Made by a program: the position numbers and the translations under genes. A model generated the notes under the pieces. That model was given only the letters and a program-made list of their open reading frames with translations, did not search any database and was not told the origin of the DNA. Below are positions 1 to 64,000 of a stretch of 64,000 nt of DNA, piece after piece; within the stretch, counting starts at the first letter, position 1; each line of letters starts with the position of its first letter. Origin of the DNA: an uncultured Pelagibacteraceae bacterium. Lineage in GTDB: Bacteria > Pseudomonadota > Alphaproteobacteria > Pelagibacterales > Pelagibacteraceae. The stretch is taken from the NCBI GenBank assembly GCA_902623415.1, contig CACNTU010000002.1, positions 10,519 to 74,518 of the forward strand, given 5' to 3'.

Positions 1-1350
1 TAATCCTAATGGATACCCTTTAGCATCATGGCCTGCAGGTATAGAAATTCCAGGTAAACCTGCTAAATTTACAGGAACAGTAAAAATATCGTTTAAATAC
101 ATTGAAACTGGATCATTTGTTTTTTCACCAATTTTAAAAGCTGAACTTGGAGTGGATGGAGTTAGAATTGCATCTACTTTTTCATAAGCATCATCAAAAT
201 CATTTTTAATAAGTTTTCTTACCTTTTGGGCTTTAAGATAATAAGCATCATAATATCCTGAAGATAAAACATAAGTTCCAATCATTATTCTTCTTTGAAC
301 TTCGGCACCAAATCCTTCTGATCTAGTTTTTTCATACATATCAATAAGATTTTCTCCTTCAGCTCTAAAACCATATTTAACACCATCGTATCTAGCCAAA
401 TTAGATGAGGCCTCTGCTGGTGCTACTATGTAATAAGTTGGTAGTGCATAATTAGTATGAGGTAGAGATATATCTATAATCTCAGCACCACAATCTTTTG
501 CATATTCAATACCTTTTTTCCATAGGTCTTCTATTTCTTTAGGCATGCCATCTACTCTATATTCTTTGGGTATTCCTATTTTTTTACCTTTAATATCTTT
601 TGTTAATTCTTTGCTGTAGTTGTTTCTTTTAAAGTCTATTGATGTAGAGTCTTTTTCATCATAAGTACTCATAACTTCCTGTAATAGAGCACAGTCCTTG
701 ACATTTTGCGCCATTGGTCCAGCTTGATCTAGAGATGATGCAAAAGCTACAATTCCATATCTTGAACAACTTCCATAAGTTGGTTTTAATCCAACAGTTC
801 CAGTAAATGAAGCAGGCTGTCTTATAGATCCACCTGTATCTGTTCCAATAGTTATAGGTGTTAATTGAGCTGCTACAGCAGAAGACGATCCACCAGAGGA
901 TCCTCCTGGAACTAAATTTTTATCAACTGGGTTTTGTACATTACCAAAAAAACTAGTTTCATTAGATGAGCCCATTGCAAATTCATCACAATTTAATTTC
1001 CCCATTAGGATAGCTCCTTCATTCCAAATATTTTGTGTGACAGTTGACTCGTAAGTTGGAACGAAGTTATTTAAAATCTTACTACCCGCTGTGGTTCTTA
1101 AATCTTTTGTGCAAAATAAATCTTTTACAGCCATTGGAATGCCAGGCAATTTAAGATCAAGATTAGGTTTTTCATCAAACTTCTTTGCTTTATTAAAAGC
1201 ATTTGCATAATCTTCAGTTATATATGCATTTAATTCTTTTGATTTTTCTGATCTTTCCACAAACGCTTTAGTAACTTCACTTGAGGAAAGTTTCTTACTT
1301 TTTATATTTTCAACTAACTCAGATAATGATTGTTTAGTTATATCTGACAT
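1..1350 (-). CDS. gatA: Asp/Glu-tRNA amidotransferase subunit A (3' end outside window)
   Basis: Manual translation: MSDITKQS..., amidase signature PGGSSGGSS / [12 protein letters not shown]; start overlaps gatC stop (TAATG). Confidence 0.95.
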
Positions 1351-1637
1351 TATTCAATTACCTTTGGTACTACAAAATAATCTTCATTTTCCTTAGGAGA
1401 ATTTTTTATTACTTGATCTCTTAAGTTTTTACTTTTTACTTCATCTGATCTTAGTTTTAGAGTTGTTTCAGCAACAGAAGTTAATGGTTCAACATTGTCA
1501 GTTTTTAATTCGTTAAGTTTTTCAATAAAATCGAAAATTGAATTTAAATCTCCTGCAAGTTTCTCTGCTTTTTTCTCATCTACAGAAATTCTTGATAGTT
1601 TAGATATGTGCTTTATTGTTTTAAGATCGATGCTCAT
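1350..1637 (-). CDS. gatC: Asp/Glu-tRNA amidotransferase subunit C
   Basis: [17 protein letters not shown]...YFVVPKVIE; start trimmed to ATG at 1637. Confidence 0.95.
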
Positions 1638-1687
1638 ATGGTATTTAAATATGTCGCAAACTATCACTTAAGTTTAAAATATACAAT

Positions 1688-2143
1688 ATGATCACTATTG
1701 AAGAATTCAAAAAAAAACAGTCTGAAACCTTTAGATTGATTGGTTTAGATCTTGGTTCAAAAAGAATCGGTGTATCAATTTGTGATGAAAAACAGTCAAT
1801 AGCCACACCTTTTAAAACAATCAATAAAACCAATAATGATGATCTAATCAACGAATTGAAAAAGATAATAGAGGAAAACAATATTAAAGGAATTATCATT
1901 GGATATCCAATTAACATGGATGGTTCATTAGGTTCTTCTGCTCAATCAGTAAGTGATGTATCTAAAAATATAGACAAAAATGTTGATGTAGATGTTTGCT
2001 TATGGGATGAAAGACTTTCAACGGTTGGGGCATTTAATCTATCTAGTCAGCTTGATATTAATGTTTCTAAGCGTGAAAAAAATATAGATCAAAATGCAGC
2101 TGCATTTATTCTTCAAGGAGCTATAGATTATTTAAATAATTAA
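1688..2143 (+). CDS. yqgF: YqgF/RuvX pre-16S rRNA nuclease
   Basis: GLDLGSKRIGVS, WDERLST motifs; upstream of pyrB. Confidence 0.93.
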   Translation: MITIEEFKKKQSETFRLIGLDLGSKRIGVSICDEKQSIATPFKTINKTNNDDLINELKKIIEENNIKGIIIGYPINMDGSLGSSAQSVSDVSKNIDKNVDVDVCLWDERLSTVGAFNLSSQLDINVSKREKNIDQNAAAFILQGAIDYLNN

Positions 2144-2185
2144 TCCTTGCCATTTAGGGGCTTTATAGCTATAGAGTTAATTTTA

Positions 2186-3127
2186 ATGGCAATTAAAACC
2201 GATAAAGCTATTAAAATCTCACAAAAACATCTGTTAGGTATCCAAGATTTATCAGTTAATGATATTAATTATATCCTGGATGAGTCAGAAGCTTTCATAA
2301 AATTAAACCAGAGTAAAAATAAAAAAATTGATGTGTTAAGAGGTAAAACACAAATAAACTTATTCTTTGAGCCATCAACTAGAACACAAAGCTCATTTGA
2401 ACTTGCTGGAAAAAGACTTGGTGCAGACGTCATGTCAATGAATATGGGTAACTCAGCCATTAAGAAAGGTGAAACTTTGATTGATACGGCCATGACCTTA
2501 AATGCAATGCATCCTGATATAATTGTGATTAGACATCAAGACTCCGGTGCTTGTAATCTGTTATCTCAAAAAGTTAATTGTGTAGTTCTAAACGCTGGTG
2601 ATGGTAGACGTGAGCATCCTACTCAAGCATTATTAGATGCATTAACAATTAGAAATCGAAAAAAAAAAATTCAAGGATTAAAAATAGCAATCTGTGGAGA
2701 CATACTTCATTCAAGAGTGGCAAGATCAAATATTTATCTCCTTACTATGTTAGGAGCAGAAGTTAATATAGTTGCACCATCAAATCTTATGCCAAAAGAA
2801 ATTGAAAAGTTTGGTGTAAACACTTTTACTGATATGAAAAAGGGTCTCAAAGATTGTGATATTGTGATGATGCTTAGATTGCAAAATGAAAGAATGACCA
2901 GTTCATATCTTTCATCAAATAGAGAGTATTACGAATATTATGGGTTAACCCCTGACAAACTTGATCATGCAAAATCAGATGCTTTAATTATGCATCCTGG
3001 TCCAATGAATAGAGGAATAGAGATTGATACAAGATTAGCAGACGACATAAACAAAAGTGTAATTAAGGAACAAGTTGAATTAGGTGTCGCTGTAAGAATG
3101 GCATGTTTAAAAATATTTTGTGAATAA
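2186..3127 (+). CDS. pyrB: Aspartate carbamoyltransferase catalytic subunit
   Basis: [21 protein letters not shown] motifs; start placed at ATG 2186. Confidence 0.96.
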
Positions 3128-4414
3128 ATGAAAAAACAATACTTTATAAATGCAAATATTATAGATCCTCATAACTCTTTAAACGAAAATGGTGGATTAA
3201 TAATTGGAGAAGACGGAAAGATAGAGGCTATAGGAAAAAAGGTAAATGCAAATAATTTACCAACTAGAGAAAAACCTACTGACTTAAAAGGTAAATATAT
3301 ATTTCCTGGTATAGTGGATATGAGAGTTTTTGTAGGCGAGCCAGGATATGAATATAAAGAAAATTTTAGGACTTTAAGTAATGCAGCATTGTCTGGTGGG
3401 GTAACTTCTGTTGTAACCATGCCTAATACCGATCCAATAATAGATAATGTATCAATTGTGGATTTTTTAAAAAGAAGAGGACGTGATAAGTCAAAAATAA
3501 ATATATTTCCTTGCGCTTCATTAACTCAAAACACAGATGGCACCAATATGACTGAATTTGGGTTACTGGCTAAAAAAGGAATTATTGCTTTTACTGACGG
3601 AGTAAAAACAATTCAAAATACTAGACTTATGTCTAGAATCATGAATTCAGCTAAAGATTTGGGATGTCTTATAATGCAACATGCTGAAGATTACGATTTA
3701 GCTAAAAATGGAATGATTAATTCTGGTATTATTGCAACAAAACTAGGCTTATCTAGCATACCAGATATTGCTGAAAGAATTATAATTGAAAGAGATCTTA
3801 CTCTCTTAGAAAAAACTAAATGTCGATATCATATATCCCAACTATCATCAGGAAAATCTGTAGATATAATTAAGGAACGTAAACAAAATGTTAAATTTAC
3901 TTGTGGTGTATCAATAAATAATCTCTCATTAAATGAAAATGATATTGGAGATTTTAGAACATTTTTAAAATTATCACCTCCACTTAGAAGAGAAGAAGAT
4001 CGAGAAGCTTTAGTTCAAGGATTAAAAGATAAAACTATTGATGTAATTGTTTCTGACCATAAACCTGAAGATGAAGAATCTAAAAGATTAACTTTTGCTC
4101 AAGCTGCAACAGGTGCATCTGGTATTGAAACATTGTTGTCTTTAAGTTTAGAATTATTTCATAACGGATCTGTAAAACTTGAAACTATCATACAAGCATT
4201 AACATCTAACCCAGCAAAAATATTAAATATAAATAAAGGAAACCTGTCTATTGGAAATGATGCAGATTTTTGTATAGTGGATATCAATAAACCATGGATT
4301 GTAAAAAAAGAAAATTTAATCTCTAAATCTAAAAATACATCAATTGAAGATAAAAAACTTCAAGGAAAAGTAACCAATACATTTGTAAAAGGTATAGAAT
4401 TATTTAAAATATAA
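3128..4414 (+). CDS. pyrC: Dihydroorotase (PyrC/PyrC'-type)
   Basis: Amidohydrolase motifs MPNT, PPLR, SDHKP; follows pyrB; metal-binding HxH replaced by DMRVF. Confidence 0.88.
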   Translation: MKKQYFINANIIDPHNSLNENGGLIIGEDGKIEAIGKKVNANNLPTREKPTDLKGKYIFPGIVDMRVFVGEPGYEYKENFRTLSNAALSGGVTSVVTMPNTDPIIDNVSIVDFLKRRGRDKSKINIFPCASLTQNTDGTNMTEFGLLAKKGIIAFTDGVKTIQNTRLMSRIMNSAKDLGCLIMQHAEDYDLAKNGMINSGIIATKLGLSSIPDIAERIIIERDLTLLEKTKCRYHISQLSSGKSVDIIKERKQNVKFTCGVSINNLSLNENDIGDFRTFLKLSPPLRREEDREALVQGLKDKTIDVIVSDHKPEDEESKRLTFAQAATGASGIETLLSLSLELFHNGSVKLETIIQALTSNPAKILNINKGNLSIGNDADFCIVDINKPWIVKKENLISKSKNTSIEDKKLQGKVTNTFVKGIELFKI

Positions 4415-4416
4415 AA

Positions 4417-4995
4417 ATGGAACTTTTTATAATAGGTATAATATCATACCTAATGGGATCAATTCCTTTTGGATTAATTTTAACTAAAATATTTTTAAAA
4501 AAAGATATTAGAGAAATTGGCTCTGGTAATATTGGTGCAACAAATGCTTTAAGAACTGGTAATAAACTGATTGGTTATTCGACACTAATACTTGATGTGT
4601 TAAAAGCAGTAATACCTGTTTTATATGTAAAAATTAATTTCCATGATGCAGTGTATATATCAGCTTTATGTGCTTTTATAGGTCATGTGTTTCCAGTATG
4701 GTTAAAATTTAAAGGTGGCAAAGGTGTAGCTACATATGTTGGGATACTTTTTTCTTTAAATATTATTTTTGGTTTAGTATTTGGTATTAGTTGGTTAATA
4801 ATTTTTTTTATTTCTAAATATTCATCTTTAGCTTCCTTAATAGGATCACTTTCTATACCTCTTTATGTTTTATTCTTAGAGGGTTTAGAAAATGTATTTT
4901 TTTACACAATAATGTTTATTTTAATAATTTTTACCCACAGACAAAATATTAAACGCTTGAAAAATAAAGAAGAAACTAAGACAAAAATTTATTAA
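4417..4995 (+). CDS. plsY: Glycerol-3-phosphate acyltransferase
   Basis: GSGNIGATN, FKGGKGVAT, HRQNIKRL motifs. Confidence 0.96.
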   Translation: MELFIIGIISYLMGSIPFGLILTKIFLKKDIREIGSGNIGATNALRTGNKLIGYSTLILDVLKAVIPVLYVKINFHDAVYISALCAFIGHVFPVWLKFKGGKGVATYVGILFSLNIIFGLVFGISWLIIFFISKYSSLASLIGSLSIPLYVLFLEGLENVFFYTIMFILIIFTHRQNIKRLKNKEETKTKIY

Positions 4996-5032
4996 TTTGA
5001 CTATCAAACTCTTTTGAGTAGTTTGTTAATTT

Positions 5033-7618
5033 ATGAATCTAGTCATAGTTGAAAGCCCTGCTAAAGCGAAAACAATTAATAAATATTTAGGTGATAACTA
5101 TACCGTTTTAGCTAGCTATGGTCATATTAGAGATCTACCTTCAAAAAATGGATCTGTAGACCCTGATCAAAATTTTAAAATGGAATGGGAAGTTGATAGC
5201 TTTTCGAAAAAATATTTAAAAGAAATTACTGATGCAGCAAAAGATTCTTCAAAAATAATTCTTGCTACTGACCCAGATCGTGAGGGTGAAGCAATAGCAT
5301 GGCATGTAAAAGAATATTTAGACGAAAAAAAACTTTTAAAAGACAAAGAAATTGAACGCGTGGTATTTAATGAAATAACAAAAAAAGCCGTCACATATGG
5401 TATTGAAAATCCAAGACAGATAGAACCCTTATTAGTCGATGCATACATGGCTAGAAGAGCATTAGATTATTTGGTGGGATTTAATATATCACCTATACTG
5501 TGGACTAAATTACCTGGATCAAAATCAGCAGGTAGAGTTCAATCTGTTGCACTGAAATTAATCACTGAAAGAGAGCATGAAATTGAATTATTTAAACCAG
5601 AAGAATTTTGGACTTTAAGTATTAATTTTCAGGATAAAAATAAAAGTAAAATTACAGCAAGTATTTATCAACTTGATGGAGAAAAAATTGAAAAATTCTC
5701 ATTTAAAAATAAAGAGGAAATTGAAAAAACAATTTCAAATATTAAGACCAAAAAGTTTAACATAACTGATATTTCCTCAAAAGTTGTTAGCAGGAATCCC
5801 TCAGGACCATTTACTACTTCAACACTTCAGCAAGTTGCTTCTAGTAGATTAGGTTTTGGTGCATCAAGAACAATGCAAATAGCACAAAAACTTTATCAAG
5901 GAATAGAAATTGAGGGAGATACAGTTGGGCTAATTACTTATATGAGAACAGATGGAACTAATTTATCAGCTGATGCTGTCTCTGATTTTAGAAATTTTAT
6001 TAAAAAAGAATATGGAAATGAATACTTGCCAGAAAGTCCAAACAATTACTCTGGGAAAAAAGCAAAAAATGCTCAGGAGGCTCATGAAGCAATAAGACCA
6101 ACTGATATTAATAGAAATCCAGAGTCGGTAAAAAAATATTTAAGTTCTGACCAACAAAAATTATATTCTTTAATTTGGTCTAGAGCTTTATCGTCTCAAA
6201 TGGAAACAGCAAAGTTTGATAGAAATACAATAACAATAGAGTCTGAAGACAGTAAAACTATATGTAAATCAAGTGGTTCGGTTTTAAAATTTGATGGATT
6301 TTTAAAAGTTTATTCAAATCAAAGTAAAGAAGATGATGAGCAAATTTTACCCGAGATGTCAAAAGGACCAATTAATATAGAAGCTATTATTGATGAACAA
6401 CATTTTACACAGCCTCCCCCACGATTCTCTGAGGCAAGTTTAGTTAAAAAATTAGAAGAGTTAGGAATTGGTAGACCCTCAACTTATGCAAGTATAATTT
6501 CAACAATAGCAAATAGAGGTTACGCAGAAATAATTAATAAAAGATTTTTCCCAACTGACAGAGGTAAATTAATTTCTGCATTTTTAGAAAAACTATTTTC
6601 AAAGTATGTGGATTATAACTTCACAGCTGGACTAGAGGACCAGCTAGATGAAATAACTTCTGGAAAAGAAAGTTGGTTAAAAGTCTTAGAAATGTTTTGG
6701 AAAGATTTCAATAGCAATGTTTCAGAGGTAAAAGAAAAAAGAACTAGAGAAGTTTTAGATCTTTTAAATGAAAGTTTGGGAGCATTGATATTTGATACAG
6801 ATAAAGATGGAAATATAGTTAGAAAATGCCAATTATGTGACACAGGTTCCCTTAGTTTAAAAAATAGTTTTAGAGGAGGTGCGTTTATTGGATGTTCAAA
6901 TTATCCTGAATGTAAATTCACAAGACCATTATCAAAAGCTAAAGCAGCTGCTCAGTCACAATTAGCAGAACCAAAATTTCTAGGAAAACACGAAAATGGA
7001 AATGATATTTTTTTAAAAAATGGAAGATTTGGTCCTTATCTTCAGTATGAGAAAGTTCTCGAAGAAAATATTGAAGAAGAAAAACCTAAAAAAAGAAAAA
7101 AAACTAAAAAAAAGAAACCTGAAGCAAATGAACTATTGAAAAATGTATCTATACCAAAAGGAATTGAATTAGAAAGTATTGATTTAGATAAAGCAAAATT
7201 TTTATGCTCGCTTCCTAAATCTCTGGGCATCAATCCAGAAAATCAAAAAGAAATCACTTTGAACACTGGTAGATTTGGACCATATTTAAAATGTGAAAAT
7301 AAATCAGCTAGAATAGAAAATGTAGAAGAAATTTTTTCTATAGGATTAAATAGAGCTATTACACTCATTGCTGAGGCAAAACCTGGCAGAATGTCATCTT
7401 CGATTATAAAAGACTTAGGAGAGCATCCTGAAGATAAAAAGCCAGTCCGAATCATGAAAGGTCAATATGGAGCATACATTAAATACAAATCTTTAAATGC
7501 AACAATACCAGAGGAAAAAGACCCGGTAGAGCTAACAATGGAGGAAGCTCTTATACTAATTGAGAAAAGAAGAGAATACGATAAAAATAAAAAATCAAAA
7601 GGAAAGAAAAAAAAGTGA
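5033..7618 (+). CDS. topA: DNA topoisomerase I
   Basis: IVESPAKAKTI, SAGRVQS, LITYMRTD, C-terminal GRFGPY repeats. Confidence 0.98.
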   Translation: MNLVIVESPAKAKTINKYLGDNYTVLASYGHIRDLPSKNGSVDPDQNFKMEWEVDSFSKKYLKEITDAAKDSSKIILATDPDREGEAIAWHVKEYLDEKKLLKDKEIERVVFNEITKKAVTYGIENPRQIEPLLVDAYMARRALDYLVGFNISPILWTKLPGSKSAGRVQSVALKLITEREHEIELFKPEEFWTLSINFQDKNKSKITASIYQLDGEKIEKFSFKNKEEIEKTISNIKTKKFNITDISSKVVSRNPSGPFTTSTLQQVASSRLGFGASRTMQIAQKLYQGIEIEGDTVGLITYMRTDGTNLSADAVSDFRNFIKKEYGNEYLPESPNNYSGKKAKNAQEAHEAIRPTDINRNPESVKKYLSSDQQKLYSLIWSRALSSQMETAKFDRNTITIESEDSKTICKSSGSVLKFDGFLKVYSNQSKEDDEQILPEMSKGPINIEAIIDEQHFTQPPPRFSEASLVKKLEELGIGRPSTYASIISTIANRGYAEIINKRFFPTDRGKLISAFLEKLFSKYVDYNFTAGLEDQLDEITSGKESWLKVLEMFWKDFNSNVSEVKEKRTREVLDLLNESLGALIFDTDKDGNIVRKCQLCDTGSLSLKNSFRGGAFIGCSNYPECKFTRPLSKAKAAAQSQLAEPKFLGKHENGNDIFLKNGRFGPYLQYEKVLEENIEEEKPKKRKKTKKKKPEANELLKNVSIPKGIELESIDLDKAKFLCSLPKSLGINPENQKEITLNTGRFGPYLKCENKSARIENVEEIFSIGLNRAITLIAEAKPGRMSSSIIKDLGEHPEDKKPVRIMKGQYGAYIKYKSLNATIPEEKDPVELTMEEALILIEKRREYDKNKKSKGKKKK

Positions 7619-7869
7619 AAAAAATATTAATTATCATAACTGTTTACTTAATAAATACTATGCCAGTATTAGCTGAAAAAAATGATTGCTCTGAAATGAA
7701 AAAACTTTCAAAAGAGTACTTAACTTGTACAGCTAAAAACATTAAAGCTGCTGCTAATAAGAAGAATAAACAAATTAAAGAAGGTTCTGCGAAAAAGACT
7801 GAGCAAATAGCTGAGAGCACAAAAAAAATTATAAATAATGTAAAGAATAAAATTAAAAAAAAGGAATAA
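7615..7869 (+). CDS. Small hypothetical exported protein
   Basis: GTG start overlapping topA stop, signal-peptide-like N-terminus, two Cys, Lys-rich tail. Confidence 0.6.
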   Translation: MKKILIIITVYLINTMPVLAEKNDCSEMKKLSKEYLTCTAKNIKAAANKKNKQIKEGSAKKTEQIAESTKKIINNVKNKIKKKE

Positions 7870-7872
7870 TCC

Positions 7873-8334
7873 ATGAGCTTTGAGAAAAAAATTCAAGAAC
7901 TTAAAATTGAACTTCCCGAAGCTAAACCTCCAGTAGGTTCTTATGTTGCTACAAAAATTACAGGAAATCTTTTATTTATATCTGGTCAAATCTCAATCGC
8001 AGACAATGGTGAGCTAATAAAAGGTAAAATCGGAAAAGAATTATCAACAGAACAAGGATATGATGCTGCCAAAAGATGTGGATTAAGTATTGTTGCTCAG
8101 GCAAAAGTAGCATGTAATGGTGATCTATCTAAAATTAAATCATGTATAAAATTAACAGGTTTTGTTAATTCAACAGAAGATTTTACTGAACAACCAAAAG
8201 TAATTAACGGTGCTTCCGATTTAATTGCTACCATATTTGGTGATGCTGGAATGCACACAAGAGCTGCAGTAAGTACAAATAGTTTGCCGCTTGGAGTATC
8301 AGTTGAAGTAGATGCTATATTTGAATTAAATTAA
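7873..8334 (+). CDS. RidA/YjgF family protein
   Basis: LLFISGQ, NGASDL, HTRAAV, LPLGVSVEVD motifs. Confidence 0.92.
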   Translation: MSFEKKIQELKIELPEAKPPVGSYVATKITGNLLFISGQISIADNGELIKGKIGKELSTEQGYDAAKRCGLSIVAQAKVACNGDLSKIKSCIKLTGFVNSTEDFTEQPKVINGASDLIATIFGDAGMHTRAAVSTNSLPLGVSVEVDAIFELN

Positions 8335-8336
8335 TT

Positions 8337-9635
8337 TTATCTTCCAATTCCAAAATATCTATAACCCATTTTTTTAATTTTATTAGGAGAAAAAATATTT
8401 CTCATATCGTAAATAATAAGATTTTTATTTTTAGAATATTTTTTAAAATTAATTGATTTAAAGTCATTCCATTCTGTATGTATGATAATTAAATCTGATC
8501 CTTCAATAGACTCTTGTATTGATTTTGAAAATTTAACATTATTTAATTTATTAAATTCTTTTTTAGAACCAGTTGGATCAAAATATTTAATTTTTGCACC
8601 TCTTTTAGATAAATAGGGAATTAATTTCAAACTAGAAGAATCTCTCATATCATCCGTATTGGCTTTGAATGTTACTCCCAAAAAGGATATTTTTTTATTT
8701 CTAATTTTATTTTTCAATATCAAATTAACTCTTTTTTGTAATATATCTGATCTGATTTCATTAGATTTAATAACACTTTTTATGACAGATAAATTAGTTT
8801 TAAATTTTTCTCCAGTAGAAACAATTGCTTTAGTATCTTTTGGAAAACATGATCCTCCATAAGCGGGTCCTGCTCTTAAAAATCTACTTCCAATTCTTTT
8901 ATCAAGACCAATACCTATGGAAATATCCTCAACATCAATGCCAGTTTTTTCACATAAATTTGCAATTTCATTAATAAAAGTAATTTTTGTTGCTAAGAAA
9001 GCGTTTGAAGCATATTTAATTAATTCTGCTGCTCGTCTATTAGTAGATACAAACTTCGCACCTTTAGAAATTAAAGGAGAATACAAATTTTTTAATATTT
9101 TCTGAGATCTTTTATCATTACTTCCAATAACAACTCTATCAGGATAAATAAAATCTCTAATTGCCTCTCCTTCTCTTAAAAATTCTGGATTTGAAACTAT
9201 TGAGAAATATCTTCTGCTTACTTTTTTAGAAATAATCTTCTCAACCTCATCTCCTGTTGTTACAGGAACTGTGGATTTGTTTATTATAATTTTAAATTTA
9301 TTTATAGATTTTGATATTTCTTTTGCTACCAAATAAACTTGACTTAGATCTGCACTATTACTATTTTTTTTTGTTGGAGTTCCAACACATATAAAAATAA
9401 TATCTGACTTTTTAACTGCTTCTTTTAAGTTTGTTGAAAAATTAAGTCTTTTGTTTTTATAATTTTTTAAAACTAATTCCTCTAAACCCGGTTCATAAAT
9501 TGGGATAATGCCTTTTCTTAAATTATTAATTTTATTATCGTCTTTGTCTACACATATTACATCGTTACCTAAGTCAGCGAAACAAACGCCACTAACTAAA
9601 CCAACATAACCTGTACCAATCATGCATAATTTCAT
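8337..9635 (-). CDS. ugd: UDP-glucose 6-dehydrogenase
   Basis: GTGYVG, NPEFLREG, YGGSCFPKD motifs. Confidence 0.95.
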   Translation of the reverse strand: MKLCMIGTGYVGLVSGVCFADLGNDVICVDKDDNKINNLRKGIIPIYEPGLEELVLKNYKNKRLNFSTNLKEAVKKSDIIFICVGTPTKKNSNSADLSQVYLVAKEISKSINKFKIIINKSTVPVTTGDEVEKIISKKVSRRYFSIVSNPEFLREGEAIRDFIYPDRVVIGSNDKRSQKILKNLYSPLISKGAKFVSTNRRAAELIKYASNAFLATKITFINEIANLCEKTGIDVEDISIGIGLDKRIGSRFLRAGPAYGGSCFPKDTKAIVSTGEKFKTNLSVIKSVIKSNEIRSDILQKRVNLILKNKIRNKKISFLGVTFKANTDDMRDSSSLKLIPYLSKRGAKIKYFDPTGSKKEFNKLNNVKFSKSIQESIEGSDLIIIHTEWNDFKSINFKKYSKNKNLIIYDMRNIFSPNKIKKMGYRYFGIGR

Positions 9636-10447
9636 AATTTACTTATCACTTTAGAAGAATTGATGTAACCGTTCATTGTTCCACAATCAAGATATTTTCC
9701 CTCAAAATTATGAGCTATAAATTTTTCTTTATCATTTATTAATTGTTGAATTGCATCAGTTATATGAATTTCATTTCCCTTATTTGGTTTTAATGATTTA
9801 AGTTTCTTAAAAATTGTACGGGGCAGTATATATCTACCTATAACTGCATTATTTGAAGGTGCTTTTTTAAAGGATGGTTTTTCTACAACACCATTAATTA
9901 TATAATTTCTTTTATTTAATTTTTTATTTAATTTATAAATTCCCCATCTTGAAACAGTTCTTTTATTTACTTTCATAGATGCCATAACAGAAGCACTATA
10001 TTTCTTATGAACTTTAATCATCGCTTTTGAGCAATTTTTTTTTATTATTAAATCATCTGGTAACAACATTAAAAAATATTTATTTTTAATATATTTTTGT
10101 GTTTTAAGTACAGCATCACCTGTGCCTTTAGGAATATTTTGATAAACAAATTTTATTTTTTTTTTATATTTTAATATTTTTTTATACTCATTAAGTATTC
10201 TTTGATCCTTCTTTTTTTTAATAATATTTTTATAAAAATTATCACTGTAAAAATATTTTTTAATCATTTGTTTTTTGGTAGATATTATAAAAACTATTTC
10301 TTTAATTCCAGCTTCAACACATTCGTCAAGAATATATTCAATTCCAGGTTTTCCGTTTATAGGTAAGAGCTCTTTAGCAAAAACACTAGTTAAAGGCAGC
10401 AACCTTGTACCTAAACCAGCCAAAGGAATAATTGCTTGTTTAATCAT
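9632..10447 (-). CDS. galU: UTP-glucose-1-phosphate uridylyltransferase
   Basis: AIIPLAGLGTRLLP, VEKP, YLDCG motifs. Confidence 0.92.
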   Translation of the reverse strand: MIKQAIIPLAGLGTRLLPLTSVFAKELLPINGKPGIEYILDECVEAGIKEIVFIISTKKQMIKKYFYSDNFYKNIIKKKKDQRILNEYKKILKYKKKIKFVYQNIPKGTGDAVLKTQKYIKNKYFLMLLPDDLIIKKNCSKAMIKVHKKYSASVMASMKVNKRTVSRWGIYKLNKKLNKRNYIINGVVEKPSFKKAPSNNAVIGRYILPRTIFKKLKSLKPNKGNEIHITDAIQQLINDKEKFIAHNFEGKYLDCGTMNGYINSSKVISKL

Positions 10448-10481
10448 TTAAATGTTTTACTTATTAAATATTTTAATACAA

Positions 10482-11297
10482 ATGAAAATTTTATTAGACA
10501 ACTCCTCATTATTTGAATCATTAAGGCAATTTAATGACATAGGTTTTGTACCTACAATGGGAGGTATACATAAAGGTCATTTATCACTTATAAATAAATC
10601 AAATAGACTCTGTAAAATCACAATTGTAAGCATTTTTGTTAATCCAAAGCAGTTCAATAATAAACAAGATTTAAAATCTTATCCTAGAAATATTAAGGAA
10701 GATCTTAAAATTTTAAAAAAAACTAAAAAAGTTGATTTTGTCTATCTTCCAAGATTCAAAGATATTTATAAAAATAAAAATAAATCTAAAATTAAACTAA
10801 ACAAAAAAGATGTAATACTTTGTGCTAAATATAGAAAAGGTCATTTTGAAGGTGTTTTAGATGTTATGGAAAGACTAACAAAAATTGTTAACCCAAAAAA
10901 GATATTTATGGGAGAAAAAGATTTCCAACAATTATACTTAGTTAAAAAACGATTAGAAAAAAAACACAAAGCAAAAATTATCCCTTGTAAAACTATTCGT
11001 GATAAGAACAATATAGCTTTATCATCTAGAAATTTCCTTTTAAATAAATTAAATTTAGAGGTTGCAGCAAATATCTATAATGAACTAGAAAATATTAAAA
11101 AAAACATTAAAAAGAAAAAAAATATCGTAAACTTTTTAAATCATAAAAAAACAGAATTAATAAATAATTATAAAATCAAAATTGATTATTTAGAATTAAG
11201 AAATAAAAAAAATTTAAAAATTTCAAAAAAAATAAATAACTCAAGATTATTTATTGCTTATTATTTAAATAATGTCAGATTGATAGACAATATCTAA
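10482..11297 (+). CDS. panC: Pantoate-beta-alanine ligase
   Basis: GFVPTMGGIHKGH, FVNPKQF, GEKDFQQ, LSSRN, RLIDN; start placed at second ATG. Confidence 0.93.
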   Translation: MKILLDNSSLFESLRQFNDIGFVPTMGGIHKGHLSLINKSNRLCKITIVSIFVNPKQFNNKQDLKSYPRNIKEDLKILKKTKKVDFVYLPRFKDIYKNKNKSKIKLNKKDVILCAKYRKGHFEGVLDVMERLTKIVNPKKIFMGEKDFQQLYLVKKRLEKKHKAKIIPCKTIRDKNNIALSSRNFLLNKLNLEVAANIYNELENIKKNIKKKKNIVNFLNHKKTELINNYKIKIDYLELRNKKNLKISKKINNSRLFIAYYLNNVRLIDNI

Positions 11298-11299
11298 TT

Positions 11300-12673
11300 T
11301 TATAAAAAATAAGCCCCAACACCTAAAAAAGAAACAAAACCAATTACATCTGTAATTGTTGTCACAAATACACTTGAAGCAATCGCTGGATCTATATTCA
11401 TTTTTTTCAGAGTAAAAGGGACCAGTATACCAAATAATCCCGCTATAATCATTGTTAGTACCATTGATATTGCTATGATCAGTGAAAGGATACCGTCTTG
11501 AAACCATATCTGTACAATAAAAGCACTTATTACTGCAAATATAATTCCATTTAATATACCAATAGAAAATTCTTTTAATACATTTGATGAGAAATTATTT
11601 TGGGTTAAATCATTTGTAGCTATAGTTCTTACTGTAACTGCAAGTGTTTGCATTCCAGCATTTCCTCCCATTGAAGCTACAATAGGCATTAAGAAAGCTA
11701 ATACTACCATTTGTTCAATTGTTGCTCCAAATAAACTAATGCACCATGTAGCTAGAAAGGCAGTAAATAAATTAAGCAAAAGCCAATTAAATCTTCTCTT
11801 TGTTTTTTTTACAACTCCATCAGTAATCTCTTCATCTCCTACCCCTGCCAATCTCAAAGCATCTTCTTCGGCCTCCTCTTTCAAGACAGTTAAAACGTCA
11901 TCGTTCATAATCATACCAACTAATTTATTGTTTTTGTCTACAACAGCAGCTGAATTCAAATTGTAATTTTCAAATAAGTTAGCAACTTCCTCTTTATCCA
12001 TTTCAACAGGAATTAATAATTGAGATTCTGACATAATTGTTGCCATTTTAGTGTCTCGAGGTGTTGTTAAAACTCTAGATGAAGGAACAGTACCTATTGG
12101 TTTAAAATCCTCATTAACAATAAAAATTTCTAAAAACTCTTCTGGTAAATCTTTGTTTTCTCTTAAATAGTCAATTGTTTGACCTACAGACCAATTACTT
12201 GGTATAGCTGTAAATTCACGCTGCATAAGTCTTGCAGCGGTATCTTCTGGATAGCTTAAGCTTTCTAATAAGGCAAATCTATCCTTTGGTGGTAAAGAAC
12301 TTAGAATTGCATTTTTATCTTCTTCAGGAACATTTTCTAATATAGATATTGCATCGTCTGACTCGAGACCCTTTAAAATACTCACTATAGAGTCTGAGGA
12401 TAAATAAGTAATAATTTCTGATTGAATAGATTCATTTAATTCAACAAAAACGTCTGGATCAATATTAAAATTATTTAACTTAATTAAACTTTCTCTATCG
12501 CCTTCGCTAAGGTGTTCGATAATATCTGCAGCATCAGCAGGGTGCATTTCATTAAATGAATTAGTAATAAATTGAGCATCATTGTTAGCTATTTTGCTAG
12601 TAACAACTCTTATATATTCTTTATTAAACTCAAAATTTACTTTTTTATCTTTAGTTTTTTTAGTTAAAGACAT
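11300..12673 (-). CDS. mgtE: Magnesium transporter MgtE
   Basis: N-domain, CBS pair, GGNAGMQ and DPAIAS...TTITD transmembrane motifs. Confidence 0.95.
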   Translation of the reverse strand: MSLTKKTKDKKVNFEFNKEYIRVVTSKIANNDAQFITNSFNEMHPADAADIIEHLSEGDRESLIKLNNFNIDPDVFVELNESIQSEIITYLSSDSIVSILKGLESDDAISILENVPEEDKNAILSSLPPKDRFALLESLSYPEDTAARLMQREFTAIPSNWSVGQTIDYLRENKDLPEEFLEIFIVNEDFKPIGTVPSSRVLTTPRDTKMATIMSESQLLIPVEMDKEEVANLFENYNLNSAAVVDKNNKLVGMIMNDDVLTVLKEEAEEDALRLAGVGDEEITDGVVKKTKRRFNWLLLNLFTAFLATWCISLFGATIEQMVVLAFLMPIVASMGGNAGMQTLAVTVRTIATNDLTQNNFSSNVLKEFSIGILNGIIFAVISAFIVQIWFQDGILSLIIAISMVLTMIIAGLFGILVPFTLKKMNIDPAIASSVFVTTITDVIGFVSFLGVGAYFL

Positions 12674-12734
12674 AAATCTACCTATAATTTAGATTTGCAC
12701 TATTAATACATAAAAAAGATAATACAAATTATAA

Positions 12735-13352
12735 ATGAACATAGAAATCAAAAAGTCAATAAAACCAGTAAATTATTTTGATGCTATTAATATACTAGAG
12801 TCAAGATTAAAGGATTTATATGAAAATAATGAGCAAGAACTAATTTGGATCTTGGAGCATAATGAAGTTTTTACAGGTGGAACTTCTTATAAAGAGAATG
12901 AGATTATTGATAAATCCATAAAAATATTAGAAACTAACAGAGGTGGTAAAATTACTTACCATGGACCAGGTCAATTGATTTGTTATTTTGTTTTAGATTT
13001 AAGGAAAAAAAAAGATATCAGAAAATTTATAACAATTATCGAAAAAACAATAATTGAAACTTTAAAATTTTATAAAATAGAAACTTTTCCAGATAAAGAT
13101 AATATTGGTATTTGGCATAAATATAATAATGAGGTTAAAAAAATTGCTGCAATAGGTATCCGGGTTAGTAAATGGATTGCCTATCATGGTTTTGCAATAA
13201 ATATAAATAATGATCTAGAAAATTATAAGAAAATTATACCATGTGGTATTTCAGATAAAGGAGTAACTAATTTAAAAAATATTCTTGATCAGGATTATTC
13301 AAATCTAAGTGATATATTAATTCAAAATTTTATTTCAAATTTGAAAACCTAA
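12735..13352 (+). CDS. lipB: Octanoyltransferase LipB
   Basis: [31 protein letters not shown]. Confidence 0.96.
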
Positions 13353-14247
13353 GTCTTTTAGATTTTAAAAGTTTTTTAAAATAATCAGGTAACAATGCTG
13401 AATAAGTATGTTTTATGTCATTAATTTTAAATTTAATTTGATATGAATGTAGCATCAAATTTTTATTAACTCCTTTATTAGAATTTGATAATTTATATTT
13501 TTTATCTCCAAATATAGGATTTCCAATTGCATATAATTGTTTTCTTAATTGATGTTTTCGTCCAGTAATAGGTTTTAATTCTAATAAACTTGCTTCAGAA
13601 TTTTTATCAATAACTGTGAAAATTGTTTTTGCTTTTTCAATTATTTTTTTATCACCGTCGTACCTAATTAAATCATAATCCCATACACCAGATTTTTTAT
13701 TAATTTCTCCTTGACATATAGCTAAATAAGTTTTGTGTACTTTTCTTAGTCTAAATAAAGAAGTAAGCAATTGAGCGCTCTCTCTATTTTTAGCCATAAT
13801 GAAAACTCCAGAAGTATCTTTATCTAATCTATGGACAGAATATGGTTTTGTTCCTTCAAAAATTTCACTTTTAGCAAAAATATCAACTAGATTTTTTTTT
13901 GATTTAGTTCCACCTTGAACCGATATGCCTGATGCTTTGTTTAAAACTACAAAATTGTCATTGTTGTCAATAATTTGATCTTCATTTGATTTTATAATTT
14001 CTTTTGATGGTAAAAACTTAATTTTTTTTTGTTGAATTGTTTCTTTAAATTCAATGTTGAATATATTTATTTCATCTTTCGTTTTTACTTTAAAAGAACT
14101 TTTAACTTTCTTTCTATTGAGTTTTATTTTTCCTGTTCTTAAGTATTTCTCCACAAGTCCTTGTGGAATTTTGCCAATTTTTAATCTTAACCATCTGTCT
14201 AAACGCATATCATTACACGTTGAATCAACGACGTAAGATTTCTTCAT
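13330..14247 (-). CDS. rluC: RluA/RluC family 23S rRNA pseudouridine synthase
   Basis: N-terminal S4 domain (RLDRWL), [17 protein letters not shown]. Confidence 0.85.
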
Positions 14248-14257
14248 GATTTAAGAT

Positions 14258-14701
14258 TTAAGCTGTAACTTGTTTTTTCTCTTCCGTTTTAGGAGACTCT
14301 TTGGTTGCATCCTTTTTTGGCTTATCAACTCTTTTTGCTTCAACGTCTCTATCAACAAATTCAATTATTGCCATTGGAGCATTATCTCCATATCTAAATC
14401 CAGCTTTAATTATTCTTGTGTAACCACCTTTTCTATCTTGATATCTTTTAGAAAGTGTTTTTTTAACTTTATTAGCTGATTTAATATCTTGTAGTTTAGA
14501 AACTAACATTTTAGTTGTCTGTAAGGTTTCTTTTTTGCCTAATGTTATTATTTTGTCCGCCTGAGGTTTTAAAAATTTAGCTTTTGGCAAAGTAGTTTTG
14601 ATTTGCTCATACTTAATCAAAGAATTAAGCATATTCTTAAGTAAAGCTTTTCTGTGCTCTGATGTTCTATTTAATTTCTTATTTGCCAAACCATGTCTCA
14701 T
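14258..14701 (-). CDS. rplQ: 50S ribosomal protein L17
   Basis: MRHG...GGYTRIIK; operon position. Confidence 0.98.
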
Positions 14702-15729
14702 TAAATTGCTTCCTCCAATTTCTTAGACATTTCTGCAATGTTGTCTGGTGGCCAATTAGGAATTTCCATTCCTAAATATAGAGACATACCTGTTAAAACT
14801 TCTTTAATTTCATTTAATGATTTTCTTCCAAAATTAGGTGTTCTTAACATTTCACCTTCAGATTTTTGAACAAGATCGCCAATATAAATTATATTATCAT
14901 TTTTTAAGCAGTTCATTGATCTAACTGACAACTCTAACTCATCTACTTTTCTTAGTAAGTTTTTGTTAAATTCAGGTTCAGTAGAAACTTCTTTTACAGG
15001 AGCTTCAACTGGCTCATCAAAGTTTACAAACATTTTAAGCTGATCTTGGAAAATTCTAGCTGAATAGGCTACAGCATCTTCAGCAGAAATTGATCCATTA
15101 GTTTCAACTTCCATTATTAATTTATCATAATCTAGTGCTTTACCTTCTCTAGCAGTACTTACTGAATATGAAACTTTTTTAACTGGACTATAAAGTGAGT
15201 CTATGGCAATAAGGCCTAATGGTGGCTCTTCAGGTTTATTTAGTTCTGCAGGAACATATCCCTTACCTGTATTAACATTCATCTCCATATGAAAAGTAGT
15301 ATTTTCATCTAGATTACAAATAACTAAATCAGGATTTAAAATCTCAACATCTGCAACAGGAGCTATATCTGAAGCTTTAATTTCTCCAGGTCCTTTTGTG
15401 TCTAAAATTAATTTTTTTGTACCTTCTGAATTGCTTTTTAATGCTAAAGATTTTACGTTTAAAACAATATCAGTTACATCTTCTCTAACACCTTTTATTG
15501 AAGTAAATTCATGTAAAACTCCATCAATTTGAATTGATGTTACAGCAGCTCCTCTTATAGATGATAATAAAATCCTTCTTAGAGAATTTCCTAAAGTTAA
15601 TCCATAACCTTTTTCTAAAGGCTCAGCTACAATTTTTGCATGTGTTAAGTCATCACTTATTTGAACATCTAATTTAGATGGCTTAATTAATGACTTCCAA
15701 TTTTTTACATTAACATTTTCGACTTCCAT
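14701..15729 (-). CDS. rpoA: RNA polymerase alpha subunit
   Basis: [31 protein letters not shown]. Confidence 0.98.
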
Positions 15730-16178
15730 TAAACTCTCCTTTTCTTTGGTGGTCTAGTTCCATTATGAGGCATTGGTGTAGTGTCTTTAATTGACAAAAT
15801 TTTAAACCCTCTAGCTTGCAATGCTCTTAAAGCTGTTTCTCTTCCTGATCCAGGTCCTTTAACTTCAACGGACAAAGTTTTCATTCCATACTCCAGCGCT
15901 TTCGAAGCTGCAGCATCAGCTGCTATCTGTGCAGCGTAAGGAGTAGACTTTCTTGATCCCTTAAACCCTTTTTGTCCAGCAGATGCCCATGAAATTACAT
16001 TTCCATTTGTATCAGCAATAGAGATGATGGTATTATTAAATGTTGATTGCACATAAGCAATTCCATTTAAAATATTTTTTTTAACTTTCTTTTTTTTTGA
16101 GTAAGAACTTTTTACACTTTTCTTAGTAGACTTTTCTACCTTCTGATCTTTATTATCAACTTTATCAGTTTTAGCCAT
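15729..16178 (-). CDS. rpsK: 30S ribosomal protein S11
   Basis: [29 protein letters not shown]. Confidence 0.98.
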
Positions 16179-16180
16179 AA

Positions 16181-16564
16181 CTATTTTTTAGTTGGTGTTA
16201 ATTTTTTTCCAGCAATAGCAATTGCTTTTCCTTTTCTTGTTCTAGCATTACATCTAGTTCTTTGTCCTCTAACTGGTAATTTTTTTCTATGTCTTGTGCC
16301 TCTATAACAAGCTAGATCAATTAATCTTTTTATACTTAATGAATAATCTCTTCTTAAATCACCTTCTACTTTAAAGTTTTGATCAATGTACTCTCTAATT
16401 TTTAAAATCTCTTCATCTGTTAATTCATTTACTCTTTTAGCTCTTGGAATTTCTAAAGATGAACAAATTTGCTGTGAGAACTTATCACCAATTCCATAAA
16501 TATAAGTTAAACCTATATGAACAAGTTTATTCTGTGGAATGTTTATACCTGCGATACGAGCCAT
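16181..16564 (-). CDS. rpsM: 30S ribosomal protein S13
   Basis: [18 protein letters not shown]. Confidence 0.98.
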
Positions 16565-16619
16565 AATTTTTGTGATAAATTGTGCCTTTTATATAAGAAG
16601 ATTAATCAAAGTCAACGTC

Positions 16620-17183
16620 TTATACATTGATAAAAGCGTCTATTTTCCTTGTTATTTCTTCAATTTCTAAGCTTCCATCAATCTCTTTAAAATTTGGATT
16701 CTCAGAGTAGAAATTTAGAACTGGTTGCGTTGTTTCCATGTATTTCACATACCTTGAAACTATCGTATGAGTATCATCATCAGACCTATTTTCTATAATT
16801 TTTCTCTTCTCAAGTCTTTTGAGAATTATTTCTTTATTTACGTTTAGAAATAAAATTAAATCTATGCTCTGATTTGAATTTTTTAGTAACGCTTCTAAAT
16901 TTTTAGCCTGACTTAATGATCGAGGATATCCATCAAATATTAATTTATTTTTTTTTTGAGGATCAGATATTAAATTTTCTATAAGTTTATTAACAATATC
17001 ATCACTTATAAATTTTCCATTCTTCATGTCATTGGTTATTGCTTTACCAATATCTGAATTTTTTTTGACTTCTTCTCTTAAAAGATCACCTGTTGAAATT
17101 TGAAAAGCATTTAATTTGTTTACAAGATATTTAGACTGAGTACCTTTTCCAGCACCAGGAGGTCCAAATAAAATTATATTCAC
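16620..17183 (-). CDS. adk: Adenylate kinase (short-LID form)
   Basis: GPPGAGKGTQ, DGYPR, RSDD; GTG start. Confidence 0.96.
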   Translation of the reverse strand: MNIILFGPPGAGKGTQSKYLVNKLNAFQISTGDLLREEVKKNSDIGKAITNDMKNGKFISDDIVNKLIENLISDPQKKNKLIFDGYPRSLSQAKNLEALLKNSNQSIDLILFLNVNKEIILKRLEKRKIIENRSDDDTHTIVSRYVKYMETTQPVLNFYSENPNFKEIDGSLEIEEITRKIDAFINV

Positions 17184-18464
17184 TTACTTACCAAATTTTG
17201 TTTTTTTTATTAGTTGTTCGTATTGTGAACTCATTAATCTTGTTTGTATTTGTGTTACAGTATCGATAGCTACTACAACAACAATCAATATAGATGCGCC
17301 ACCTAAATAAAAAGGTATTGGATAGTTTGCAATTAAAAATTCCGGCATCAAACAAACTAAAGTTAAATATAGAGCACCAATCGTAGTTAATTTTATAGAA
17401 ATATTTTCAATATACAACGCAGTACTTTCACCTGGTCTAATTCCTGGTACAAATCCACCATACTTTCTCAGATTCTCAGCAGTTTCTGTTGGATTGAATG
17501 TTATAGACGTATAAAAAAAAGTAAAAAATATTATTCCTGATGCATACAACAACATATAAAGAGGTTGTCCTTGAGTGAAATAAGAACTCAAGTTTAAAAA
17601 TGTTTCGTTATTAGAAAATGAAAAATTCGAAAATGTTACTGGTAGTAATAGAAGTGCAGAAGCAAAAATTGCCGGAATTACTCCAGCCTGATTTATTTTT
17701 AAAGGTAAATGTGATGATTCTCCTCCATACATTTTATTACCCATTTGTCTTTTAGGGTAATTAATTAAAATTTTTCTTAATGCTCTTTCCATAAAAACTA
17801 CAAAAAGAATTGTAACTATTAATAGAACAAATATTGCTAGGATCATAAAAGTTGAAACTGCACCCGTTCTACCTAGTTCAAAAGTTGTAACTAAAGCTCT
17901 TGGAATTTCAGCTACGATACCGGCAAAAATTATTAAGGATATTCCATTACCGATACCTCTTTGAGTAATTTGTTCACCTAACCACATTAAAAATATTGTT
18001 CCTGCAACAATAGTTGTAACAGTGGTTATTTTAAAAAAAGCTCCTGGATTGATTACTAGATCAGCAGATGACTCTAAACCAACAGATAAACCATATCCTT
18101 GAACTGTTGCAAGTAACACTGTTCCATATCTAGTAATTTGTGTAATTTTAGCTCTTCCTGTTTCACCTTGAGCTTTTAGATTTTTAAAATAGTCAGTAAC
18201 ACCAGTCAAAAGCTGAACTATAATTGCAGAAGAAATGTAAGGCATTATACCTAATGCAAATATCGCCATTCTACTAACTGCGCCTCCTGCAAAAACATTA
18301 AACATGCCTAATAATCCTTTTTGATTACCTTCCATCATGATTTTTAATTGTTCAGGATCTATACCTGGTAAAGGTACAAAAGTTCCAAATCTATAAACGG
18401 CTAATATTAAAATAGTAAATATAATTCTATTTCTTAAATCATTTGTTGATGATGATGCACTCAT
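17184..18464 (-). CDS. secY: Preprotein translocase SecY
   Basis: LGIMPYISSAII, GIGNGISLIIF, PGIRPG. Confidence 0.98.
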   Translation of the reverse strand: MSASSSTNDLRNRIIFTILILAVYRFGTFVPLPGIDPEQLKIMMEGNQKGLLGMFNVFAGGAVSRMAIFALGIMPYISSAIIVQLLTGVTDYFKNLKAQGETGRAKITQITRYGTVLLATVQGYGLSVGLESSADLVINPGAFFKITTVTTIVAGTIFLMWLGEQITQRGIGNGISLIIFAGIVAEIPRALVTTFELGRTGAVSTFMILAIFVLLIVTILFVVFMERALRKILINYPKRQMGNKMYGGESSHLPLKINQAGVIPAIFASALLLLPVTFSNFSFSNNETFLNLSSYFTQGQPLYMLLYASGIIFFTFFYTSITFNPTETAENLRKYGGFVPGIRPGESTALYIENISIKLTTIGALYLTLVCLMPEFLIANYPIPFYLGGASILIVVVVAIDTVTQIQTRLMSSQYEQLIKKTKFGK

Positions 18465-18473
18465 ATAAACAAA

Positions 18474-18926
18474 CTATTTTTTTAATTGAATAGATCCACC
18501 AATTTTTTCTAGTTTTTCTATTGCTGATTTAGAGGCAAGGTCAGCTTCAATATTAATTTTATTTTTTACTTCCCCAGATCCTAAAATTTTTAATTTTTTT
18601 GAGTTTTTATTTATTAGTTTAAGTTTTTTTAATAATTCAGTGTTTAATACTTCATTTGGATTGATATTTTTCTTATCTATATAAGATTGAATTTTATCCA
18701 GATTTAAAATTGCAACATTCTCTTTTGATATTGGATTAAAACCTCTTTTTGGAAGTCTTCTGTATAATGGCATTTGGCCACCTTCAAAACTTTTTATAGC
18801 TACACCAGATCTCGATTTTTGACCTTTTACACCTCTGCCTGATGTCTTTCCTTTACCCGAGCCAATTCCTCTTCCAACTCTTATTTTAGATTTATTGATT
18901 TTTTCTCTATTATTTAAAGTAATCAT
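18474..18926 (-). CDS. rplO: 50S ribosomal protein L15
   Basis: [21 protein letters not shown]. Confidence 0.98.
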
Positions 18927-19441
18927 TATCCTCTTTTTTCAATTATTTCAGAAATTTTTTTATTTCTAATTGCTGATATTTGTTTTGGTGAACTTTGTTT
19001 CATTAATGCTTTCATTGTAGCTCTAATAACATTGTGTGCGTTAGAAGTTCCCATAGATTTTGCAACAATATCTTTTACTCCTAAAACTTCACACACTGCC
19101 CTAACTGGACCACCCGCAATAATACCTGTTCCTTTTGAAGCAGCTCTTAAAACTATTCTACCCGAGCCATCTTTTGCCTTAACATCATGATGAATCGTTC
19201 TGCCTTCTCTTAATGGTATATGAGTAAGTTTTCTTCTTGCCATCTCATTTGCTTTTTTTATAGCATCAGGTACTTGTTTAGCTTTTGCGTGAGCTATACC
19301 AATTTTACCTGCTTGATTTCCAACAACTACAAGCGCTGAAAATCCAAATCTTCTTCCACCTTTGACAACTTTAGTAATTCGATTTATGTGGACTAATTTT
19401 TCTAATATATCGTCTGTTTTTTTATCTTTTAAATTTTCCAT
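18926..19441 (-). CDS. rpsE: 30S ribosomal protein S5
   Basis: [19 protein letters not shown]. Confidence 0.98.
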
Positions 19442-19443
19442 AA

Positions 19444-19800
19444 TTAAAATTCCATTCCATTTTCTCTTAAAGTTTCTGCAAAAACTTTAATTCTACCGTG
19501 ATATTTGTAAGAACCTCTATCAAAGTAAATTTTAGTAATATTTTTCTCTTGAGCTTTTTTAGCTAATTTTTGAGCAACCAATTTAGATAGCTCAGTTTTA
19601 TTAACTTTGTCTACTGATCTAAGGTCTTTTTCTATAGATGAAGCTGATAACAAGGTTACTTTTTTTGTATCATCAATTATCTGAGCTGAAATATTTTTTG
19701 ATGATCTAGAGATACTTAATCTAAATCTATCTTTTGAAGCAACTTTTTTAACTTTATTACTAACTCTAAATCTTTTTCTTATACTAGTGTTTAATTTCAT
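19444..19800 (-). CDS. rplR: 50S ribosomal protein L18
   Basis: [18 protein letters not shown]. Confidence 0.97.
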
Positions 19801-20339
19801 TACTTTTTCTTACCCTCTTTTTTAAGAACATACTGTCCTTTTTCTCGAACACCTTTTCCTTTATATGGCTCGATTTTTCTTAATGTTTTGATTTTAGATG
19901 CAACTTCACCAACTAGCTGCTTGTCAGAGCCTGTAATTTTTAATGTTGTTTGTTTTTCTACGGCAATTTTAATGCCCTCTGGTATGTCAAAATTGATATC
20001 ATGACTATAACCCAATTGTAAGTTTAAATGATTTCCTTTTAACGCTGCTCTATAACCAACACCAACTAATTCTAAGGTTTTTTCATAACCTGTGCTGGAT
20101 CCAATAACAGCATTATTGATTAAACTTCTATTCATTCCCCAAAGTCTTTTTGAGTTTTGATCTACTTTTTTTGGTTTAATAGAAATTTCTTTACCCTCAA
20201 TTATGTCTAAATTAAACATATCTAGATCAACATTGATTGATTTTTTTCCTAGAGGTCCTTCTATATTTATAATATTTCCAGCTAAAGCAACTTTTACTTT
20301 TTCAGGGATTGATATGTTAATTTTTCCTATTTTAGACAT
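19800..20339 (-). CDS. rplF: 50S ribosomal protein L6
   Basis: MSKIGK, GVGYRA, EPYKGKG. Confidence 0.98.
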
Positions 20340-20734
20340 TAAAATACCTTACAAATTATTTCGCCACCAACTTTTTGTTTTCTTGCATCTATGTCTGTCA
20401 TTACTCCTTTTGGAGTTGAAACAATAGCAATTCCTAAACCATTATTTATTTTAGGTAAGCTATCAGCAGATGAAAAAATTCTTCTTCCAGGTTTTGACAC
20501 TCTTTCAAAAGCACTAATTACTGGATTACCTGAATGGTACTTAAGCTCTAATGATAAAATTGGTTTTTTATCCTCAGAAATTACTTTAAAATCTTTTATA
20601 AAACCCTCATTTTTAAGTATATCTGCAATTTTTGTTTTAAAATTAGATGAAGGTAATTCAACTTTTTTATGATTTCTGGCTTGAGCGTTCTTCACTCTTG
20701 CAATCATATCTCCTATCGGGTCACTTAAACTCAT
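20339..20734 (-). CDS. rpsH: 30S ribosomal protein S8
   Basis: DPIGDMI, SKPGRR, STPKGVMT. Confidence 0.98.
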   Translation of the reverse strand: MSLSDPIGDMIARVKNAQARNHKKVELPSSNFKTKIADILKNEGFIKDFKVISEDKKPILSLELKYHSGNPVISAFERVSKPGRRIFSSADSLPKINNGLGIAIVSTPKGVMTDIDARKQKVGGEIICKVF

Positions 20735-20745
20735 AATTTTCCTTT

Positions 20746-21051
20746 CTACCAGCTAGATTTAACTAAACCAGGTATCTTTCCTTGTAATCCTAATTGTCTT
20801 AATGCAATTCTTGAAATCTTTAATTTTCTGTAAACACCATGAGGTCTTCCAGTAATCTCGCATCTATTCATAACTCTTGTTTTAGCCGAGTTTCTTGGCA
20901 GTTTAGATAATTTTTGTTGCGCTTTAAATCTTTCTTCTAGTGGAATCTTTTTATCCATTACAATCTTCTTTAATGTTTGTCTTTTCTTATAAAGCCTATC
21001 TGAAAGCTTAATTCTTTTTTTATTTTTATTAACAGCGCTTAACTTTGCCAT
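20746..21051 (-). CDS. rpsN: 30S ribosomal protein S14
   Basis: NRCEITGRP, IPGLVKSSW. Confidence 0.98.
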   Translation of the reverse strand: MAKLSAVNKNKKRIKLSDRLYKKRQTLKKIVMDKKIPLEERFKAQQKLSKLPRNSAKTRVMNRCEITGRPHGVYRKLKISRIALRQLGLQGKIPGLVKSSW

Positions 21052-21053
21052 GT

Positions 21054-21608
21054 TTAATTATCTCCTTTTTTAATAAATGGAAAATTCATTTTTTCTAGTA
21101 ATGCAAAACTATGCTCTTTGTTGATTGCTTTTATAACTATTACTATATCTAAACCTCTAACTTTGTCTGCTCTATCAAAGCTTACTTCTGGAAAAATTAT
21201 ATGCTCTTTAATTCCAAATGTATAATTACCAAATTTATCAAAGCCTTTTGATGACAAACCTCTAAAATCTTTAATCCTTGGTAATGCTATATTCACCAAT
21301 CTATCTAAGAATTCATACATTCTATTTTTTCTTAATGTTACCTTTAAACCAGCATTTGATCCTTTTCTAGTTTTAAAATTAGCTACTGATTTTTTAAATT
21401 TTGTTGTAACTGGTTTTTGTCCAGTAATTTTAGCCATATCTTCTTCACATGATTTTATAATTTTAGAGTCTGTGGCATCTAAACCGAGACCCATATTTAA
21501 AACAATTTTTTCAATTCTTGGAGTCATGTAAATATTTTTAAAACCAAACTGTTCTTTTAATGCAGGCTGTATTTCTTTATTGAATATTTCTTTTAATCTT
21601 GGTGTCAT
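21054..21608 (-). CDS. rplE: 50S ribosomal protein L5
   Basis: ITGQKP, LPRIKDFRG, EHIIFPE. Confidence 0.98.
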   Translation of the reverse strand: MTPRLKEIFNKEIQPALKEQFGFKNIYMTPRIEKIVLNMGLGLDATDSKIIKSCEEDMAKITGQKPVTTKFKKSVANFKTRKGSNAGLKVTLRKNRMYEFLDRLVNIALPRIKDFRGLSSKGFDKFGNYTFGIKEHIIFPEVSFDRADKVRGLDIVIVIKAINKEHSFALLEKMNFPFIKKGDN

Positions 21609-21853
21609 TATTTTTTAGCCTCTTTTTTCTTAGCCGCTTTTTCATCAATTAGTTTTAAGTTAGAAATATGGATAAAGCTTTCCTTTGGAAAAATTCCACC
21701 TTTTTTCTCTTTTGTTGTTTTAACGTGTTTTTTAGCCATATTTATTTCTTTAACTTTAGCTCTGTTATTAACTCTATCAATTTCAATAACCTCACCTTCT
21801 TTTTTTTTATCTTTTCCAGTTAAAACTCTTACTTTCAAACCTTTTTTAATCAT
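21608..21853 (-). CDS. rplX: 50S ribosomal protein L24
   Basis: KOW motif VLTGKDK, IHISNL; between rplN and rplE. Confidence 0.95.
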
Positions 21854-22221
21854 TATAAAACCTCCGGTGCCAAAGAAATAATTTTCATTTGACCTCTGCT
21901 TCTTAATTCTCTTGTAACTGGACCAAAAATTCTTGTTCCCACTGGCTCGCCTTTGTCATCAACTAGGACAGCGGCATTATTATCAAATCTTACTTTAGAA
22001 CCATCATTTCTGTGAATTCCCTTTTTAACTCTCACAACTACAGCTTTATGGACAGATCCTTTTTTAACTTTCCCTTTAGGTATCGCCTCTTTAACTGCAA
22101 TTACAATTGTATCACCAATACTAGCGTATCTTCTTTTTGATCCACCTAGAACTTTAATGCACTCAATTCTTTTTGCACCAGTATTATCAGCTACTTGCAA
22201 TTCTGTTTGAACACCAATCAT
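21853..22221 (-). CDS. rplN: 50S ribosomal protein L14
   Basis: [23 protein letters not shown]. Confidence 0.98.
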
Positions 22222-22457
22222 TACTTTCTACTCTCCATAACTTGAAATTTTTTATTTTTAGAAAAAGGTTTGCTCTCAATAATTGAAACCTTATCACCAG
22301 TTTTGAACTTATTATTTTCATCATGGGCGTTATAGTTTTTTCTAACTCTAATTACTTTTTTTAGAACTGGGTGAGAATATTTACGTTCTACCATAACAGT
22401 AACTGTTTTATTTGGTTTATCGCTTATAACTACACCTGTAAGTATTTTTTTAGGCAT
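22221..22457 (-). CDS. rpsQ: 30S ribosomal protein S17
   Basis: GVVISDK, AHDENN. Confidence 0.97.
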
Positions 22458-22641
22458 TTGCTTTTCCTTTTAAAATTGTTTTTAATCTTGCTATTGTTTT
22501 TCTAGTTTCCCCAATCTTTGCTGGGTTTGTTACTTGTGAATTCATTTTTTGAAATCTGAAATTAAAAAGATCTTTTTTAAGCTTATTAATATTCTTCACA
22601 ATTTCGTCCTTTGATAATTTTTTAATTTCTTGTTTTTTCAT
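22450..22641 (-). CDS. rpmC: 50S ribosomal protein L29
   Basis: [16 protein letters not shown]. Confidence 0.96.
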
Positions 22642-23051
22642 TATGCAAATCTCTTAATTGTTTTAGTCTTTATAGGTAATTTTGCTGATGCTTTGTACAG
22701 TGCTTCTTTTGCAATTTGCTCCGAAACACCATCAACTTCAAATAATATTCGTCCTGGTTTTACTCTACATGCAAAGTACTCAGGTGAACCCTTTCCTTTA
22801 CCCATTCTGACTTCAATAGGTTTTTTTGAAACTGGTATATTTGGAAATATTCTTGTCCAAACTCTACCTTGTCTTTTCATATGTCTTGTTAAAGCTACTC
22901 TTGCAGCTTCAATCTGTTTTCCTGTAACTCTTTCAGGCTGTAAAGCTTTTAATGCGTAAGCACCATAATTAATAGTACTTGCTCTAGTAGCATTACCATG
23001 AATTCTACCTTTATGCGCTTTTCTCCACTTTGTTCTTACTGGTTGAAGCAT
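22641..23051 (-). CDS. rplP: 50S ribosomal protein L16
   Basis: [15 protein letters not shown]. Confidence 0.98.
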
Positions 23052-23731
23052 TATTGTTTACCTTCCTTTGGTGTTACCTTGTTTGTCTCTTGGCTAAATT
23101 CTCTAGCAAAAACTTCACCTTTATAAATCCAAACTTTAATACCAATAATTCCATATGTTGTAAGAGCCTCTGCCTCTGCATAATCTATATCAGCTCTTAA
23201 AGTATGTGATGGAATGCTTCCATCTCTTAACCACTCTGTTCTAGCTATTTCATTTCCACCAAGTCTTCCACTAACTGATACTTTAATTCCTTTTGCTCCT
23301 AGTCTAATACATGATTGCATTGCTCTTTTCATAGCTCTTCTATAAGAAATTCTTTTAACAAGCTGTTGAGCTATGTTTTCAGCTACTAAATAAGCATTTG
23401 TTTCAGGTTTTTTAACTTCTTTAATATTTAGATTAACTTCATTTGAAGTTAATTTTGAAAGATTGTTTTTAATTTTGTCTATATCACTTCCTTTTTTACC
23501 AATTACAAATCCTGGTCTAGAAGTATAAATTGTGACATAACACTTATTAGATGTTCTTTCGATCATAACCTTGGATACACCTGAATTAATTACATTTTTC
23601 TTGATATATTCCCTAATTTTAAAATCTTCGATTAGATAATTTCCAAAATCTTTTTTCTTAGCATACCATACAGAGTCCCAACCTCTGTTGACACCTAATC
23701 TAAAACCTACCGGATTAACTTTTTGTCCCAT
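23051..23731 (-). CDS. rpsC: 30S ribosomal protein S3
   Basis: [23 protein letters not shown]. Confidence 0.98.
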
Positions 23732-24113
23732 GTTTCTCCATTTGTTTTGCTTCTGATAAAATTATTGTAACAGTTGACCAAGGTTTTAATATTGGTGCTG
23801 CTCTTCCTTTGGCTCTTGGTCTAAATCTTTTCATAACTATTTTTTTTCCACAATATGCTTCTTTAACTATTAATTTATCAATATCGTATTGAAAATTATT
23901 TTCAGCATTGGCAACTGCAGAGCTAATTGTTTTTCTAACATCTCTAGTAACTCTTTTTTCTGAAAACTGTAAATCTCTAATTGCAACATCAACTTTTTTA
24001 CCAACGATACTTCTAAGTATTGGATTTAACTTTCTAACACTTGATCTAATACCGTTATTAACAGACTTCACTGTTTTTTCGTTAGATTTATCTATTTTCT
24101 TTTTCTTACCCAT
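23715..24113 (-). CDS. rplV: 50S ribosomal protein L22
   Basis: [17 protein letters not shown]. Confidence 0.97.
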
Positions 24114-24115
24114 AA

Positions 24116-24412
24116 TTATTTCTTCTCTGCTGTTGCTGGTTTAGCTTTTTTATCAGCCGGTGTATGACCAAAGAACGTTCTTGTTGGCGCAAACTCACCT
24201 AATTTATGTCCAACCATATCTTCTGAAACTGTTATTGGTATAAATTTTTTACCATTATAAATTTGGAAACTTACCCCTACAAAGTCCGGTAAAATTGTAG
24301 ATTTTCTTGACCAAGTTTTAATAGGAATTTTCTTTGGATCATCTTTATACTTGTCGACTTTCTTCATCAAGCTTTCTTCTACAAACGGACCTTTCCAAAC
24401 TGCTCTAGCCAT
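24116..24412 (-). CDS. rpsS: 30S ribosomal protein S19
   Basis: [18 protein letters not shown]. Confidence 0.98.
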
Positions 24413-25251
24413 TACTTAGTATCCTTCCTCTTATTTCTTCTCTTAACTATAAATTTATCTGTTCTTTTATTATCTCGAGTTTTTAAACCTTTAGCAGATT
24501 GTCCTGTTGGTGAAACTGGATGTCTTCCTCCAGCTGATTTTCCTTCTCCACCTCCATGTGGGTGATCAACTGGGTTTTTAACAACACCCCTAGTATGAGG
24601 TCTTCTACCCAACCATCTTGATCTACCTGCTTTTCCAATTTTAATGTTTTTTTGATCTGGATTACTTAAAATTCCAATTGTAGCTAAAGCTCTTGAATCT
24701 ATTTTTCTCACTTCACCTGAGGCTAGTTTTATTAAACTATAGTTTCCATCTAGACCACTAATAGTAACTGATGAACCAGCTGCTCTAGCAATTTTTCCAC
24801 CACCACCTGGCTGTATCTCAACATTATGTATATTGACACCTACTGGAATGTCTTGCAAAGGCATACAGTTACCTACTTTAATTTCTTTTTTGGAACCGCT
24901 TTCAACTTTATCTCCAACTTTAATTTTTTGTGGTGCTAAGAAATATGAGTGAGTACCATCCTCAAATTTAACTAACATAATGTAGCATGATCTATTTGGA
25001 TCATATTCAATTCTTTCAACTGTGGCTTCCATGTCGAATTTTTTTCGATAAAAATCCACATGTCTGTACATTTTTTTATGTCCACCAGCTCTATTAATAG
25101 AGGTGATATGACCATTATTATTTCTACCTTTCATTGCATTTTTAGGTGAAACTAGGGTCTTGAATGGTTTACCTTTCCATAAACCAGTTCTATCAACTAA
25201 AATGGTACCTCTTGTTGATTTTGTATATGGTTTAAAAGTTTTTAATGCCAT
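24412..25251 (-). CDS. rplB: 50S ribosomal protein L2
   Basis: [20 protein letters not shown]. Confidence 0.98.
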
Positions 25252-25254
25252 TTA

Positions 25255-25548
25255 TTAAATTCCTGTTGTTAGATCAATGCTCTGACCTTTTTTTAAAGTA
25301 ATTATTGCTTTTTTATATCCAGATACTTTTACTTTTTTGCCTCTGGTAACTTTTGTTCTGTTTTGTTTGTTTATAATATTTATCTTAGTCACATTAACTT
25401 TAAATATTTTTTCAATATTTTTTTTTAAATTTTTTTTATTTGCACCATCTGGAACTTTAAAAACAATTTTATTCAGTTCAGACAAGTTAGTTGATTTCTC
25501 AGTAACCACAGGTGATAGAATTTTGTCGTATAAATGAATTTTTTCCAT
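25255..25548 (-). CDS. rplW: 50S ribosomal protein L23
   Basis: PVVTEKS, KKAIITL. Confidence 0.97.
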   Translation of the reverse strand: MEKIHLYDKILSPVVTEKSTNLSELNKIVFKVPDGANKKNLKKNIEKIFKVNVTKINIINKQNRTKVTRGKKVKVSGYKKAIITLKKGQSIDLTTGI

Positions 25549-25549
25549 T

Positions 25550-26173
25550 TTATGAATATCTCTTTTCTAATTCTTTCACTGAACTTTCTGTGAAAACAAC
25601 TTTTTTAAATTTAATAATATCGTAAGCACTAAAATGATTTACATCAGTAACTTTAACATTTGGAATATTTCTCACTGATTTTTCAATTTTTTCTTTAGAA
25701 TTTTTATCCAAAATTATTAGTGAATTTTTAATTTCAAGTTTATTAATAATTGAATTCATTTCTTTTGTTTTTTTAATTTCAGAACTAAAATCATTTAAGA
25801 TTAATAAATTTTTATTATTATTTTTTTCAGTAATTAATGAAGCTACGCTCTGTTTTTTCTCAGTTTTATTTAATTTTCTTTTCTTGTATGCTAATTCACC
25901 TTTTGGTCCATGAGCAATACCTCCACCAACAAATATAGGAGCTTTTCTACTAGCATGCCTTGCACCACCAGTCCCTTTTTGAGCATATATTTTTGAAGTT
26001 GGTCCTTTTACCTCATTTTGTTGTTTAGTTTTGGCATGTCTTCCTTTGTAATTAGCATTTGTTTTATAAAGAACAGCGCTAACTAATCTATGATTAATTT
26101 TTGCAGAAAAAATCTTATCCAAAACTTCAATACTATCTTTTTTCCCGTCTATACTAATTTTATCTAATTTCAT
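25550..26173 (-). CDS. rplD: 50S ribosomal protein L4
   Basis: QKGTGGARH, GGGIAHGPK. Confidence 0.98.
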   Translation of the reverse strand: MKLDKISIDGKKDSIEVLDKIFSAKINHRLVSAVLYKTNANYKGRHAKTKQQNEVKGPTSKIYAQKGTGGARHASRKAPIFVGGGIAHGPKGELAYKKRKLNKTEKKQSVASLITEKNNNKNLLILNDFSSEIKKTKEMNSIINKLEIKNSLIILDKNSKEKIEKSVRNIPNVKVTDVNHFSAYDIIKFKKVVFTESSVKELEKRYS

Positions 26174-26883
26174 TATTTTTTCTTTTTCTCAGGTGTTTTT
26201 TTAGCCTCTTCAGCAGCTGCTTGTTTCTCACCAATTGTCATTTTGCTTATATTTTTTATTGATTTTTTAACCATTACTTCAGAATTTTTTGAACCAGGTA
26301 TTGATCCTTTTAAGTAAAGAAGTTCATTTTCTAAGTCCGTTTTTATTATTTCAATATTTTGCATTGTTCTTAGCTTGTCACCCATATGACCAGCCATTTT
26401 TTTTCCTTTAAAAACTTTTCCTGGATCTTGACTATGCCCAGTTGAACCATGTGCTCTATGAGATATTGAAACACCGTGACTGGCTCTTAAGCCACCAAAA
26501 TTATGTCTTTTCATTGCACCTGCAAAACCTTTACCAATTGTCTTTGATCTTGTGTCTACAAATTTAATATCTTTGAATATTTCTAAACCAAACTCGTTTC
26601 CCTCTTTGTAAACAGATGTATCATTTACTCTAAATTCTTTTAATTTTTTCTTAGCTTCAGTATTTTTTTTGGAAAAAACACCTTTCATTGCTTTTGTTAA
26701 TTTTGAATTTTTAATTTTTCCATATCCAAGTTGAACAGCTTTATATCCTCTTTTTTCCTCTTCAATAACCTGAATAACTCTAGCTTTTTCAACCTTAAGC
26801 ACTGTTACAGGAACTAATTGACCAGATTTATAGAATTCTCTCGTCATTCCTATTTTTTTTCCTAATAAAGCTATCTCGCTCAT
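26173..26883 (-). CDS. rplC: 50S ribosomal protein L3
   Basis: GKKIGMT, GKGFAGAMKRH, KMAGHMG. Confidence 0.98.
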   Translation of the reverse strand: MSEIALLGKKIGMTREFYKSGQLVPVTVLKVEKARVIQVIEEEKRGYKAVQLGYGKIKNSKLTKAMKGVFSKKNTEAKKKLKEFRVNDTSVYKEGNEFGLEIFKDIKFVDTRSKTIGKGFAGAMKRHNFGGLRASHGVSISHRAHGSTGHSQDPGKVFKGKKMAGHMGDKLRTMQNIEIIKTDLENELLYLKGSIPGSKNSEVMVKKSIKNISKMTIGEKQAAAEEAKKTPEKKKK

Positions 26884-26885
26884 GA

Positions 26886-27194
26886 TTAAATTTTTATCTC
26901 CACATCTACACCAGAAGCCAAATCAAGTTTCATCAAAGCTTCTACAGTTTGTGGTGTTGGTTCAATAATATCTATTAATCTTTTGTGTGTTCTTGATTCA
27001 AATTGTTCTCTACTTTTCTTATCTATGTGAGGTGATCTTAATACAGTATATCTTTCAATTCTTGTAGGTAATGGAATAGGTCCTTTAATTGTAGCCCCAG
27101 TTCTTTTTACTGTGTTTACAATTTCCTCTGTAGAAGCGTCTAGAACCTTATTATCGTAAGCTCTTAATTTTATTCTTATATTTTGCTTTTCCAT
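26886..27194 (-). CDS. rpsJ: 30S ribosomal protein S10
   Basis: [19 protein letters not shown]. Confidence 0.98.
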
Positions 27195-29272
27195 TATCCA
27201 GCTACCTTTTTAGTTACTTCGTCTTGAACGTTTTGTGGGACTTTTGAATAATGATCAAAGAACATTGAATATTGCGCTCTACCTTGTGACATTGATCTAA
27301 GATTATTTATATAACCGAACATATTTGCTAGAGGAACCATAGCTGTAATTACAGTGGCATTTCCTCTTTGCTCTTGAGTACTAATTTGACCTCTTCTACT
27401 ATTTAAATCTCCAATAACGTCTCCCATATAATCTTCAGGAGTAACAACTTCTACTCTCATTATTGGTTCTAAAAGTTTTAAACCACCTTGAGTACAAGCT
27501 TCTTTAAAACATGCTCTACTTGCAAGTTCAAAAGCTAAAACGCTTGAGTCAACATCGTGATGTAAACCATCAACAATAGTTACTTTATAATCAATCATTG
27601 GGAAACCTGCCAAAATTCCACTATCAGAAACAGTTTCAATACCTTTTTCAACACCAGGAATAAATTCTTTTGGAATAGCACCACCTTTAATTGCACTTTC
27701 AACTTCTCTTCCTTTTCCAGGTTCTTGAGGTTCAACAAATAATTTTACTTTAGCAAACTGACCAGCACCACCACTTTGTTTTTTATGTATGTATTCATAC
27801 TCAGCAGATTTTTCTATAGTTTCTCTGTAAGCAACTTGTGGAGCACCTACGTTTGCTTCAACTTTAAATTCTCTTTTCATTCGATCAACAATAATATCTA
27901 AGTGAAGTTCACCCATACCTTTAATAATTGTTTGACCTGACTCTTCATCTGAAGAAACTCTAAATGACGGATCCTCCTTAGCTAATCTTGCTAAAGCTTC
28001 ACCCATTTTTTCTTGGTCACCTTTTGTTTTTGGCTCTACAGCAATTTCAATTACTGGCTCTGGGAATTCCATTGGCTCTAACAACACTGGATTTTCTTTG
28101 TCACATAAAGTGTGACCAGTCATAGTATTTTTTAATCCTGCTAGTGAAACAATATCACCTGCATTAGCTTCTTTAATATCTTCTCTTGAATTAGCATGCA
28201 TTAAAAGCATACGACCAACTCTTTCTTCCTTATCAGATGAAGAGTTGTATACGGCAGTTCCAGACTTAATTGTACCAGAATAAATTCTAACGAATGTTAA
28301 AGAACCTACAAAAGGATCGTTTGCAACTTTAAATGCTAAACCAGAAAAAGATGAACCATCATCAAATTTCATTTCTATTTCATCTTCTGATCCAACTTTT
28401 GTTCCTTTAATTGAACCAATATCAACCGGACTTGGTAAGTAGTTGACAACTGCATCTAGTAAAGGCTGAACACCTTTATTTTTAAAGGCAGATCCAGTTA
28501 AAACTGGAACAAAACTAAAATTTAATGTTCCTTTTCTTATACATTTAACTAAATCTTCTTCCTTAATTTCGTCTCCATTTAAGTAAGATTCCATTAATTT
28601 TTCATCTTGTTCTACAGCAGTTTCGATTAATTCTGTTCTATACTTTTCAGTTATTTCTTTAAGATCATCAGGAATATCTTTGTATTCCCATTCTGCACCT
28701 AAAGCCTCATTTTTCCAAACTTGAGCTTTCATTTTAACTAAATCAACAACTCCAGTTAAAGAAGCTTCAATTCCAATAGGAACTTGTAATACTAATGGCT
28801 TAGCGCCCAATCTATCTCTAATCATGTCTACACATCTAAAGAAATCAGCGCCTGTTCTATCAAGCTTATTTACAAAACAAATTCTTGGAACTTTGTATTT
28901 ATCCGCTTGTCTCCACACTGTTTCGGATTGTGGTTCTACACCTGCTACACCATCAAAAACAGCTACTGCACCATCTAAAACTTTTAAAGATCTTTCTACT
29001 TCAATAGTAAAGTCTACGTGACCTGGAGTGTCTATAATGTTAACTCTGTGATCATTCCAAAAACAAGTAGTTGCTGCGGAAGTAATTGTAATACCTCTTT
29101 CTTGTTCTTGTTCCATCCAATCCATTGTTGCTGCACCATCGTGCACTTCACCAATTTTATGACTTTTACCTGTGTAATATAAAATTCTTTCTGTGGTAGT
29201 TGTTTTACCAGCATCTATATGGGCCATGATCCCAATGTTTCTATATTTATCTAATGAATGAGTTCTAGCCAT
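27194..29272 (-). CDS. fusA: Elongation factor G
   Basis: [24 protein letters not shown]. Confidence 0.99.
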
Positions 29273-29278
29273 ATCTTA

Positions 29279-29749
29279 TTACCACCTAAAATGAGCAAAT
29301 GCCTTATTAGACTCTGCCATTTTATGTACATCCTCTCTTTTTTTAACAGCAGCACCCTTTTTTTCATAAGCATCGTAAAGCTCATTAAAAATTTTATCTG
29401 CCATGTGTTTATCTTTTCTTTTTCTTGCTGACTCAACTAACCATCTGATAGCTAAGGCTTGTGCTCTTTTGCTTTTTACCTCAACAGGAACTTGATAAGT
29501 TGCACCACCAACTCTTCTAGATCTAACTTCTACAGTTGGTTTGATATTGTTAATTGCCTCATTAAAAATATTAATTGGTTCATCTTTAGTTTTTGTTTTA
29601 ATTTTATCTATAGCGTCATAAACTATTTTAGCAGCAATACCTCTTTTGCCGTCATACATGATATTGTTGATTAATTTAGGAATAATAGTTGATTTGAATT
29701 TTGGATCTGGAACTACATTTTTTTTTGGTTGAGTTTTTTTTCTAGACAT
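29279..29749 (-). CDS. rpsG: 30S ribosomal protein S7
   Basis: RRVGGATYQVP, NKAFAHFRW. Confidence 0.98.
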   Translation of the reverse strand: MSRKKTQPKKNVVPDPKFKSTIIPKLINNIMYDGKRGIAAKIVYDAIDKIKTKTKDEPINIFNEAINNIKPTVEVRSRRVGGATYQVPVEVKSKRAQALAIRWLVESARKRKDKHMADKIFNELYDAYEKKGAAVKKREDVHKMAESNKAFAHFRW

Positions 29750-30120
29750 TATTTACCTTTTTTTGTTCCGTATAAAGATCTTCTTTGTTTTCTATTTGCA
29801 ACACCTTGGGTATCTAAATTACCTCTTAAAATATGATAACGAACACCTGGTAAATCTTTTACCCTACCGCCTCTAATCAGTACTACTGAGTGTTCTTGAA
29901 GGTTATGACCTTCTCCAGGAATATAAGCTGTAACTTCAAATCCATTTGACAATCTCACTCTAGCAACTTTTCTTAATGCAGAGTTTGGTTTCTTAGGTGT
30001 TGTTGTATAAACTTTAACACAAACACCTCTCTTTAAAGGTTGTTTTTGTAGAGCAGGAACTTTGTTCCTAGCAGCTGGCTTAACTCTTTTTTTTCTTAAC
30101 AACTGATTAATAGTTGGCAT
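29749..30120 (-). CDS. rpsL: 30S ribosomal protein S12
   Basis: [17 protein letters not shown]; start trimmed to ATG at 30120. Confidence 0.98.
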
Positions 30121-30290
30121 AAATTTTTTAAAATTAATTAATTTATTTTTAGATGAAAATAACTGACAGGTTATTTTGTGGCAGCGTTTAGTACTGTTAG
30201 AAGTACTACATTCCAACCAAAAACATCGCCAAATTACTTATTAATAGCTCTTTGTCAAACTAAAACTGCAATTTTTAGGCGATTTTTTTA

Positions 30291-33200
30291 TTAATTTGCC
30301 TGTGTTTCTTCAGGTTCTGAGGCTTCTATTTTATCCTGCTCTGCTAAGAAATTATTATCATCTTCTAGAGCTTTATTGTTCCATCTATTTTTAATATTAC
30401 CAGTACCTGCTGGAACTAATCTTCCAACAATTACGTTTTCTTTTAGACCATTTAATGGATCAACTTTTCCTTTAATTGCAGCATCGGTTAGTACCCTTGT
30501 AGTTTCTTGGAAAGAAGCTGCTGAAATAAAAGATTCAGTTTGAAGTGAAGCTTTAGTGATGCCCATTAGAACTCTCTCACCAACAGCTGGTGTTTTACCC
30601 TCTGCTACTAATTTTTCATTGGTATTATCAAACTTAATTCTGTCAACTACTTCACCAGGTAAATAACTTGAGTCCCCTGATAATTTAACTTCAACTTTTT
30701 TAAGCATTTGTCTTAAGATAGTTTCGATGTGTTTATCGTTTATTATTACACCCTGTAATCTATAGACTTCTTGAACTTGGTTAACAAAATATTCTGTTAA
30801 TTCTTTTATTCCTAAAATTCTTAAAATATCATGTGGCAATGGTTGGCCATCTAAAAGATATTCTCCTTTTTGAATTTTTTCACCAGGGTTGAAATTGATA
30901 TGTTTACCTTTTGGAATTAAATAATTTGAAGGTTCTGATCCATCTTCAGGAACAATAGATACTCTTTGTTTACCTCTTACCTCTTTACCAAAAACAACAC
31001 TTCCATCATTTTCGGCAATGATTGCACTGTCCTTAGCTTTTCTAGCTTCAAATAACTCAGCAACTCTTGGAAGACCTCCAGTAATATCTTTTGTTTTTGT
31101 AGTTTCCTTTGGCAATCTTGCAATTACGTCACCTGCATAAACTTTTTGACCGTCTTTAATTGATAAAATCGAATCTGGTACTAAATAATATCTAGCCTCA
31201 TTATCATCAGCTTTTTTAATCACATTTCCTTTTTCATCTCTTAGAGTAATTCTAGGTTTTAAATCAGTGCTTTTTGATTGACCTCTCCAATCAATTACTG
31301 ATTTAGAAGAAATTCCTGTTGCATCGTCAGTAGTTTCTTGAATTGAAACACCATCAATTAGATCTACATAACTAGCTGTACCACTTTTCTCTGCTATAAC
31401 TGGTGTTGTGTAAGGATCCCATTCACATATCTTAGTATTCGCTTTTACTTTATCACCGTTATTAAAAAATAATCTTGATCCATATGCAACTTTATAAACT
31501 GCAATTTGAACTCCATTATCATCCTCAATTGAAAGCTGAGTATTTCTACCCATTACAATTAAATTCTTTTTAGAGTCCTCTAATATATTTGAGTTTATAA
31601 TTTTTAATGTTCCTTCATTTTTAGTTACAATTTGTGAGTCCTGTTTAACAGAGGCAGTTCCACCTACGTGGAAAGTTCTCATTGTTAACTGTGTTCCTGG
31701 TTCACCGATTGACTGTGCGGAAATCATTCCAATAGCTTCACCAACATGAACCATTTTACCTCTAGATAAATCTCTTCCGTAAGAAGTAGCACAAACACCT
31801 TCTTTTGAACCACAAGTCATTACTGAGTAAACTTTTATTGATTTTACCCCTGCAGCATCAATTTTATCACATCCAGCCTCATCGATCATGGTTTGTTTTT
31901 TGATTATTACTTCACCAGTTAAAGGATGTTTAATCTCATCAAATGTAACTCTACCAAGCGCTCTTTCAGAAAGGCTTACTACTACATTACCACCTTCTAA
32001 AATTTCAGAGAGTTCGATAAATCCTGGATTTTTACAGTCACAAGCTTTTTTGGTAACAGTTAAATCTTGAGCTACATCACAAAGTCTTCTCGTTAAATAT
32101 CCAGAACTAGCTGTTTTAAGCGCTGTATCTGCTAAACCTTTTCTAGCTCCGTGTGTTGAGTTGAAATACTCCAAAGCAGTTAATCCCTCTTTAAAGTTTG
32201 AAATAATTGGGCTTTCAATAATTTCACCTGAAGGTTTAGCAATCAAACCTCTCATACCAGCTAATTGTTTCATTTGAGCAGCAGATCCTCTCGCTCCACT
32301 ATCTGCCATCATAAATACAGAATTTATTTTCAATCCTTCATCAGTTTTTTCTGTAGCTGAAATTCCTTTCATCATTTCTCCAGCAACTTTATCTGTACAC
32401 TTAGACCAAGCATCAACAACTTTGTTGTATTTTTCGCCTCTTGTAATTAAACCTTCAGCATATTGAGTTTCATAATCTGCAATTAATTTCTTAGTATCAT
32501 CAATTAATTGAGTTTTATTTTCAGGGATTACAAGATCGTCTTTTCCAAACGAAATTCCTGCTTTAAATGCGTGTTTAAATCCTAAATCTTTAAGCTTGTC
32601 ACAGAAAATTACAGTTGTTTTTTGACCACAAAATCTAAAAACAACATCAATTATTTCTGAAACTACTTTTTTAGGTAATAATCTATCTACTAAAGAGAAC
32701 TTAATGTTGCTATTTTTAGGTAATAAATTTGCTAATAAAAATCTTCCAGCTGTAGAAGTGTATTTTTCCATTTTTTTATTACCTTGATCATCTACAGTTT
32801 CAAATCTTGAAATGATAGTACTATGTACATTTATTTGGCCAGATGATAATGCAAATTCAATTTGATCTGAGTTTGTAAAGTATCCTGCTGGTTTATCGGA
32901 TATAGGTTCTTGTGAAAGATAGTAAATTCCTAAAATCATATCCTGACTCGGAACAATAATTGGTTTACCATTTGATGGAGAAAGAATATTATTTGTAGAT
33001 AACATTAATATTCTTGCTTCTAATTGAGCTTCTAAACTTAATGGAACGTGAACTGCCATTTGGTCACCATCAAAGTCAGCGTTAAATGCTGCACAAGTTA
33101 AAGGGTGTAATTCAATTGCATCTCCTTCAATTAATTTTGGCTCAAATGCTTGAACTCCAAGTCTATGAAGTGTTGGTGCTCTATTTAAAAGTACCGGATG

Positions 33201-34466
33201 CTCTCTAACTATTAATTCTAAAGCGTCCCAAACTGCATTTGTTTCTTTTTCAACTAATTTTTTAGCTTGCTTGATTGTTGATGCTAATCCTAATTTATTT
33301 AATCTTGCATACAAAAATGGTTTAAATAATTCTAAAGCCATTTTTTTAGGCAAACCACACTCATGTAATTTTAAATCTGGACCAACAACAATTACTGATC
33401 TTCCTGAATAATCAACTCTTTTACCCAATAAATTTTGTCTAAATCTTCCTTGTTTACCTTTTAGCATTTCAGCGAGAGATTTAAGTGGTCGCTTACCTGT
33501 ACCTGTAATTACTCTACCTCTTCTACCATTATCAAATAGAGCATCTACAGACTCTTGAAGCATTCTTTTTTCATTTCTTACAATAATATCTGGGGCTTTA
33601 AGATCCATTAATCTTTTCAATCTGTTATTTCTATTTATTACCCTTCTATATAGATCGTTAAGATCTGAAGTGGCAAATCTTCCACCGTCTAGAGGAACTA
33701 ATGGTCTTAATTCTGGTGGTATAACTGGTACAACAGTCATAATCATCCACTCAGGTTTTTGACCTGTTTCAATAAATGACTCTATTAATTTTAATCTTTT
33801 AATTGCTCTTTCTTCATTAACTTTTGATTTAGTATCTTTAATAAAGCTAACAAGATTTTTTCTTTCAAATTCTAAATCTAAATTTTTCAGCATCTCAAGA
33901 ACAGCTTCTGCTCCAATTCCCGCTGTAAAACTTTCTTCACCAAACTCATCCTGGTATTTTGCTAATTCTTCCTCATTTAAAAGTTGATTTTTTTGTAAAC
34001 CAGTTAAACCAGGTTCTATTACAATAAAGTTTTCAAAATAAAGGACTCTCTCTATTTCTTTTAATTTCATGTCTACTGCTAAGGCAATTCTGCTTGGAAG
34101 AGACTTCAAGAACCAAATATGTGCAACCGGTGTTGCAAGGTTAATGTGGCCCATTCTTTCTCTTCTTACATTTGATTTTGTAACCTCAACACCACATTTC
34201 TCACAGATAATTCCTCTAAATTTCATTCGTTTATACTTGCCGCATAAACACTCATAATCTTTTATTGGTCCAAAAATCCTTGCGCAGAATAAACCATCTT
34301 TTTCAGGTCTAAACGTTCTATAATTAATTGTTTCAGGCTTTTTAATTTCACCAAATGTCCAAGATTTAATTTTCTCTGGGCTAGCAAGTGAAATTTTAAT
34401 GCTATTAAAATTTTGAGCTTCTGAAATTTCGCTGCCCTTAAATAGATCTGTTAATTCTTTTTTCAT
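30291..34466 (-). CDS. rpoC: RNA polymerase beta' subunit
   Basis: [12 protein letters not shown] catalytic motif, N-terminal Zn finger. Confidence 0.99.
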
Positions 34467-37400
34467 TAATTAAGCTCCACATTTAATGCTAATGATTTAA
34501 TCTCTTTAACTAAAACGTTAAACGACTCTGGTATACCTGACTCAAAGTTTTCTTCACCTTTAACTATAGTCTCATAAACTTTAACTCTTCCTGCAACGTC
34601 ATCGGATTTAACAGTTAAAATTTCCTGTAATGTATATGATGCACCATATGCTTCAAGAGCCCACACTTCCATTTCACCAAATCTTTGACCACCTAACTGT
34701 GCTTTACCACCAAGAGGTTGTTGTGTAACCAAACTGTAAGGTCCAGTAGATCTTGCATGAATTTTATCTTCAACTAAGTGATGAAGTTTTAGCATGTAAA
34801 TTATTCCAACAGTAACCGGTCTATCAAATTTCTCTCCTGTTCTTCCATCCCATAAATAAGTTTGTCCTGATCCTGGTAGATTTGCCAGTTCAAGCATCTC
34901 AGTAACATTTTTTTCTTTAGCACCATCAAAAACAGGTGTTGAGATTGCGATACCATTTTGTAAATTTTCACAAAGATCTTTGAATTCACTCTTACTTAAT
35001 TTATCTACTTTTTCGTTGAAAATTTCTTCTCCATAAACTGATTTTAAAAATTTTTCGATTTTTTCTGTTCTTTCAATTTTTTTGTTATTTTCATTTACTA
35101 AATTTTTAACTTGTTCACCAAATTCTTTACATGCCCAACCTAAATGCGTCTCTAAAATCTGTCCAACGTTCATCCTACTTGGAACACCCAGAGGATTTAA
35201 TACAATGTCAACCGGTCTGCCGTCTTCTCTGTAAGGCATATCTTCAACAGGTACAATCTTACTTACAACTCCTTTATTTCCGTGTCTTCCAGACATTTTA
35301 TCACCAGGTCTTAATCTTCTTTTGATAGCAACGAATACTTTTACCATTTTCATAACACTTGGTAATAAATCATCACCACTTCTAATTTTTAAAACTTTAT
35401 CTTCAAATCTCTCAGTTATGTCTTGTTTCGCTTTATTATATTGATCTTTTAATTGAGCTAATGTTGCCTCGTCATTTACATTTCCTACTGTGATTTTGAA
35501 AACATCATTAATTGATAATGTATTAATTGTATCAAAATCTAACTTAGTTCCTTCTGATAAATCTTTTACTTTTTTATTTAAAGACGATCCTGATAGGAAT
35601 TGTGAAGCTCTTTGTTTAATACTTCTTTCTAATATTTCTTCCTCAACAATTTTATCTTGTTGAACTTGCTCAATTTCAGCTCTTTCAATTGTTATTGATC
35701 TTTCGTCCTTCTCAATTCCATGTCTATTGAATACTCTTACATCAACTACTGTTCCACTTGATCCTCTAGACATTCTTAAAGATGTATCGGTTACATCAAT
35801 AGCTTTTTCTCCAAAAATTGATCTTAATAATTTTTCTTCTGGACCAGATGCTGAGTCTCCTTTTGGAGTAACTTTACCTACTAAAATATCTCCAGCATTT
35901 ACCTCCGCACCAATATAAACTATTCCTGATTCATCAAGGTTTTTTAAAGCCTCTTCATTCACATTTGGTATATCTCTTGTTATTTCCTCTTCACCAAGCT
36001 TTGTATCTCTCGCCATTATTTCGTATTCAACAATATGAACAGATGTAAATACGTCATCTGTAACACATCTTTCTGAAATAAGGATCGAGTCTTCAAAGTT
36101 GTAACCCTGCCATGGCATGAAAGCTACTGTAACATTCTTACCTAAGGCAAGTTCGCCTAATTTCGTTGAAGGACCGTCGGCAATGATATCTCCAGATTTT
36201 ACTTTATCACCAACTCTAACTAGTGGTCTTTGATTTATACAAGTATTTTGGTTTGATCTTTTAAATTTTTGAAGGTTATATATATCTACACCAGACTTAC
36301 TAAAATCTGTTTCTTCTGTTACTTTTATAACAATTCTTTTACCATCTATTTTATCAACAATCCCATCACGCTTAGCAACAATAGTTACACCAGAGTCTAA
36401 AGCAACATCACTTTCAATACCTGTACCAACAAGCGGAGACTCGGGTTTTAATAATGGAACTGCCTGCCTCATCATGTTTGATCCCATTAAGGCTCTGTTT
36501 GCATCATCATTTTCTAAGAATGGTATTAATGATGCTGCAACTGAAACTAATTGTTTTGGTGAAACGTCAATGTAATCAATAGAGTCAGGTTTAGCTAAAA
36601 GAAAGTTTAGATTTTGTCTGCATGAAACTAGTTCTTCAGTAATTTTTCCATTTTTATCAAGTTTTGTATTTGCTTGAGCAATAGTGAATTTTGTTTCTTC
36701 CATTGCTGATAAGTATTCTACTTTATCTTGAACAACACCGTCTTTGACTTTTTTATATGGACTTTCAATAAATCCATACTTATTAATTTTTGCATAAGTA
36801 GATAAACTATTAATCAAACCAATATTTGGACCCTCTGGTGTTTCAATTGGACAAATTCTTCCATAGTGAGTTGGATGGACATCCCTGACTTCAAAACCTG
36901 CTCTTTCTCTTGTTAAACCACCTGGACCTAACGCTGAAACTCTTCTTTTATGAGTAATTTCAGATAAAGGATTTGTTTGATCCATAAACTGAGAAAGTTG
37001 TGAACTTGCAAAAAAATCTTTCAATGAAACTGTTAATGGTTTTGCATTAATTAGATCTTGTGGCATTGCTGACTCAACATCTAAAGTTGTCATTTTTTCC
37101 TTAATTGCTCTTTCCATTCTGTAAACACCAATTCTAGCTTGGTTCTCAACTAGCTCTCCAACAGAACGAACTCTTCTATTTCCTAGGTGATCAATGTCAT
37201 CAACATCGTCTTTACCATCACGTAAATCGAGCATTTTATGAATAATTGCTATGATATCGTCATTTCTTAATATGGTAATTTTATCAGAACATTCTTGGTT
37301 TAATCTTGAGTTCATTTTAACTCTTCCTACATCAGATAAATCATATCTGTCTGAGCTAAAGAAAAGATTATTAAATATTTGAGTTGCTATCTCTATAGTT

Positions 37401-38554
37401 GGCGGCTCACCAGGTCTTAACATTTTATAAATTTCCGTGATAGCTTCGTCTTTAGTATTGTTTTTGTCAGCTAAAATAGTTGTAAGTAGATAAGGCCCTT
37501 TATTTATAGAGTTTGTAACAGAAATTTGAAGTGTATGTATATTTGCATCTAAAATTTGTTGAATAAATGTATCATTTAATTCAGTTCCAATTTTTAATAC
37601 ACCATCTTCTTCTTCATTAATTTTTACATCTCTGTGTAAAAATTTACCAAACAAAGACTCTCTAGAAACTAGTATGTCTTTTAAACCATCGTTAGCTAAT
37701 TTTTTTGCACTTAAAAAATTAATCTTATCACCTAGTTTAATTACTACTTCACCAGTTTTTGCATCAACTACCTCTTCTGAGAAATTTTTTGCTTTGTAAT
37801 TTTCTGGATTAAATTTAGTTTTCCATTTTTCTGTTTTTGGGTCGTAATTATATTGTTCACTTTCATAGAACTCATCTACTATTTCTGATTTTGTATAACC
37901 TAAAGCTAACAACAAAGTAGATGAAAAAATTTTCTTTTTTCTGTCAATTTTAAAATATAAAAAATCTTTAACATCATACTCAAAATCTAGCCAAGAACCT
38001 CTATTAGGTATTACTCTACAATTAAATAAAAGCTTTCCACTTGCATGTGTTTTGCCTTTATCATGATCAAAAAATACACCTGGACTTCTGTGCATTTGGT
38101 TTACTACAACTCTTTGAACACCGTTAGTTATAAAAGTTCCACTATTAGTCATCATGGGAACTTCACCCATATAAACTTCTTGCTCTTTAGCTGATAAAAT
38201 ATCTTTTGTATTATTTTCTTGATCGATTTCGTAAACCACCAACCTTAAAGTACACTTAAGAGCTGATGAATATGTGAGACCTCTTGCTATACATTCTTCA
38301 ACATCAAATTTTGGTTTCTCTAATCTATATGAAACATACTCTAAAGTTGCTTTATCATTTAAATCTTCAATAGGAAAAATACTTTTAAAAACTCTATCAA
38401 AACCTTTTGTGAGTTCTGCTGCCTCAACATTAAATTCTGTTAATTCTTTATATGAATTTTTTTGTACTTCGATTAAGTTGGGTATAGATAAACTTTCTTT
38501 TAGTTTACCAAAACTTTTTCTAATGTTTTTCTTTTCAGTAAAAGATAATTGCAT
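34466..38554 (-). CDS. rpoB: RNA polymerase beta subunit
   Basis: [20 protein letters not shown], rifampicin region SQFMDQ. Confidence 0.99.
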
Positions 38555-38565
38555 CTATGTTTATA

Positions 38566-38591
38566 AATACTGATTAAAAATAATCAGTATT
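38566..38591 (-). terminator. Hairpin between rplL and rpoB (possible attenuator or processing site)
   Basis: Perfect 11-bp inverted repeat AATACTGATTA-aaaa-TAATCAGTATT; no strong U tract. Confidence 0.45.
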
Positions 38592-38610
38592 CGAATTCTT
38601 TCTATTTAAT

Positions 38611-38976
38611 TTATTTAAGTTCTACTTTAGCGCCAGCAGCTTCTAACTTAGCTTTAATCTCTTCAGCGTCTTTTTTGTTTACACCAGATTTAACTTCTTT
38701 TGGTGCTCCCTCTACAAGATCTTTAGCTTCTTTTAAACCTAATGAAGTAGCTGCTCTTACTTCTTTGATAACATTAATTTTTTTATCACCTGCAGAAACT
38801 AACATGATTGTAAAATCATCTTTATCTTCTGCTGGAGCTGCACCACCTGCCGCTGCTGGAGCTGCTGCTGCCATTGGAGTTACACCCCATTTTTCTTCTA
38901 ATTGTTTTGAAAGTTCTGCTGCTTCTGCAACAGTCAAACTTGATAAGTCTTCAATAATTTTGTTTAGGTCAGGCAT
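38611..38976 (-). CDS. rplL: 50S ribosomal protein L7/L12
   Basis: [20 protein letters not shown]. Confidence 0.98.
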
Positions 38977-38981
38977 ATGTA

Positions 38982-39503
38982 TTACTCTTTGGGTTGTGTT
39001 TCAGAATTTTCTGCCGACAAACTACTCATTTTTTCTGAATGTGCAAGCAAAATACTGATTAATTTAGATGCAGAAGCATTCAAAATACCTACAATATTGG
39101 CTCTTGCTTCATCTAATGTAGGTAAACTAGCTACATTTTGGACACCGGCCTGATCCAAGACCTCATTATCCATGATTCCACCAATTAATTTTAAGTTTTC
39201 GTTATCTTTTGCAAATTTTGAAAGAATCCTTGCTGACATTATGGCATCCTCTCCAAATGCAACTGCCGTAGGACCAGTAAATAAATTTGATAAATCTTTA
39301 CATTTTGTTTTTTCCAAAGCCAATTTTGTAATTCTGTTTTTTGTTATTTTGAAAATGATTCCATGTTCTCTCATTTTAGCTCTTAATTCATCCAACTGAT
39401 TCATGGTTAAACCTTGGTAATGGGTAACCATAACAGCTTTACTGTTTTCAAACTTACTAGTCATTTCTTCAATATAATTTTTCTTTTGTTCTTTGTTCAT
39501 CAT
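38982..39503 (-). CDS. rplJ: 50S ribosomal protein L10
   Basis: YQGLT, KNRI, FTGPTA; operon position. Confidence 0.97.
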
Positions 39504-39505
39504 AA

Positions 39506-40195
39506 CTATATTGATTTCCCTAATTTAACTTTATATGAAACACCCATTGTTGATGTAGCAAATACGGTTCTAATTAAATCACCTTTTAAAGTATTATTTG
39601 ATTTTTCTTTCTCTAAAGCATCTAAAATTGCATTGTAGTTTTTTAATAGTTGATCATCACTAAAAGATTTTTTACCAATACTAACTCCGATATTTCCATC
39701 TTTATCATTTCTAATTTCTACTTGGCCAGATTTAGCATTAGTTACAGCTTCTTTAATATTTTCAGAAACTGAACCAAGCTTTGGATTAGGCATCAATCCT
39801 TTTGGACCCAAAACTTTTCCTAATTTAGAGAGTTTAATCATCATTCCAGGTGTACAAATTAATTTTTCAAAGTTTAATTCTCCACCTTTAATTCTTTCAA
39901 CAAACTCATCACCACCCACTATGTCTGCACCAGCGTCTTTTGCGTCTTGAGCTTTGTTATCCTCACAAACTACAGCAACTTTAACTTCCTTACCTGTTCC
40001 ACCAGGCAAATTAACAACTGTTCTGATATTAACTTCACTTTTCTTTTGTTTGTTATTTATTTGAAAACTTAAATCTAAAGACTCATCAAATTTAGTTGTG
40101 CAGTTTTTCTTAAGTTCAGGCAAAAGTTTTTCTATAGACTCAGCACTCAAGTCTTTAGTTTTTTCTGGTAATTTTTTATATCTTTTAGATGCCAT
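39506..40195 (-). CDS. rplA: 50S ribosomal protein L1
   Basis: KFDES, LGPKGLMPNPK, STMG. Confidence 0.98.
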   Translation of the reverse strand: MASKRYKKLPEKTKDLSAESIEKLLPELKKNCTTKFDESLDLSFQINNKQKKSEVNIRTVVNLPGGTGKEVKVAVVCEDNKAQDAKDAGADIVGGDEFVERIKGGELNFEKLICTPGMMIKLSKLGKVLGPKGLMPNPKLGSVSENIKEAVTNAKSGQVEIRNDKDGNIGVSIGKKSFSDDQLLKNYNAILDALEKEKSNNTLKGDLIRTVFATSTMGVSYKVKLGKSI

Positions 40196-40620
40196 TACTC
40201 TTTTACCTCTATACCCATTGATCTAGCAGATCCCGCAATAATTTTTATGGCTTCTTCAACATCATGCGCATTTAAGTCATTCATTTTTTCTTTTGCAATA
40301 CTCTCTAATTGTTTTTTAGAAATTGAAGCAACAATATTTCTTCCAGGTTCTTTTGATCCACCTTTAAGTTTTACTGCTTCTTTAATATAAAAAGACGCTG
40401 GCGGAGATTTAATTTTAAAATCAAATTTTTTATCTTTATAAACTGTTATTTCGACTGGAACAGGTTTGCCTGCCATTGATTTTGTTTTATCATTGAAAGC
40501 TTTACAAAACTCCATGATATTCACGCCACGTTGACCTAATGCAGGTCCAACTGGAGGAGCTGGATTAGCTTGACCACCTTTAATTTGTAATTTTATAAAT
40601 CCACTAATTTCTTTTGCCAT
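40195..40620 (-). CDS. rplK: 50S ribosomal protein L11
   Basis: [19 protein letters not shown]. Confidence 0.98.
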
Positions 40621-41150
40621 TAACTTACCTTTTCAACCTGATTATATTCTAATTCTACTGGTGTAGGACGACCAAATATAGAAACAGACACCTTAAGTCT
40701 AGCTTTTTCTTCATCAATTTCTTCAATCATGCCCGTAAATGACGCAAATGGTCCATCTACAACCTGAACTTTTTCACCTACACTGTAATCTATGCCAGAT
40801 TTTGGCTGAGCAACACCATCTTTAATCTGACCTAAAATTTTCTCCACTTCTTTATCTGAAACTGGAACCGGAATACCTTTTGTGCCCAAGAAACCACTTA
40901 CTCTCTTTATATTTTTAATCATATGATAAATGTTATTATCCATCTCACTTTTTATTAGCACATATCCAGGAAAGTATTTTTTTTTTCTTTGAATTCTTTT
41001 ACCTCTCTTAACCTCAGTAACATCATGAGTAGGTACAATAATCTCTTCAAACTTATCAGCAATTTTAGCTTTATCAGCCTCTTCTTTTATTAATGAGGCT
41101 ACTTTATTTTCAAAACTAGAGTGAGACTGAACAATATACCAATTTTTCAT
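40620..41150 (-). CDS. nusG: Transcription elongation factor NusG
   Basis: [27 protein letters not shown]. Confidence 0.98.
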
Positions 41151-41341
41151 TATATGCTCACTTTAAGTAAAAGTTCTAAGAAAAATTTCAAAACCTGATC
41201 CAACAGAAGAAAAAATAAAGACATAACAACTGCCATTACAAAAACCATTAATGCACCTTGCAATGTCTCTTTCCAAGTTGGCCAGGTAACTTTAAAAGCC
41301 TCTTGTTTAACTTCCTGTATAAATTTTATTGGGTTTCTCAT
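41150..41341 (-). CDS. secE: Preprotein translocase SecE
   Basis: EAFKVTWP plus one TM helix; start set at ATG 41341 downstream of tRNA-Trp. Confidence 0.95.
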   Translation of the reverse strand: MRNPIKFIQEVKQEAFKVTWPTWKETLQGALMVFVMAVVMSLFFLLLDQVLKFFLELLLKVSI

Positions 41342-41358
41342 AATTTCTAAGCTCAAAT

Positions 41359-41434
41359 TGGCAGGAGCGGAGGGACTCGAACCCTCAGCCTCCGGTTTTG
41401 GAGACCGGCGCTCTACCAATTGAGCTACACTCCT
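41359..41434 (-). tRNA. tRNA-Trp(CCA)
   Basis: AGGAGTGTAGCTCAATTGG...CTCCAAA loop...GGTTCGAGT...CCA, 76 nt. Confidence 0.97.
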
Positions 41435-41444
41435 ATTTATAGAG

Positions 41445-42635
41445 TTACTCTATAATTTTAGTTACTACTCCTGCTCCAACAGTTCTTCCACCTTCTCTGA
41501 TTGCAAAGTTTAATTTCTCTGCCATTGCAATTGGTGTAATTAGTTTAACAGTAAATTTAGCATCATCACCTGGCATTACCATTTCAGTACCAGCTGGTAA
41601 TTCTACTTCACCTGTAACGTCTGTTGTTCTAAAATAAAACTGTGGTCTGTACTTAGTAAAGAATGGAGTATGTCTTCCACCCTCATCTTTTTTAAGTACA
41701 TAAGCTTGAGCTTCAAATTTAGTATGTGGAGTAATTGAACCAGGCTTACAAAGAACTTGACCTCTTTCAATATCGTTTCTTTCAATACCTCTCAGTAAAA
41801 TTCCAACGTTATCACCAGCTTCACCAGAATCTAAAAGTTTTCTAAACATCTCAACTCCAGTACAAACTGATTTTTTAGTTTCTCTAATTCCAACTATTTC
41901 AACTTCCTCACCGGTTTTAATTACACCAGACTCAACTCTTCCTGTTGCAACTGTTCCTCTTCCAGAAATTGAGAATACATCCTCAACTGGCATCAAGAAT
42001 GGTTTGTCAACTTCTCTAGCTGGCTGTGGAATGTGTTCGTCAACAGCTTTCATTAATTCTAAAATTGAATTTTTTCCAATTTCATCGTCTCTACCTTCAA
42101 CTGCTGCTAAAGCTGAACCTTTAACGATTGGTGTTTTATCACCTGGATATTTATATGAAGTTAAAAGCTCTCTAATTTCTTCTTCAACAAGTTCAATCAT
42201 TTCTTTATCGTCAACTTGGTCTACTTTGTTTAAGTAAACAACAATTGCAGGAATACCAACTTGTCTTCCTAAGAGAATGTGTTCTCTTGTTTGTGGCATT
42301 GGACCATCAGCTGCATTAACAACTAAGATTGCTCCATCCATTTGTGCAGCACCAGTGATCATATTTTTAACATAGTCAGCGTGACCTGGACAATCTACGT
42401 GCGCATAGTGTCTTTTTTCAGTTTCATACTCAACGTGTGCTGTTGAAATTGTTATTCCTCTCTCTTTCTCTTCAGGTGCTTTATCAATCTGATCATAAGC
42501 AACTGCAGTTCCACCGCCAGCTTGTGCTAATACATTTGTAATTGCGGCAGTAAGAGTTGTTTTACCATGGTCGACATGACCAATAGTCCCAATGTTACAG
42601 TGGGGTTTATTTCTTACAAATTTTTCTTTTGACAT
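41445..42635 (-). CDS. tuf: Elongation factor Tu
   Basis: [21 protein letters not shown]. Confidence 0.99.
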
Positions 42636-42680
42636 TACGTTTTTACCTCAGTTTTTTTGTTTCTTCTAATTTTAATTTCT

Positions 42681-42754
42681 TGGAGCGGGTAAAGGGAATC
42701 GAACCCTTACATCCAGCTTGGAAGGCTAGCGTTCTACCATTGAACTACACCCGC
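42681..42754 (-). tRNA. tRNA-Gly(TCC)
   Basis: GCGGGTGTAG...CTTCCAA loop...GGTTCGATT...CCA, 74 nt. Confidence 0.97.
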
Positions 42755-42798
42755 ACAACCCCAAGAGTAACACTCCATGTTATCTAAAATTTATTAAA

Positions 42799-42884
42799 TG
42801 GTGGAGGGGGAAAGATTCGAACTTTCGAAGACCGAAGTCAACGGGTTTACAGCCCGCCCCATTTGACCGCTCTGGAACCCCTCC
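42799..42884 (-). tRNA. tRNA-Tyr(GTA)
   Basis: GGAGGGGTTCC...CTGTAAA loop, long variable arm, CCA end. Confidence 0.96.
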
Positions 42885-43013
42885 TTTGGGGAAGTGTCCC
42901 CTTGTTCAATAAAGCTTCAAATAACAAGCGTTTTATATATTTTATTTATGCAAATGCAACACGTGATTTAATAGGAAAATATTAAAAAAACCGTATAAAA
43001 CAGATACAAATTT

Positions 43014-43757
43014 ATGAATAAATCATCATTTTTCATTGTTGGTCAACACGCAGTTATTGAAGCTCTTAGAAATCCTAAAAGAAAGGTTTTAAGAGTCTTT
43101 TTGACTGAGGAGTCTAAAAAAAATATTCATAGAAAAAGTCCAAATAAAAATCTTTTGGAAGATGTTAAAGTTTACTTTAAATCCAAAAAAGAATTAGACA
43201 AATATACTTCAAAAGAACAGTTAATGCATAATGGGTATGTTGCAGAGATTGAGCATTTAGATCAACCAGATCTGAAACAATTTATAAAAGGTAAAAATAA
43301 TTTAACATTTGTCTGTCTTGATGAAGTTACTGATCCAAGAAATATTGGTTCATTAATAAGAAGTGCAGCATCATTTGATATTCATGGATTAATAATTAAA
43401 GAGAGGCATTTTCCTCGTGATAGTAAGTTAATGTATAAATCAGCAAGTGGTTGTATAGAACACATGAATATATTCCAAGTATCCAACATTAATTCTACAC
43501 TAAAAAATTTAAGAGAAAAAAACTTCTGGGTTTATGGTTTTGATGCAAAAGGTCAAAAAAATTTCACAGATATAAAGTGGGAAGGAAACAATATTCTTCT
43601 TTTTGGTTCAGAAGGATTTGGTATGAGACAGCATACAGGGAAATATGCTGATTTTTTTGTAAAAATTAATATTAATAAAAATATCGAAAGTTTAAATATC
43701 TCAAATAGTGCAGCAATTGTATTTCATCACTTAAGTTATATTAAAAAAAAGAGTTGA
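43014..43757 (+). CDS. rlmB: 23S rRNA Gm2251 methyltransferase (SpoU/TrmH family)
   Basis: LDEVTDPRNIGSLIRSA, GSEGFG, ESLNIS; typical position between tRNA-Tyr and tRNA-Thr. Confidence 0.88.
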   Translation: MNKSSFFIVGQHAVIEALRNPKRKVLRVFLTEESKKNIHRKSPNKNLLEDVKVYFKSKKELDKYTSKEQLMHNGYVAEIEHLDQPDLKQFIKGKNNLTFVCLDEVTDPRNIGSLIRSAASFDIHGLIIKERHFPRDSKLMYKSASGCIEHMNIFQVSNINSTLKNLREKNFWVYGFDAKGQKNFTDIKWEGNNILLFGSEGFGMRQHTGKYADFFVKININKNIESLNISNSAAIVFHHLSYIKKKS

Positions 43758-43790
43758 TTATTTATCAAATTGTTAATAATTATTGCGCAT

Positions 43791-43866
43791 GCCCTTGTAG
43801 CTCAGCTGGTAGAGCAATTGATTTGTAATCAATAGGTCCGCGGTTCGAATCCGTGCGGGGGCACCA
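43791..43866 (+). tRNA. tRNA-Thr(TGT)
   Basis: GCCCTTGTAGCTCAG...TTTGTAA loop...GGTTCGAAT...CCA, 76 nt. Confidence 0.97.
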
Positions 43867-43912
43867 TCTCACTGAATTTTTGATCAAAATTTCTATGTTA
43901 AAAATTACTTTT

Positions 43913-43951
43913 GCAACATTAAGTGTTGCAGGATTGTTGCAAGATTGTTGC
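43913..43951. repeat. TGTTGC array, 11-bp period (one inverted plus three direct copies); putative recombinase arm sites
   Basis: GCAACA 43913; TGTTGC 43924, 43935, 43946. Confidence 0.7.
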
Positions 43952-43995
43952 TTAATCAAGTAATCGTTTAGTAAAATTCTATCTTAACACAAGGT

Positions 43996-44520
43996 TTATT
44001 GTAATTTAATAGAGTTATTTAAAACTTCTCCATCTTTCACTTTTGTATCTATAATTAAATTATTTCCAGAGGAAATAATTTGTGTCTCTCCCAAACTACC
44101 ATTTCCTGCAGATCCACCATTAGCTATTGCTTCCTGACATGTTCCACTGCTGTGTTTTAATCCGTGGGGATTACACAATTTTGGTGAATTAAAATGATTT
44201 GCAAAATGAGACTTCATCTTACCAGAATTACTAGCATCGCCACAAACATTACTTGTATAAGTTAGTTTACCACTATTAAGATCATACGAGTATTTTAAGA
44301 TTAGTTCCTGTCCTAATTCACATTTCATTAAACTAGTTGTAATAAATTTAGTTACTGTAGTATGATTTGATTTTGAAGCGCTAACTTTTGCTGCACTTGT
44401 ATAACCATTATAAGCAACCACTCCTACTGCAGCTAGAATACCTATGATAGCAACTACGACTAAGAGTTCTATTAACGTGAAGGCTTTATGTTTTATAGGG
44501 TTAGTCGAAAGTAACTTCAT
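43996..44520 (-). CDS. Type IV pilin-like protein 1
   Basis: KHKA|FTLIELLVVVAIIGILAAVGVVAY class III signal peptide with E5; start uncertain. Confidence 0.9.
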   Translation of the reverse strand: MKLLSTNPIKHKAFTLIELLVVVAIIGILAAVGVVAYNGYTSAAKVSASKSNHTTVTKFITTSLMKCELGQELILKYSYDLNSGKLTYTSNVCGDASNSGKMKSHFANHFNSPKLCNPHGLKHSSGTCQEAIANGGSAGNGSLGETQIISSGNNLIIDTKVKDGEVLNNSIKLQ

Positions 44521-44962
44521 AGTTTTTTCCCCTACACCTAGTTCTTATGTAATTATCATAAGTTGATAACATACCATCTTTGTATGGTACTCCATTCCAA
44601 GTTACATATTCAACATTACCATGATAAGTTGGGTTATACGGGTCTTTTACAATATTGGTAAGATGTTGCCCAACTGCTGTTATCAATTTTTTAGGACTTG
44701 TGGCATTAGAACAGTTATACTTAACTTTTGCTCCAGGTGTGTTTTTCCAATATTGTCCCTTTAATTCGATTTCACTTTCAATTTGACATAATGCATATTT
44801 CTCATTGATTAACTTAGACCACAATTGAAAGTTATTTTTACAAACAGACTCTTTTGCACTAGCTGTATAACCATTATAAGCAACCACTCCTACTGCAGCA
44901 AGAATACCAATGATTGCTACTACTACTAGGAGTTCTATTAGGGTAAAAGCTTTACGGTTCAT
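44501..44962 (-). CDS. Type IV pilin-like protein 2
   Basis: MNRKA|FTLIELL... prepilin motif; Cys-containing variable domain. Confidence 0.92.
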   Translation of the reverse strand: MNRKAFTLIELLVVVAIIGILAAVGVVAYNGYTASAKESVCKNNFQLWSKLINEKYALCQIESEIELKGQYWKNTPGAKVKYNCSNATSPKKLITAVGQHLTNIVKDPYNPTYHGNVEYVTWNGVPYKDGMLSTYDNYIRTRCRGKNYEVTFD

Positions 44963-44966
44963 AAAG

Positions 44967-45452
44967 TTACATTCTAGGTATTAATGTTGTTTCGATATCA
45001 TTTGCACCTGTTCCCCACCTTGAATTACAATCTATTCTGTCTTTGTCAGATCGATAGTTACAAGCTGTTCTTCCTATTTGAGAAACATTAGGAACATCCC
45101 AGTTCTGCCAAAATGCACCTTCGTTATCAGAATTGTTAAACGGGTTCTTGTATTGCGGATCCTCATTCAAACAGCTAAAGGCATAACTTACATTTGAATC
45201 ATAATTTTGATGTGCTGGTCTCATCTCACATTTTTTAGTTTGCGAGTTCCAAGCTTCGATTTGTCCATCAATTTCTACTCTAGTTAATTGAGCTGTAATT
45301 ATTTTAACCGCTAATGCATGGTTTGATTTTACTGCATTCACTTTAGCAGCATTTGTATACCCATTATAAGCAACTACCCCTACTGCAGCGAGGATGCCTA
45401 TAATTGCTACAACGACTAAGAGTTCTATTAATGTGAAAGCTTTACGGTTCAT
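44967..45452 (-). CDS. Type IV pilin-like protein 3
   Basis: MNRKA|FTLIELL... prepilin motif. Confidence 0.92.
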   Translation of the reverse strand: MNRKAFTLIELLVVVAIIGILAAVGVVAYNGYTNAAKVNAVKSNHALAVKIITAQLTRVEIDGQIEAWNSQTKKCEMRPAHQNYDSNVSYAFSCLNEDPQYKNPFNNSDNEGAFWQNWDVPNVSQIGRTACNYRSDKDRIDCNSRWGTGANDIETTLIPRM

Positions 45453-45458
45453 AAAAAA

Positions 45459-46082
45459 CTATTTTGTGCAACTGCTCCCTGAAACAATATCAGTTTTAAC
45501 TATAGCATTATCGTTACTATCAACATCGTAAGCCGTTTGAATCTTAAAACAACAAGAACCACTACAGTTAAATTCTTTAGCAACAGCGTTTGAAAATGGA
45601 ACACGCTCAACAATAACTGTGCCCAATGTGATACAACAAATGAACCCTGACATGCTTCCATTTCTTTGAAGTTGTTTAAATCTTTTATTGTAATCTTTAG
45701 CTCCTGAATAACTTAACATCGGGGATTCTTTAACACCAACTATGTCATTATTATATGGATTTTGCATCCCATACCACCACTTTCCTCCTTGTTGAAATCC
45801 AGCATGCTTATTTATAATTGGGCTCTGCATTCCAAGAGACTCGTTACAAGGTATATTAACTGTGTACCCATTTTTATTTACATAGCTAACTGGGTCACCA
45901 ATATCACATAAACCTAAAATTGATTGAACAGAATTTCTTACAATTGAATGTTGTTTAAGTGTAGCTTTTATTTTTGCACTTTTTGTATAACCATTATAAG
46001 CAACTACACCTACTGCAGCGAGAATACCGATGATGGCTACAACAACTAAGAGTTCTATTAATGTAAAACCATTAAGCTTCAT
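45459..46082 (-). CDS. Type IV pilin-like protein 4
   Basis: MKLNG|FTLIELL... prepilin motif; Cys-rich C-terminus. Confidence 0.92.
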   Translation of the reverse strand: MKLNGFTLIELLVVVAIIGILAAVGVVAYNGYTKSAKIKATLKQHSIVRNSVQSILGLCDIGDPVSYVNKNGYTVNIPCNESLGMQSPIINKHAGFQQGGKWWYGMQNPYNNDIVGVKESPMLSYSGAKDYNKRFKQLQRNGSMSGFICCITLGTVIVERVPFSNAVAKEFNCSGSCCFKIQTAYDVDSNDNAIVKTDIVSGSSCTK

Positions 46083-46098
46083 AAAAAAACTCTATCAC

Positions 46099-46115
46099 TG
46101 TTACCATATTGTTGC
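46099..46115. repeat. TGTT(A/G)C pair, 11-bp period; putative arm sites at the distal end of the Thr island
   Basis: TGTTAC 46099, TGTTGC 46110; same motif and orientation as 43924-43951. Confidence 0.55.
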
Positions 46116-46172
46116 CAAGCTAGAATCTTTTTTGAAAAATTATTGATAAACAATAATTATTTAAACTTTTAG

Positions 46173-46206
46173 AATTGATTTGTAATCAATACATCCGCGG
46201 ATCAAA
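46173..46206 (+). repeat. Degenerate 3'-part copy of tRNA-Thr (att-like remnant)
   Basis: AATTGATTTGTAATCAATAcaTCCGCGGaTCaAA versus tRNA AATTGATTTGTAATCAATAggTCCGCGGtTCgAA. Confidence 0.85.
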
Positions 46207-46209
46207 ATT

Positions 46210-46347
46210 TTACCAGGCTGTTAGTTTCCAACACTCATTAGCATCTTCAATACGAATATAACAACCGAGAAAAGACATAATTTTAAATGCACAAAAACCT
46301 CCAACTAAAATAATGACTACGAGTATTATTGGATTTATTTTTTTCAT
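46210..46347 (-). CDS. 45-aa putative single-pass membrane protein (not in ORF track)
   Basis: MKKINPIILVVIILVGGFCAFKIMSFLGCYIRIEDANECWKLTAW*; ATG 4 bp after nadK stop; fills the gap exactly. Confidence 0.6.
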   Translation of the reverse strand: MKKINPIILVVIILVGGFCAFKIMSFLGCYIRIEDANECWKLTAW

Positions 46348-46351
46348 TTGT

Positions 46352-47122
46352 TTAACTAGTCTCTCTTCTTATTTGTTCAATTTTAATTTTTTTTTGTAAA
46401 CTTCTATTTTTATCATAAAGGAGATTAAACTTTATTTTATTATTTGTTTTTACTGTAATTGATTTAGCATTTCTTACTTCTAAATTATCTGCTACAGCAC
46501 TGATAGGTCTCTTAGTTGGGTTTAAATTAATTATAACTATTTTAGTTTTATCATTAACTATTTTGCCCTTCCATCTTCTTGGTCTAAAAGCGCTTATTGG
46601 TGATATTGATAATTTTTTTGAATGAAGACTTAAAATAGGTCCATGAACAGAAAGATTATAAGCTGTACTACCGGCTGGTGTAGATACTAATACTCCATCA
46701 GAAACTAATTTTTTAATTATTTGTTTTGAACCTTGTCTAATAGATAATGAGGCAGCTTGCCTACTTTGTCTAAGTACAGATACTTCATTTATAGCTATAG
46801 ATCTCTTGGTTTGATTATTTTTATTTTTAACAATCATTTCTAGTGGAGAAATTGAAACTAAATTTGCTTTTGACAGGTTTTTTAAAATATCTTTTGAAGA
46901 AAATTTATTCATAAGAAAACCATAATTTCCAGAATTAATACCATAAAAATGTTTATTAGAATTTTTATTCTTTTTTAATGTTTGGAGCATAAAACCATCC
47001 CCACCAATAACAATTATGAGATTTTTTTTTTTAAACTGATTAAATTTTAATTTTTTTAATAATAAATTTTTAATACTTGACGATTTTTTATTTTTATCTG
47101 AAATAATTAAAAGCTTACTCAT
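46352..47122 (-). CDS. nadK: NAD kinase
   Basis: GGDGFML, GFLMN, NEVS, STPAGSTAYNLS. Confidence 0.94.
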   Translation of the reverse strand: MSKLLIISDKNKKSSSIKNLLLKKLKFNQFKKKNLIIVIGGDGFMLQTLKKNKNSNKHFYGINSGNYGFLMNKFSSKDILKNLSKANLVSISPLEMIVKNKNNQTKRSIAINEVSVLRQSRQAASLSIRQGSKQIIKKLVSDGVLVSTPAGSTAYNLSVHGPILSLHSKKLSISPISAFRPRRWKGKIVNDKTKIVIINLNPTKRPISAVADNLEVRNAKSITVKTNNKIKFNLLYDKNRSLQKKIKIEQIRRETS

Positions 47123-47126
47123 TTAG

Positions 47127-47182
47127 TGGTACCCTTGGCCTCAAATTGGCACTCCACAAGCGGCGAGGATTTTAAGTCCTTT
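47127..47182 (-). repeat. Degenerate 3'-part copy of tRNA-Leu (att-like remnant)
   Basis: Aligns to 48741-48800 with several substitutions and a 4-bp gap; ends with shared core TTTTAAGTCCTTT. Confidence 0.88.
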
Positions 47183-48800
47183 ATATTAATATTTATCATG
47201 GTCACTGAATTAAACCAAAATCTAGTTGTTTTTCACTATCGTCTCTTGATCTTGGTATTGATAATGCGGGATCAATATTTGATTGTGGAATATCTAAATT
47301 AAATTTTTTGTCTAAAAAATCAAAAGAATTAACAAGCATCATTTTATTAAATTTTTTATTATTTATTTTATACATCCCTACTGACAGTGCTTCTTTTGTC
47401 ATTTCTTTCGTGGGCTCTCTCGTGCTGATAAATATTCCCCCTAGAGCATTATTTTTTTGAACAGTACGATTAAATTCTCTCACTTCCTTAACACCTATAT
47501 TTTTTCCTCCCTTAACTGAAATTAATATCTTTTTATAATCCTCTTTAGAATCAAACGTTTTAATATAAATCAATCCATCTATACCACCATCAGCTCCCTT
47601 TTTAATTGAACCATCTGACTTCCTAACGTAATCTTGAGCACCAGGAATGTTGTTAACTGCCCAATGTTGAAATTCATACCACTTGTCTGAACCAATCTCT
47701 TTTGCTTCTTTTAGCATGTTGTCTAAATCTCGTTTAGTTTTGGGTAAACCATGGACTTTAAAATTACTTTTTGGAAAAGCATTTTCAATATTATTTTTTA
47801 TTATATTGATTGATAAACACGTTATGTCAATTCCTATCCATTTCAATCCTAGTTCTTCGGCTACATGTATGCTAGTACCACAACCTGCGAAAGGATCTAA
47901 AACTGTATCACCTTTTTGAGTAGATGATTGAATTATTCTTCTGAGTAATCTTCTTGGTTTTTGAGTGGGATATCCTGTTCTTTCTGGATCAGAAGAACTT
48001 AGAGGTTGGATTTCCCACCAATCCTCTGGATGTTTCCCTTTTTCGTTTGGTTTATATGAGTCATAAACTTTATCTCCTCTAAAAGCTTTGGCTTTTGAAT
48101 TTTTGAGTCTTTCTGCAGATGCTTCTGAATAAGGTATTCTCACAGGATCAACATTAAAAAAGTAATCTTTTGTTTTTGAATATCTAAATATTACATCATG
48201 TTTCTTAGCGAAATCTTTTTTAGAAACTCCTCCACCTCTGTAACACCAAATAATTTCATTTCTAAAATTTTTAACACCAAAAATGTTATCCATAATAAGT
48301 TTAATATAATGACTTGCTGTAGGATCGCAGTGAAGGAAAATAGTTCCGTTCGGTTTTAATATATTTCTTAATAAATTTAATCTAGCAGAAATATTTACTA
48401 AATAAGATAGCATATCACTTTCAGCCAAAAAACTTTTTAGAGCGGTTAAAAAATCTTTAATTTGTGTATTCGCTTCACCTAACATAAAATCATCATAAAC
48501 TTTTGCTGTATATTCATCCCACTTCCAAAAATCGGAAAATGCAATAGTCTGTGCTTTATTAAAAGACCCATCTGGTGTTGGAAAAAAAATATTATAATTT
48601 CTCTTACTATTAAAAGGTGGATCTAAATAAATAAGATCAACAGAATCATTTTTGATTTGTTTCAATACTTCAAGATTATCGCCGTAAAATAATTGATTCA
48701 CTTATAAACTATATCAAAGATATTCTAATTATTAAATAAGTGGTGCCCTCGGCCAGACTCGAACTGGCACTCCGCAAGCGGCAAGGATTTTAAGTCCTTT
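47170..48800. mobile_element. One-gene island on the 3' side of tRNA-Leu carrying a DNA methyltransferase fusion
   Basis: Flanked by intact tRNA-Leu and its decayed 3' copy in direct orientation; no integrase. Confidence 0.72.
47202..48701 (-). CDS. Beta-class N6A/N4C DNA methyltransferase with C-terminal Mrr-like nuclease-fold domain
   Basis: YLDPPF precedes YPTQKP and LDPFAGCGT; C-terminal ADGGIDG...ISVKGG...VREF...GIFIS. Confidence 0.85.
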   Translation of the reverse strand: MNQLFYGDNLEVLKQIKNDSVDLIYLDPPFNSKRNYNIFFPTPDGSFNKAQTIAFSDFWKWDEYTAKVYDDFMLGEANTQIKDFLTALKSFLAESDMLSYLVNISARLNLLRNILKPNGTIFLHCDPTASHYIKLIMDNIFGVKNFRNEIIWCYRGGGVSKKDFAKKHDVIFRYSKTKDYFFNVDPVRIPYSEASAERLKNSKAKAFRGDKVYDSYKPNEKGKHPEDWWEIQPLSSSDPERTGYPTQKPRRLLRRIIQSSTQKGDTVLDPFAGCGTSIHVAEELGLKWIGIDITCLSINIIKNNIENAFPKSNFKVHGLPKTKRDLDNMLKEAKEIGSDKWYEFQHWAVNNIPGAQDYVRKSDGSIKKGADGGIDGLIYIKTFDSKEDYKKILISVKGGKNIGVKEVREFNRTVQKNNALGGIFISTREPTKEMTKEALSVGMYKINNKKFNKMMLVNSFDFLDKKFNLDIPQSNIDPALSIPRSRDDSEKQLDFGLIQ

Positions 48801-48826
48801 GTGTCTACCAATTTCACCACGAGGGC
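48741..48826 (-). tRNA. tRNA-Leu(TAA)
   Basis: GCCCTCGTGGTGAAATTGGTAGAC...CTTAAAA loop, long variable arm, GTTCGAGT...CCA. Confidence 0.96.
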
Positions 48827-48908
48827 ATTTGTGAATTTCATGAGTGTTTATGCTAATATTTATAATTGAACAAGGTTAATAAGTAAAATTTTTTTATTTT
48901 ATCTTCCT

Positions 48909-48930
48909 ATGTGCTGGTCTTGTGCTGGTT
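48909..48930. repeat. ATGTGCTGGTCTTGTGCTGGTT (2x TGTGCTGGT, 11-bp period); putative arm sites
   Basis: Exact second copy at 51666-51687. Confidence 0.85.
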
Positions 48931-48956
48931 GTCCTATAAAATCCTATATCTAAAAT

Positions 48957-48976
48957 GTTCTATTAAGGTGAAGGCT
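48957..48976 (-). other. Truncated pilin N-terminal coding stub (AFTLIE)
   Basis: Minus strand A GCC TTC ACC TTA ATA GAA C; reads TTG-K-N-R-A-F-T-L-I-E-H then diverges and stops. Confidence 0.8.
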
Positions 48977-48983
48977 CTATTCT

Positions 48984-49490
48984 TCAACAATAGCCTCCGT
49001 AATCAGATATATCTATCTGATCAGTAAGTTTATCTTTATTATCATTATAGACAGTTTCTATATGAATTATTGGTTTTGAGTTCGTACATCTATTATAAAA
49101 TTCAACAGACCCTTTTATCCCTCTTGGGCCAAAGTTTATTGCGGGATATGTTGGATCATTAAAAGGATGATCTTTTATAACACACCTTAAATGATAAACC
49201 ATATTATTCATAACTGTGCTTACAGATGCAGGAAAAGTTTTAATATTTTGCGATCTACCACAGTTAAAATCTTTTGTTGAGAGTCTATTATTAAAATAAC
49301 CACCATTTATATTTGCTTGCAAAAATGTTGTGTGTAAAAATTTTACTGCGGTTTTGTGATTAGATTTAGCAGCATTAATTTTAGCTGCATTAGTATACCC
49401 ATTATAAGCAACAACACCTACTGCAGCTAGTATACCGATGATTGCTACAACGACTAGGAGTTCTATTAGGGTGAAAGCTTTTTTATTCAA
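48984..49490 (-). CDS. Type IV pilin-like protein 5
   Basis: TTG start, NKKA|FTLIELL... prepilin motif. Confidence 0.9.
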   Translation of the reverse strand: MNKKAFTLIELLVVVAIIGILAAVGVVAYNGYTNAAKINAAKSNHKTAVKFLHTTFLQANINGGYFNNRLSTKDFNCGRSQNIKTFPASVSTVMNNMVYHLRCVIKDHPFNDPTYPAINFGPRGIKGSVEFYNRCTNSKPIIHIETVYNDNKDKLTDQIDISDYGGYC

Positions 49491-50105
49491 TCACCAACCT
49501 TTTCGTGTATCACGTATTTCCTTTTTTAAAGTTACACAGTTTTTAGAACAATCTCCAGATTTATTAGTATCATCATATTGAGATGTTATTAAAATTATAC
49601 AGACTGGATTGCAGCTTTTAACAGTAACATGGATACCTCCTTTTAGGGGACTATCAAATGCGTTACCAGGGTCCCAAGCAGCTTTAAATTTTTTTCCAAA
49701 CCTTGTATTATAACCTCCTTCTTCATAAGGATTTAACCATTGAACTCCTTTTATTTTTCCACCTTTTGTACCACCTGCTGAATTCTTTGCATGATTAATA
49801 AGAAAATTTATTAATTGTCCTGCCCTACCTGCTCTTCCTCCACCACCAGATATATTACACGAATAATTATAATAATTTGGATCCTCTTGTTTATACATCA
49901 ATGACATGTTTTCAGCTCCCAGCTGACACGTTGCAAGTTCTGCTTCTACTAATTTTACAAAAGTATTAAATTGTGATTTCACGGTTGCTTTATTAGCACC
50001 AATTGTAAATTTAGAATAAGCAACAACCCCTACTGCAGCAAGAATACCGATGATGGCTACAACGACTAACAGTTCTATTAGAGTGAAGGCTTTATGTTTA
50101 GCCAT
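49491..50105 (-). CDS. Type IV pilin-like protein 6
   Basis: MAKHKA|FTLIELL...VVAYSKF prepilin motif; Gly-rich variable domain. Confidence 0.92.
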   Translation of the reverse strand: MAKHKAFTLIELLVVVAIIGILAAVGVVAYSKFTIGANKATVKSQFNTFVKLVEAELATCQLGAENMSLMYKQEDPNYYNYSCNISGGGGRAGRAGQLINFLINHAKNSAGGTKGGKIKGVQWLNPYEEGGYNTRFGKKFKAAWDPGNAFDSPLKGGIHVTVKSCNPVCIILITSQYDDTNKSGDCSKNCVTLKKEIRDTRKGW

Positions 50106-51615
50106 ATAAATTCAAAGTTTTCACAAGCTCAGGATTTTGAAACCAATTATCAATCCATGATTTAATATATGATTTAACAGATTCTATACGTTGCTCTCTT
50201 GAGGCATTATCCAAACATGTTTCAAGGGGCTCTAAATACTGAAGTTTTCTTGATTGTTTTTGTTGTTTATTTTCCTTATCGACTTTAGGAATTTTAAAAT
50301 CATATTTAACATTATTACAAACGATATATCTCTTTGGTTTATAAATAGTAACTTCTGACACTAAAATTTCATTAAATAAATTAAGATCATTTTTGTAATT
50401 ATTTAAATTATTCAATGTCAAATATGCTTTTGATATATACGAACCAGTTTTTTTTTTTAAATCTACATTTTTATTAAATAACTTAATTGCAAGATCCTTA
50501 TTTTTTTCGACATTGCCCCAACCATTAAAATATATTATTGCGGGATAAGTACTTACAAAATTATTTGAATCTTTTGGGTTTTTAATTTTACTTTGAAAGT
50601 TTTCCATAAGCACAATAGCTTTTTTAAAGTCAGTTTTTTTATCAGAGCATTCATATATTGATTTAGTTACATCCATTGATGTTCTGCCTAATAATGAAAA
50701 TGTATAATACGCTGTATTCAATAAAGAATCATTTTCGTACAAATAATTATTATATTTTAAAATAAATAAACACTCATCTTTATCTTTTTTCAAATCAAAA
50801 TTCTTGGAAACGTCCATAAGATAGTCTTCCATAGCTAAAAGGTAACCTTCTTTTGCAGCCTCTTTATAAATCTTTATTCTTTCTTCAATGCCTACTTTGG
50901 CGGTATAGGATCCTGTATATATAAGAGCTGGATTATATAATTTTTTTTTATCTAATGAGGCTAAATATCTCTTGAATAAATACTCATCATTAATTTCATA
51001 CAGCGTATAAAAAGATGTTGGATATGTAGCTAGTATATCTTTGGCGATTTGGCTACCTTTGTGAGCCTCCTTTAATAATATTCTAGTAGCCTTACAATGA
51101 TTAAAATTAAATAGATTTTCATCTTTTAGAGCGTAAACTTCTTTAACAAATGAATAAGGTTTGAATTGGAAATAATCTATAAATTGTGTGTGAGCTTTAA
51201 AGAAATATTGAGAGTATTTTCCATATCCAGTGTATGCTATACCAGTTGAATAACATTCTCCCCATTCATCATTCCAAACAATATACTCAAACAGAACTCT
51301 TTCTTTTAAATTTTTATAACCACCTAATGAAATTAAACTTACAATAACACTAAAAATAAAAACACAAACTAAACCTTCAATTGTGTAAAATACGTGTTTA
51401 AATTTTTTTCGAATTTTTTTATAGTATTTAAATATCTTAATCTTATTTCTAAGCACCCATATATATGCAAATGTTATGGGCATTATTAGTGCTACTAATC
51501 CAAATAAATCACTTAAGTTCTGAATTTTTTTATCCAATTGTAAGCCAAGTGCCAAAGCTACAATCCAAAGAATTATATAAAAATAAAATGGTGGTTTTTT
51601 AAAATTAAAATTCAT
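50098..51615 (-). CDS. Hypothetical membrane protein, about 3 N-terminal TM helices, possible Sel1-like repeats
   Basis: Hydrophobic N-terminal segments; YKEAAKEGYLLAM and YFNGWGNVEKNKDLAIKLF resemble Sel1 consensus. Confidence 0.65.
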   Translation of the reverse strand: MNFNFKKPPFYFYIILWIVALALGLQLDKKIQNLSDLFGLVALIMPITFAYIWVLRNKIKIFKYYKKIRKKFKHVFYTIEGLVCVFIFSVIVSLISLGGYKNLKERVLFEYIVWNDEWGECYSTGIAYTGYGKYSQYFFKAHTQFIDYFQFKPYSFVKEVYALKDENLFNFNHCKATRILLKEAHKGSQIAKDILATYPTSFYTLYEINDEYLFKRYLASLDKKKLYNPALIYTGSYTAKVGIEERIKIYKEAAKEGYLLAMEDYLMDVSKNFDLKKDKDECLFILKYNNYLYENDSLLNTAYYTFSLLGRTSMDVTKSIYECSDKKTDFKKAIVLMENFQSKIKNPKDSNNFVSTYPAIIYFNGWGNVEKNKDLAIKLFNKNVDLKKKTGSYISKAYLTLNNLNNYKNDLNLFNEILVSEVTIYKPKRYIVCNNVKYDFKIPKVDKENKQQKQSRKLQYLEPLETCLDNASREQRIESVKSYIKSWIDNWFQNPELVKTLNLYG

Positions 51616-51665
51616 AGGCTAATCTTATCAATAAATTTATTAGGTAGTAATCAAATTATCTTTCC

Positions 51666-51687
51666 ATGTGCTGGTCTTGTGCTGGTT
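51666..51687. repeat. ATGTGCTGGTCTTGTGCTGGTT second copy; putative arm sites
   Basis: Identical to 48909-48930, same orientation. Confidence 0.85.
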
Positions 51688-51762
51688 TTCACAAATTAAT
51701 TAACTCTTATTTTCTAATCTTAATTGAAAGCTAAATTAAAGTTATGAGATTTTATAGGATGT

Positions 51763-51790
51763 TTAGACTGCCTTGGACTACTATGGACTG
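51763..51790. repeat. Three 10-bp-period repeats (TTAGACTG/TTGGACTA/ATGGACTG)
   Basis: gtttagactg ccttggacta ctatggactg. Confidence 0.55.
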
Positions 51791-51812
51791 ACTTTAACTT
51801 CTATCCCTCGGC

Positions 51813-51851
51813 TTTTAAGTCCTTTGTGTCTACCAATTTCACCACGAGGGC
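51813..51851 (-). pseudogene. 5'-half copy of tRNA-Leu(TAA) ending at the anticodon loop
   Basis: 39 bp identical to 48788-48826. Confidence 0.9.
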
Positions 51852-51980
51852 ATTAATGAATTTCATGAGTGTTTATGCCAATATTTATAATTGAACAAGA
51901 GGAATAAGTAAAATTTTTTTATTTTATCTCCCTAGGTACAAGTCTAGTACAAGTTCTCCCATATTATCCTATATCTAAAA

Positions 51981-52001
51981 AGTTCTATTAAGGTGAAGGC
52001 T
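51981..52001 (-). other. Truncated pilin N-terminal coding stub (KAFTLIEL)
   Basis: Directly after pilin stop: (T)AA A GCC TTC ACC TTA ATA GAA CT; 20 bp identical to 48957-48976. Confidence 0.8.
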
Positions 52002-52508
52002 TTATTGCCAGTGATATACTTTTTTCTCATAAATTTTATTTGAACCTTGACTGTCTCCTAAATTACCACAAATTCTAAAATATTTTTTACCATTACTCTC
52101 AGTTCCCCACATGAAATGAATATAACCTTGGCTTGGATTACAGTTTTGGCTTGTGCTAACAGCAAGCACTTTTGAGTCATAAGCATTTTGTTGATTCCAC
52201 GTCCACATTATATGATTATAAAAACCATGCATCTTTTGCTCAACTGAAGAATTGTTACAATGACCAGGATTGTATAATGTTTGACCCCATCCTGCTGGAG
52301 CATGTAAACCTAAGCTGCCTCCGTCTATTTCACACATAGCCATTTTGGTTGCCATAAACTTTTCGATGTCGTCAACTTGTCTTTTAACAACATTAACCTT
52401 TGCACTTTTAGTGTACCCATTATAAGCAACCACTCCCACCGCAGCCAAAATACCGATGATGGCTACAACTACTAAGAGTTCTATTAATGTAAAACCATTT
52501 CTTTTCAT
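52002..52508 (-). CDS. Type IV pilin-like protein 7
   Basis: MKRNG|FTLIELL...; start set at ATG 52508 overlapping upstream stop (ATGA). Confidence 0.92.
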   Translation of the reverse strand: MKRNGFTLIELLVVVAIIGILAAVGVVAYNGYTKSAKVNVVKRQVDDIEKFMATKMAMCEIDGGSLGLHAPAGWGQTLYNPGHCNNSSVEQKMHGFYNHIMWTWNQQNAYDSKVLAVSTSQNCNPSQGYIHFMWGTESNGKKYFRICGNLGDSQGSNKIYEKKVYHWQ

Positions 52509-53089
52509 CTGTGAATAATGCAAACAATTGTACTTAAAACTTTGTCAGAACCTGTTGATGAAAAAGTCCAATACTCATCTGTGAGACCGGATTGAACTAC
52601 CATTTCTCTATCACATCCATTTTTTTCAACAGTCAAACTATAAAGACCAATTTGTCCTTTGCACATTTTTTTACCAAGGTGAGCTGACTGTATAGAGGTC
52701 ATATCAGTCCAACCAGACCAAATATCACAAGTTCTATCTTTACCTACACTTCCATACGGATTTTTTACCATACCTTGATATCCAATGTGTGTTTGCAAAA
52801 CATTTTCGTGAAATGGTGTCTTGTTATAGTCTGTAACGTTAGAGCAATCTTTATTTTGACCACCGCCACTATTATTAGTTTGTCTAAAGATTGTCCCTCC
52901 ATTCATAACACACTTCATAGCGTCAGCTTGAATCCATTTTACAATTGCTTTATGATTTTGCTTAACAACAGCTTTTTTAGCAGAACTTGTATACCCATTA
53001 TAAGCAACAACACCCACTGCAGCTAGAATACCGATAATGGCTACAACGACTAAAAGTTCTATTAGGGTGAAGCCTTTTTGTTTAATCAT
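52505..53089 (-). CDS. Type IV pilin-like protein 8
   Basis: MIKQKG|FTLIELL... prepilin motif; six Cys in variable domain. Confidence 0.92.
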   Translation of the reverse strand: MIKQKGFTLIELLVVVAIIGILAAVGVVAYNGYTSSAKKAVVKQNHKAIVKWIQADAMKCVMNGGTIFRQTNNSGGGQNKDCSNVTDYNKTPFHENVLQTHIGYQGMVKNPYGSVGKDRTCDIWSGWTDMTSIQSAHLGKKMCKGQIGLYSLTVEKNGCDREMVVQSGLTDEYWTFSSTGSDKVLSTIVCIIHR

Positions 53090-53141
53090 GGCTGTCCTAT
53101 TTCTGTAGTTTCATAATCAAGAGTCAATATTTAAAAATATG

Positions 53142-54122
53142 TTATTTTAATATATTATATAATTCATCAGCAACATATTTGTGTCCAAAATCACTTAAGT
53201 GACCATCAACTCTAAATGTATATTTTTCACCAATATCAAAATCATAATAATTTAAATTGTTAAAATTATTTGATTTACCTTTTGGAAAATTGCGAAATTT
53301 CATGTCATATCCATTTACGTAAAAAACTATTATTTCTTTATTTTTTAAAATTTGACTTTCTCTAAGTCTCTTCTCGAATAAATCTTTGTGGTTATTAAAG
53401 TCCATCAATTGATTTTTTTTAGTCAAAATATCAATTGGAATAGTTAATGCATATCTAAAGGATTTTCTAAGTTTTTTAAAGAAAGACATTGATTTGCTTT
53501 TTACAATAATATCAAATTTTTCTTTAGCTATAATCTGATTATTTTTTTTGAAATCTTTATTTTCACTATAGTCATTATAACAATATTGGATTATTACTGT
53601 GCTAGCTTTATTTATTAAATTAGATTTTTCTAATCTAATTAACTCTCTTGCAGTTCCATAGCCAGAGACTGCCAAATTATATACAGGTCTATTAATTTTA
53701 TGTTCTAAAATAGAAGAAAAAGTATCACCATCATTTACACCCCAGCCCATCGCATGTGAATCACCAAGCACAACAATACCGTTATTATCATTTGGTGGAT
53801 GGTTAGAAAATCTTCCAAAATCGTCAAATTTTAAACTAGTATCAAACTCAATATTTTTAAAATCGCATGATGTTTTTTTTGGGACAAAAATTAATTCTTT
53901 ATCATAATCAATGCAATTTTCATTGGATTGCCAAATTTCTCTAATACCTCCAAATTGATAAAAATTTCTTTGATAATCTCTAATTAACTTAAAGTCAGGA
54001 GTAATTTTATTCACTAAAAGAAAAGCACTAAAAATATAAAGCGAAAAAAAAATAAATATATAATTTATTAAAATTAAAAAAATTATACCTAAAATTTTTG
54101 AAAAAAATTTTTTTTTAAGCAT
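53142..54122 (-). CDS. Membrane-anchored SGNH/GDSL hydrolase-like protein
   Basis: N-terminal TM; VLGDSHAMG, NLAVSGYG, YND, DGHLSDFGH blocks. Confidence 0.8.
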   Translation of the reverse strand: MLKKKFFSKILGIIFLILINYIFIFFSLYIFSAFLLVNKITPDFKLIRDYQRNFYQFGGIREIWQSNENCIDYDKELIFVPKKTSCDFKNIEFDTSLKFDDFGRFSNHPPNDNNGIVVLGDSHAMGWGVNDGDTFSSILEHKINRPVYNLAVSGYGTARELIRLEKSNLINKASTVIIQYCYNDYSENKDFKKNNQIIAKEKFDIIVKSKSMSFFKKLRKSFRYALTIPIDILTKKNQLMDFNNHKDLFEKRLRESQILKNKEIIVFYVNGYDMKFRNFPKGKSNNFNNLNYYDFDIGEKYTFRVDGHLSDFGHKYVADELYNILK

Positions 54123-54124
54123 TA

Positions 54125-54526
54125 CTAACCAATTAATGCCGTGGTGAGGTGTCTTTTATCTAATTTGCAGTCGCTGTATCCACGTTTAACTATATTTAAA
54201 TATCTTTCAGTAGGAAATTTAAAAGGTGTTTTTTTTACCATTGTGTAAGTCATCACTTTTTTTCCATAATAATAAAAGTAATATTTTTTATAAAGATTTG
54301 GAAAATCCTCATATACGTCTAATTTTTTTTCATCACTTTTAGAAATTTCATATAATGCACCTGGAACAATAAAATTTTTTTTTGGTTCAATATCTGCAGC
54401 TCTATACTTACTTCTAAAAGTTAATTTAAAATTCTTTAAATTTATTTTTTTTAAAAAAATACTATCTTTACATCTTCGTTTCATTTGAAAATGATGAAGA
54501 TTACTACCATAAGCAAAATACAGCAT
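54125..54526 (-). CDS. Gamma-glutamylcyclotransferase family protein
   Basis: YFAYGSNL, LDVYED motifs. Confidence 0.88.
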   Translation of the reverse strand: MLYFAYGSNLHHFQMKRRCKDSIFLKKINLKNFKLTFRSKYRAADIEPKKNFIVPGALYEISKSDEKKLDVYEDFPNLYKKYYFYYYGKKVMTYTMVKKTPFKFPTERYLNIVKRGYSDCKLDKRHLTTALIG

Positions 54527-55275
54527 TAACGATCCACTATCTCAATATTTTTCTCATTAATAAACTTCAAAATTTGGGAATTGCAATTATCAATTTTGCT
54601 TTGATCATCTGACCTTATTACTATCGAAACACCTAATTTGCCTGCATGAAAAAATGGATAACTTCCTATTTCAACTTCTTGATTGTCATACTGAACTTTT
54701 GTTAATGATTTAGCTATTTCGCTCTCAACAGTTCTCAAGCTGATTGTAAGACTTTTAATAGGTTCGCCACCAACTATACTATTAGTTAAACCTCCTAACA
54801 TTGATTTTAAAATAGATGGAACTCCTGGCAAAGAAAAAACATTTTCAACATTAAATCCTGGTGCACCACTTGTTGGATTTAAAATTAATTTTGCATTCTC
54901 TGGCATCCATGCCATTTTTTGTCTACCTTCATTAAATTCACCTGGTTGATAATAAGCTTCTAAAATTTTAAAAGCCTCTTTATGAGGTTCGTATTTAATA
55001 CCAAATGCTTTTGAAACTGATTTAGCTGTAATATCATCATGAGTAGGCCCAATACCACCAGATGTAAAAACATAGTCGTACGTTGATCTAAGTAAATTTA
55101 GAGTATCAACAATAATCTCTTCAACATCAGGTATTACTCTAACTTCTGCAACATTTACTCCAATTGAATTAAGCCAAATTGCTAAAGTTGAGGTATTTGT
55201 GTCTTGAGTTCTGCCTGACAAAATTTCATTGCCAATAATTAAAATTGATGCATTAACTTTTACTTTTTTATCCAT
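54526..55275 (-). CDS. CinA-like molybdopterin-binding domain protein
   Basis: IGNEILSGRTQDTN, GGIGPTHDDIT, LPGVP, IGSYP. Confidence 0.9.
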   Translation of the reverse strand: MDKKVKVNASILIIGNEILSGRTQDTNTSTLAIWLNSIGVNVAEVRVIPDVEEIIVDTLNLLRSTYDYVFTSGGIGPTHDDITAKSVSKAFGIKYEPHKEAFKILEAYYQPGEFNEGRQKMAWMPENAKLILNPTSGAPGFNVENVFSLPGVPSILKSMLGGLTNSIVGGEPIKSLTISLRTVESEIAKSLTKVQYDNQEVEIGSYPFFHAGKLGVSIVIRSDDQSKIDNCNSQILKFINEKNIEIVDR

Positions 55276-55295
55276 ATGAAATATATAATTTAGTA

Positions 55296-55994
55296 ATGGA
55301 ATTTACCAAGTCTTTAATAAAAGGCAAACTAATCAAACGTTATAAAAGGTTTTTTACTGACGTTAATCTAGGTAAAGAAATTGTCACAGCTCACTGTCCT
55401 AACACGGGATCAATGAAAGGATTGTTAGATGAAGGTAATGAAGTTTATTTACTTCCTAATAATGACACAAAACGAAAGCTTAAATATGGATTGGAGATTA
55501 TTAAATCTAGAAAAAATTTAGTTGGGGTAAATACCCATATTGCAAATAGAATAGTTGAGCATGGACTCAACAACAATCTTATAAATGAACTTAAAAATAA
55601 TGAATCTATAAAACCTGAGGTTTTTTTTAATAAGGAAACTAGATTTGATTTTTTGATAGAAAAAAAAGGTCAAAAAATGTTTGTTGAGGTTAAAAATGTT
55701 ACTTTATTTAGAAATAAAGATACTGCTGAATTTCCTGATGCACCAACAGCAAGAGGAATTAAGCATTTATTAACCCTTATTGATGCCATAAAAAAAAGTT
55801 ATAAAGCATACTTAATATTTTTAGTTCAAATCCAAAATATGAAATATTTTAAAATAGCTAAAGATATAGACGAAGAATATTATAAGAACTATTTAATTGC
55901 TAAAAAAGCTGGTGTTAATTTTTTAGCTTATAGATGTGATATAAGTTCTAAAAGAATTTTTATAGATAAAAAATTAAAAATTATTGATGACTGA
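55296..55994 (+). CDS. sfsA: DNA/RNA nuclease SfsA
   Basis: RYKRFF, HCPNTGSM, EVKNVT, FPDAPTARG. Confidence 0.95.
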   Translation: MEFTKSLIKGKLIKRYKRFFTDVNLGKEIVTAHCPNTGSMKGLLDEGNEVYLLPNNDTKRKLKYGLEIIKSRKNLVGVNTHIANRIVEHGLNNNLINELKNNESIKPEVFFNKETRFDFLIEKKGQKMFVEVKNVTLFRNKDTAEFPDAPTARGIKHLLTLIDAIKKSYKAYLIFLVQIQNMKYFKIAKDIDEEYYKNYLIAKKAGVNFLAYRCDISSKRIFIDKKLKIIDD

Positions 55995-56757
55995 TTATAA
56001 AGAGAAATTTGAAAAGATGAGAGTTGCAGGAAATTTAGCTGCAAGAACTTTAGATATGTTAACTGAAAATATTAAAGAAGGTGTCTCAACTGATTATATT
56101 GATAAGTTGGGATATGAATTTATAAGAGATAATGGAGGCTACTCCGCCCCACTATATTATAGAGGGTTTAAAAAATCTTTATGCACATCTTTAAACCATG
56201 TAGTGTGTCATGGAATACCTTCAGATAGAATTTTACAAGAAGGTGATGCTGTAAATGTTGATGTAACAGCTATTGTTGATGAACATTATGGTGATACAAG
56301 CAGGATGTTTTGTATTGGAAAAACCCCAGTAAAGTTAAACAATCTTATAGATGCTACTTATGAATCTATGATGAAAGCAATTAGAATTTTAAAACCTGGA
56401 ATTAAATTAGGAGATATTGGTTATGAAATTCAATCTTTTGTAGAAGAAAAAGGTTTTTCAGTCGTCAGAGATTTTTGTGGTCACGGAATAAGCACCACAT
56501 TTCATGAGCCACCAAATATTTTACACTATGGTAAAAAAAATACAGGCATGGAATTAAGACCTGGCATGACATTTACAATAGAACCGATGATAAACGCAGG
56601 TAAATACGATGTAAAAATGTTGAATGATGGTTGGACAGCAGTTACAAAAGATAAATCTTTATCTGCACAATTTGAACATACGTTAGGAATTACTGAAAAT
56701 GGTTATGAAATCTTTACAGAATCTGCTAAAGGTTATTCAAAGCCTCCATACTTATAA
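55987..56757 (+). CDS. map: Methionine aminopeptidase type I
   Basis: VCHGIP, GDTSRMF, CGHGI, FTIEPM, AQFEHT. Confidence 0.97.
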   Translation: MTDYKEKFEKMRVAGNLAARTLDMLTENIKEGVSTDYIDKLGYEFIRDNGGYSAPLYYRGFKKSLCTSLNHVVCHGIPSDRILQEGDAVNVDVTAIVDEHYGDTSRMFCIGKTPVKLNNLIDATYESMMKAIRILKPGIKLGDIGYEIQSFVEEKGFSVVRDFCGHGISTTFHEPPNILHYGKKNTGMELRPGMTFTIEPMINAGKYDVKMLNDGWTAVTKDKSLSAQFEHTLGITENGYEIFTESAKGYSKPPYL

Positions 56758-56760
56758 TTA

Positions 56761-58053
56761 ATGATTAAAAGATACTCGCGAAAAGAATTAACTTATATTT
56801 GGTCAGAAGAAAATAAATATAAAATCTGGTTAGATGTTGAGGTTGCAGCAGCAGAAGCAATGGAAAAACTTGGTCAAATTCCAAGAGGTGTTGCCTCAAT
56901 AGTTAAAAAAAAAGCTAGAATTAATGTAAGCAGAATTCACAAAATAGAATCTGAGGTAAAACATGACGTAATAGCATTTCTTACCTCTGTAACTGAAAAA
57001 GCTGGAATTAAAGCACGTTACCTACATCAAGGAATGACATCATCAGATGTTTTAGATACTAGTTTTAATATTCAATTAGTCCAATCAGGTAAAATAATTT
57101 TAAAAGATATAGATCAAATTTTAAAAGTTTTAAAAAAACAATCCAAAAAATATAAATTTACACCGTGTATGGGAAGAAGCCACGGTATCCATGCTGAACC
57201 AATTACTTTTGGATTAAAATTGGCTTCGTTTTATGAGGAATTTAAAAGAAACAGAAATAGATTGAAAAATGCAATCGATGAAGTATCAACCTGTGCAATA
57301 TCTGGCGCTGTTGGAACATTTGCCAACATCCATCCAAATGTTGAAAAACATGTGGCAAAAAAATTAGGACTGAAAGTTGAACCAATTTCTACACAAATAA
57401 TTCCAAGAGATAGACATGCATTTTATTTTTCTGTTTTAGGCATTATTGCAGGGTCTATTGAAAGAGTAGCAGTTGAAATAAGGCATCTACAAAGAACTGA
57501 AGTTTATGAATTACAAGAATATTTTTCTAAAAATCAAAAAGGTTCTTCAGCGATGCCTCATAAAAAAAATCCAATCTTAAGCGAAAACTTAACAGGCTTA
57601 GCTAGGATGGTTAGAAGTGCAGTTGTTCCAGCACTTGAAAATATAGCACTTTGGCATGAAAGAGACATTTCTCATTCAAGTGTTGAAAGAAATATCGGAC
57701 CAGATGCTAATATAACAACTGATTTTGCATTGGTTAGACTTACAAATATTTTGGATAACATGATTGTTTATCCTAAAAAAATGCTTGAAAATTTAAATTT
57801 AACAAAAGGTTTAATTTTCTCTCAAGAAGTTATGTTGGAACTAACTAAAAAAGGATTAAGCAGAGAAAAATCTTATAAATTAGTACAATCTTATGCAAAA
57901 AAATGTTTTGCGGAAAATTTAAACTTAATTGATGTCATTTCATCTGATAAATTTATAATGAGTAAAATTTCCCCAAAAAAACTAAAATCTATATTTAATT
58001 ATTCTAAACACTTTAAAAATGTAAATTTAATCTTTAGAAGAGTTTTTAAATAA
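56761..58053 (+). CDS. purB: Adenylosuccinate lyase
   Basis: HDVIAF, GRSHGIHAEP, GSSAMPHKKNP. Confidence 0.97.
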   Translation: MIKRYSRKELTYIWSEENKYKIWLDVEVAAAEAMEKLGQIPRGVASIVKKKARINVSRIHKIESEVKHDVIAFLTSVTEKAGIKARYLHQGMTSSDVLDTSFNIQLVQSGKIILKDIDQILKVLKKQSKKYKFTPCMGRSHGIHAEPITFGLKLASFYEEFKRNRNRLKNAIDEVSTCAISGAVGTFANIHPNVEKHVAKKLGLKVEPISTQIIPRDRHAFYFSVLGIIAGSIERVAVEIRHLQRTEVYELQEYFSKNQKGSSAMPHKKNPILSENLTGLARMVRSAVVPALENIALWHERDISHSSVERNIGPDANITTDFALVRLTNILDNMIVYPKKMLENLNLTKGLIFSQEVMLELTKKGLSREKSYKLVQSYAKKCFAENLNLIDVISSDKFIMSKISPKKLKSIFNYSKHFKNVNLIFRRVFK

Positions 58054-58838
58054 TGAAAAAAGGTAAAAAATTATACGAAGGTAAAGCTAAAATCATTTAT
58101 GCAACAAATGATAAAAACTTAGTTATCCAATATTTTAAAGATGATGCAACTGCATTTAATAATCAAAAAAAAACAACCATAGAAGGTAAAGGGGTTTTAA
58201 ATAACAGAATATCTGAACACATACTTTCAAACTTATCTGAGGTTGGAATTAAAAATCATTTAGTAAAAAGAATTAATATGAGAGAACAATTAGTTAAGCT
58301 AGTTGATATAATACCTATAGAATTTATAGTAAGAAATATTGCAACCGGATCATTAACTAAAAGATTGGGTATCGAGGAAGGAACTGTCCTTGAACGACCA
58401 TTGATAGAATACTGTCTTAAAGACGATAAGCTTGGAGATCCAATAATTAGTCGTGAGCATATTTTAACTTTTAATTGGCTTAATGTGATGCAGCTTAATT
58501 GGATAGATGAAAATCTATCTAGATTAAATGATTTTTTACTAGGAATGTTTAGAGGTGTCGGAATAAAATTAGTAGATTTTAAAGTTGAATTTGGCTTCAC
58601 TCATGAAAGTGAAAAAAATCAAATTATATTAGCTGATGAAATAAGCCCTGATACATGTAGATTGTGGGATACTTTAACTGATAAAAAACTTGATAAAGAC
58701 AGATTTAGAAAAGATTTAGGAGATCTTATTCCCGCTTATACAGAAGTTGCAAAAAGACTTGGAATACTTCATGAACAATCAAATGTTTCTGCTGTTAATG
58801 TCACCCAACTGTCATCGGTAAAAAGAAAGAAAAAATGA
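58053..58838 (+). CDS. purC: SAICAR synthase
   Basis: LYEGKAK, DFKVEFG, ADEISPDTCRLWD. Confidence 0.97.
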   Translation: MKKGKKLYEGKAKIIYATNDKNLVIQYFKDDATAFNNQKKTTIEGKGVLNNRISEHILSNLSEVGIKNHLVKRINMREQLVKLVDIIPIEFIVRNIATGSLTKRLGIEEGTVLERPLIEYCLKDDKLGDPIISREHILTFNWLNVMQLNWIDENLSRLNDFLLGMFRGVGIKLVDFKVEFGFTHESEKNQIILADEISPDTCRLWDTLTDKKLDKDRFRKDLGDLIPAYTEVAKRLGILHEQSNVSAVNVTQLSSVKRKKK

Positions 58839-59077
58839 AAATTTCAGTAATCATTACTTTAAAAAAAGATGTACTTGATCCACAAGGAAAAATCATTCAT
58901 CAAACTTTGGATGGAATGGGTTTCAATGATGTAAATGAAGTAAGACAAGGGAAGTATTTTGAAATAGACACTAAAGAAACTGATAACGACAAAGCAAAAG
59001 CAAAAGTTGAAGAAATGTGTAAAAAACTTTTGGCAAATCTTGTAATAGAAAATTATAAAATTATTGATCCAAAGTAA
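58835..59077 (+). CDS. purS: FGAM synthase subunit PurS
   Basis: VLDPQG, VRQGK, LLANLVIENY. Confidence 0.96.
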   Translation: MKISVIITLKKDVLDPQGKIIHQTLDGMGFNDVNEVRQGKYFEIDTKETDNDKAKAKVEEMCKKLLANLVIENYKIIDPK

Positions 59078-59080
59078 TTA

Positions 59081-59764
59081 ATGAAATCATCAGTTATTAC
59101 TTTTCCTGGTTCAAATTGCGACAGAGATATGGATGTTGCTCTAAAAAAATTTGGGTTCAAAAATAAAATGGTATGGCATGCAGATGCTGAATTACCAAAA
59201 AGTGATTTAGTTGTATTACCAGGTGGATTTTCATATGGGGACTACTTAAGATGTGGAAGCATGGCATCAAAATCAAAAATAATGCAGTCTGTAATTAATT
59301 TTGCAAATTCGGGTGGTATGGTTATGGGTATCTGTAATGGATTTCAAATATTAGTAGAAACTGGTTTAGTTCCAGGTGTTTTGCTTAGAAACAAATATTT
59401 AGAATTTATTTGTAAAAACGTTTTTGTAAAAATTAATGATAAAAAAAATAAATATTTTAAAAATGTTAATAGCGAAGTTTTAGAATTCCATATAGCCCAT
59501 AATGAAGGAAATTATTTTTGTACCAATGATCAATTAAAAGAAATTGAGGATAATAATCAAATAGCTATCAACTATTGTGATGAAAATGGAAAAATAGAAG
59601 ATCAATTTAATCCTAATGGATCCATAAAAAATATTGCTGGTATATTTAATAAAGAAAAAAATGTTCTAGGAATGATGCCCCACCCTGAAAGAATGATTGA
59701 TAAATCATTATCTGGTGAGGATGGATCATTATTTTTTATAAATTTAATAAATAACTTAAAATGA
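59081..59764 (+). CDS. purQ: FGAM synthase glutaminase subunit PurQ
   Basis: FPGSNCD, PGGFSYGDYLR, GICNGFQ, MMPHPER. Confidence 0.97.
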   Translation: MKSSVITFPGSNCDRDMDVALKKFGFKNKMVWHADAELPKSDLVVLPGGFSYGDYLRCGSMASKSKIMQSVINFANSGGMVMGICNGFQILVETGLVPGVLLRNKYLEFICKNVFVKINDKKNKYFKNVNSEVLEFHIAHNEGNYFCTNDQLKEIEDNNQIAINYCDENGKIEDQFNPNGSIKNIAGIFNKEKNVLGMMPHPERMIDKSLSGEDGSLFFINLINNLK

Positions 59765-61953
59765 TTGTAAACGAACAAGTAGCAATTGATCATGGTTTGA
59801 AAAAAGATGAATACGCTAAAATTTGTGAGCTATTGAAGAGAACTCCCAATATCACAGAACTGGGGATTTTTTCTGCAATGTGGAATGAACATTGTTCTTA
59901 TAAATCATCAAGATTGCATTTAAAAAAACTACCTACTAAAGGAAAAAAAGTTATTCAAGGTCCTGGAGAAAATGCTGGTGTTATTGATATTGAGGATAAT
60001 GATGCAATAGTTTTTAAAATAGAAAGCCACAATCATCCCTCATTTATTGAACCGTACCAAGGAGCAGCCACTGGCGTTGGTGGCATAATGCGTGATGTTT
60101 TTACAATGGGTGCAAGACCAATAGCTAACTTAAACTCTATTCATTTTGGATCACCACAACATAAAAAAACGAAAAATTTATTAAGAGGAGTTGTTCATGG
60201 AATAGGTGGTTATGGAAACTGCATGGGTGTTCCAACAATCGCTGGCCAAACAAGCTTTGATAGCTCCTATAATGGAAATATTTTAGTTAACGCTATGACT
60301 TTAGGATTAGTCAAAAAAGATAAGATTTTTTACTCTAAAGCAGCTGGTTTAAATAAGCCTGTTATTTATGTTGGGTCTAAAACTGGAAGAGATGGAATAC
60401 ATGGTGCAAGTATGGCTTCAGCTAGTTTTGATGAAAAAATTGAGGAAAAGAAACCAACAGTTCAAGTTGGAGATCCGTTTACTGAAAAACTTTTACTAGA
60501 AGCTTGTTTGGAGTTAATGGCTGGAGATTCAATTATAGCAATTCAAGATATGGGTGCTGCGGGATTAACTTCTTCAAGTATTGAAATGGCTTCAAAAGGA
60601 AACCTTGGAATAGAAATTAATTTAAACAAAGTACCATGTAGAGAAGCCAAGATGACACCTTATGAAATAATGCTATCAGAGAGTCAAGAAAGAATGTTGA
60701 TTGTTTTAGAAAACGGTAAAGAAGATCACGCAAAAAAAATATTTGATAAATGGAACTTAGATTTTGCAGTAATTGGTAAGACTACAAAGTCAAAAAAAAT
60801 AGAGCTTTATTTTGATGAAGAAAAAGTTGCAGATATTCCAGTAAATACCTTGGTTGAAAACTCTCCTATGTATGATCGTAAATGGAAAAAAGCAAAACTT
60901 CCAAAAAAGAATAGAATTAAAAAAGAAGACATTAAACATTTAAAAATTATTGATGTATTAAAGAAAATTTTAGCTAATCCAAATGTATGTAGTAAAGAAT
61001 GGATTTGGCAACAATATGATCATACGGTAATGGGAGATACAATACAAAAACCAGGAGGGGACGCAGGTGTTGTAAGAGTTCATGGAACAGATAAAGCAGT
61101 CGCTGCTTCAGTAGATTCCTCTGCAGTTTATTGTTGGGCACATCCTTTAACTGGTGGAAAACAAGTAGTTTGTGAAAGTTTTAGAAATCTTATTTCTGTT
61201 GGCGCTAAACCAATTGCTATCACTAACTGTTTAAATTTTGGAAGCCCTGAAAATGAGGAAAATATGGGTGAGTTTGTTGAATGTGTTCAAGGCATTGGTG
61301 AAGCAAGCGAATATTTAAAGTTTCCAGTAGTTTCTGGAAATGTATCTTTTTATAACCAAACCAAAGAGCAAGGTATAAAACCAACACCTGCAATTGGTGG
61401 TGTTGGGTTAATCAAACATTATAAAAATATGATTACTATGGATTTTAAAGAAGTTGATAACTTAGTTTTAGTAATTGGAAAAACTGAAGGACATATTGAT
61501 CAAAGTTTATTTGCAAGAAATATTTTAGATGAAAAAAATGGACCACCACCAGAGGTAAATTTATTTAATGAAAAAAATAATGGAGAAACATTGCTTAAAT
61601 TGATTGATAATAAATTAATAAAAAGTTCACACGATGTTTCTTTAGGTGGCATAATTACTGCGGTTGCAAAAATGTGTATTAAAGGAAATAAAGGAATAAA
61701 TATTAAAAAACCTAAATATCTTATTAATGAAATAGAATACTTGTTCGCGGAAGATCAAGGTCGGTATATTATAGAAATAAATAATAAAGATTTTAAAAAA
61801 GTAGCAGATATATTGAATAAAAATGCAGTCCATTTTGATGAACTTGGTAAAATTAATGAAAATGAACTATATATTAACGATAAGACAAAAGTTACAATTG
61901 ACGAATTATCAACTTCGAATAAAAGTTGGCTTACAAATTATATGAGTAAATAA
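59761..61953 (+). CDS. purL: FGAM synthase subunit PurL
   Basis: WNEHCSYKSS, ESHNHPS, DMGAAG, SESQERM. Confidence 0.98.
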   Translation: MIVNEQVAIDHGLKKDEYAKICELLKRTPNITELGIFSAMWNEHCSYKSSRLHLKKLPTKGKKVIQGPGENAGVIDIEDNDAIVFKIESHNHPSFIEPYQGAATGVGGIMRDVFTMGARPIANLNSIHFGSPQHKKTKNLLRGVVHGIGGYGNCMGVPTIAGQTSFDSSYNGNILVNAMTLGLVKKDKIFYSKAAGLNKPVIYVGSKTGRDGIHGASMASASFDEKIEEKKPTVQVGDPFTEKLLLEACLELMAGDSIIAIQDMGAAGLTSSSIEMASKGNLGIEINLNKVPCREAKMTPYEIMLSESQERMLIVLENGKEDHAKKIFDKWNLDFAVIGKTTKSKKIELYFDEEKVADIPVNTLVENSPMYDRKWKKAKLPKKNRIKKEDIKHLKIIDVLKKILANPNVCSKEWIWQQYDHTVMGDTIQKPGGDAGVVRVHGTDKAVAASVDSSAVYCWAHPLTGGKQVVCESFRNLISVGAKPIAITNCLNFGSPENEENMGEFVECVQGIGEASEYLKFPVVSGNVSFYNQTKEQGIKPTPAIGGVGLIKHYKNMITMDFKEVDNLVLVIGKTEGHIDQSLFARNILDEKNGPPPEVNLFNEKNNGETLLKLIDNKLIKSSHDVSLGGIITAVAKMCIKGNKGINIKKPKYLINEIEYLFAEDQGRYIIEINNKDFKKVADILNKNAVHFDELGKINENELYINDKTKVTIDELSTSNKSWLTNYMSK

Positions 61954-62183
61954 TGGCAATGGATTTAAAAGAAATTGAGAGTTTTATAAAAGAGGCCATG
62001 CCAGATGCAGTTGTTGAAATACAAGATTTGGCAGGTGATGGAAATCATTATTCAGCTACCGTTACCTCTTCTCAATTTTCTGGAAAAAGTAAAATTGAAC
62101 AACATAAAATGGTTTATAACTCATTAAAAGGTAGAATGGGTAATGAACTGCATGCATTAGCAATTAAAACAAAGGAGAGTTAA
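61953..62183 (+). CDS. BolA family protein
   Basis: GDGNHY, HKMVY, ELHALAI; adjacent to grxD. Confidence 0.93.
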   Translation: MAMDLKEIESFIKEAMPDAVVEIQDLAGDGNHYSATVTSSQFSGKSKIEQHKMVYNSLKGRMGNELHALAIKTKES

Positions 62184-62184
62184 A

Positions 62185-62523
62185 ATGGATCAACAAACAA
62201 ATGATTTAATAAAAAATGAAATTGAAAACAATGAAGTATGTTTGTTTATGAAAGGTACACCTGACGCTCCACAATGTGGATTTTCAATGGCTACTTCGAA
62301 TATTTTAAAAATCTTAGAAGTAAATTTTAAAGGTATAAATGTTTTAGAAAATCAAAATTTAAGAGAGGGTATTAAAGTTTTTAGTGATTGGCCAACTATC
62401 CCACAACTTTATGTTAAAAATGAATTTATAGGTGGATGCGATATTATTAAAGAAATGTATGAAAGCGGTGAATTGGCAAAACTTTTTGAAAGCAAAAATA
62501 TAAATTTTAAGGCTAAAAGTTAA
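62185..62523 (+). CDS. grxD: Monothiol glutaredoxin
   Basis: KGTP..PQCGFS, WPTIPQLY, GGCD. Confidence 0.95.
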   Translation: MDQQTNDLIKNEIENNEVCLFMKGTPDAPQCGFSMATSNILKILEVNFKGINVLENQNLREGIKVFSDWPTIPQLYVKNEFIGGCDIIKEMYESGELAKLFESKNINFKAKS

Positions 62524-63141
62524 TTATCTAGAATAATATTCAATTACTAGATTAGGCTCCATGACAATTGGATATGGAACTTCTTCAAACTTTGGAACTC
62601 TAACAAACTTTAATTTTTTGTTTTTTTCATCCATCTGAATATATTCTGGAGTTTCTCTTTCTTTGTTTGCAAGAGCAATATCGATTATTGCAAGTTGTTT
62701 TGATTTATCTCTTATCTCAATTGAATCTTCTTCTCTTACTAAATAGCTTCCAATATTCACTTTTTTGCCGTTTACTTTCACATGACCGTGATTAATTAAT
62801 TGTCTAGCTGAAAAAATTGTTGTTGCAAATTTTGCTCTGTAAATCACAGCATCTAATCTTCTTTCAAGAAGACCAATTAAATTTTCTCCAGTATCACCTT
62901 TTAGCATTACTGCTTTTTTGTAAATATTTCTAAATTGTCTCTCGTTAATGTTGCCATAATATGCTTTTAATTTTTGCTTTGCTTGAAGCTGTATTCCATA
63001 ATCAGATGGCTTTGATGTTTTTGTTTGACCATGTTGTCCTGGTCCATAAGCTCTAGTGTTAAAGGGACTTTTGGGTCTTCCCCAAAGGTTAACTTTTAAT
63101 CTTCTGTCTACTTTATGTTTAGAGTTTAATCTTTTTGTCAT
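62524..63141 (-). CDS. rpsD: 30S ribosomal protein S4
   Basis: [25 protein letters not shown]. Confidence 0.98.
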
Positions 63142-63181
63142 TTGATAGTGGGCTTTATAAACTTACTCATCATTTTGTCAA

Positions 63182-63895
63182 TCAACGTTTTTTACCTAAA
63201 CTTGCAAATACCCCTGATAAAATACGTGTTTCTTTGGTTGATAATTCCATCCTATAAAAAATATTCCTCAAGTTTTCAAGCATTATTGGCTTCTTCTCTT
63301 TTGATTTAAAAAAATTAATCTCTTCAAGATTCTGTATACATAGGTTTGCCATAGCAACTATTTCTTTTTTAGATGCTGATTTAACTTTATTTGATTTCTT
63401 AAAAGAAGATGCATTTGAATTAATTATACTTGATAGATATTGAGCAATTATTATTAAGCTGTGAGATAGATTTAATGATTTAAAATCAGGATTTGTCGGA
63501 ATTTGAAGAGTATAATTTGCATAGCTTACTTCATTATTTGATAGACCAGATGCTTCTGAACCAAATAAAAAAGCTATTTTTTTTCTATAATTAAGTTTTT
63601 TTAAATCTTCTAACTGAATATGTTTAATATTTTTATTTCTAAATCGTGCTGATGTTGCAATTACAATATCAATATTTTTTAAAGATTTTTCTAAATTTTC
63701 AAAATTCTTTGCTTTGTTAATTATATTTTTTGCCCCTACTGAGGTTGCTAAAATTTTATCATTTGGAAATATTGGTTTAGGATCAATAACAATAAGTTTA
63801 TTAAAATTAAAATTTTTCATCCCCCTTGCACATGCTCCAATATTTTCAGAGAGTTGAGGTTTGTGTAAAATGAAAGAAATATTATTTATAGACAT
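63182..63895 (-). CDS. TrmJ/LasT family tRNA methyltransferase
   Basis: ENIGACARGMKNF, FGSEASGL, SLNLSH. Confidence 0.9.
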   Translation of the reverse strand: MSINNISFILHKPQLSENIGACARGMKNFNFNKLIVIDPKPIFPNDKILATSVGAKNIINKAKNFENLEKSLKNIDIVIATSARFRNKNIKHIQLEDLKKLNYRKKIAFLFGSEASGLSNNEVSYANYTLQIPTNPDFKSLNLSHSLIIIAQYLSSIINSNASSFKKSNKVKSASKKEIVAMANLCIQNLEEINFFKSKEKKPIMLENLRNIFYRMELSTKETRILSGVFASLGKKR

Positions 63896-64000
63896 TAATC
63901 TATGCCATGATTTCTATTATAATTAGAAATAGCTGATTTTTTGATATCATTTAAATATTTAGGATCTACTGTCCAAATAGAAACTTTTAATGGATAACAT
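63895..64000 (-). CDS. 3' end of an unidentified CDS (5' part outside window)
   Basis: Open frame ...CYPLKVSIWTVDPKYLNDIKKSAISNYNRNHGID* whose stop overlaps the next start (TAATG). Confidence 0.5.
   Translation of the reverse strand, partial: CYPLKVSIWTVDPKYLNDIKKSAISNYNRNHGID

Follow-up and report, generated by a model that had tools for sequence, protein, structure and literature searches.

The cis-mobilizable elements (CIMEs) of streptococci are units that are flanked by attL and attR and lack recombination genes; at a tRNA-type site they form tandem stacks together with integrase-bearing elements (accretion-mobilisation), and their movement is thought to depend on a helper. In Neisseria, gene conversion between pilE and pilS exchanges the variable regions of pilins via conserved sequence. 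Tycheposons, which carry an integrase at one end and optionally a small replication module, have been described in Prochlorococcus, and other marine bacteria have been reported to hold related elements (Hackl et al., 10.1101/2020.12.28.424599). In SAR11, HTVC019P-type pelagiphages integrate in tRNA genes, tRNA-Leu among them, and bring along the 5' end of the tRNA (10.1101/410191); islands lacking mobile elements have cassette insertions that are marked by partial repeats of tRNAs, as set out in the main text of PMC11796062, and the main text of Wilhelm 2007 (PMC2217521) lists pilins for the hypervariable regions HVR1 and HVR4, the latter flanked by tRNAs. According to the summary of Kus 2004 in PMC11626772, the divergent pilin alleles of Pseudomonas aeruginosa lie with an accessory gene beside a tRNA-Thr gene, and pili are phage receptors (10.1101/150227).

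Here, we analysed a window of 64,000 nucleotides from an uncultured SAR11 bacterium (Pelagibacteraceae), whose single-cell-like assembly consists of 47 contigs and is 71% complete. Our results strongly support the view that the islands at its rlmB-to-AIG2 locus are discrete units derived from site-specific integration at tRNAs. Like the CIMEs, these islands are integrase-less units with both att ends that are stacked at a tRNA-type site; CIMEs, by comparison, are of conjugative-element origin, involve different hosts and integrase families and have been shown to be mobilised, which we infer here for the window cassettes. As in Neisseria, pilin variable parts are exchanged through conserved sequence, although silent cassettes are absent from the window, which gave no sign of programmed switching. 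With tycheposons, which are tRNA-targeting tyrosine-recombinase elements of a streamlined ocean bacterium, the locus shares tandem accretion split by partial tRNA copies and remnants scattered through islands; unlike tycheposons, its units retain both arms without any integrase, are much smaller (1.6-3 kb), carry pilins and, in the case of tRNA-Leu, lie 5' of the tRNA, whose 5' half they supply. The HTVC019P-type pelagiphages share the tRNA-Leu target and a core inside the tRNA, but their attP lacks paired 11-mers and their integrases are short, whereas the islands resemble large-recombinase elements. The published SAR11 flexible islands concern the same organism group and likewise lack a canonical mobile element; the main texts of PMC11796062 and PMC2217521 contain no account of arm repeats, fixed geometry, matching integrase-bearing circles, pilin cargo at the rlmB-to-AIG2 locus or head exchange. 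In P. aeruginosa, as summarised in PMC11626772, each strain has one pilin allele, whereas the window holds eight pilin genes and the genome at least 16, all of them complete. SAR11 partial-tRNA cassettes, pelagiphage integration at tRNA-Leu and tycheposons are already published; no earlier description of the architecture of the arm repeats, of pilins as cargo or of heads uncoupled from their N-termini was found in the literature searched.

The Pelagibacter (SAR11) backbone runs rlmB, tRNA-Thr, ppnK, tRNA-Leu(UAA), AIG2/cinA, and both tRNA genes are integration hotspots genus-wide; the rlmB-to-AIG2 interval comprises two tRNA hotspots, tRNA-Thr(UGU) and tRNA-Leu(UAA), one on each side of ppnK (Table 1). 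Contigs from four seawater metagenomes represent empty-site forms, joining 43867 to 46366 and 47108 to 48741. The GDSL/SGNH hydrolase is missing here in three related genomes (L060, L014 and L019), and the backbone restarts at the AIG2-like gene (54125). All eight pilin genes match the Pfam N_methyl family (PF07963, E 1e-7 to 1e-9) and lie on the minus strand in arrays of 4+2+2, as the initial annotation had described; its placement of each array beside a tRNA or tRNA half, with partial tRNA copies at the island ends, was borne out at both tRNA-Thr and tRNA-Leu, and so was the pilin stub that closes two arrays. The pilins of array 1 have identical N-terminal 28 aa and unrelated heads. Across the whole genome there are at least 16 pilin paralogs and 19 N_methyl matches, and the full pilus machine (PilB, C, D, M/N, Q, T and a PilY1-like protein) is encoded on a separate contig; within the window, again as first noted, neither a pilus assembly gene nor an integrase gene was found.

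Table 1. Features of the rlmB-to-AIG2 interval and its flanks (window coordinates).
Feature	Position	Strand	Evidence and remarks
rlmB-like SpoU rRNA methylase	43014-43757	+	Pfam SpoU_methylase 1.4e-36; conserved left flank of the hotspot, syntenic in relatives
tRNA-Thr(UGU)	43791-43866	+	ARAGORN; intact attachment site, island 3' of the tRNA
Inner arm repeats, Thr island	43917-43951		TGTTGC-type, ~3 units, 11-bp period
Array 1, four prepilin genes (174/153/161/207 aa)	43996-46082	-	PF07963; packed tight or overlapping
Array 1, individual genes	43996-44520, 44501-44962, 44967-45452, 45459-46082	-	PF07963
Outer arm repeats, Thr island	46098-46120		TGTTAC/TGTTGC, 11-bp period; 88% identical to the equivalent L060 end
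Partial, decayed tRNA-Thr, anticodon arm onwards	46173-46206	+	88% identity; displaced native 3' part
45-aa ORF	46210-46347	-	No family match; within flexible stretch, absent from empty-site contigs joining 43867 to 46366
ppnK (NAD kinase)	46352-47122	-	Pfam; backbone gene between the two tRNAs, kept in all relatives
Decayed 3' part of tRNA-Leu, displaced	47126-47182	-	91% over 43 nt; third copy, abuts ppnK, flanks methylase island
DNA methylase fused to Mrr-type nuclease-like domain	47202-48701	-	Pfam N6_N4_Mtase 4.9e-49, Mrr_cat 3.4e-10; single-gene island, 3' side of tRNA-Leu
tRNA-Leu(UAA)	48741-48826	-	ARAGORN; used from both sides, core within the anticodon loop
Module copy 1, upstream of tRNA-Leu	48827-48983		Inner arm GTGCTGGTCTT x2 (48909-48930), stub (48958-48982)
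Array 2, two prepilin genes (168/204 aa)	48984-49490, 49491-50105	-	PF07963
505-aa membrane protein, possibly Sel1-like repeats	50098-51615	-	No Pfam/PHROG match; Sel1 as Atlas lead (score 0.89)
Outer arm of island 2	51666-51800		GTGCTGGTCTT x2 (51666-51688), -147 from core; GGACT x3, 11-bp spacing (~51766-51800)
Displaced tRNA-Leu 5' half (51813-51852) and module copy 2	51813-52007		Arm GTACAAGTCTA x2 (51934-51955), stub (51983-52007)
Pilin stub, ..AFTLIE codons without gene body	48958-48982, 51983-52007		Sequence; closes two arrays
Array 3, two prepilin genes (173/194 aa)	52002-52523, 52505-53089	-	PF07963; probable ATG of the 173-aa gene at 52508
GDSL/SGNH hydrolase	53142-54122	-	Pfam Lipase_GDSL; flexible cargo

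The whole assembly holds no partial tRNA copies beyond those of this locus, and the same layout was found again in many related genomes; the layout therefore exceeds chance. In relatives, partial tRNA-Thr copies span positions 28-76 at 100% identity, and the intact tRNA-Leu itself abuts ppnK. Extra tRNA-Leu copies, at more than 20 loci, all start at query position 44-50, which corresponds to the anticodon loop, and include 75-150 nt of the module upstream of it; the stacks reach three to four copies, and their cargo varies among genomes. Within the window, the tRNA-Leu 5' half together with the upstream module (51810-52006) is 89% identical to 48785-48981, and the distal unit is the tRNA-proximal unit of another genome, L058 (93.6% identity). 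The island-specific repeats with an 11-bp period noticed at the outset proved to be of the GTGCTGGTCTT, GTACAAGTCTA and TGTTGC types; they are putative integrase arm-binding sites. In 28 of 33 islands, two 11-mers at +119 from the inner core match two at -147 from the outer core, and in all 14 islands whose motif is not GTGCTGG, the two arms agree with each other; the matched arms were lost in the remaining five. Since plain homologous recombination between modules would also preserve them, matched arms are no proof of present integrase action. It is the sharp anticodon-loop boundaries, the variable stacking order, the matched arms and the existence of integrase-bearing elements with exact att sites and the same geometry that together argue for an origin by site-specific integration.

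Among these elements, L026 is a 7.7-kb circular virome contig (99-bp exact terminal overlap) that carries an exact tRNA-Leu 5' half and encodes a ~545-aa tyrosine recombinase (PHROG_1, 4e-20) and a primase, in keeping with the description of tycheposons; its arms lie at +121 and ~-150, and the layout of module copy 1 is that of its arm. In the integrase-bearing element L040, the arms are at +120 and -152, and the island layout likewise occurs in two further integrase-bearing elements (L041 and L043) and in an integrated integrase-bearing copy in a SAR11 single-cell genome (L056/L084). At tRNA-Thr, the viral contig L046 has a 56-nt exact match to the tRNA 3' part beside a 328-aa integrase, and TGTTGC-type repeats similar to those of the window flank its att site as well as the Thr islands of L016 and L060. 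In 19 viral contigs, an exact tRNA-Leu 5' half of 39-43 nt lies next to an integrase. In T7-like viral contigs, an exact 42-43-nt tRNA-Leu(UAA) 5' half adjoins integrases of 283-297 aa; the attP of T7-like pelagiphages has its core in common with the islands and lacks the arm repeats, and these phages are therefore not obvious helpers.

The initial annotation had also proposed that single pilins are exchanged through their conserved N-terminal coding DNA, and sequence comparison supports this proposal. Orthologous pilin heads have 97.7-98.5% DNA identity and their own N-terminal blocks only 81-89%, which lies within the paralog background of that block (77 ± 9%) or near it; pilins with near-identical heads lie in modules that are 90-93% identical, with neighbouring arm repeats at 62%. 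Heads that are ~98% identical behind such divergent blocks, beside different neighbours and different arm repeats, show that heads have been swapped by recombination in the N-terminal DNA. The head of the 168-aa pilin (array 2) has 97.8% DNA identity to a head in L060, and that of the 173-aa pilin (array 3) is identical in protein and 97.8% in DNA to the head of the tRNA-proximal pilin of L058. Among 48 pilins from seven genomes, 32 heads are singletons, and one head family occurs at three different loci. Within this genome, the N-terminal DNA of paralogs differs at 49% of same-residue codons, which argues for occasional head exchange without homogenisation of the copies.

We consider it likely that successive tRNA-site insertions left integrase-less pilin cassettes with arms, the heads of which were reassorted by homologous recombination. 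Small integrative elements would have integrated in succession, with tyrosine recombinases crossing over in the region of the anticodon loop, supplying the tRNA 3' part at tRNA-Thr and the 5' half plus upstream region at tRNA-Leu, and each new insertion would have displaced the older tRNA copy outward. What remains are integrase-less cassettes of 0.8-6 kb that keep both arms, with an 11-bp repeat pair peculiar to each, and that resemble non-autonomous derivatives of tycheposon-like elements. Their cargo in this lineage is type IV major-pilin paralogs and a membrane protein, perhaps with Sel1-like repeats; head crossovers within and between cassettes probably fall, at one end, in the ~100-nt conserved N-terminal coding block and, at the opposite end, in the N-terminal block of the following pilin, in the stub or in the module. 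The cassettes may still be movable, through a helper integrase acting in trans or through recombination between the repeated modules. Cassette stacking and head swapping suggest a way for a streamlined genome to vary its surface, and the benefit may lie in evading pilus-dependent phages or some other pressure that is frequency-dependent.

A possible but clearly less probable reading is that the islands are decayed prophage or satellite leftovers, no longer mobile as units, and that all present strain variation is due to ordinary homologous recombination in which the conserved flanks take part. This would fit the absence of PF00589 integrases and PF00239 resolvases anywhere in the source genome (71% complete), the decay of some partial tRNA copies, the five islands without matched arms and the main-text description of SAR11 islands lacking canonical mobile elements in PMC11796062. 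It would also fit the searches for a helper and for excised forms: in IMG/VR, none of the integrase-bearing elements found had GTGCTGGTCTT, the commonest arm motif, no cognate integrase for GTGCTGG arms was found in viromes, and the metagenome contigs and sequencing runs searched held no circular or arm-core-arm cassette junction. Of the mobile mini-islands initially envisaged, the integration origin stands, whereas the search for movement in trans yielded neither a cognate integrase for the GTGCTGG arms nor the expected excised circle; integrases beside the same tRNA cores exist in elements of L026-type geometry and in L046. The arms are, however, intact at fixed distances in most islands although no island-encoded product needs them, the integrase gene is cleanly absent with arms abutting cargo, unlike random decay, and related integrase-bearing elements exist both as circular contigs and as an integrated SAR11 copy.

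The initial annotation, in its strong form, saw a dedicated pilin system, and programmed switching by cassettes and stub, as a machine like Neisseria pilE/pilS, appears unlikely to us. Head exchange at conserved N-terminal DNA and the many pilin paralogs would agree with it, as would the stub, whose junction with the module recurs in 6 of 400 other genus genomes and which directly adjoins a pilin gene end in the four genomes checked (L057-L060). Yet each of the pilin genes is complete and has a leader of its own, with no split between silent cassettes and an expression locus, the arrays have neither a recombinase nor a switching element linked to them, and the stub, with at least 33 of 36 bases conserved at its junction, is one inherited fossil junction rather than a signal of repeated recombination. 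Nor are the tRNA sites dedicated to pilins: the same att sites hold unrelated cargo in most relatives, and the comparison across relatives called for at the outset found pilins at none of 13 unselected loci, although at least eight other genomes have them. A chimeric single-cell assembly, or one local tandem duplication, as the source of the module-plus-pilin repeats is very improbable; a fragmented single-cell-like genome and the similarity of the two module copies might point that way, but the two units are closer to other genomes (93% to L060 and 93.6% to L058) than to each other and differ in arm motif, and the same architecture occurs in many independent assemblies, with pieces of it in contigs from four metagenome studies, which already contradicts this reading.

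The gene for the 505-aa membrane protein overlaps the start of the first pilin of array 2. This protein is represented by 75 clusters, whose named sources are marine metagenomes and Pelagibacteraceae genomes, and it is a recurrent partner of pilin arrays, adjoining pilins in L056, L058, L125 and L127.

The Pelagibacteraceae (SAR11) assembly comprises 894 kb in 47 contigs and is 71% complete; the GC content of the window is about 30%. Between 43791 and 53089, the initial annotation had listed eight pilins in arrays of four, two and two, together with tRNA parts, repeats and stubs (N-terminal pilin coding pieces ending in AFTLIE). This inventory was confirmed, and the 11-bp-period repeats and the two stubs were located where it had put them. 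All eight ORFs lie on the minus strand and exceed the Pfam cut-off for N_methyl (PF07963), and all of their leaders end in KA/FTLIE or NG/FTLIE, followed by LLVVVAIIGILAAVGVVAY; judged by sequence, they are type IV (class III signal) pilins that are predicted to assemble into filaments. The pilus machine is encoded on another contig of the same genome, C13 (PilD [A24, 1e-34], PilB, PilC, PilQ, PilM/N, PilT and a PilY1-like protein), and further pilin paralogs with the conserved N-terminus occur on C13 (seven, beside minor pilins) and on contig C21 (one). The genome holds at least 16 major-pilin-like paralogs with a common N-terminal block; complete genomes of relatives measure about 1.3 Mb. 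At the C13 contig end, five paralogs stand in tandem beside pilC/pilB. A unit of pilin, 902-aa protein and pilin lies beside pilD here and on the tRNA-Leu side in the related locus L060 (901 aa; head 86% identical, the head being the variable part after the N-terminal block).

Coordinates of tRNA-derived features, island genes and pilin genes in the window, in other contigs of the genome and in comparison sequences (L numbers)
Feature	Sequence	Position	Strand	Remark
tRNA-Thr(UGU)	Window	43791-43866		
tRNA-Leu(UAA)	Window	48741-48826		
tRNA-Thr, partial copy	Window	46173-46206		
tRNA-Leu 5' half with ~155 nt of upstream region, repeat copy	Window	51810-52006		89% identity
tRNA-Leu 3' part, decayed copy	Window	47126-47182		Adjoins ppnK
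Methylase island	Window	47202-48701	-	One gene, 3' side of tRNA-Leu, 499 aa
GDSL/SGNH hydrolase	Window	53142-54122	-	
Pilin paralogs outside the window	C13	1-2526, 19760-23466		
Pilin paralog outside the window	C21	202-711		
Viral prepilin	L129	3442-3972		
Viral prepilin	L130	1332-1889		
Viral prepilin	L131	5983-6513		
Viral prepilin	L132	1071-1649		
Viral prepilin	L133	5251-5781		
Viral prepilin	L134	5935-6516		
505-aa protein homolog	L126	5001-6542		GCA_902564645.1
tRNA-Thr anticodon-arm piece	L056	5511-5535		25 nt; SAG-MED01
Split phage tRNA-Leu(UAA)	L031	1279-1560		IMG/VR
Split phage tRNA-Leu(UAA)	L036	6812-7093		IMG/VR
Split phage tRNA-Leu(UAA)	L044	8534-8810		IMG/VR

When 40 relatives were searched with the tRNA-Leu module, that is, the region upstream of tRNA-Leu that is repeated with its 5' half, 13 loci unselected for pilins were retrieved. 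Their backbone runs rlmB, tRNA-Thr, ppnK, tRNA-Leu, variable DNA, AIG2-like gene, cinA, sfsA and map, and in some genomes, such as the complete genome L019, the tRNAs abut ppnK directly. In many genomes the tRNA-Leu 5' half is present in one to three additional copies, each followed by 75-120 nt of the module; the tRNA-Thr 3' part (positions 28-76) likewise has stacked additional copies on the other side. Throughout the assembly studied here, partial tRNA copies are confined to the window. That island breakpoints should fall at the tRNA cores had been set beforehand as the test on which the proposal would stand or fall, and all copies do begin at the anticodon loop. The cargo between the copies varies by genome, including enzymes, transporters and secreted proteins, and pilins were present at 0 of the 13 loci. 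Both tRNAs are therefore general insertion hotspots rather than pilin sites, and a system dedicated to pilins, as originally envisaged, is not borne out.

Contigs from four seawater metagenomes contain empty-site joins from 43867 to 46366 and from 47108 to 48741, in which the pilin island and the methylase island, respectively, are lacking. The methylase island has no arm repeats (the paired 11-bp repeats near island ends) and is missing from the empty-site contigs of the four metagenomes. Its product is an N6/N4 DNA methylase fused to an Mrr-type nuclease-like domain, with NA-iREase1 also matched, and it is likely a defence or restriction-modification gene. The GDSL/SGNH hydrolase had been taken as the right-hand flank; it proved to be flexible itself, several relatives having no such gene at this position, and the conserved flank begins at the AIG2-like gene at 54125. 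The cover of the hydrolase in metagenome contigs is low and cargo-like.

The window's islands have direct repeats of tRNA parts at both ends, with a sharp shared boundary, and no integrase gene inside; neither integrase (PF00589) nor resolvase (PF00239) was matched in the window or in the 71% complete genome, and no ORF of the genome was matched by eight element integrases in phmmer searches. Exact searches of IMG/VR with the tRNA-Leu 5' half (36 nt) and the tRNA-Thr 3' part (43 nt) matched 19 and 2 contigs, respectively. In T7-like pelagiphage contigs, a 42-43-nt tRNA-Leu match has the RNA polymerase on one side and an integrase of 283-297 aa (PF00589, 9e-21 and 1e-24) on the other, a layout that agrees with the published integration of pelagiphages at tRNA-Leu, in which the tRNA 5' end is supplied by the phage (10.1101/410191). 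Another contig, L026 (IMGVR_UViG_3300025897_001356), measures 7.7 kb and is circular, given its exact 99-bp terminal overlap; it carries the tRNA-Leu 5' half as attP and encodes a 545-aa tyrosine recombinase (PHROG_1, 4e-20), an AEP primase-helicase, a RusA-like resolvase and three unknown ORFs, with no capsid genes on the whole contig. The contig resembles a SAR11 element of the tycheposon or satellite type. Its integrase has relatives in L038, L040, L041 and L043 and in the SAR11 single-cell genome L097, and one is integrated at the rlmB-AIG2 locus of a Mediterranean SAR11 single-cell genome (L056/L084). On the tRNA-Thr side, the 328-aa integrase of L046 (1e-18) lies next to 56 nt that match the 3' part of tRNA-Thr exactly. 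With the tRNA-Leu module and the tRNA-Thr flank as queries, only phage tRNA genes were matched among GenBank phage records, and no attP with the module was found. L043 has an additional gene for a 966-aa ResIII/Mrr helicase, possibly defence cargo.

The islands and these elements share a further layer of architecture. L026, L040, L041, L043 and L046 have a tandem 11-mer pair on each side of the att core, in an element-specific motif (GACCCTAG, GGGTAAC, TTACTAGTT and TGCGGAC among them). Measured on all collected copies of the tRNA-Leu 5' half, one 2 x 11-mer lies at +118 to +122 from the copy start and the second at -146 to -149 from the next outward copy; the corresponding pairs are at +121 and about -150 in L026 and at +120 and -152 in L040. 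Island 2 of the window (array 2 with a gene for a 505-aa protein) has GTGCTGGTCTT x2 at +121 (48909) and -147 (51666) and, near -45, three GGACT units in place of the three GAGACTA units of L026; island 3 (array 3) begins with GTACAAGTCTA x2, and the Thr island (array 1) has TGTTGC-type repeats inside both ends. The two pairs of one island share their motif (at least 15 of 18 positions) in 28 of 33 non-redundant islands, a sample in which the GTGCTGG motif is over-represented through the mode of collection; all 14 islands with other motifs match their own partner. From their position, period and pairing, the 11-mers are putative arm-type binding sites. The attP sites of the T7-like phages have no paired 11-mers, whereas the islands share the 11-mer layout with the large-recombinase elements; the islands therefore count as integrated units of that att family, minus the recombinase. 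The search proposed for integrases with the same cores and repeats yielded the cores and the paired-repeat layout (L026, L040, L041, L043 and L046) but, in IMG/VR, not the GTGCTGG 11-mer of the window.

If the islands are still mobile, a helper integrase could move them in trans, or the roughly 200 nt of portable homology at each island end could serve RecA-type exchange; the data are compatible with both routes. Matched arms would be retained under homologous recombination between repeated modules as well. The GTGCTGG tandem GTGCTGGTCTT is present in more than 30 Pelagibacteraceae loci, and an exact search of IMG/VR returned no viral contig, so no helper was identified for the window's arm motif. 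Circular junctions had been predicted as traces of excision; metagenome contigs, in which rare forms are invisible, showed empty sites only among the matches listed. The GTGCTGG arm-core-arm junction of an excised circle was absent from metagenome contigs in an exact-match search whose strict pattern makes it a weak test, and no back-joint at the cores was present among the matches listed for 43000-54200 in contigs of the four seawater metagenomes, an assembly form that drops rare variants. The summed contig depth over the cargo is much below that of the backbone, which fits rare variants, although contig depth is not readable as abundance. RNA runs contained little of this stretch. Among known systems, CIME-like trans-mobilisable cassettes are a candidate class: both arms are kept with matched repeats (28 of 33 islands), and an integrase element with the 11-mer of the window's islands was not found. 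The tycheposon hallmarks of an inward-facing tyrosine recombinase, an optional replication module, a tRNA target and cargo are combined in L026, L041, L043 and L056. The window islands differ in having cargo and att ends only, and are best called derivatives or remnants of tycheposon-like elements. Integron gene cassettes were considered and rejected: there is no integrase, and the repeats are tRNA parts and 11-mers rather than attC; an earlier account of SAR11 variable regions likewise reports that no attC was found (Wilhelm 2007, PMC2217521).

Within the pilin cargo itself, heads are exchanged at a finer scale. In a set of 48 pilins drawn from seven genomes, 32 heads stand alone at a threshold of 50% identity, and one head family recurs at three loci: beside lpdA on C13 here, on the tRNA-Leu side in L060 and in the Thr island of the related locus L059. 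For three orthologous head pairs, DNA identity is 97.7-98.5%, whereas the 108-nt N-terminal block of the respective genes reaches 82-89%, at the level of the background among paralogs (77 +/- 9%). Exchange at the AFTLIE-coding DNA, the other breakpoint that the initial annotation had put to the test, is thus upheld. In the two orthologous-head pairs involving the window, identity is 100% in the tRNA part, 90-93% in the module, 62% in the arm repeats, 97.8% in the head and 81% in the N-terminal block, and the next pilin upstream of that block is unrelated. The head is thus younger than both flanks, the signature of transfer by recombination. One crossover would lie in the conserved N-terminal DNA and the other in the stub or the module, and the stub is best read as the fossil trace that such a crossover left in a downstream pilin since lost, inherited by a small cassette family. 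An active role of the stub in attachment was rejected; it represents one conserved fossil junction in that family. Homogenisation of the N-termini by gene conversion within the genome was rejected: the amino acids are identical, yet among codons for the same residue 49% differ from paralog to paralog. Exchange is therefore occasional, with selection maintaining the protein sequence. Antigenic variation of the Neisseria type was likewise rejected, as every copy is full-length with leader and start codon; the sole truncated pilin piece is the 25-nt N-terminal stub.

Among 400 other genomes of the genus, six contain the module-stub junction (36 nt, at most 3 mismatches). Of the six loci retrieved around it, five have multi-pilin arrays on the Thr or Leu side, with 11 pilins in the interval of L060, and the sixth, L055, has one pilin at its end. 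Two more pilin-carrying genomes were reached through the 505-aa protein, with 10 pilins in the interval from ppnK to rlmB in one of them (L125). This protein belongs to an unannotated family of marine metagenomes and Pelagibacteraceae genomes with a weak Sel1-repeat signal, and it stands directly upstream of pilins in six of seven contexts. In L126, a homolog without a pilin lies just upstream of trigger factor, whose neighbourhood holds the other tRNA-Leu site of HTVC011P/025P-type pelagiphages; this placement hints that the same cargo circulates among several tRNA hotspots. In L056, a piece of the tRNA-Thr anticodon arm lies between two pilin arrays within the tRNA-Leu stack, which suggests that a pilin segment went from the Thr to the Leu hotspot with its att scar.

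SAR11 is the ocean's most abundant bacterial group and, to our knowledge, was long thought to be without mobile elements; its small flexible-gene islands lack an explained origin because integrases and transposons are almost absent. The locus offers a testable mechanism, with att cores in two tRNAs, 11-bp pairs at fixed distances and a candidate helper family (~545-aa recombinases on 7.7-kb circles). It also places pilus subunits among the traded SAR11 genes, their exposed heads recombining independently of the conserved stem, which bears on phage-host dynamics and on any pilus role in SAR11 DNA uptake.

Earlier publications already cover much of the general phenomenon. SAR11 hypervariable regions are described as holding pilins, one region being tRNA-flanked (PMC2217521); tycheposons show tandem accretion, remnants and kin in other marine bacteria (10.1101/2020.12.28.424599); pilin alleles and accessory genes lie beside tRNA-Thr in P. 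aeruginosa (PMC11626772); and surface variation, including pilins, has been proposed to protect SAR11 against phage (PMC6811365). Comparison of the gene lists did not identify this locus with HVR3 or HVR4 of HTCC1062. The accessible portions of the literature on these systems contain no description of paired arm repeats or their geometry, no link between such repeats and the att layout of large-recombinase circular elements, and neither pilin arrays as cargo here nor the uncoupling of head and N-terminus. The initial observation is confirmed and its interpretation partly supported. The full picture would be a large SAR11 family of miniature integrase-less att cassettes with their own arm-repeat pairs, moved in trans by diversified large tyrosine recombinases on small circular primase-encoding elements, with combinatorial shuffling of pilin heads between cassettes, possibly via pilin-carrying pelagiphages; we put this forward tentatively and consider it rather doubtful as a whole. 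If true, it would constitute a phage-pressure-driven system of pilus-surface variation for SAR11 populations.

Several T7-like, low-GC IMG/VR contigs encode a full prepilin with an N-terminus nearly that of SAR11 (KGFTLIELLVVVAIIGILAAVGTVAY...), which has no match in GenBank phage records. PHROG matches include RNA polymerase, large terminase and endolysin in L130 and DNA polymerase in L133. The viral head is about 37% identical to that of a window pilin, and the N-terminal DNA is 68-75% identical to that of the window's pilins. The viral prepilins may be morons through which the phage acts on the host's pilus, or they may provide a route for traffic in pilin genes. In three other phage contigs, tRNA-Leu(UAA) is split in the anticodon loop by an insert of about 195 nt, which in L031 matches a group I intron (Rfam RF00028, 54 bits, E 4e-13). 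Identity between the exons and SAR11 tRNA-Leu is 92-100%, and the insertion point coincides with the att core of the integrases.

Follow-up and report, generated by a model that had tools for sequence, protein, structure and literature searches.

Truncated pilin 5′ ends close two pilin arrays beside tRNA-Leu cassette arms in a Pelagibacteraceae genome and recur in its relatives

The locus described here lies in a 64,000-nt stretch of contig CACNTU010000002.1 from an uncultured Pelagibacteraceae bacterium (the window), whose own assembly comprises 47 contigs at 71% completeness; this partial genome has at least 16 pilin genes. Two arrays of type IV pilin genes lie on the minus strand of the window beside an intact tRNA-Leu gene, and each ends in a short piece of pilin coding sequence, referred to here as a stub. 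Along the minus strand, from 5′ to 3′, the locus reads as follows.

52505–53089, minus strand: type IV pilin of the older unit, 194 aa, with N_methyl motif
52002–52523, minus strand: type IV pilin, 173 aa, cluster c0, with N_methyl motif; last full pilin ahead of stub 1
51977–52030, minus strand: stub 1, by sequence match; ATG at 52030, leader M-R-K-K-Y-I-T-G-N-K-A, then pilin codons 1–7 (F-T-L-I-E-L-F)
51924–51976, minus strand: outer arm of the older unit; AGA spacer first, then a TATAGGA/TATGGGA pair and the word ACTTGTAC twice
51810–51923, minus strand: second copy of the tRNA-Leu upstream region and of the tRNA 5′ half, ending ..GGACTTAAAA in the anticodon loop; no tRNA gene
51656–51809, minus strand: inner arm of the newer cassette; GCCGAGGGAT, AGTCC repeats, an inverted TATAGGA, and CCAGCACA twice (51656–51690)
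50098–51615, minus strand: membrane protein of 505 aa, without a Pfam family; first cargo gene of the newer cassette
49491–50105, minus strand: type IV pilin, 204 aa, with N_methyl motif; cargo of the newer cassette
48984–49490, minus strand: type IV pilin, 168 aa, cluster c4, with N_methyl motif; last full pilin ahead of stub 2
48952–48987, minus strand: stub 2, by sequence match; pilin leader TTG-K-N-R-A, then pilin codons 1–7 (F-T-L-I-E-H-F)
48899–48951, minus strand: outer arm of the newer cassette; AGA spacer first, then a TATAGGA pair, CCAGCACA twice at an 11-nt period, and GAAGATAAAAT
48827–48898, minus strand: region upstream of tRNA-Leu, a putative promoter and leader that belongs natively to the tRNA and is copied with each cassette
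48741–48826, minus strand: tRNA-Leu, intact, anticodon UAA

In the newer cassette, the inner-arm word CCAGCACA is the same as the outer-arm word, and a homologue of the 505-aa membrane protein heads the equivalent cassette in a related genome, G167. The promoter role ascribed to the tRNA-Leu upstream region is putative; in a promoter and terminator scan, promoter-like sites were no commoner than in shuffled sequences and no terminators were found.

A first-pass annotation of the window had reported the same 20 bp just after the last pilin stop codon of both Leu arrays, an observation that holds: the 20-mer AGCCTTCACCTTAATAGAAC is present in exactly two copies, on the minus strand at 48957–48976 and 51982–52001, with stub 1 beginning immediately after the TAA of the pilin at 52523–52002 and stub 2 beginning 8 nt past the TGA of the pilin at 49490–48984. 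Six pilin 5′ ends match this 20-mer with 1–3 mismatches (0.02 expected by chance). The 10-mer TAATAGAACT, said to be common to eight pilins, is indeed found at every pilin position listed for it and also in stub 1 (9 copies versus 0.44 expected), and stub 2 has TAATAGAACA in its place. The stub is pilin 5′ coding sequence, as had been proposed, and similarity to the pilins, which had been placed as ending at E5/L6, runs to codon 7; two stubs in relatives read GAG CTT CTA (E-L-L) before the junction. Full pilin genes carry PF07963, whereas the stub ends after residue 7 and then reads into non-pilin sequence and is therefore a fragment, located at the 3′ (downstream) end of the array, past the stop codon of the last pilin, and not promoter-proximal. 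Its junction with the arm lies 3 nt outside the outer arm of the cassette. A possible start codon survives in each stub (ATG at 52030 in stub 1, TTG at 48987 in stub 2), and the long leader of stub 1 shares bases with the 3′ end of the preceding pilin. Two side observations concern stub sequence. The homology on offer, ~17–21 nt, is short for RecA-type recombination, and repeated events could point to something more specific; and the motif ATAGAAC is loosely like the arm motif ATAGGAY, a likeness noticed post hoc.

Several other assignments were considered and rejected. The stub is not a small coding gene, as the open reading frames span 17–39 codons and are not conserved at their ends. No significant stub closes the third pilin array of the window, which lies beside tRNA-Thr, and a degenerate stub proposed after the last pilin of that array was discarded when 313–408 of 2000 shuffles matched its local-alignment score. 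The identity of the two 20-mers in the window was not accepted as proof of gene conversion within the genome; GCC and TTA set them apart from their orthologues at two positions only, which is a weak signal.

The two modules that flank the stubs form a direct repeat of 197 nt (48785–48981 and 51810–52006; 89% identical, 3025 nt apart), earlier described as a duplicated 189-bp module whose similarity stops at the other edge of the stub; the alignment does end there, a few bases upstream of the stub. The module contains the TATAGGA pair, a cassette-specific 8-nt word in two copies, the region upstream of the tRNA, and the 5′ half of the tRNA, and it forms the outer arm of cassettes that lack an integrase and are stacked within the tRNA-Leu(UAA) anticodon loop. 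The extra tRNA-Leu copies, which occur in many genomes of the genus, all end at ..GGACTTAAAA in the anticodon loop. The conserved arm begins at TATAGGA (48948) in ~40 copies from relatives, and an unoccupied site (L054) has the tRNA upstream region and no arm. Within a cassette, the 8-nt word pair ~126 nt past the tRNA-half junction and the one 103 nt ahead of the next tRNA half are the same (18 of 18 cassettes), and the pairs differ between neighbouring cassettes; with their different word pairs, the two modules of the window are two separately acquired units. The crossover that duplicated the module is located in the tRNA and not in the stub, and the earlier tie between module duplication and recombination at the stub gives way to insertion in the tRNA-Leu anticodon loop. 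Judged from sequence, the module has the appearance of a tRNA attachment site, with a partial tRNA ending at a fixed point and element-specific arm words on both sides, and with no integrase in the element.

The arrangement is reminiscent of pelagiphages of the HTVC019P type. HTVC105P and HTVC109P integrate in the middle of tRNA-Leu(TAA), with HTVC109P supplying the 5′ part of the tRNA (bioRxiv 10.1101/410191), and in both genomes we find the tRNA-Leu 5′ half between the integrase and RNA polymerase genes. An incoming element that brings the tRNA 5′ part leaves a 5′-half copy upstream, which accounts for the duplicated module. Unlike these phages, the cassettes are 1–6 kb in size and have no integrase or phage genes. 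Their arms, with the TATAGGA pair and word pairs specific to each cassette, are also unlike the arms of the cultured phages, and pelagiphages have nothing equivalent to the stub. A 9-kb viral contig (L084), which encodes an integrase, a primase, and RusA, shares the core of the cassettes and the design of their arms. No integrase gene was found inside the cassettes, the L084 integrase used as query found no match in five cassette-bearing genomes, and the viral contigs scanned for the arm/upstream junction gave no match; with no cassette-type integrase found in the five genomes, the insertion mechanism is proposed by analogy. Integrase-less cis-mobilizable elements at tRNA genes likewise stack as cassettes split by partial copies of one tRNA, and the stacked cassettes here, like tandem-accreted elements, lack canonical mobile-element genes. 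Partial tRNA repeats have been noted in SAR11 genomic islands (PMC11796062), a report that covers the partial repeats only and contains neither the arm structure nor the pilin stub; no description of the two was found in the literature searched.

Stubs recur in other genomes, as the first-pass annotation had suggested checking. We found 14 in 12 Pelagibacter genomes (~3% of the 401 sampled), all with one and the same junction and with eight different leaders. A search in which the distance to the arm was left free (0–30 nt) returned the 8-nt spacing only (10 matches in 9 of 401 genomes), and its reversed control gave 1 match. Most of the arms surveyed lack a stub (37 of 50, two of them after pilin genes), and pilin arrays abut stub-less arms in G167, G233, and L069. 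A pilin start lies within 800 nt upstream of 12 of 13 stub-bearing arms versus 2 of 37 stub-less arms. The succession of stub, arm, and partial tRNA is also present in the closed 1.35-Mb genome of G167 and in ten other assemblies, and a near-identical left unit is present in G508. The stubs are spread over at least seven arm word types and over c0 alleles with identities down to 79%, and the stub together with the TATAGGA pair makes up ~45 nt of near-identity between otherwise unrelated arrays.

Full pilin genes occupy the position of the stub in some alleles. Following a c0 pilin that is 99% identical to that of the window, L088 and L089 have a full pilin in the same register where the window has stub 1, and following a c4 pilin that is 95% identical, the metagenome contig L072 has a full pilin with a homologous leader. 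The order in L089 is c0, extra pilin, stub, such that c0 alleles are followed either directly by the stub or by one pilin and then the stub. In G408, the leader on the stub is that of the first pilin in the cassette with the 505-aa gene; this stub sits beside a 3′ remnant of the 505-aa gene, with no pilin left. Both arrangements that had been proposed as worth looking for exist: stubs lacking the downstream pilin body that the alleles in L072, L088, and L089 carry, and an empty site with no pilin upstream (G408). Because occupied and empty alleles follow the same upstream gene, exchange happens within the ~20-nt stub. The c0 stub has orthologues in G413, G570, and G371, and the c4 stub has one in G548. 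Certain codons are seen in stubs only, TTT at codon 7 in 12 of 14 and CAT at codon 6 in 4 of 14, versus 0 of 53 full pilins, and these are common to stubs with different leaders; the two stubs with GAG CTT CTA differ from the other twelve at three positions. These patterns indicate that the 3′ end of the stub reflects shared descent and that its 5′ part has been exchanged.

Depressed synonymous variation and recombination breakpoints had both been anticipated at L3–L6, and neither is particular to this motif. The mean synonymous entropy is 0.89 bits for codons 3–6 and 1.01 bits for codons 7–28, and several codons beyond 3–6 are more fixed than codons 3–6 themselves; the depression is no stronger there than in the rest of the 28 conserved codons. 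Among orthologous pilins, the fraction of same-residue codons that differ is 0.34–0.38 in codons 8–28 versus 0.12 in the bodies. Codons 8–28, three times more diverged than the body, do not travel with it, and breakpoints are therefore not confined to the L3–L6 motif. They are instead scattered across the whole conserved 28-codon segment (~90 nt), and this 5′ segment has a history separate from that of the pilin body.

We consider it probable (roughly 0.6) that the stub is a vestigial pilin 5′ end, a deletion scar that perpetuates itself as a terminal repeat and is exchanged by homology-driven recombination. The stub–arm junction most likely arose once, by a deletion that would have cut a pilin gene after codon 7; a single origin is suggested by parsimony. 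The second cassette, comprising the 505-aa gene, two pilins, and its own stub and arm, would have entered the tRNA-Leu anticodon loop and thereby duplicated the arm together with the 5′ half of the tRNA and the region upstream of it, with the inserting recombinase probably a tyrosine integrase of the pelagiphage or satellite type acting in trans, as the resemblance to these phages suggests. The stub would then act as the last direct repeat of the pilin array. An exchange driven by homology, be it unequal crossing-over, slipped-strand deletion, or gene conversion, between this repeat and the conserved 5′ end of whichever pilin lies upstream would remove terminal pilins and always regenerate a stub, which would bear the leader of the cut gene; the same exchange with incoming DNA could add pilins. 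For the c0 alleles, gains at the stub are as parsimonious as losses. Of the earlier proposal that cassettes enter and leave by recombination at the stub, exchange within the ~20-nt stub is retained, and a dedicated site is not.

It is rather unlikely that the stub is selectively kept as a homology anchor, through which the array end would capture, by homology-facilitated recombination, pilin bodies of any array in DNA that the cell takes up. Its persistence in ~3% of genomes across the arm word types and c0 alleles noted above would fit such a role, as would the ~45 nt of near-identity between unrelated arrays, and the order c0, extra pilin, stub in L089 fits an insertion. However, the gains carry no evidence of polarity, the stub is absent from most pilin arrays and most arms, and a terminal repeat persists under deletion alone, with no need for selection. 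Somewhat more doubtful is the idea that the stub is a maintained landing pad, a ~20-nt coding fragment retained where the array meets the cassette arm, to capture or shed pilin bodies, whichever array they come from. This might proceed by very short-homology recombination on DNA taken up through the pili themselves, or by a phage-encoded arm-binding recombinase that mistakes ATAGAAC for ATAGGAY.

We think it quite improbable that the stub is an inert scar, left by a single pilin truncation and copied in a local duplication of the module with no later recombination. Such a scar would share one junction everywhere, as the stubs do, and the stub-specific TTT and CAT codons do indicate common descent; the stub reading frames, moreover, have no conserved length or stop. 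The stubs of the window nevertheless differ in leader and in upstream pilin, each with its own orthologues in other genomes, and eight leader classes are not derivable from one scar by point mutation; the full genes allelic to the stub contradict this reading as well. In addition, the modules come from separately acquired units with different word pairs and so did not arise by local duplication.

A dedicated site-specific system is very unlikely. On this explanation, TAATAGAAC would be the recombination site, each pilin a cassette bounded by it, and the stub a resident attI-like acceptor whose recombinase would come from a phage or be encoded elsewhere. The identical junction in 14 of 14 stubs, the eight leaders, the occupied and empty alleles, the exchange points within ~20 nt, and the empty stub of G408 with no upstream pilin are all features that such a system could produce, but its machinery and products were not found. 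No open reading frame for an IntI-type tyrosine recombinase is present in 43–55 kb of the window. PF00589 gives one match per complete genome, an Xer-like tyrosine recombinase, and none in the 71%-complete assembly itself, and no IS110/Piv-type or serine recombinases were found in five genomes. The stub and the pilin–pilin junctions, on both strands, fold into hairpins no better than shuffled sequences (z of −1.0 to +1.0), and no headless pilin bodies, the reciprocal products, were seen among ~93 pilins. In the unitig-like contigs compared with the locus, breaks fall at the conserved pieces and the joints belong to other strains or to repeats, which speaks neither for nor against circles or deletions. 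The unremarkable synonymous conservation of codons 3–6, the separation of codons 8–28 from the body, the stub-less arms abutting pilin arrays in G167, G233, and L069, the stub-less tRNA-Thr array, and the distal position of the stub likewise argue against the attI-like acceptor of the first-pass annotation. The likeness to integrons lies in single-gene units between repeated sites, in an apparent gain or loss of single units among strains, and in an empty terminal site. The locus differs in that IntI and a folded attC are missing here, the coding 5′ end of each gene doubles as the repeated site, the stub is distal whereas the integron acceptor is promoter-proximal, and breakpoints extend over ~90 nt. 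Finally, an assembly or amplification artefact, which a 71%-complete genome in 47 contigs with easily misjoined repeats might invite, is extremely unlikely given the same arrangement in closed G167 and ten other assemblies and the near-identical left unit in G508.

Other systems offer partial parallels to the vestigial pilin end that we favour. Rhs/CDI orphan modules, which Poole et al. in 2011 and Koskiniemi et al. in 2014 are said to have described, reportedly keep short conserved coding pieces beside displaced variable modules; as with the stub, a short conserved coding fragment provides homology for swapping or deleting modules in a tandem array. Their fragment, however, precedes a displaced variable 3′ module and an immunity gene, whereas the stub consists of a 5′ end alone, lacking any variable part, in an array whose members are all complete genes. 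Pilin diversity arises by recombination at conserved pilin coding sequence in Neisseria pilE/pilS, Moraxella Piv inversion, and the R64 shufflon. The Neisseria pilS copies are the reverse of the stub, missing the 5′ end and retaining the variable 3′ part. Piv and Rci are dedicated enzymes that recombine inverted repeats, and no recombinase of this kind was found here.

Pelagibacter is among the most abundant marine bacteria, and its pili are candidates both for phage receptors and for organs of DNA uptake. The stacked cassettes have their real attachment site in the tRNA-Leu anticodon loop rather than in the pilin motif; with this assignment, present evidence gives no ground for claiming an integron-like system in SAR11. 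The stub provides a precise, easily searched marker of the sites at which pilin arrays shrink or grow, and could be used to gauge array turnover in natural populations. If it were a landing pad after all, Pelagibacter would have a programmable end-of-array pilin exchanger.

In terms of position, the stub, a leader plus the first codons of a pilin gene, closes both pilin arrays at tRNA-Leu. The 20-mer AGCCTTCACCTTAATAGAAC occurs exactly twice in the window, on the minus strand at 48957–48976 and 51982–52001, each time after the stop codon that closes a two-gene array, in agreement with the first-pass annotation; six pilin 5′ ends match it with one to three mismatches (chance expectation 0.02 matches). 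The invariance reported for the 10-mer TAATAGAACT was likewise verified in all eight pilins (44465, 44931, 45421, 46051, 49459, 50071, 52477 and 53055), and the 10-mer is also present in stub 1, the copy at 51982–52001. That the stub contains a pilin-derived piece holds, but this piece does not end at E5/L6 as first described: it reaches codon 7, because E-L-L precedes the junction in two stubs of relatives. The two modules form a direct repeat of 197 nt (48785–48981 versus 51810–52006, 89% identity) in a fragmented source assembly, and their similarity runs out just upstream of the stub, as had been claimed. The conserved arm, the outer end of an integrase-less cassette, begins at TATAGGA (48948 and 51973), with the stub ending 3 nt (AGA) short of it.

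The features that identify the module are these:
48741–48826, tRNA-Leu(UAA), a single copy in the ARAGORN prediction
51656–51690 and 48899–48933, the word pair CCAGCACA of the window

The second module terminates within a copy of the tRNA-Leu 5′ half, its end point being the anticodon-loop sequence ..GGACTTAAAA. The region upstream of tRNA-Leu, for which we infer a putative promoter role, is conserved genus-wide and often duplicated, with matches in 187 of 301 family genomes (70 of 86 in the genus). Twenty regions of relatives (15–20 kb each) carry stacks of one to three units at tRNA-Leu, every one of which closes with a partial tRNA-Leu copy cut at the identical point, followed by inner-arm sequence of a few families. 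The 8-nt word pair lying about 126 nt past the tRNA-half junction is the same as the pair 103 nt ahead of the next tRNA half in 18 of 18 cassettes, and neighbouring cassettes carry unlike pairs. At unoccupied sites (L054), the tRNA upstream region directly adjoins a divergent HAD-type gene and the TATAGGA pair and tandem words are absent; both are therefore parts of the inserted units rather than of the tRNA. The integration site of cultured pelagiphages is tRNA-Leu(TAA), HTVC109P supplying the tRNA 5′ part (10.1101/410191), and both HTVC105P and HTVC109P carry 40–45 nt of the tRNA-Leu 5′ half between integrase and RNA polymerase. From the tRNA-half end point, the word pairs, the unoccupied sites and these phage parallels, it follows that the duplicated module is an attachment-site arm and that the duplicating crossover lies inside the tRNA and not at the stub. 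The module belongs with tRNA-targeted tyrosine-integrase sites, from which it differs in having no integrase of its own.

Cassette cargo is diverse (pilins; SDR with a TetR regulator; McrBC with a PD-(D/E)XK nuclease; proteins of unknown family) and includes no integrase. The 8-nt word stands twice, at an 11-nt period, on both arms of each tRNA-Leu cassette (18/18; in the window at 48899–48933, 51656–51690 and 51924–51958, and in L036–L047 and L053 from relatives); more than 10 different words occur across genomes, with no resident integrase to read them. In five genomes we found one Xer-like tyrosine recombinase per genome, or zero in the window's own incomplete assembly, and no IS110/Piv-type or serine recombinase. 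An IMG/VR contig of 9013 nt (L084) represents a small element of viral type that encodes a 549-aa integrase, a primase and RusA. Its word pair, tRNA-Leu 5′ half and GGGATTCAC/AGTC inner arm follow the design of the cassettes, and it is a candidate source of an integrase acting on them in trans.

Partial tRNA repeats in SAR11 islands were noted in 2025, without further anatomy (PMC11796062). A second locus, adjoining gatB and 48–58 kb away from the real tRNA-Leu, was observed in five relatives (L048–L052, from G271, G255, G263, G205 and G041; ~10180–10830): the order is a variable cargo gene, the arm, the tRNA-Leu upstream region and the tRNA 5′ half, the last joined without a gap to the ATG of a conserved 216-aa gene. 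In G233 (L046, 8086–8700), two pilin genes immediately follow the tRNA-Leu upstream region, the pilin start codon being the ATG of ..ACTCATGAAA. A 406-aa gene paired with a HAD-type phosphatase lies between partial and full tRNA-Leu copies in L042 (G221, 7800–9980) and L055 (G191, 8749–10925), lacks the TATAGGA/word arm, and looks like an older kind of insertion. In the window, the middle and 3′ part of tRNA-Leu recurs as a 43-nt copy (91%) at 47140–47182, on the far side of a DNA methylase that carries a fused Mrr-type nuclease domain (47202–48701), and tRNA-Leu is therefore used from its 3′ side too. A 34-nt tRNA-Thr copy (88%, 46173–46206) closes the four-pilin island adjoining the intact tRNA-Thr (43791–43866), whose tRNA-proximal end carries 11-nt repeats of the TGCAACA type and lacks a significant pilin stub.

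The stub recurs without a pilin body in relatives. A junction-blind search for FTLIE codons lacking a pilin body, run on the regions retrieved for their resemblance to the module, yielded two stubs in the window, two in G167 and none elsewhere, and a junction-pattern search of 401 genus genomes added 10 stub genomes and one spurious match. As that pattern presupposed the junction, the search was rerun allowing any distance of 0–30 nt to the TATAGGA pair: 10 of 10 matches (9 genomes) fell at 8-nt spacing, against one match for the reversed control. The total of 14 stubs in 12 genomes, all with a single junction, is a lower bound because an exact TAATAGARC was required, and the relatives counted are not independent samples. 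Stub leaders fall into eight classes (MVKRKA, VKQKA, MKKKA, MNRKA, MKQKG, MNYRG, KNRA and the long MRKKYITGNK(A/G)), with at least seven different arm words linked to them; a pilin start lies within 800 nt upstream in 12 of 13 stub-bearing arms versus 2 of 37 stub-less arms. At 3178–3260 of L036 (G167), cargo comes after a stub, a TATAGGA pair and one lone word, without the tRNA upstream region or half, which suggests that a deletion has joined the word pairs of two adjoining cassettes. Beyond the window, contigs C13 and C21 of its own assembly hold eight pilin genes (seven on C13), hence at least 16 in this 0.89-Mb partial genome, where stubs number only two.

The proposal that the stub is an attI-like acceptor is judged unlikely on synonymous, breakpoint, fold, product, recombinase and coverage tests. 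In a set of 53 different pilin 5′ regions, 48 use ATA for I4 and 49 use GAA for E5, and V10, I12, G14, A17, V22 and A23 are fixed at least as strongly; synonymous entropy averages 0.89 bits over codons 3–6 and 1.01 bits over codons 7–28, which is no special depression at L3-I4-E5-L6. Some of the fixed codons are genome-rare (ATC, GTC), and in codons 8–28 of the 53 genes GTC at V8, ATC at I12 and GGG at G26 are nearly fixed, a sign of concerted evolution or of selection on the nucleotide sequence along the whole conserved segment. For orthologous bodies (the sets of c0 and c4, the last full pilins before stubs 1 and 2), the fraction of differing codons among those for the same residue is 0.26–0.36 in codons 1–7, 0.34–0.38 in codons 8–28 and 0.12 in the body, a pattern that breakpoints confined to E5/L6 would not yield; the whole conserved 5′ segment has a history separate from the pilin body. 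Searches found no folded site at the junctions, no headless pilin bodies as reciprocal products and, in five genomes, no dedicated recombinase for the motif. Pilin arrays meet arms without a stub in G167, G233 and L069, no significant stub is seen in the window's tRNA-Thr array, and the stub lacks defining features of an integron.

Allelic states after the last pilin bear on exchange at the stub. The 173-aa c0 pilin (52523–52002) is followed by the stub in the window and three other genomes, and by whole pilin genes in the same register, with the same overlapping leader, in two single-cell genomes (L088 and L089, c0 99% identical); in one of these, the whole pilin in turn precedes a stub with a different leader and then the arm. 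The 168-aa c4 pilin (49490–48984) is followed by whole pilins in metagenome contigs L071, L072, L074 and L075 (in L072, c4 is 95% identical and the next pilin's leader is homologous to that of stub 2, the copy at 48957–48976), and by an arm, with the stub absent, in L069/L070. The predicted empty site is present in G408 (L056, 1440–1540): the leader of its stub is of the type found in the first pilin of the cassette with the 505-aa membrane-protein gene, and the stub follows a ~20-nt remnant of that gene family's 3′ end, with no pilin left upstream, so that the array is empty. These stub/whole-gene allele pairs are the expected product of exchange between a pilin 5′ end and the terminal stub.

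No description of the stub was found in the literature searched. Its behaviour is that of a partial repeat at the end of a tandem array, and it resembles the conserved fragments that Rhs/CDI orphan arrays keep. Silent pilS copies are its mirror image. TTT at codon 7 (12 stubs) and CAT at codon 6 (four stubs) each occur in 0 of 53 full pilins, yet both are common to stubs with different leaders. The stub 3′ end and its arm are thus passed on together, and exchange affects the leader and first codons. We favour, at a probability of roughly 60%, one original truncation of a pilin gene, the simplest account, followed by repeated exchange within about 20 nt of homology. Deletion between the stub and any upstream pilin 5′ end would always leave a stub, which would therefore be self-perpetuating and carry the leader of the cut gene, and the reverse event with incoming DNA would add a pilin to the array.
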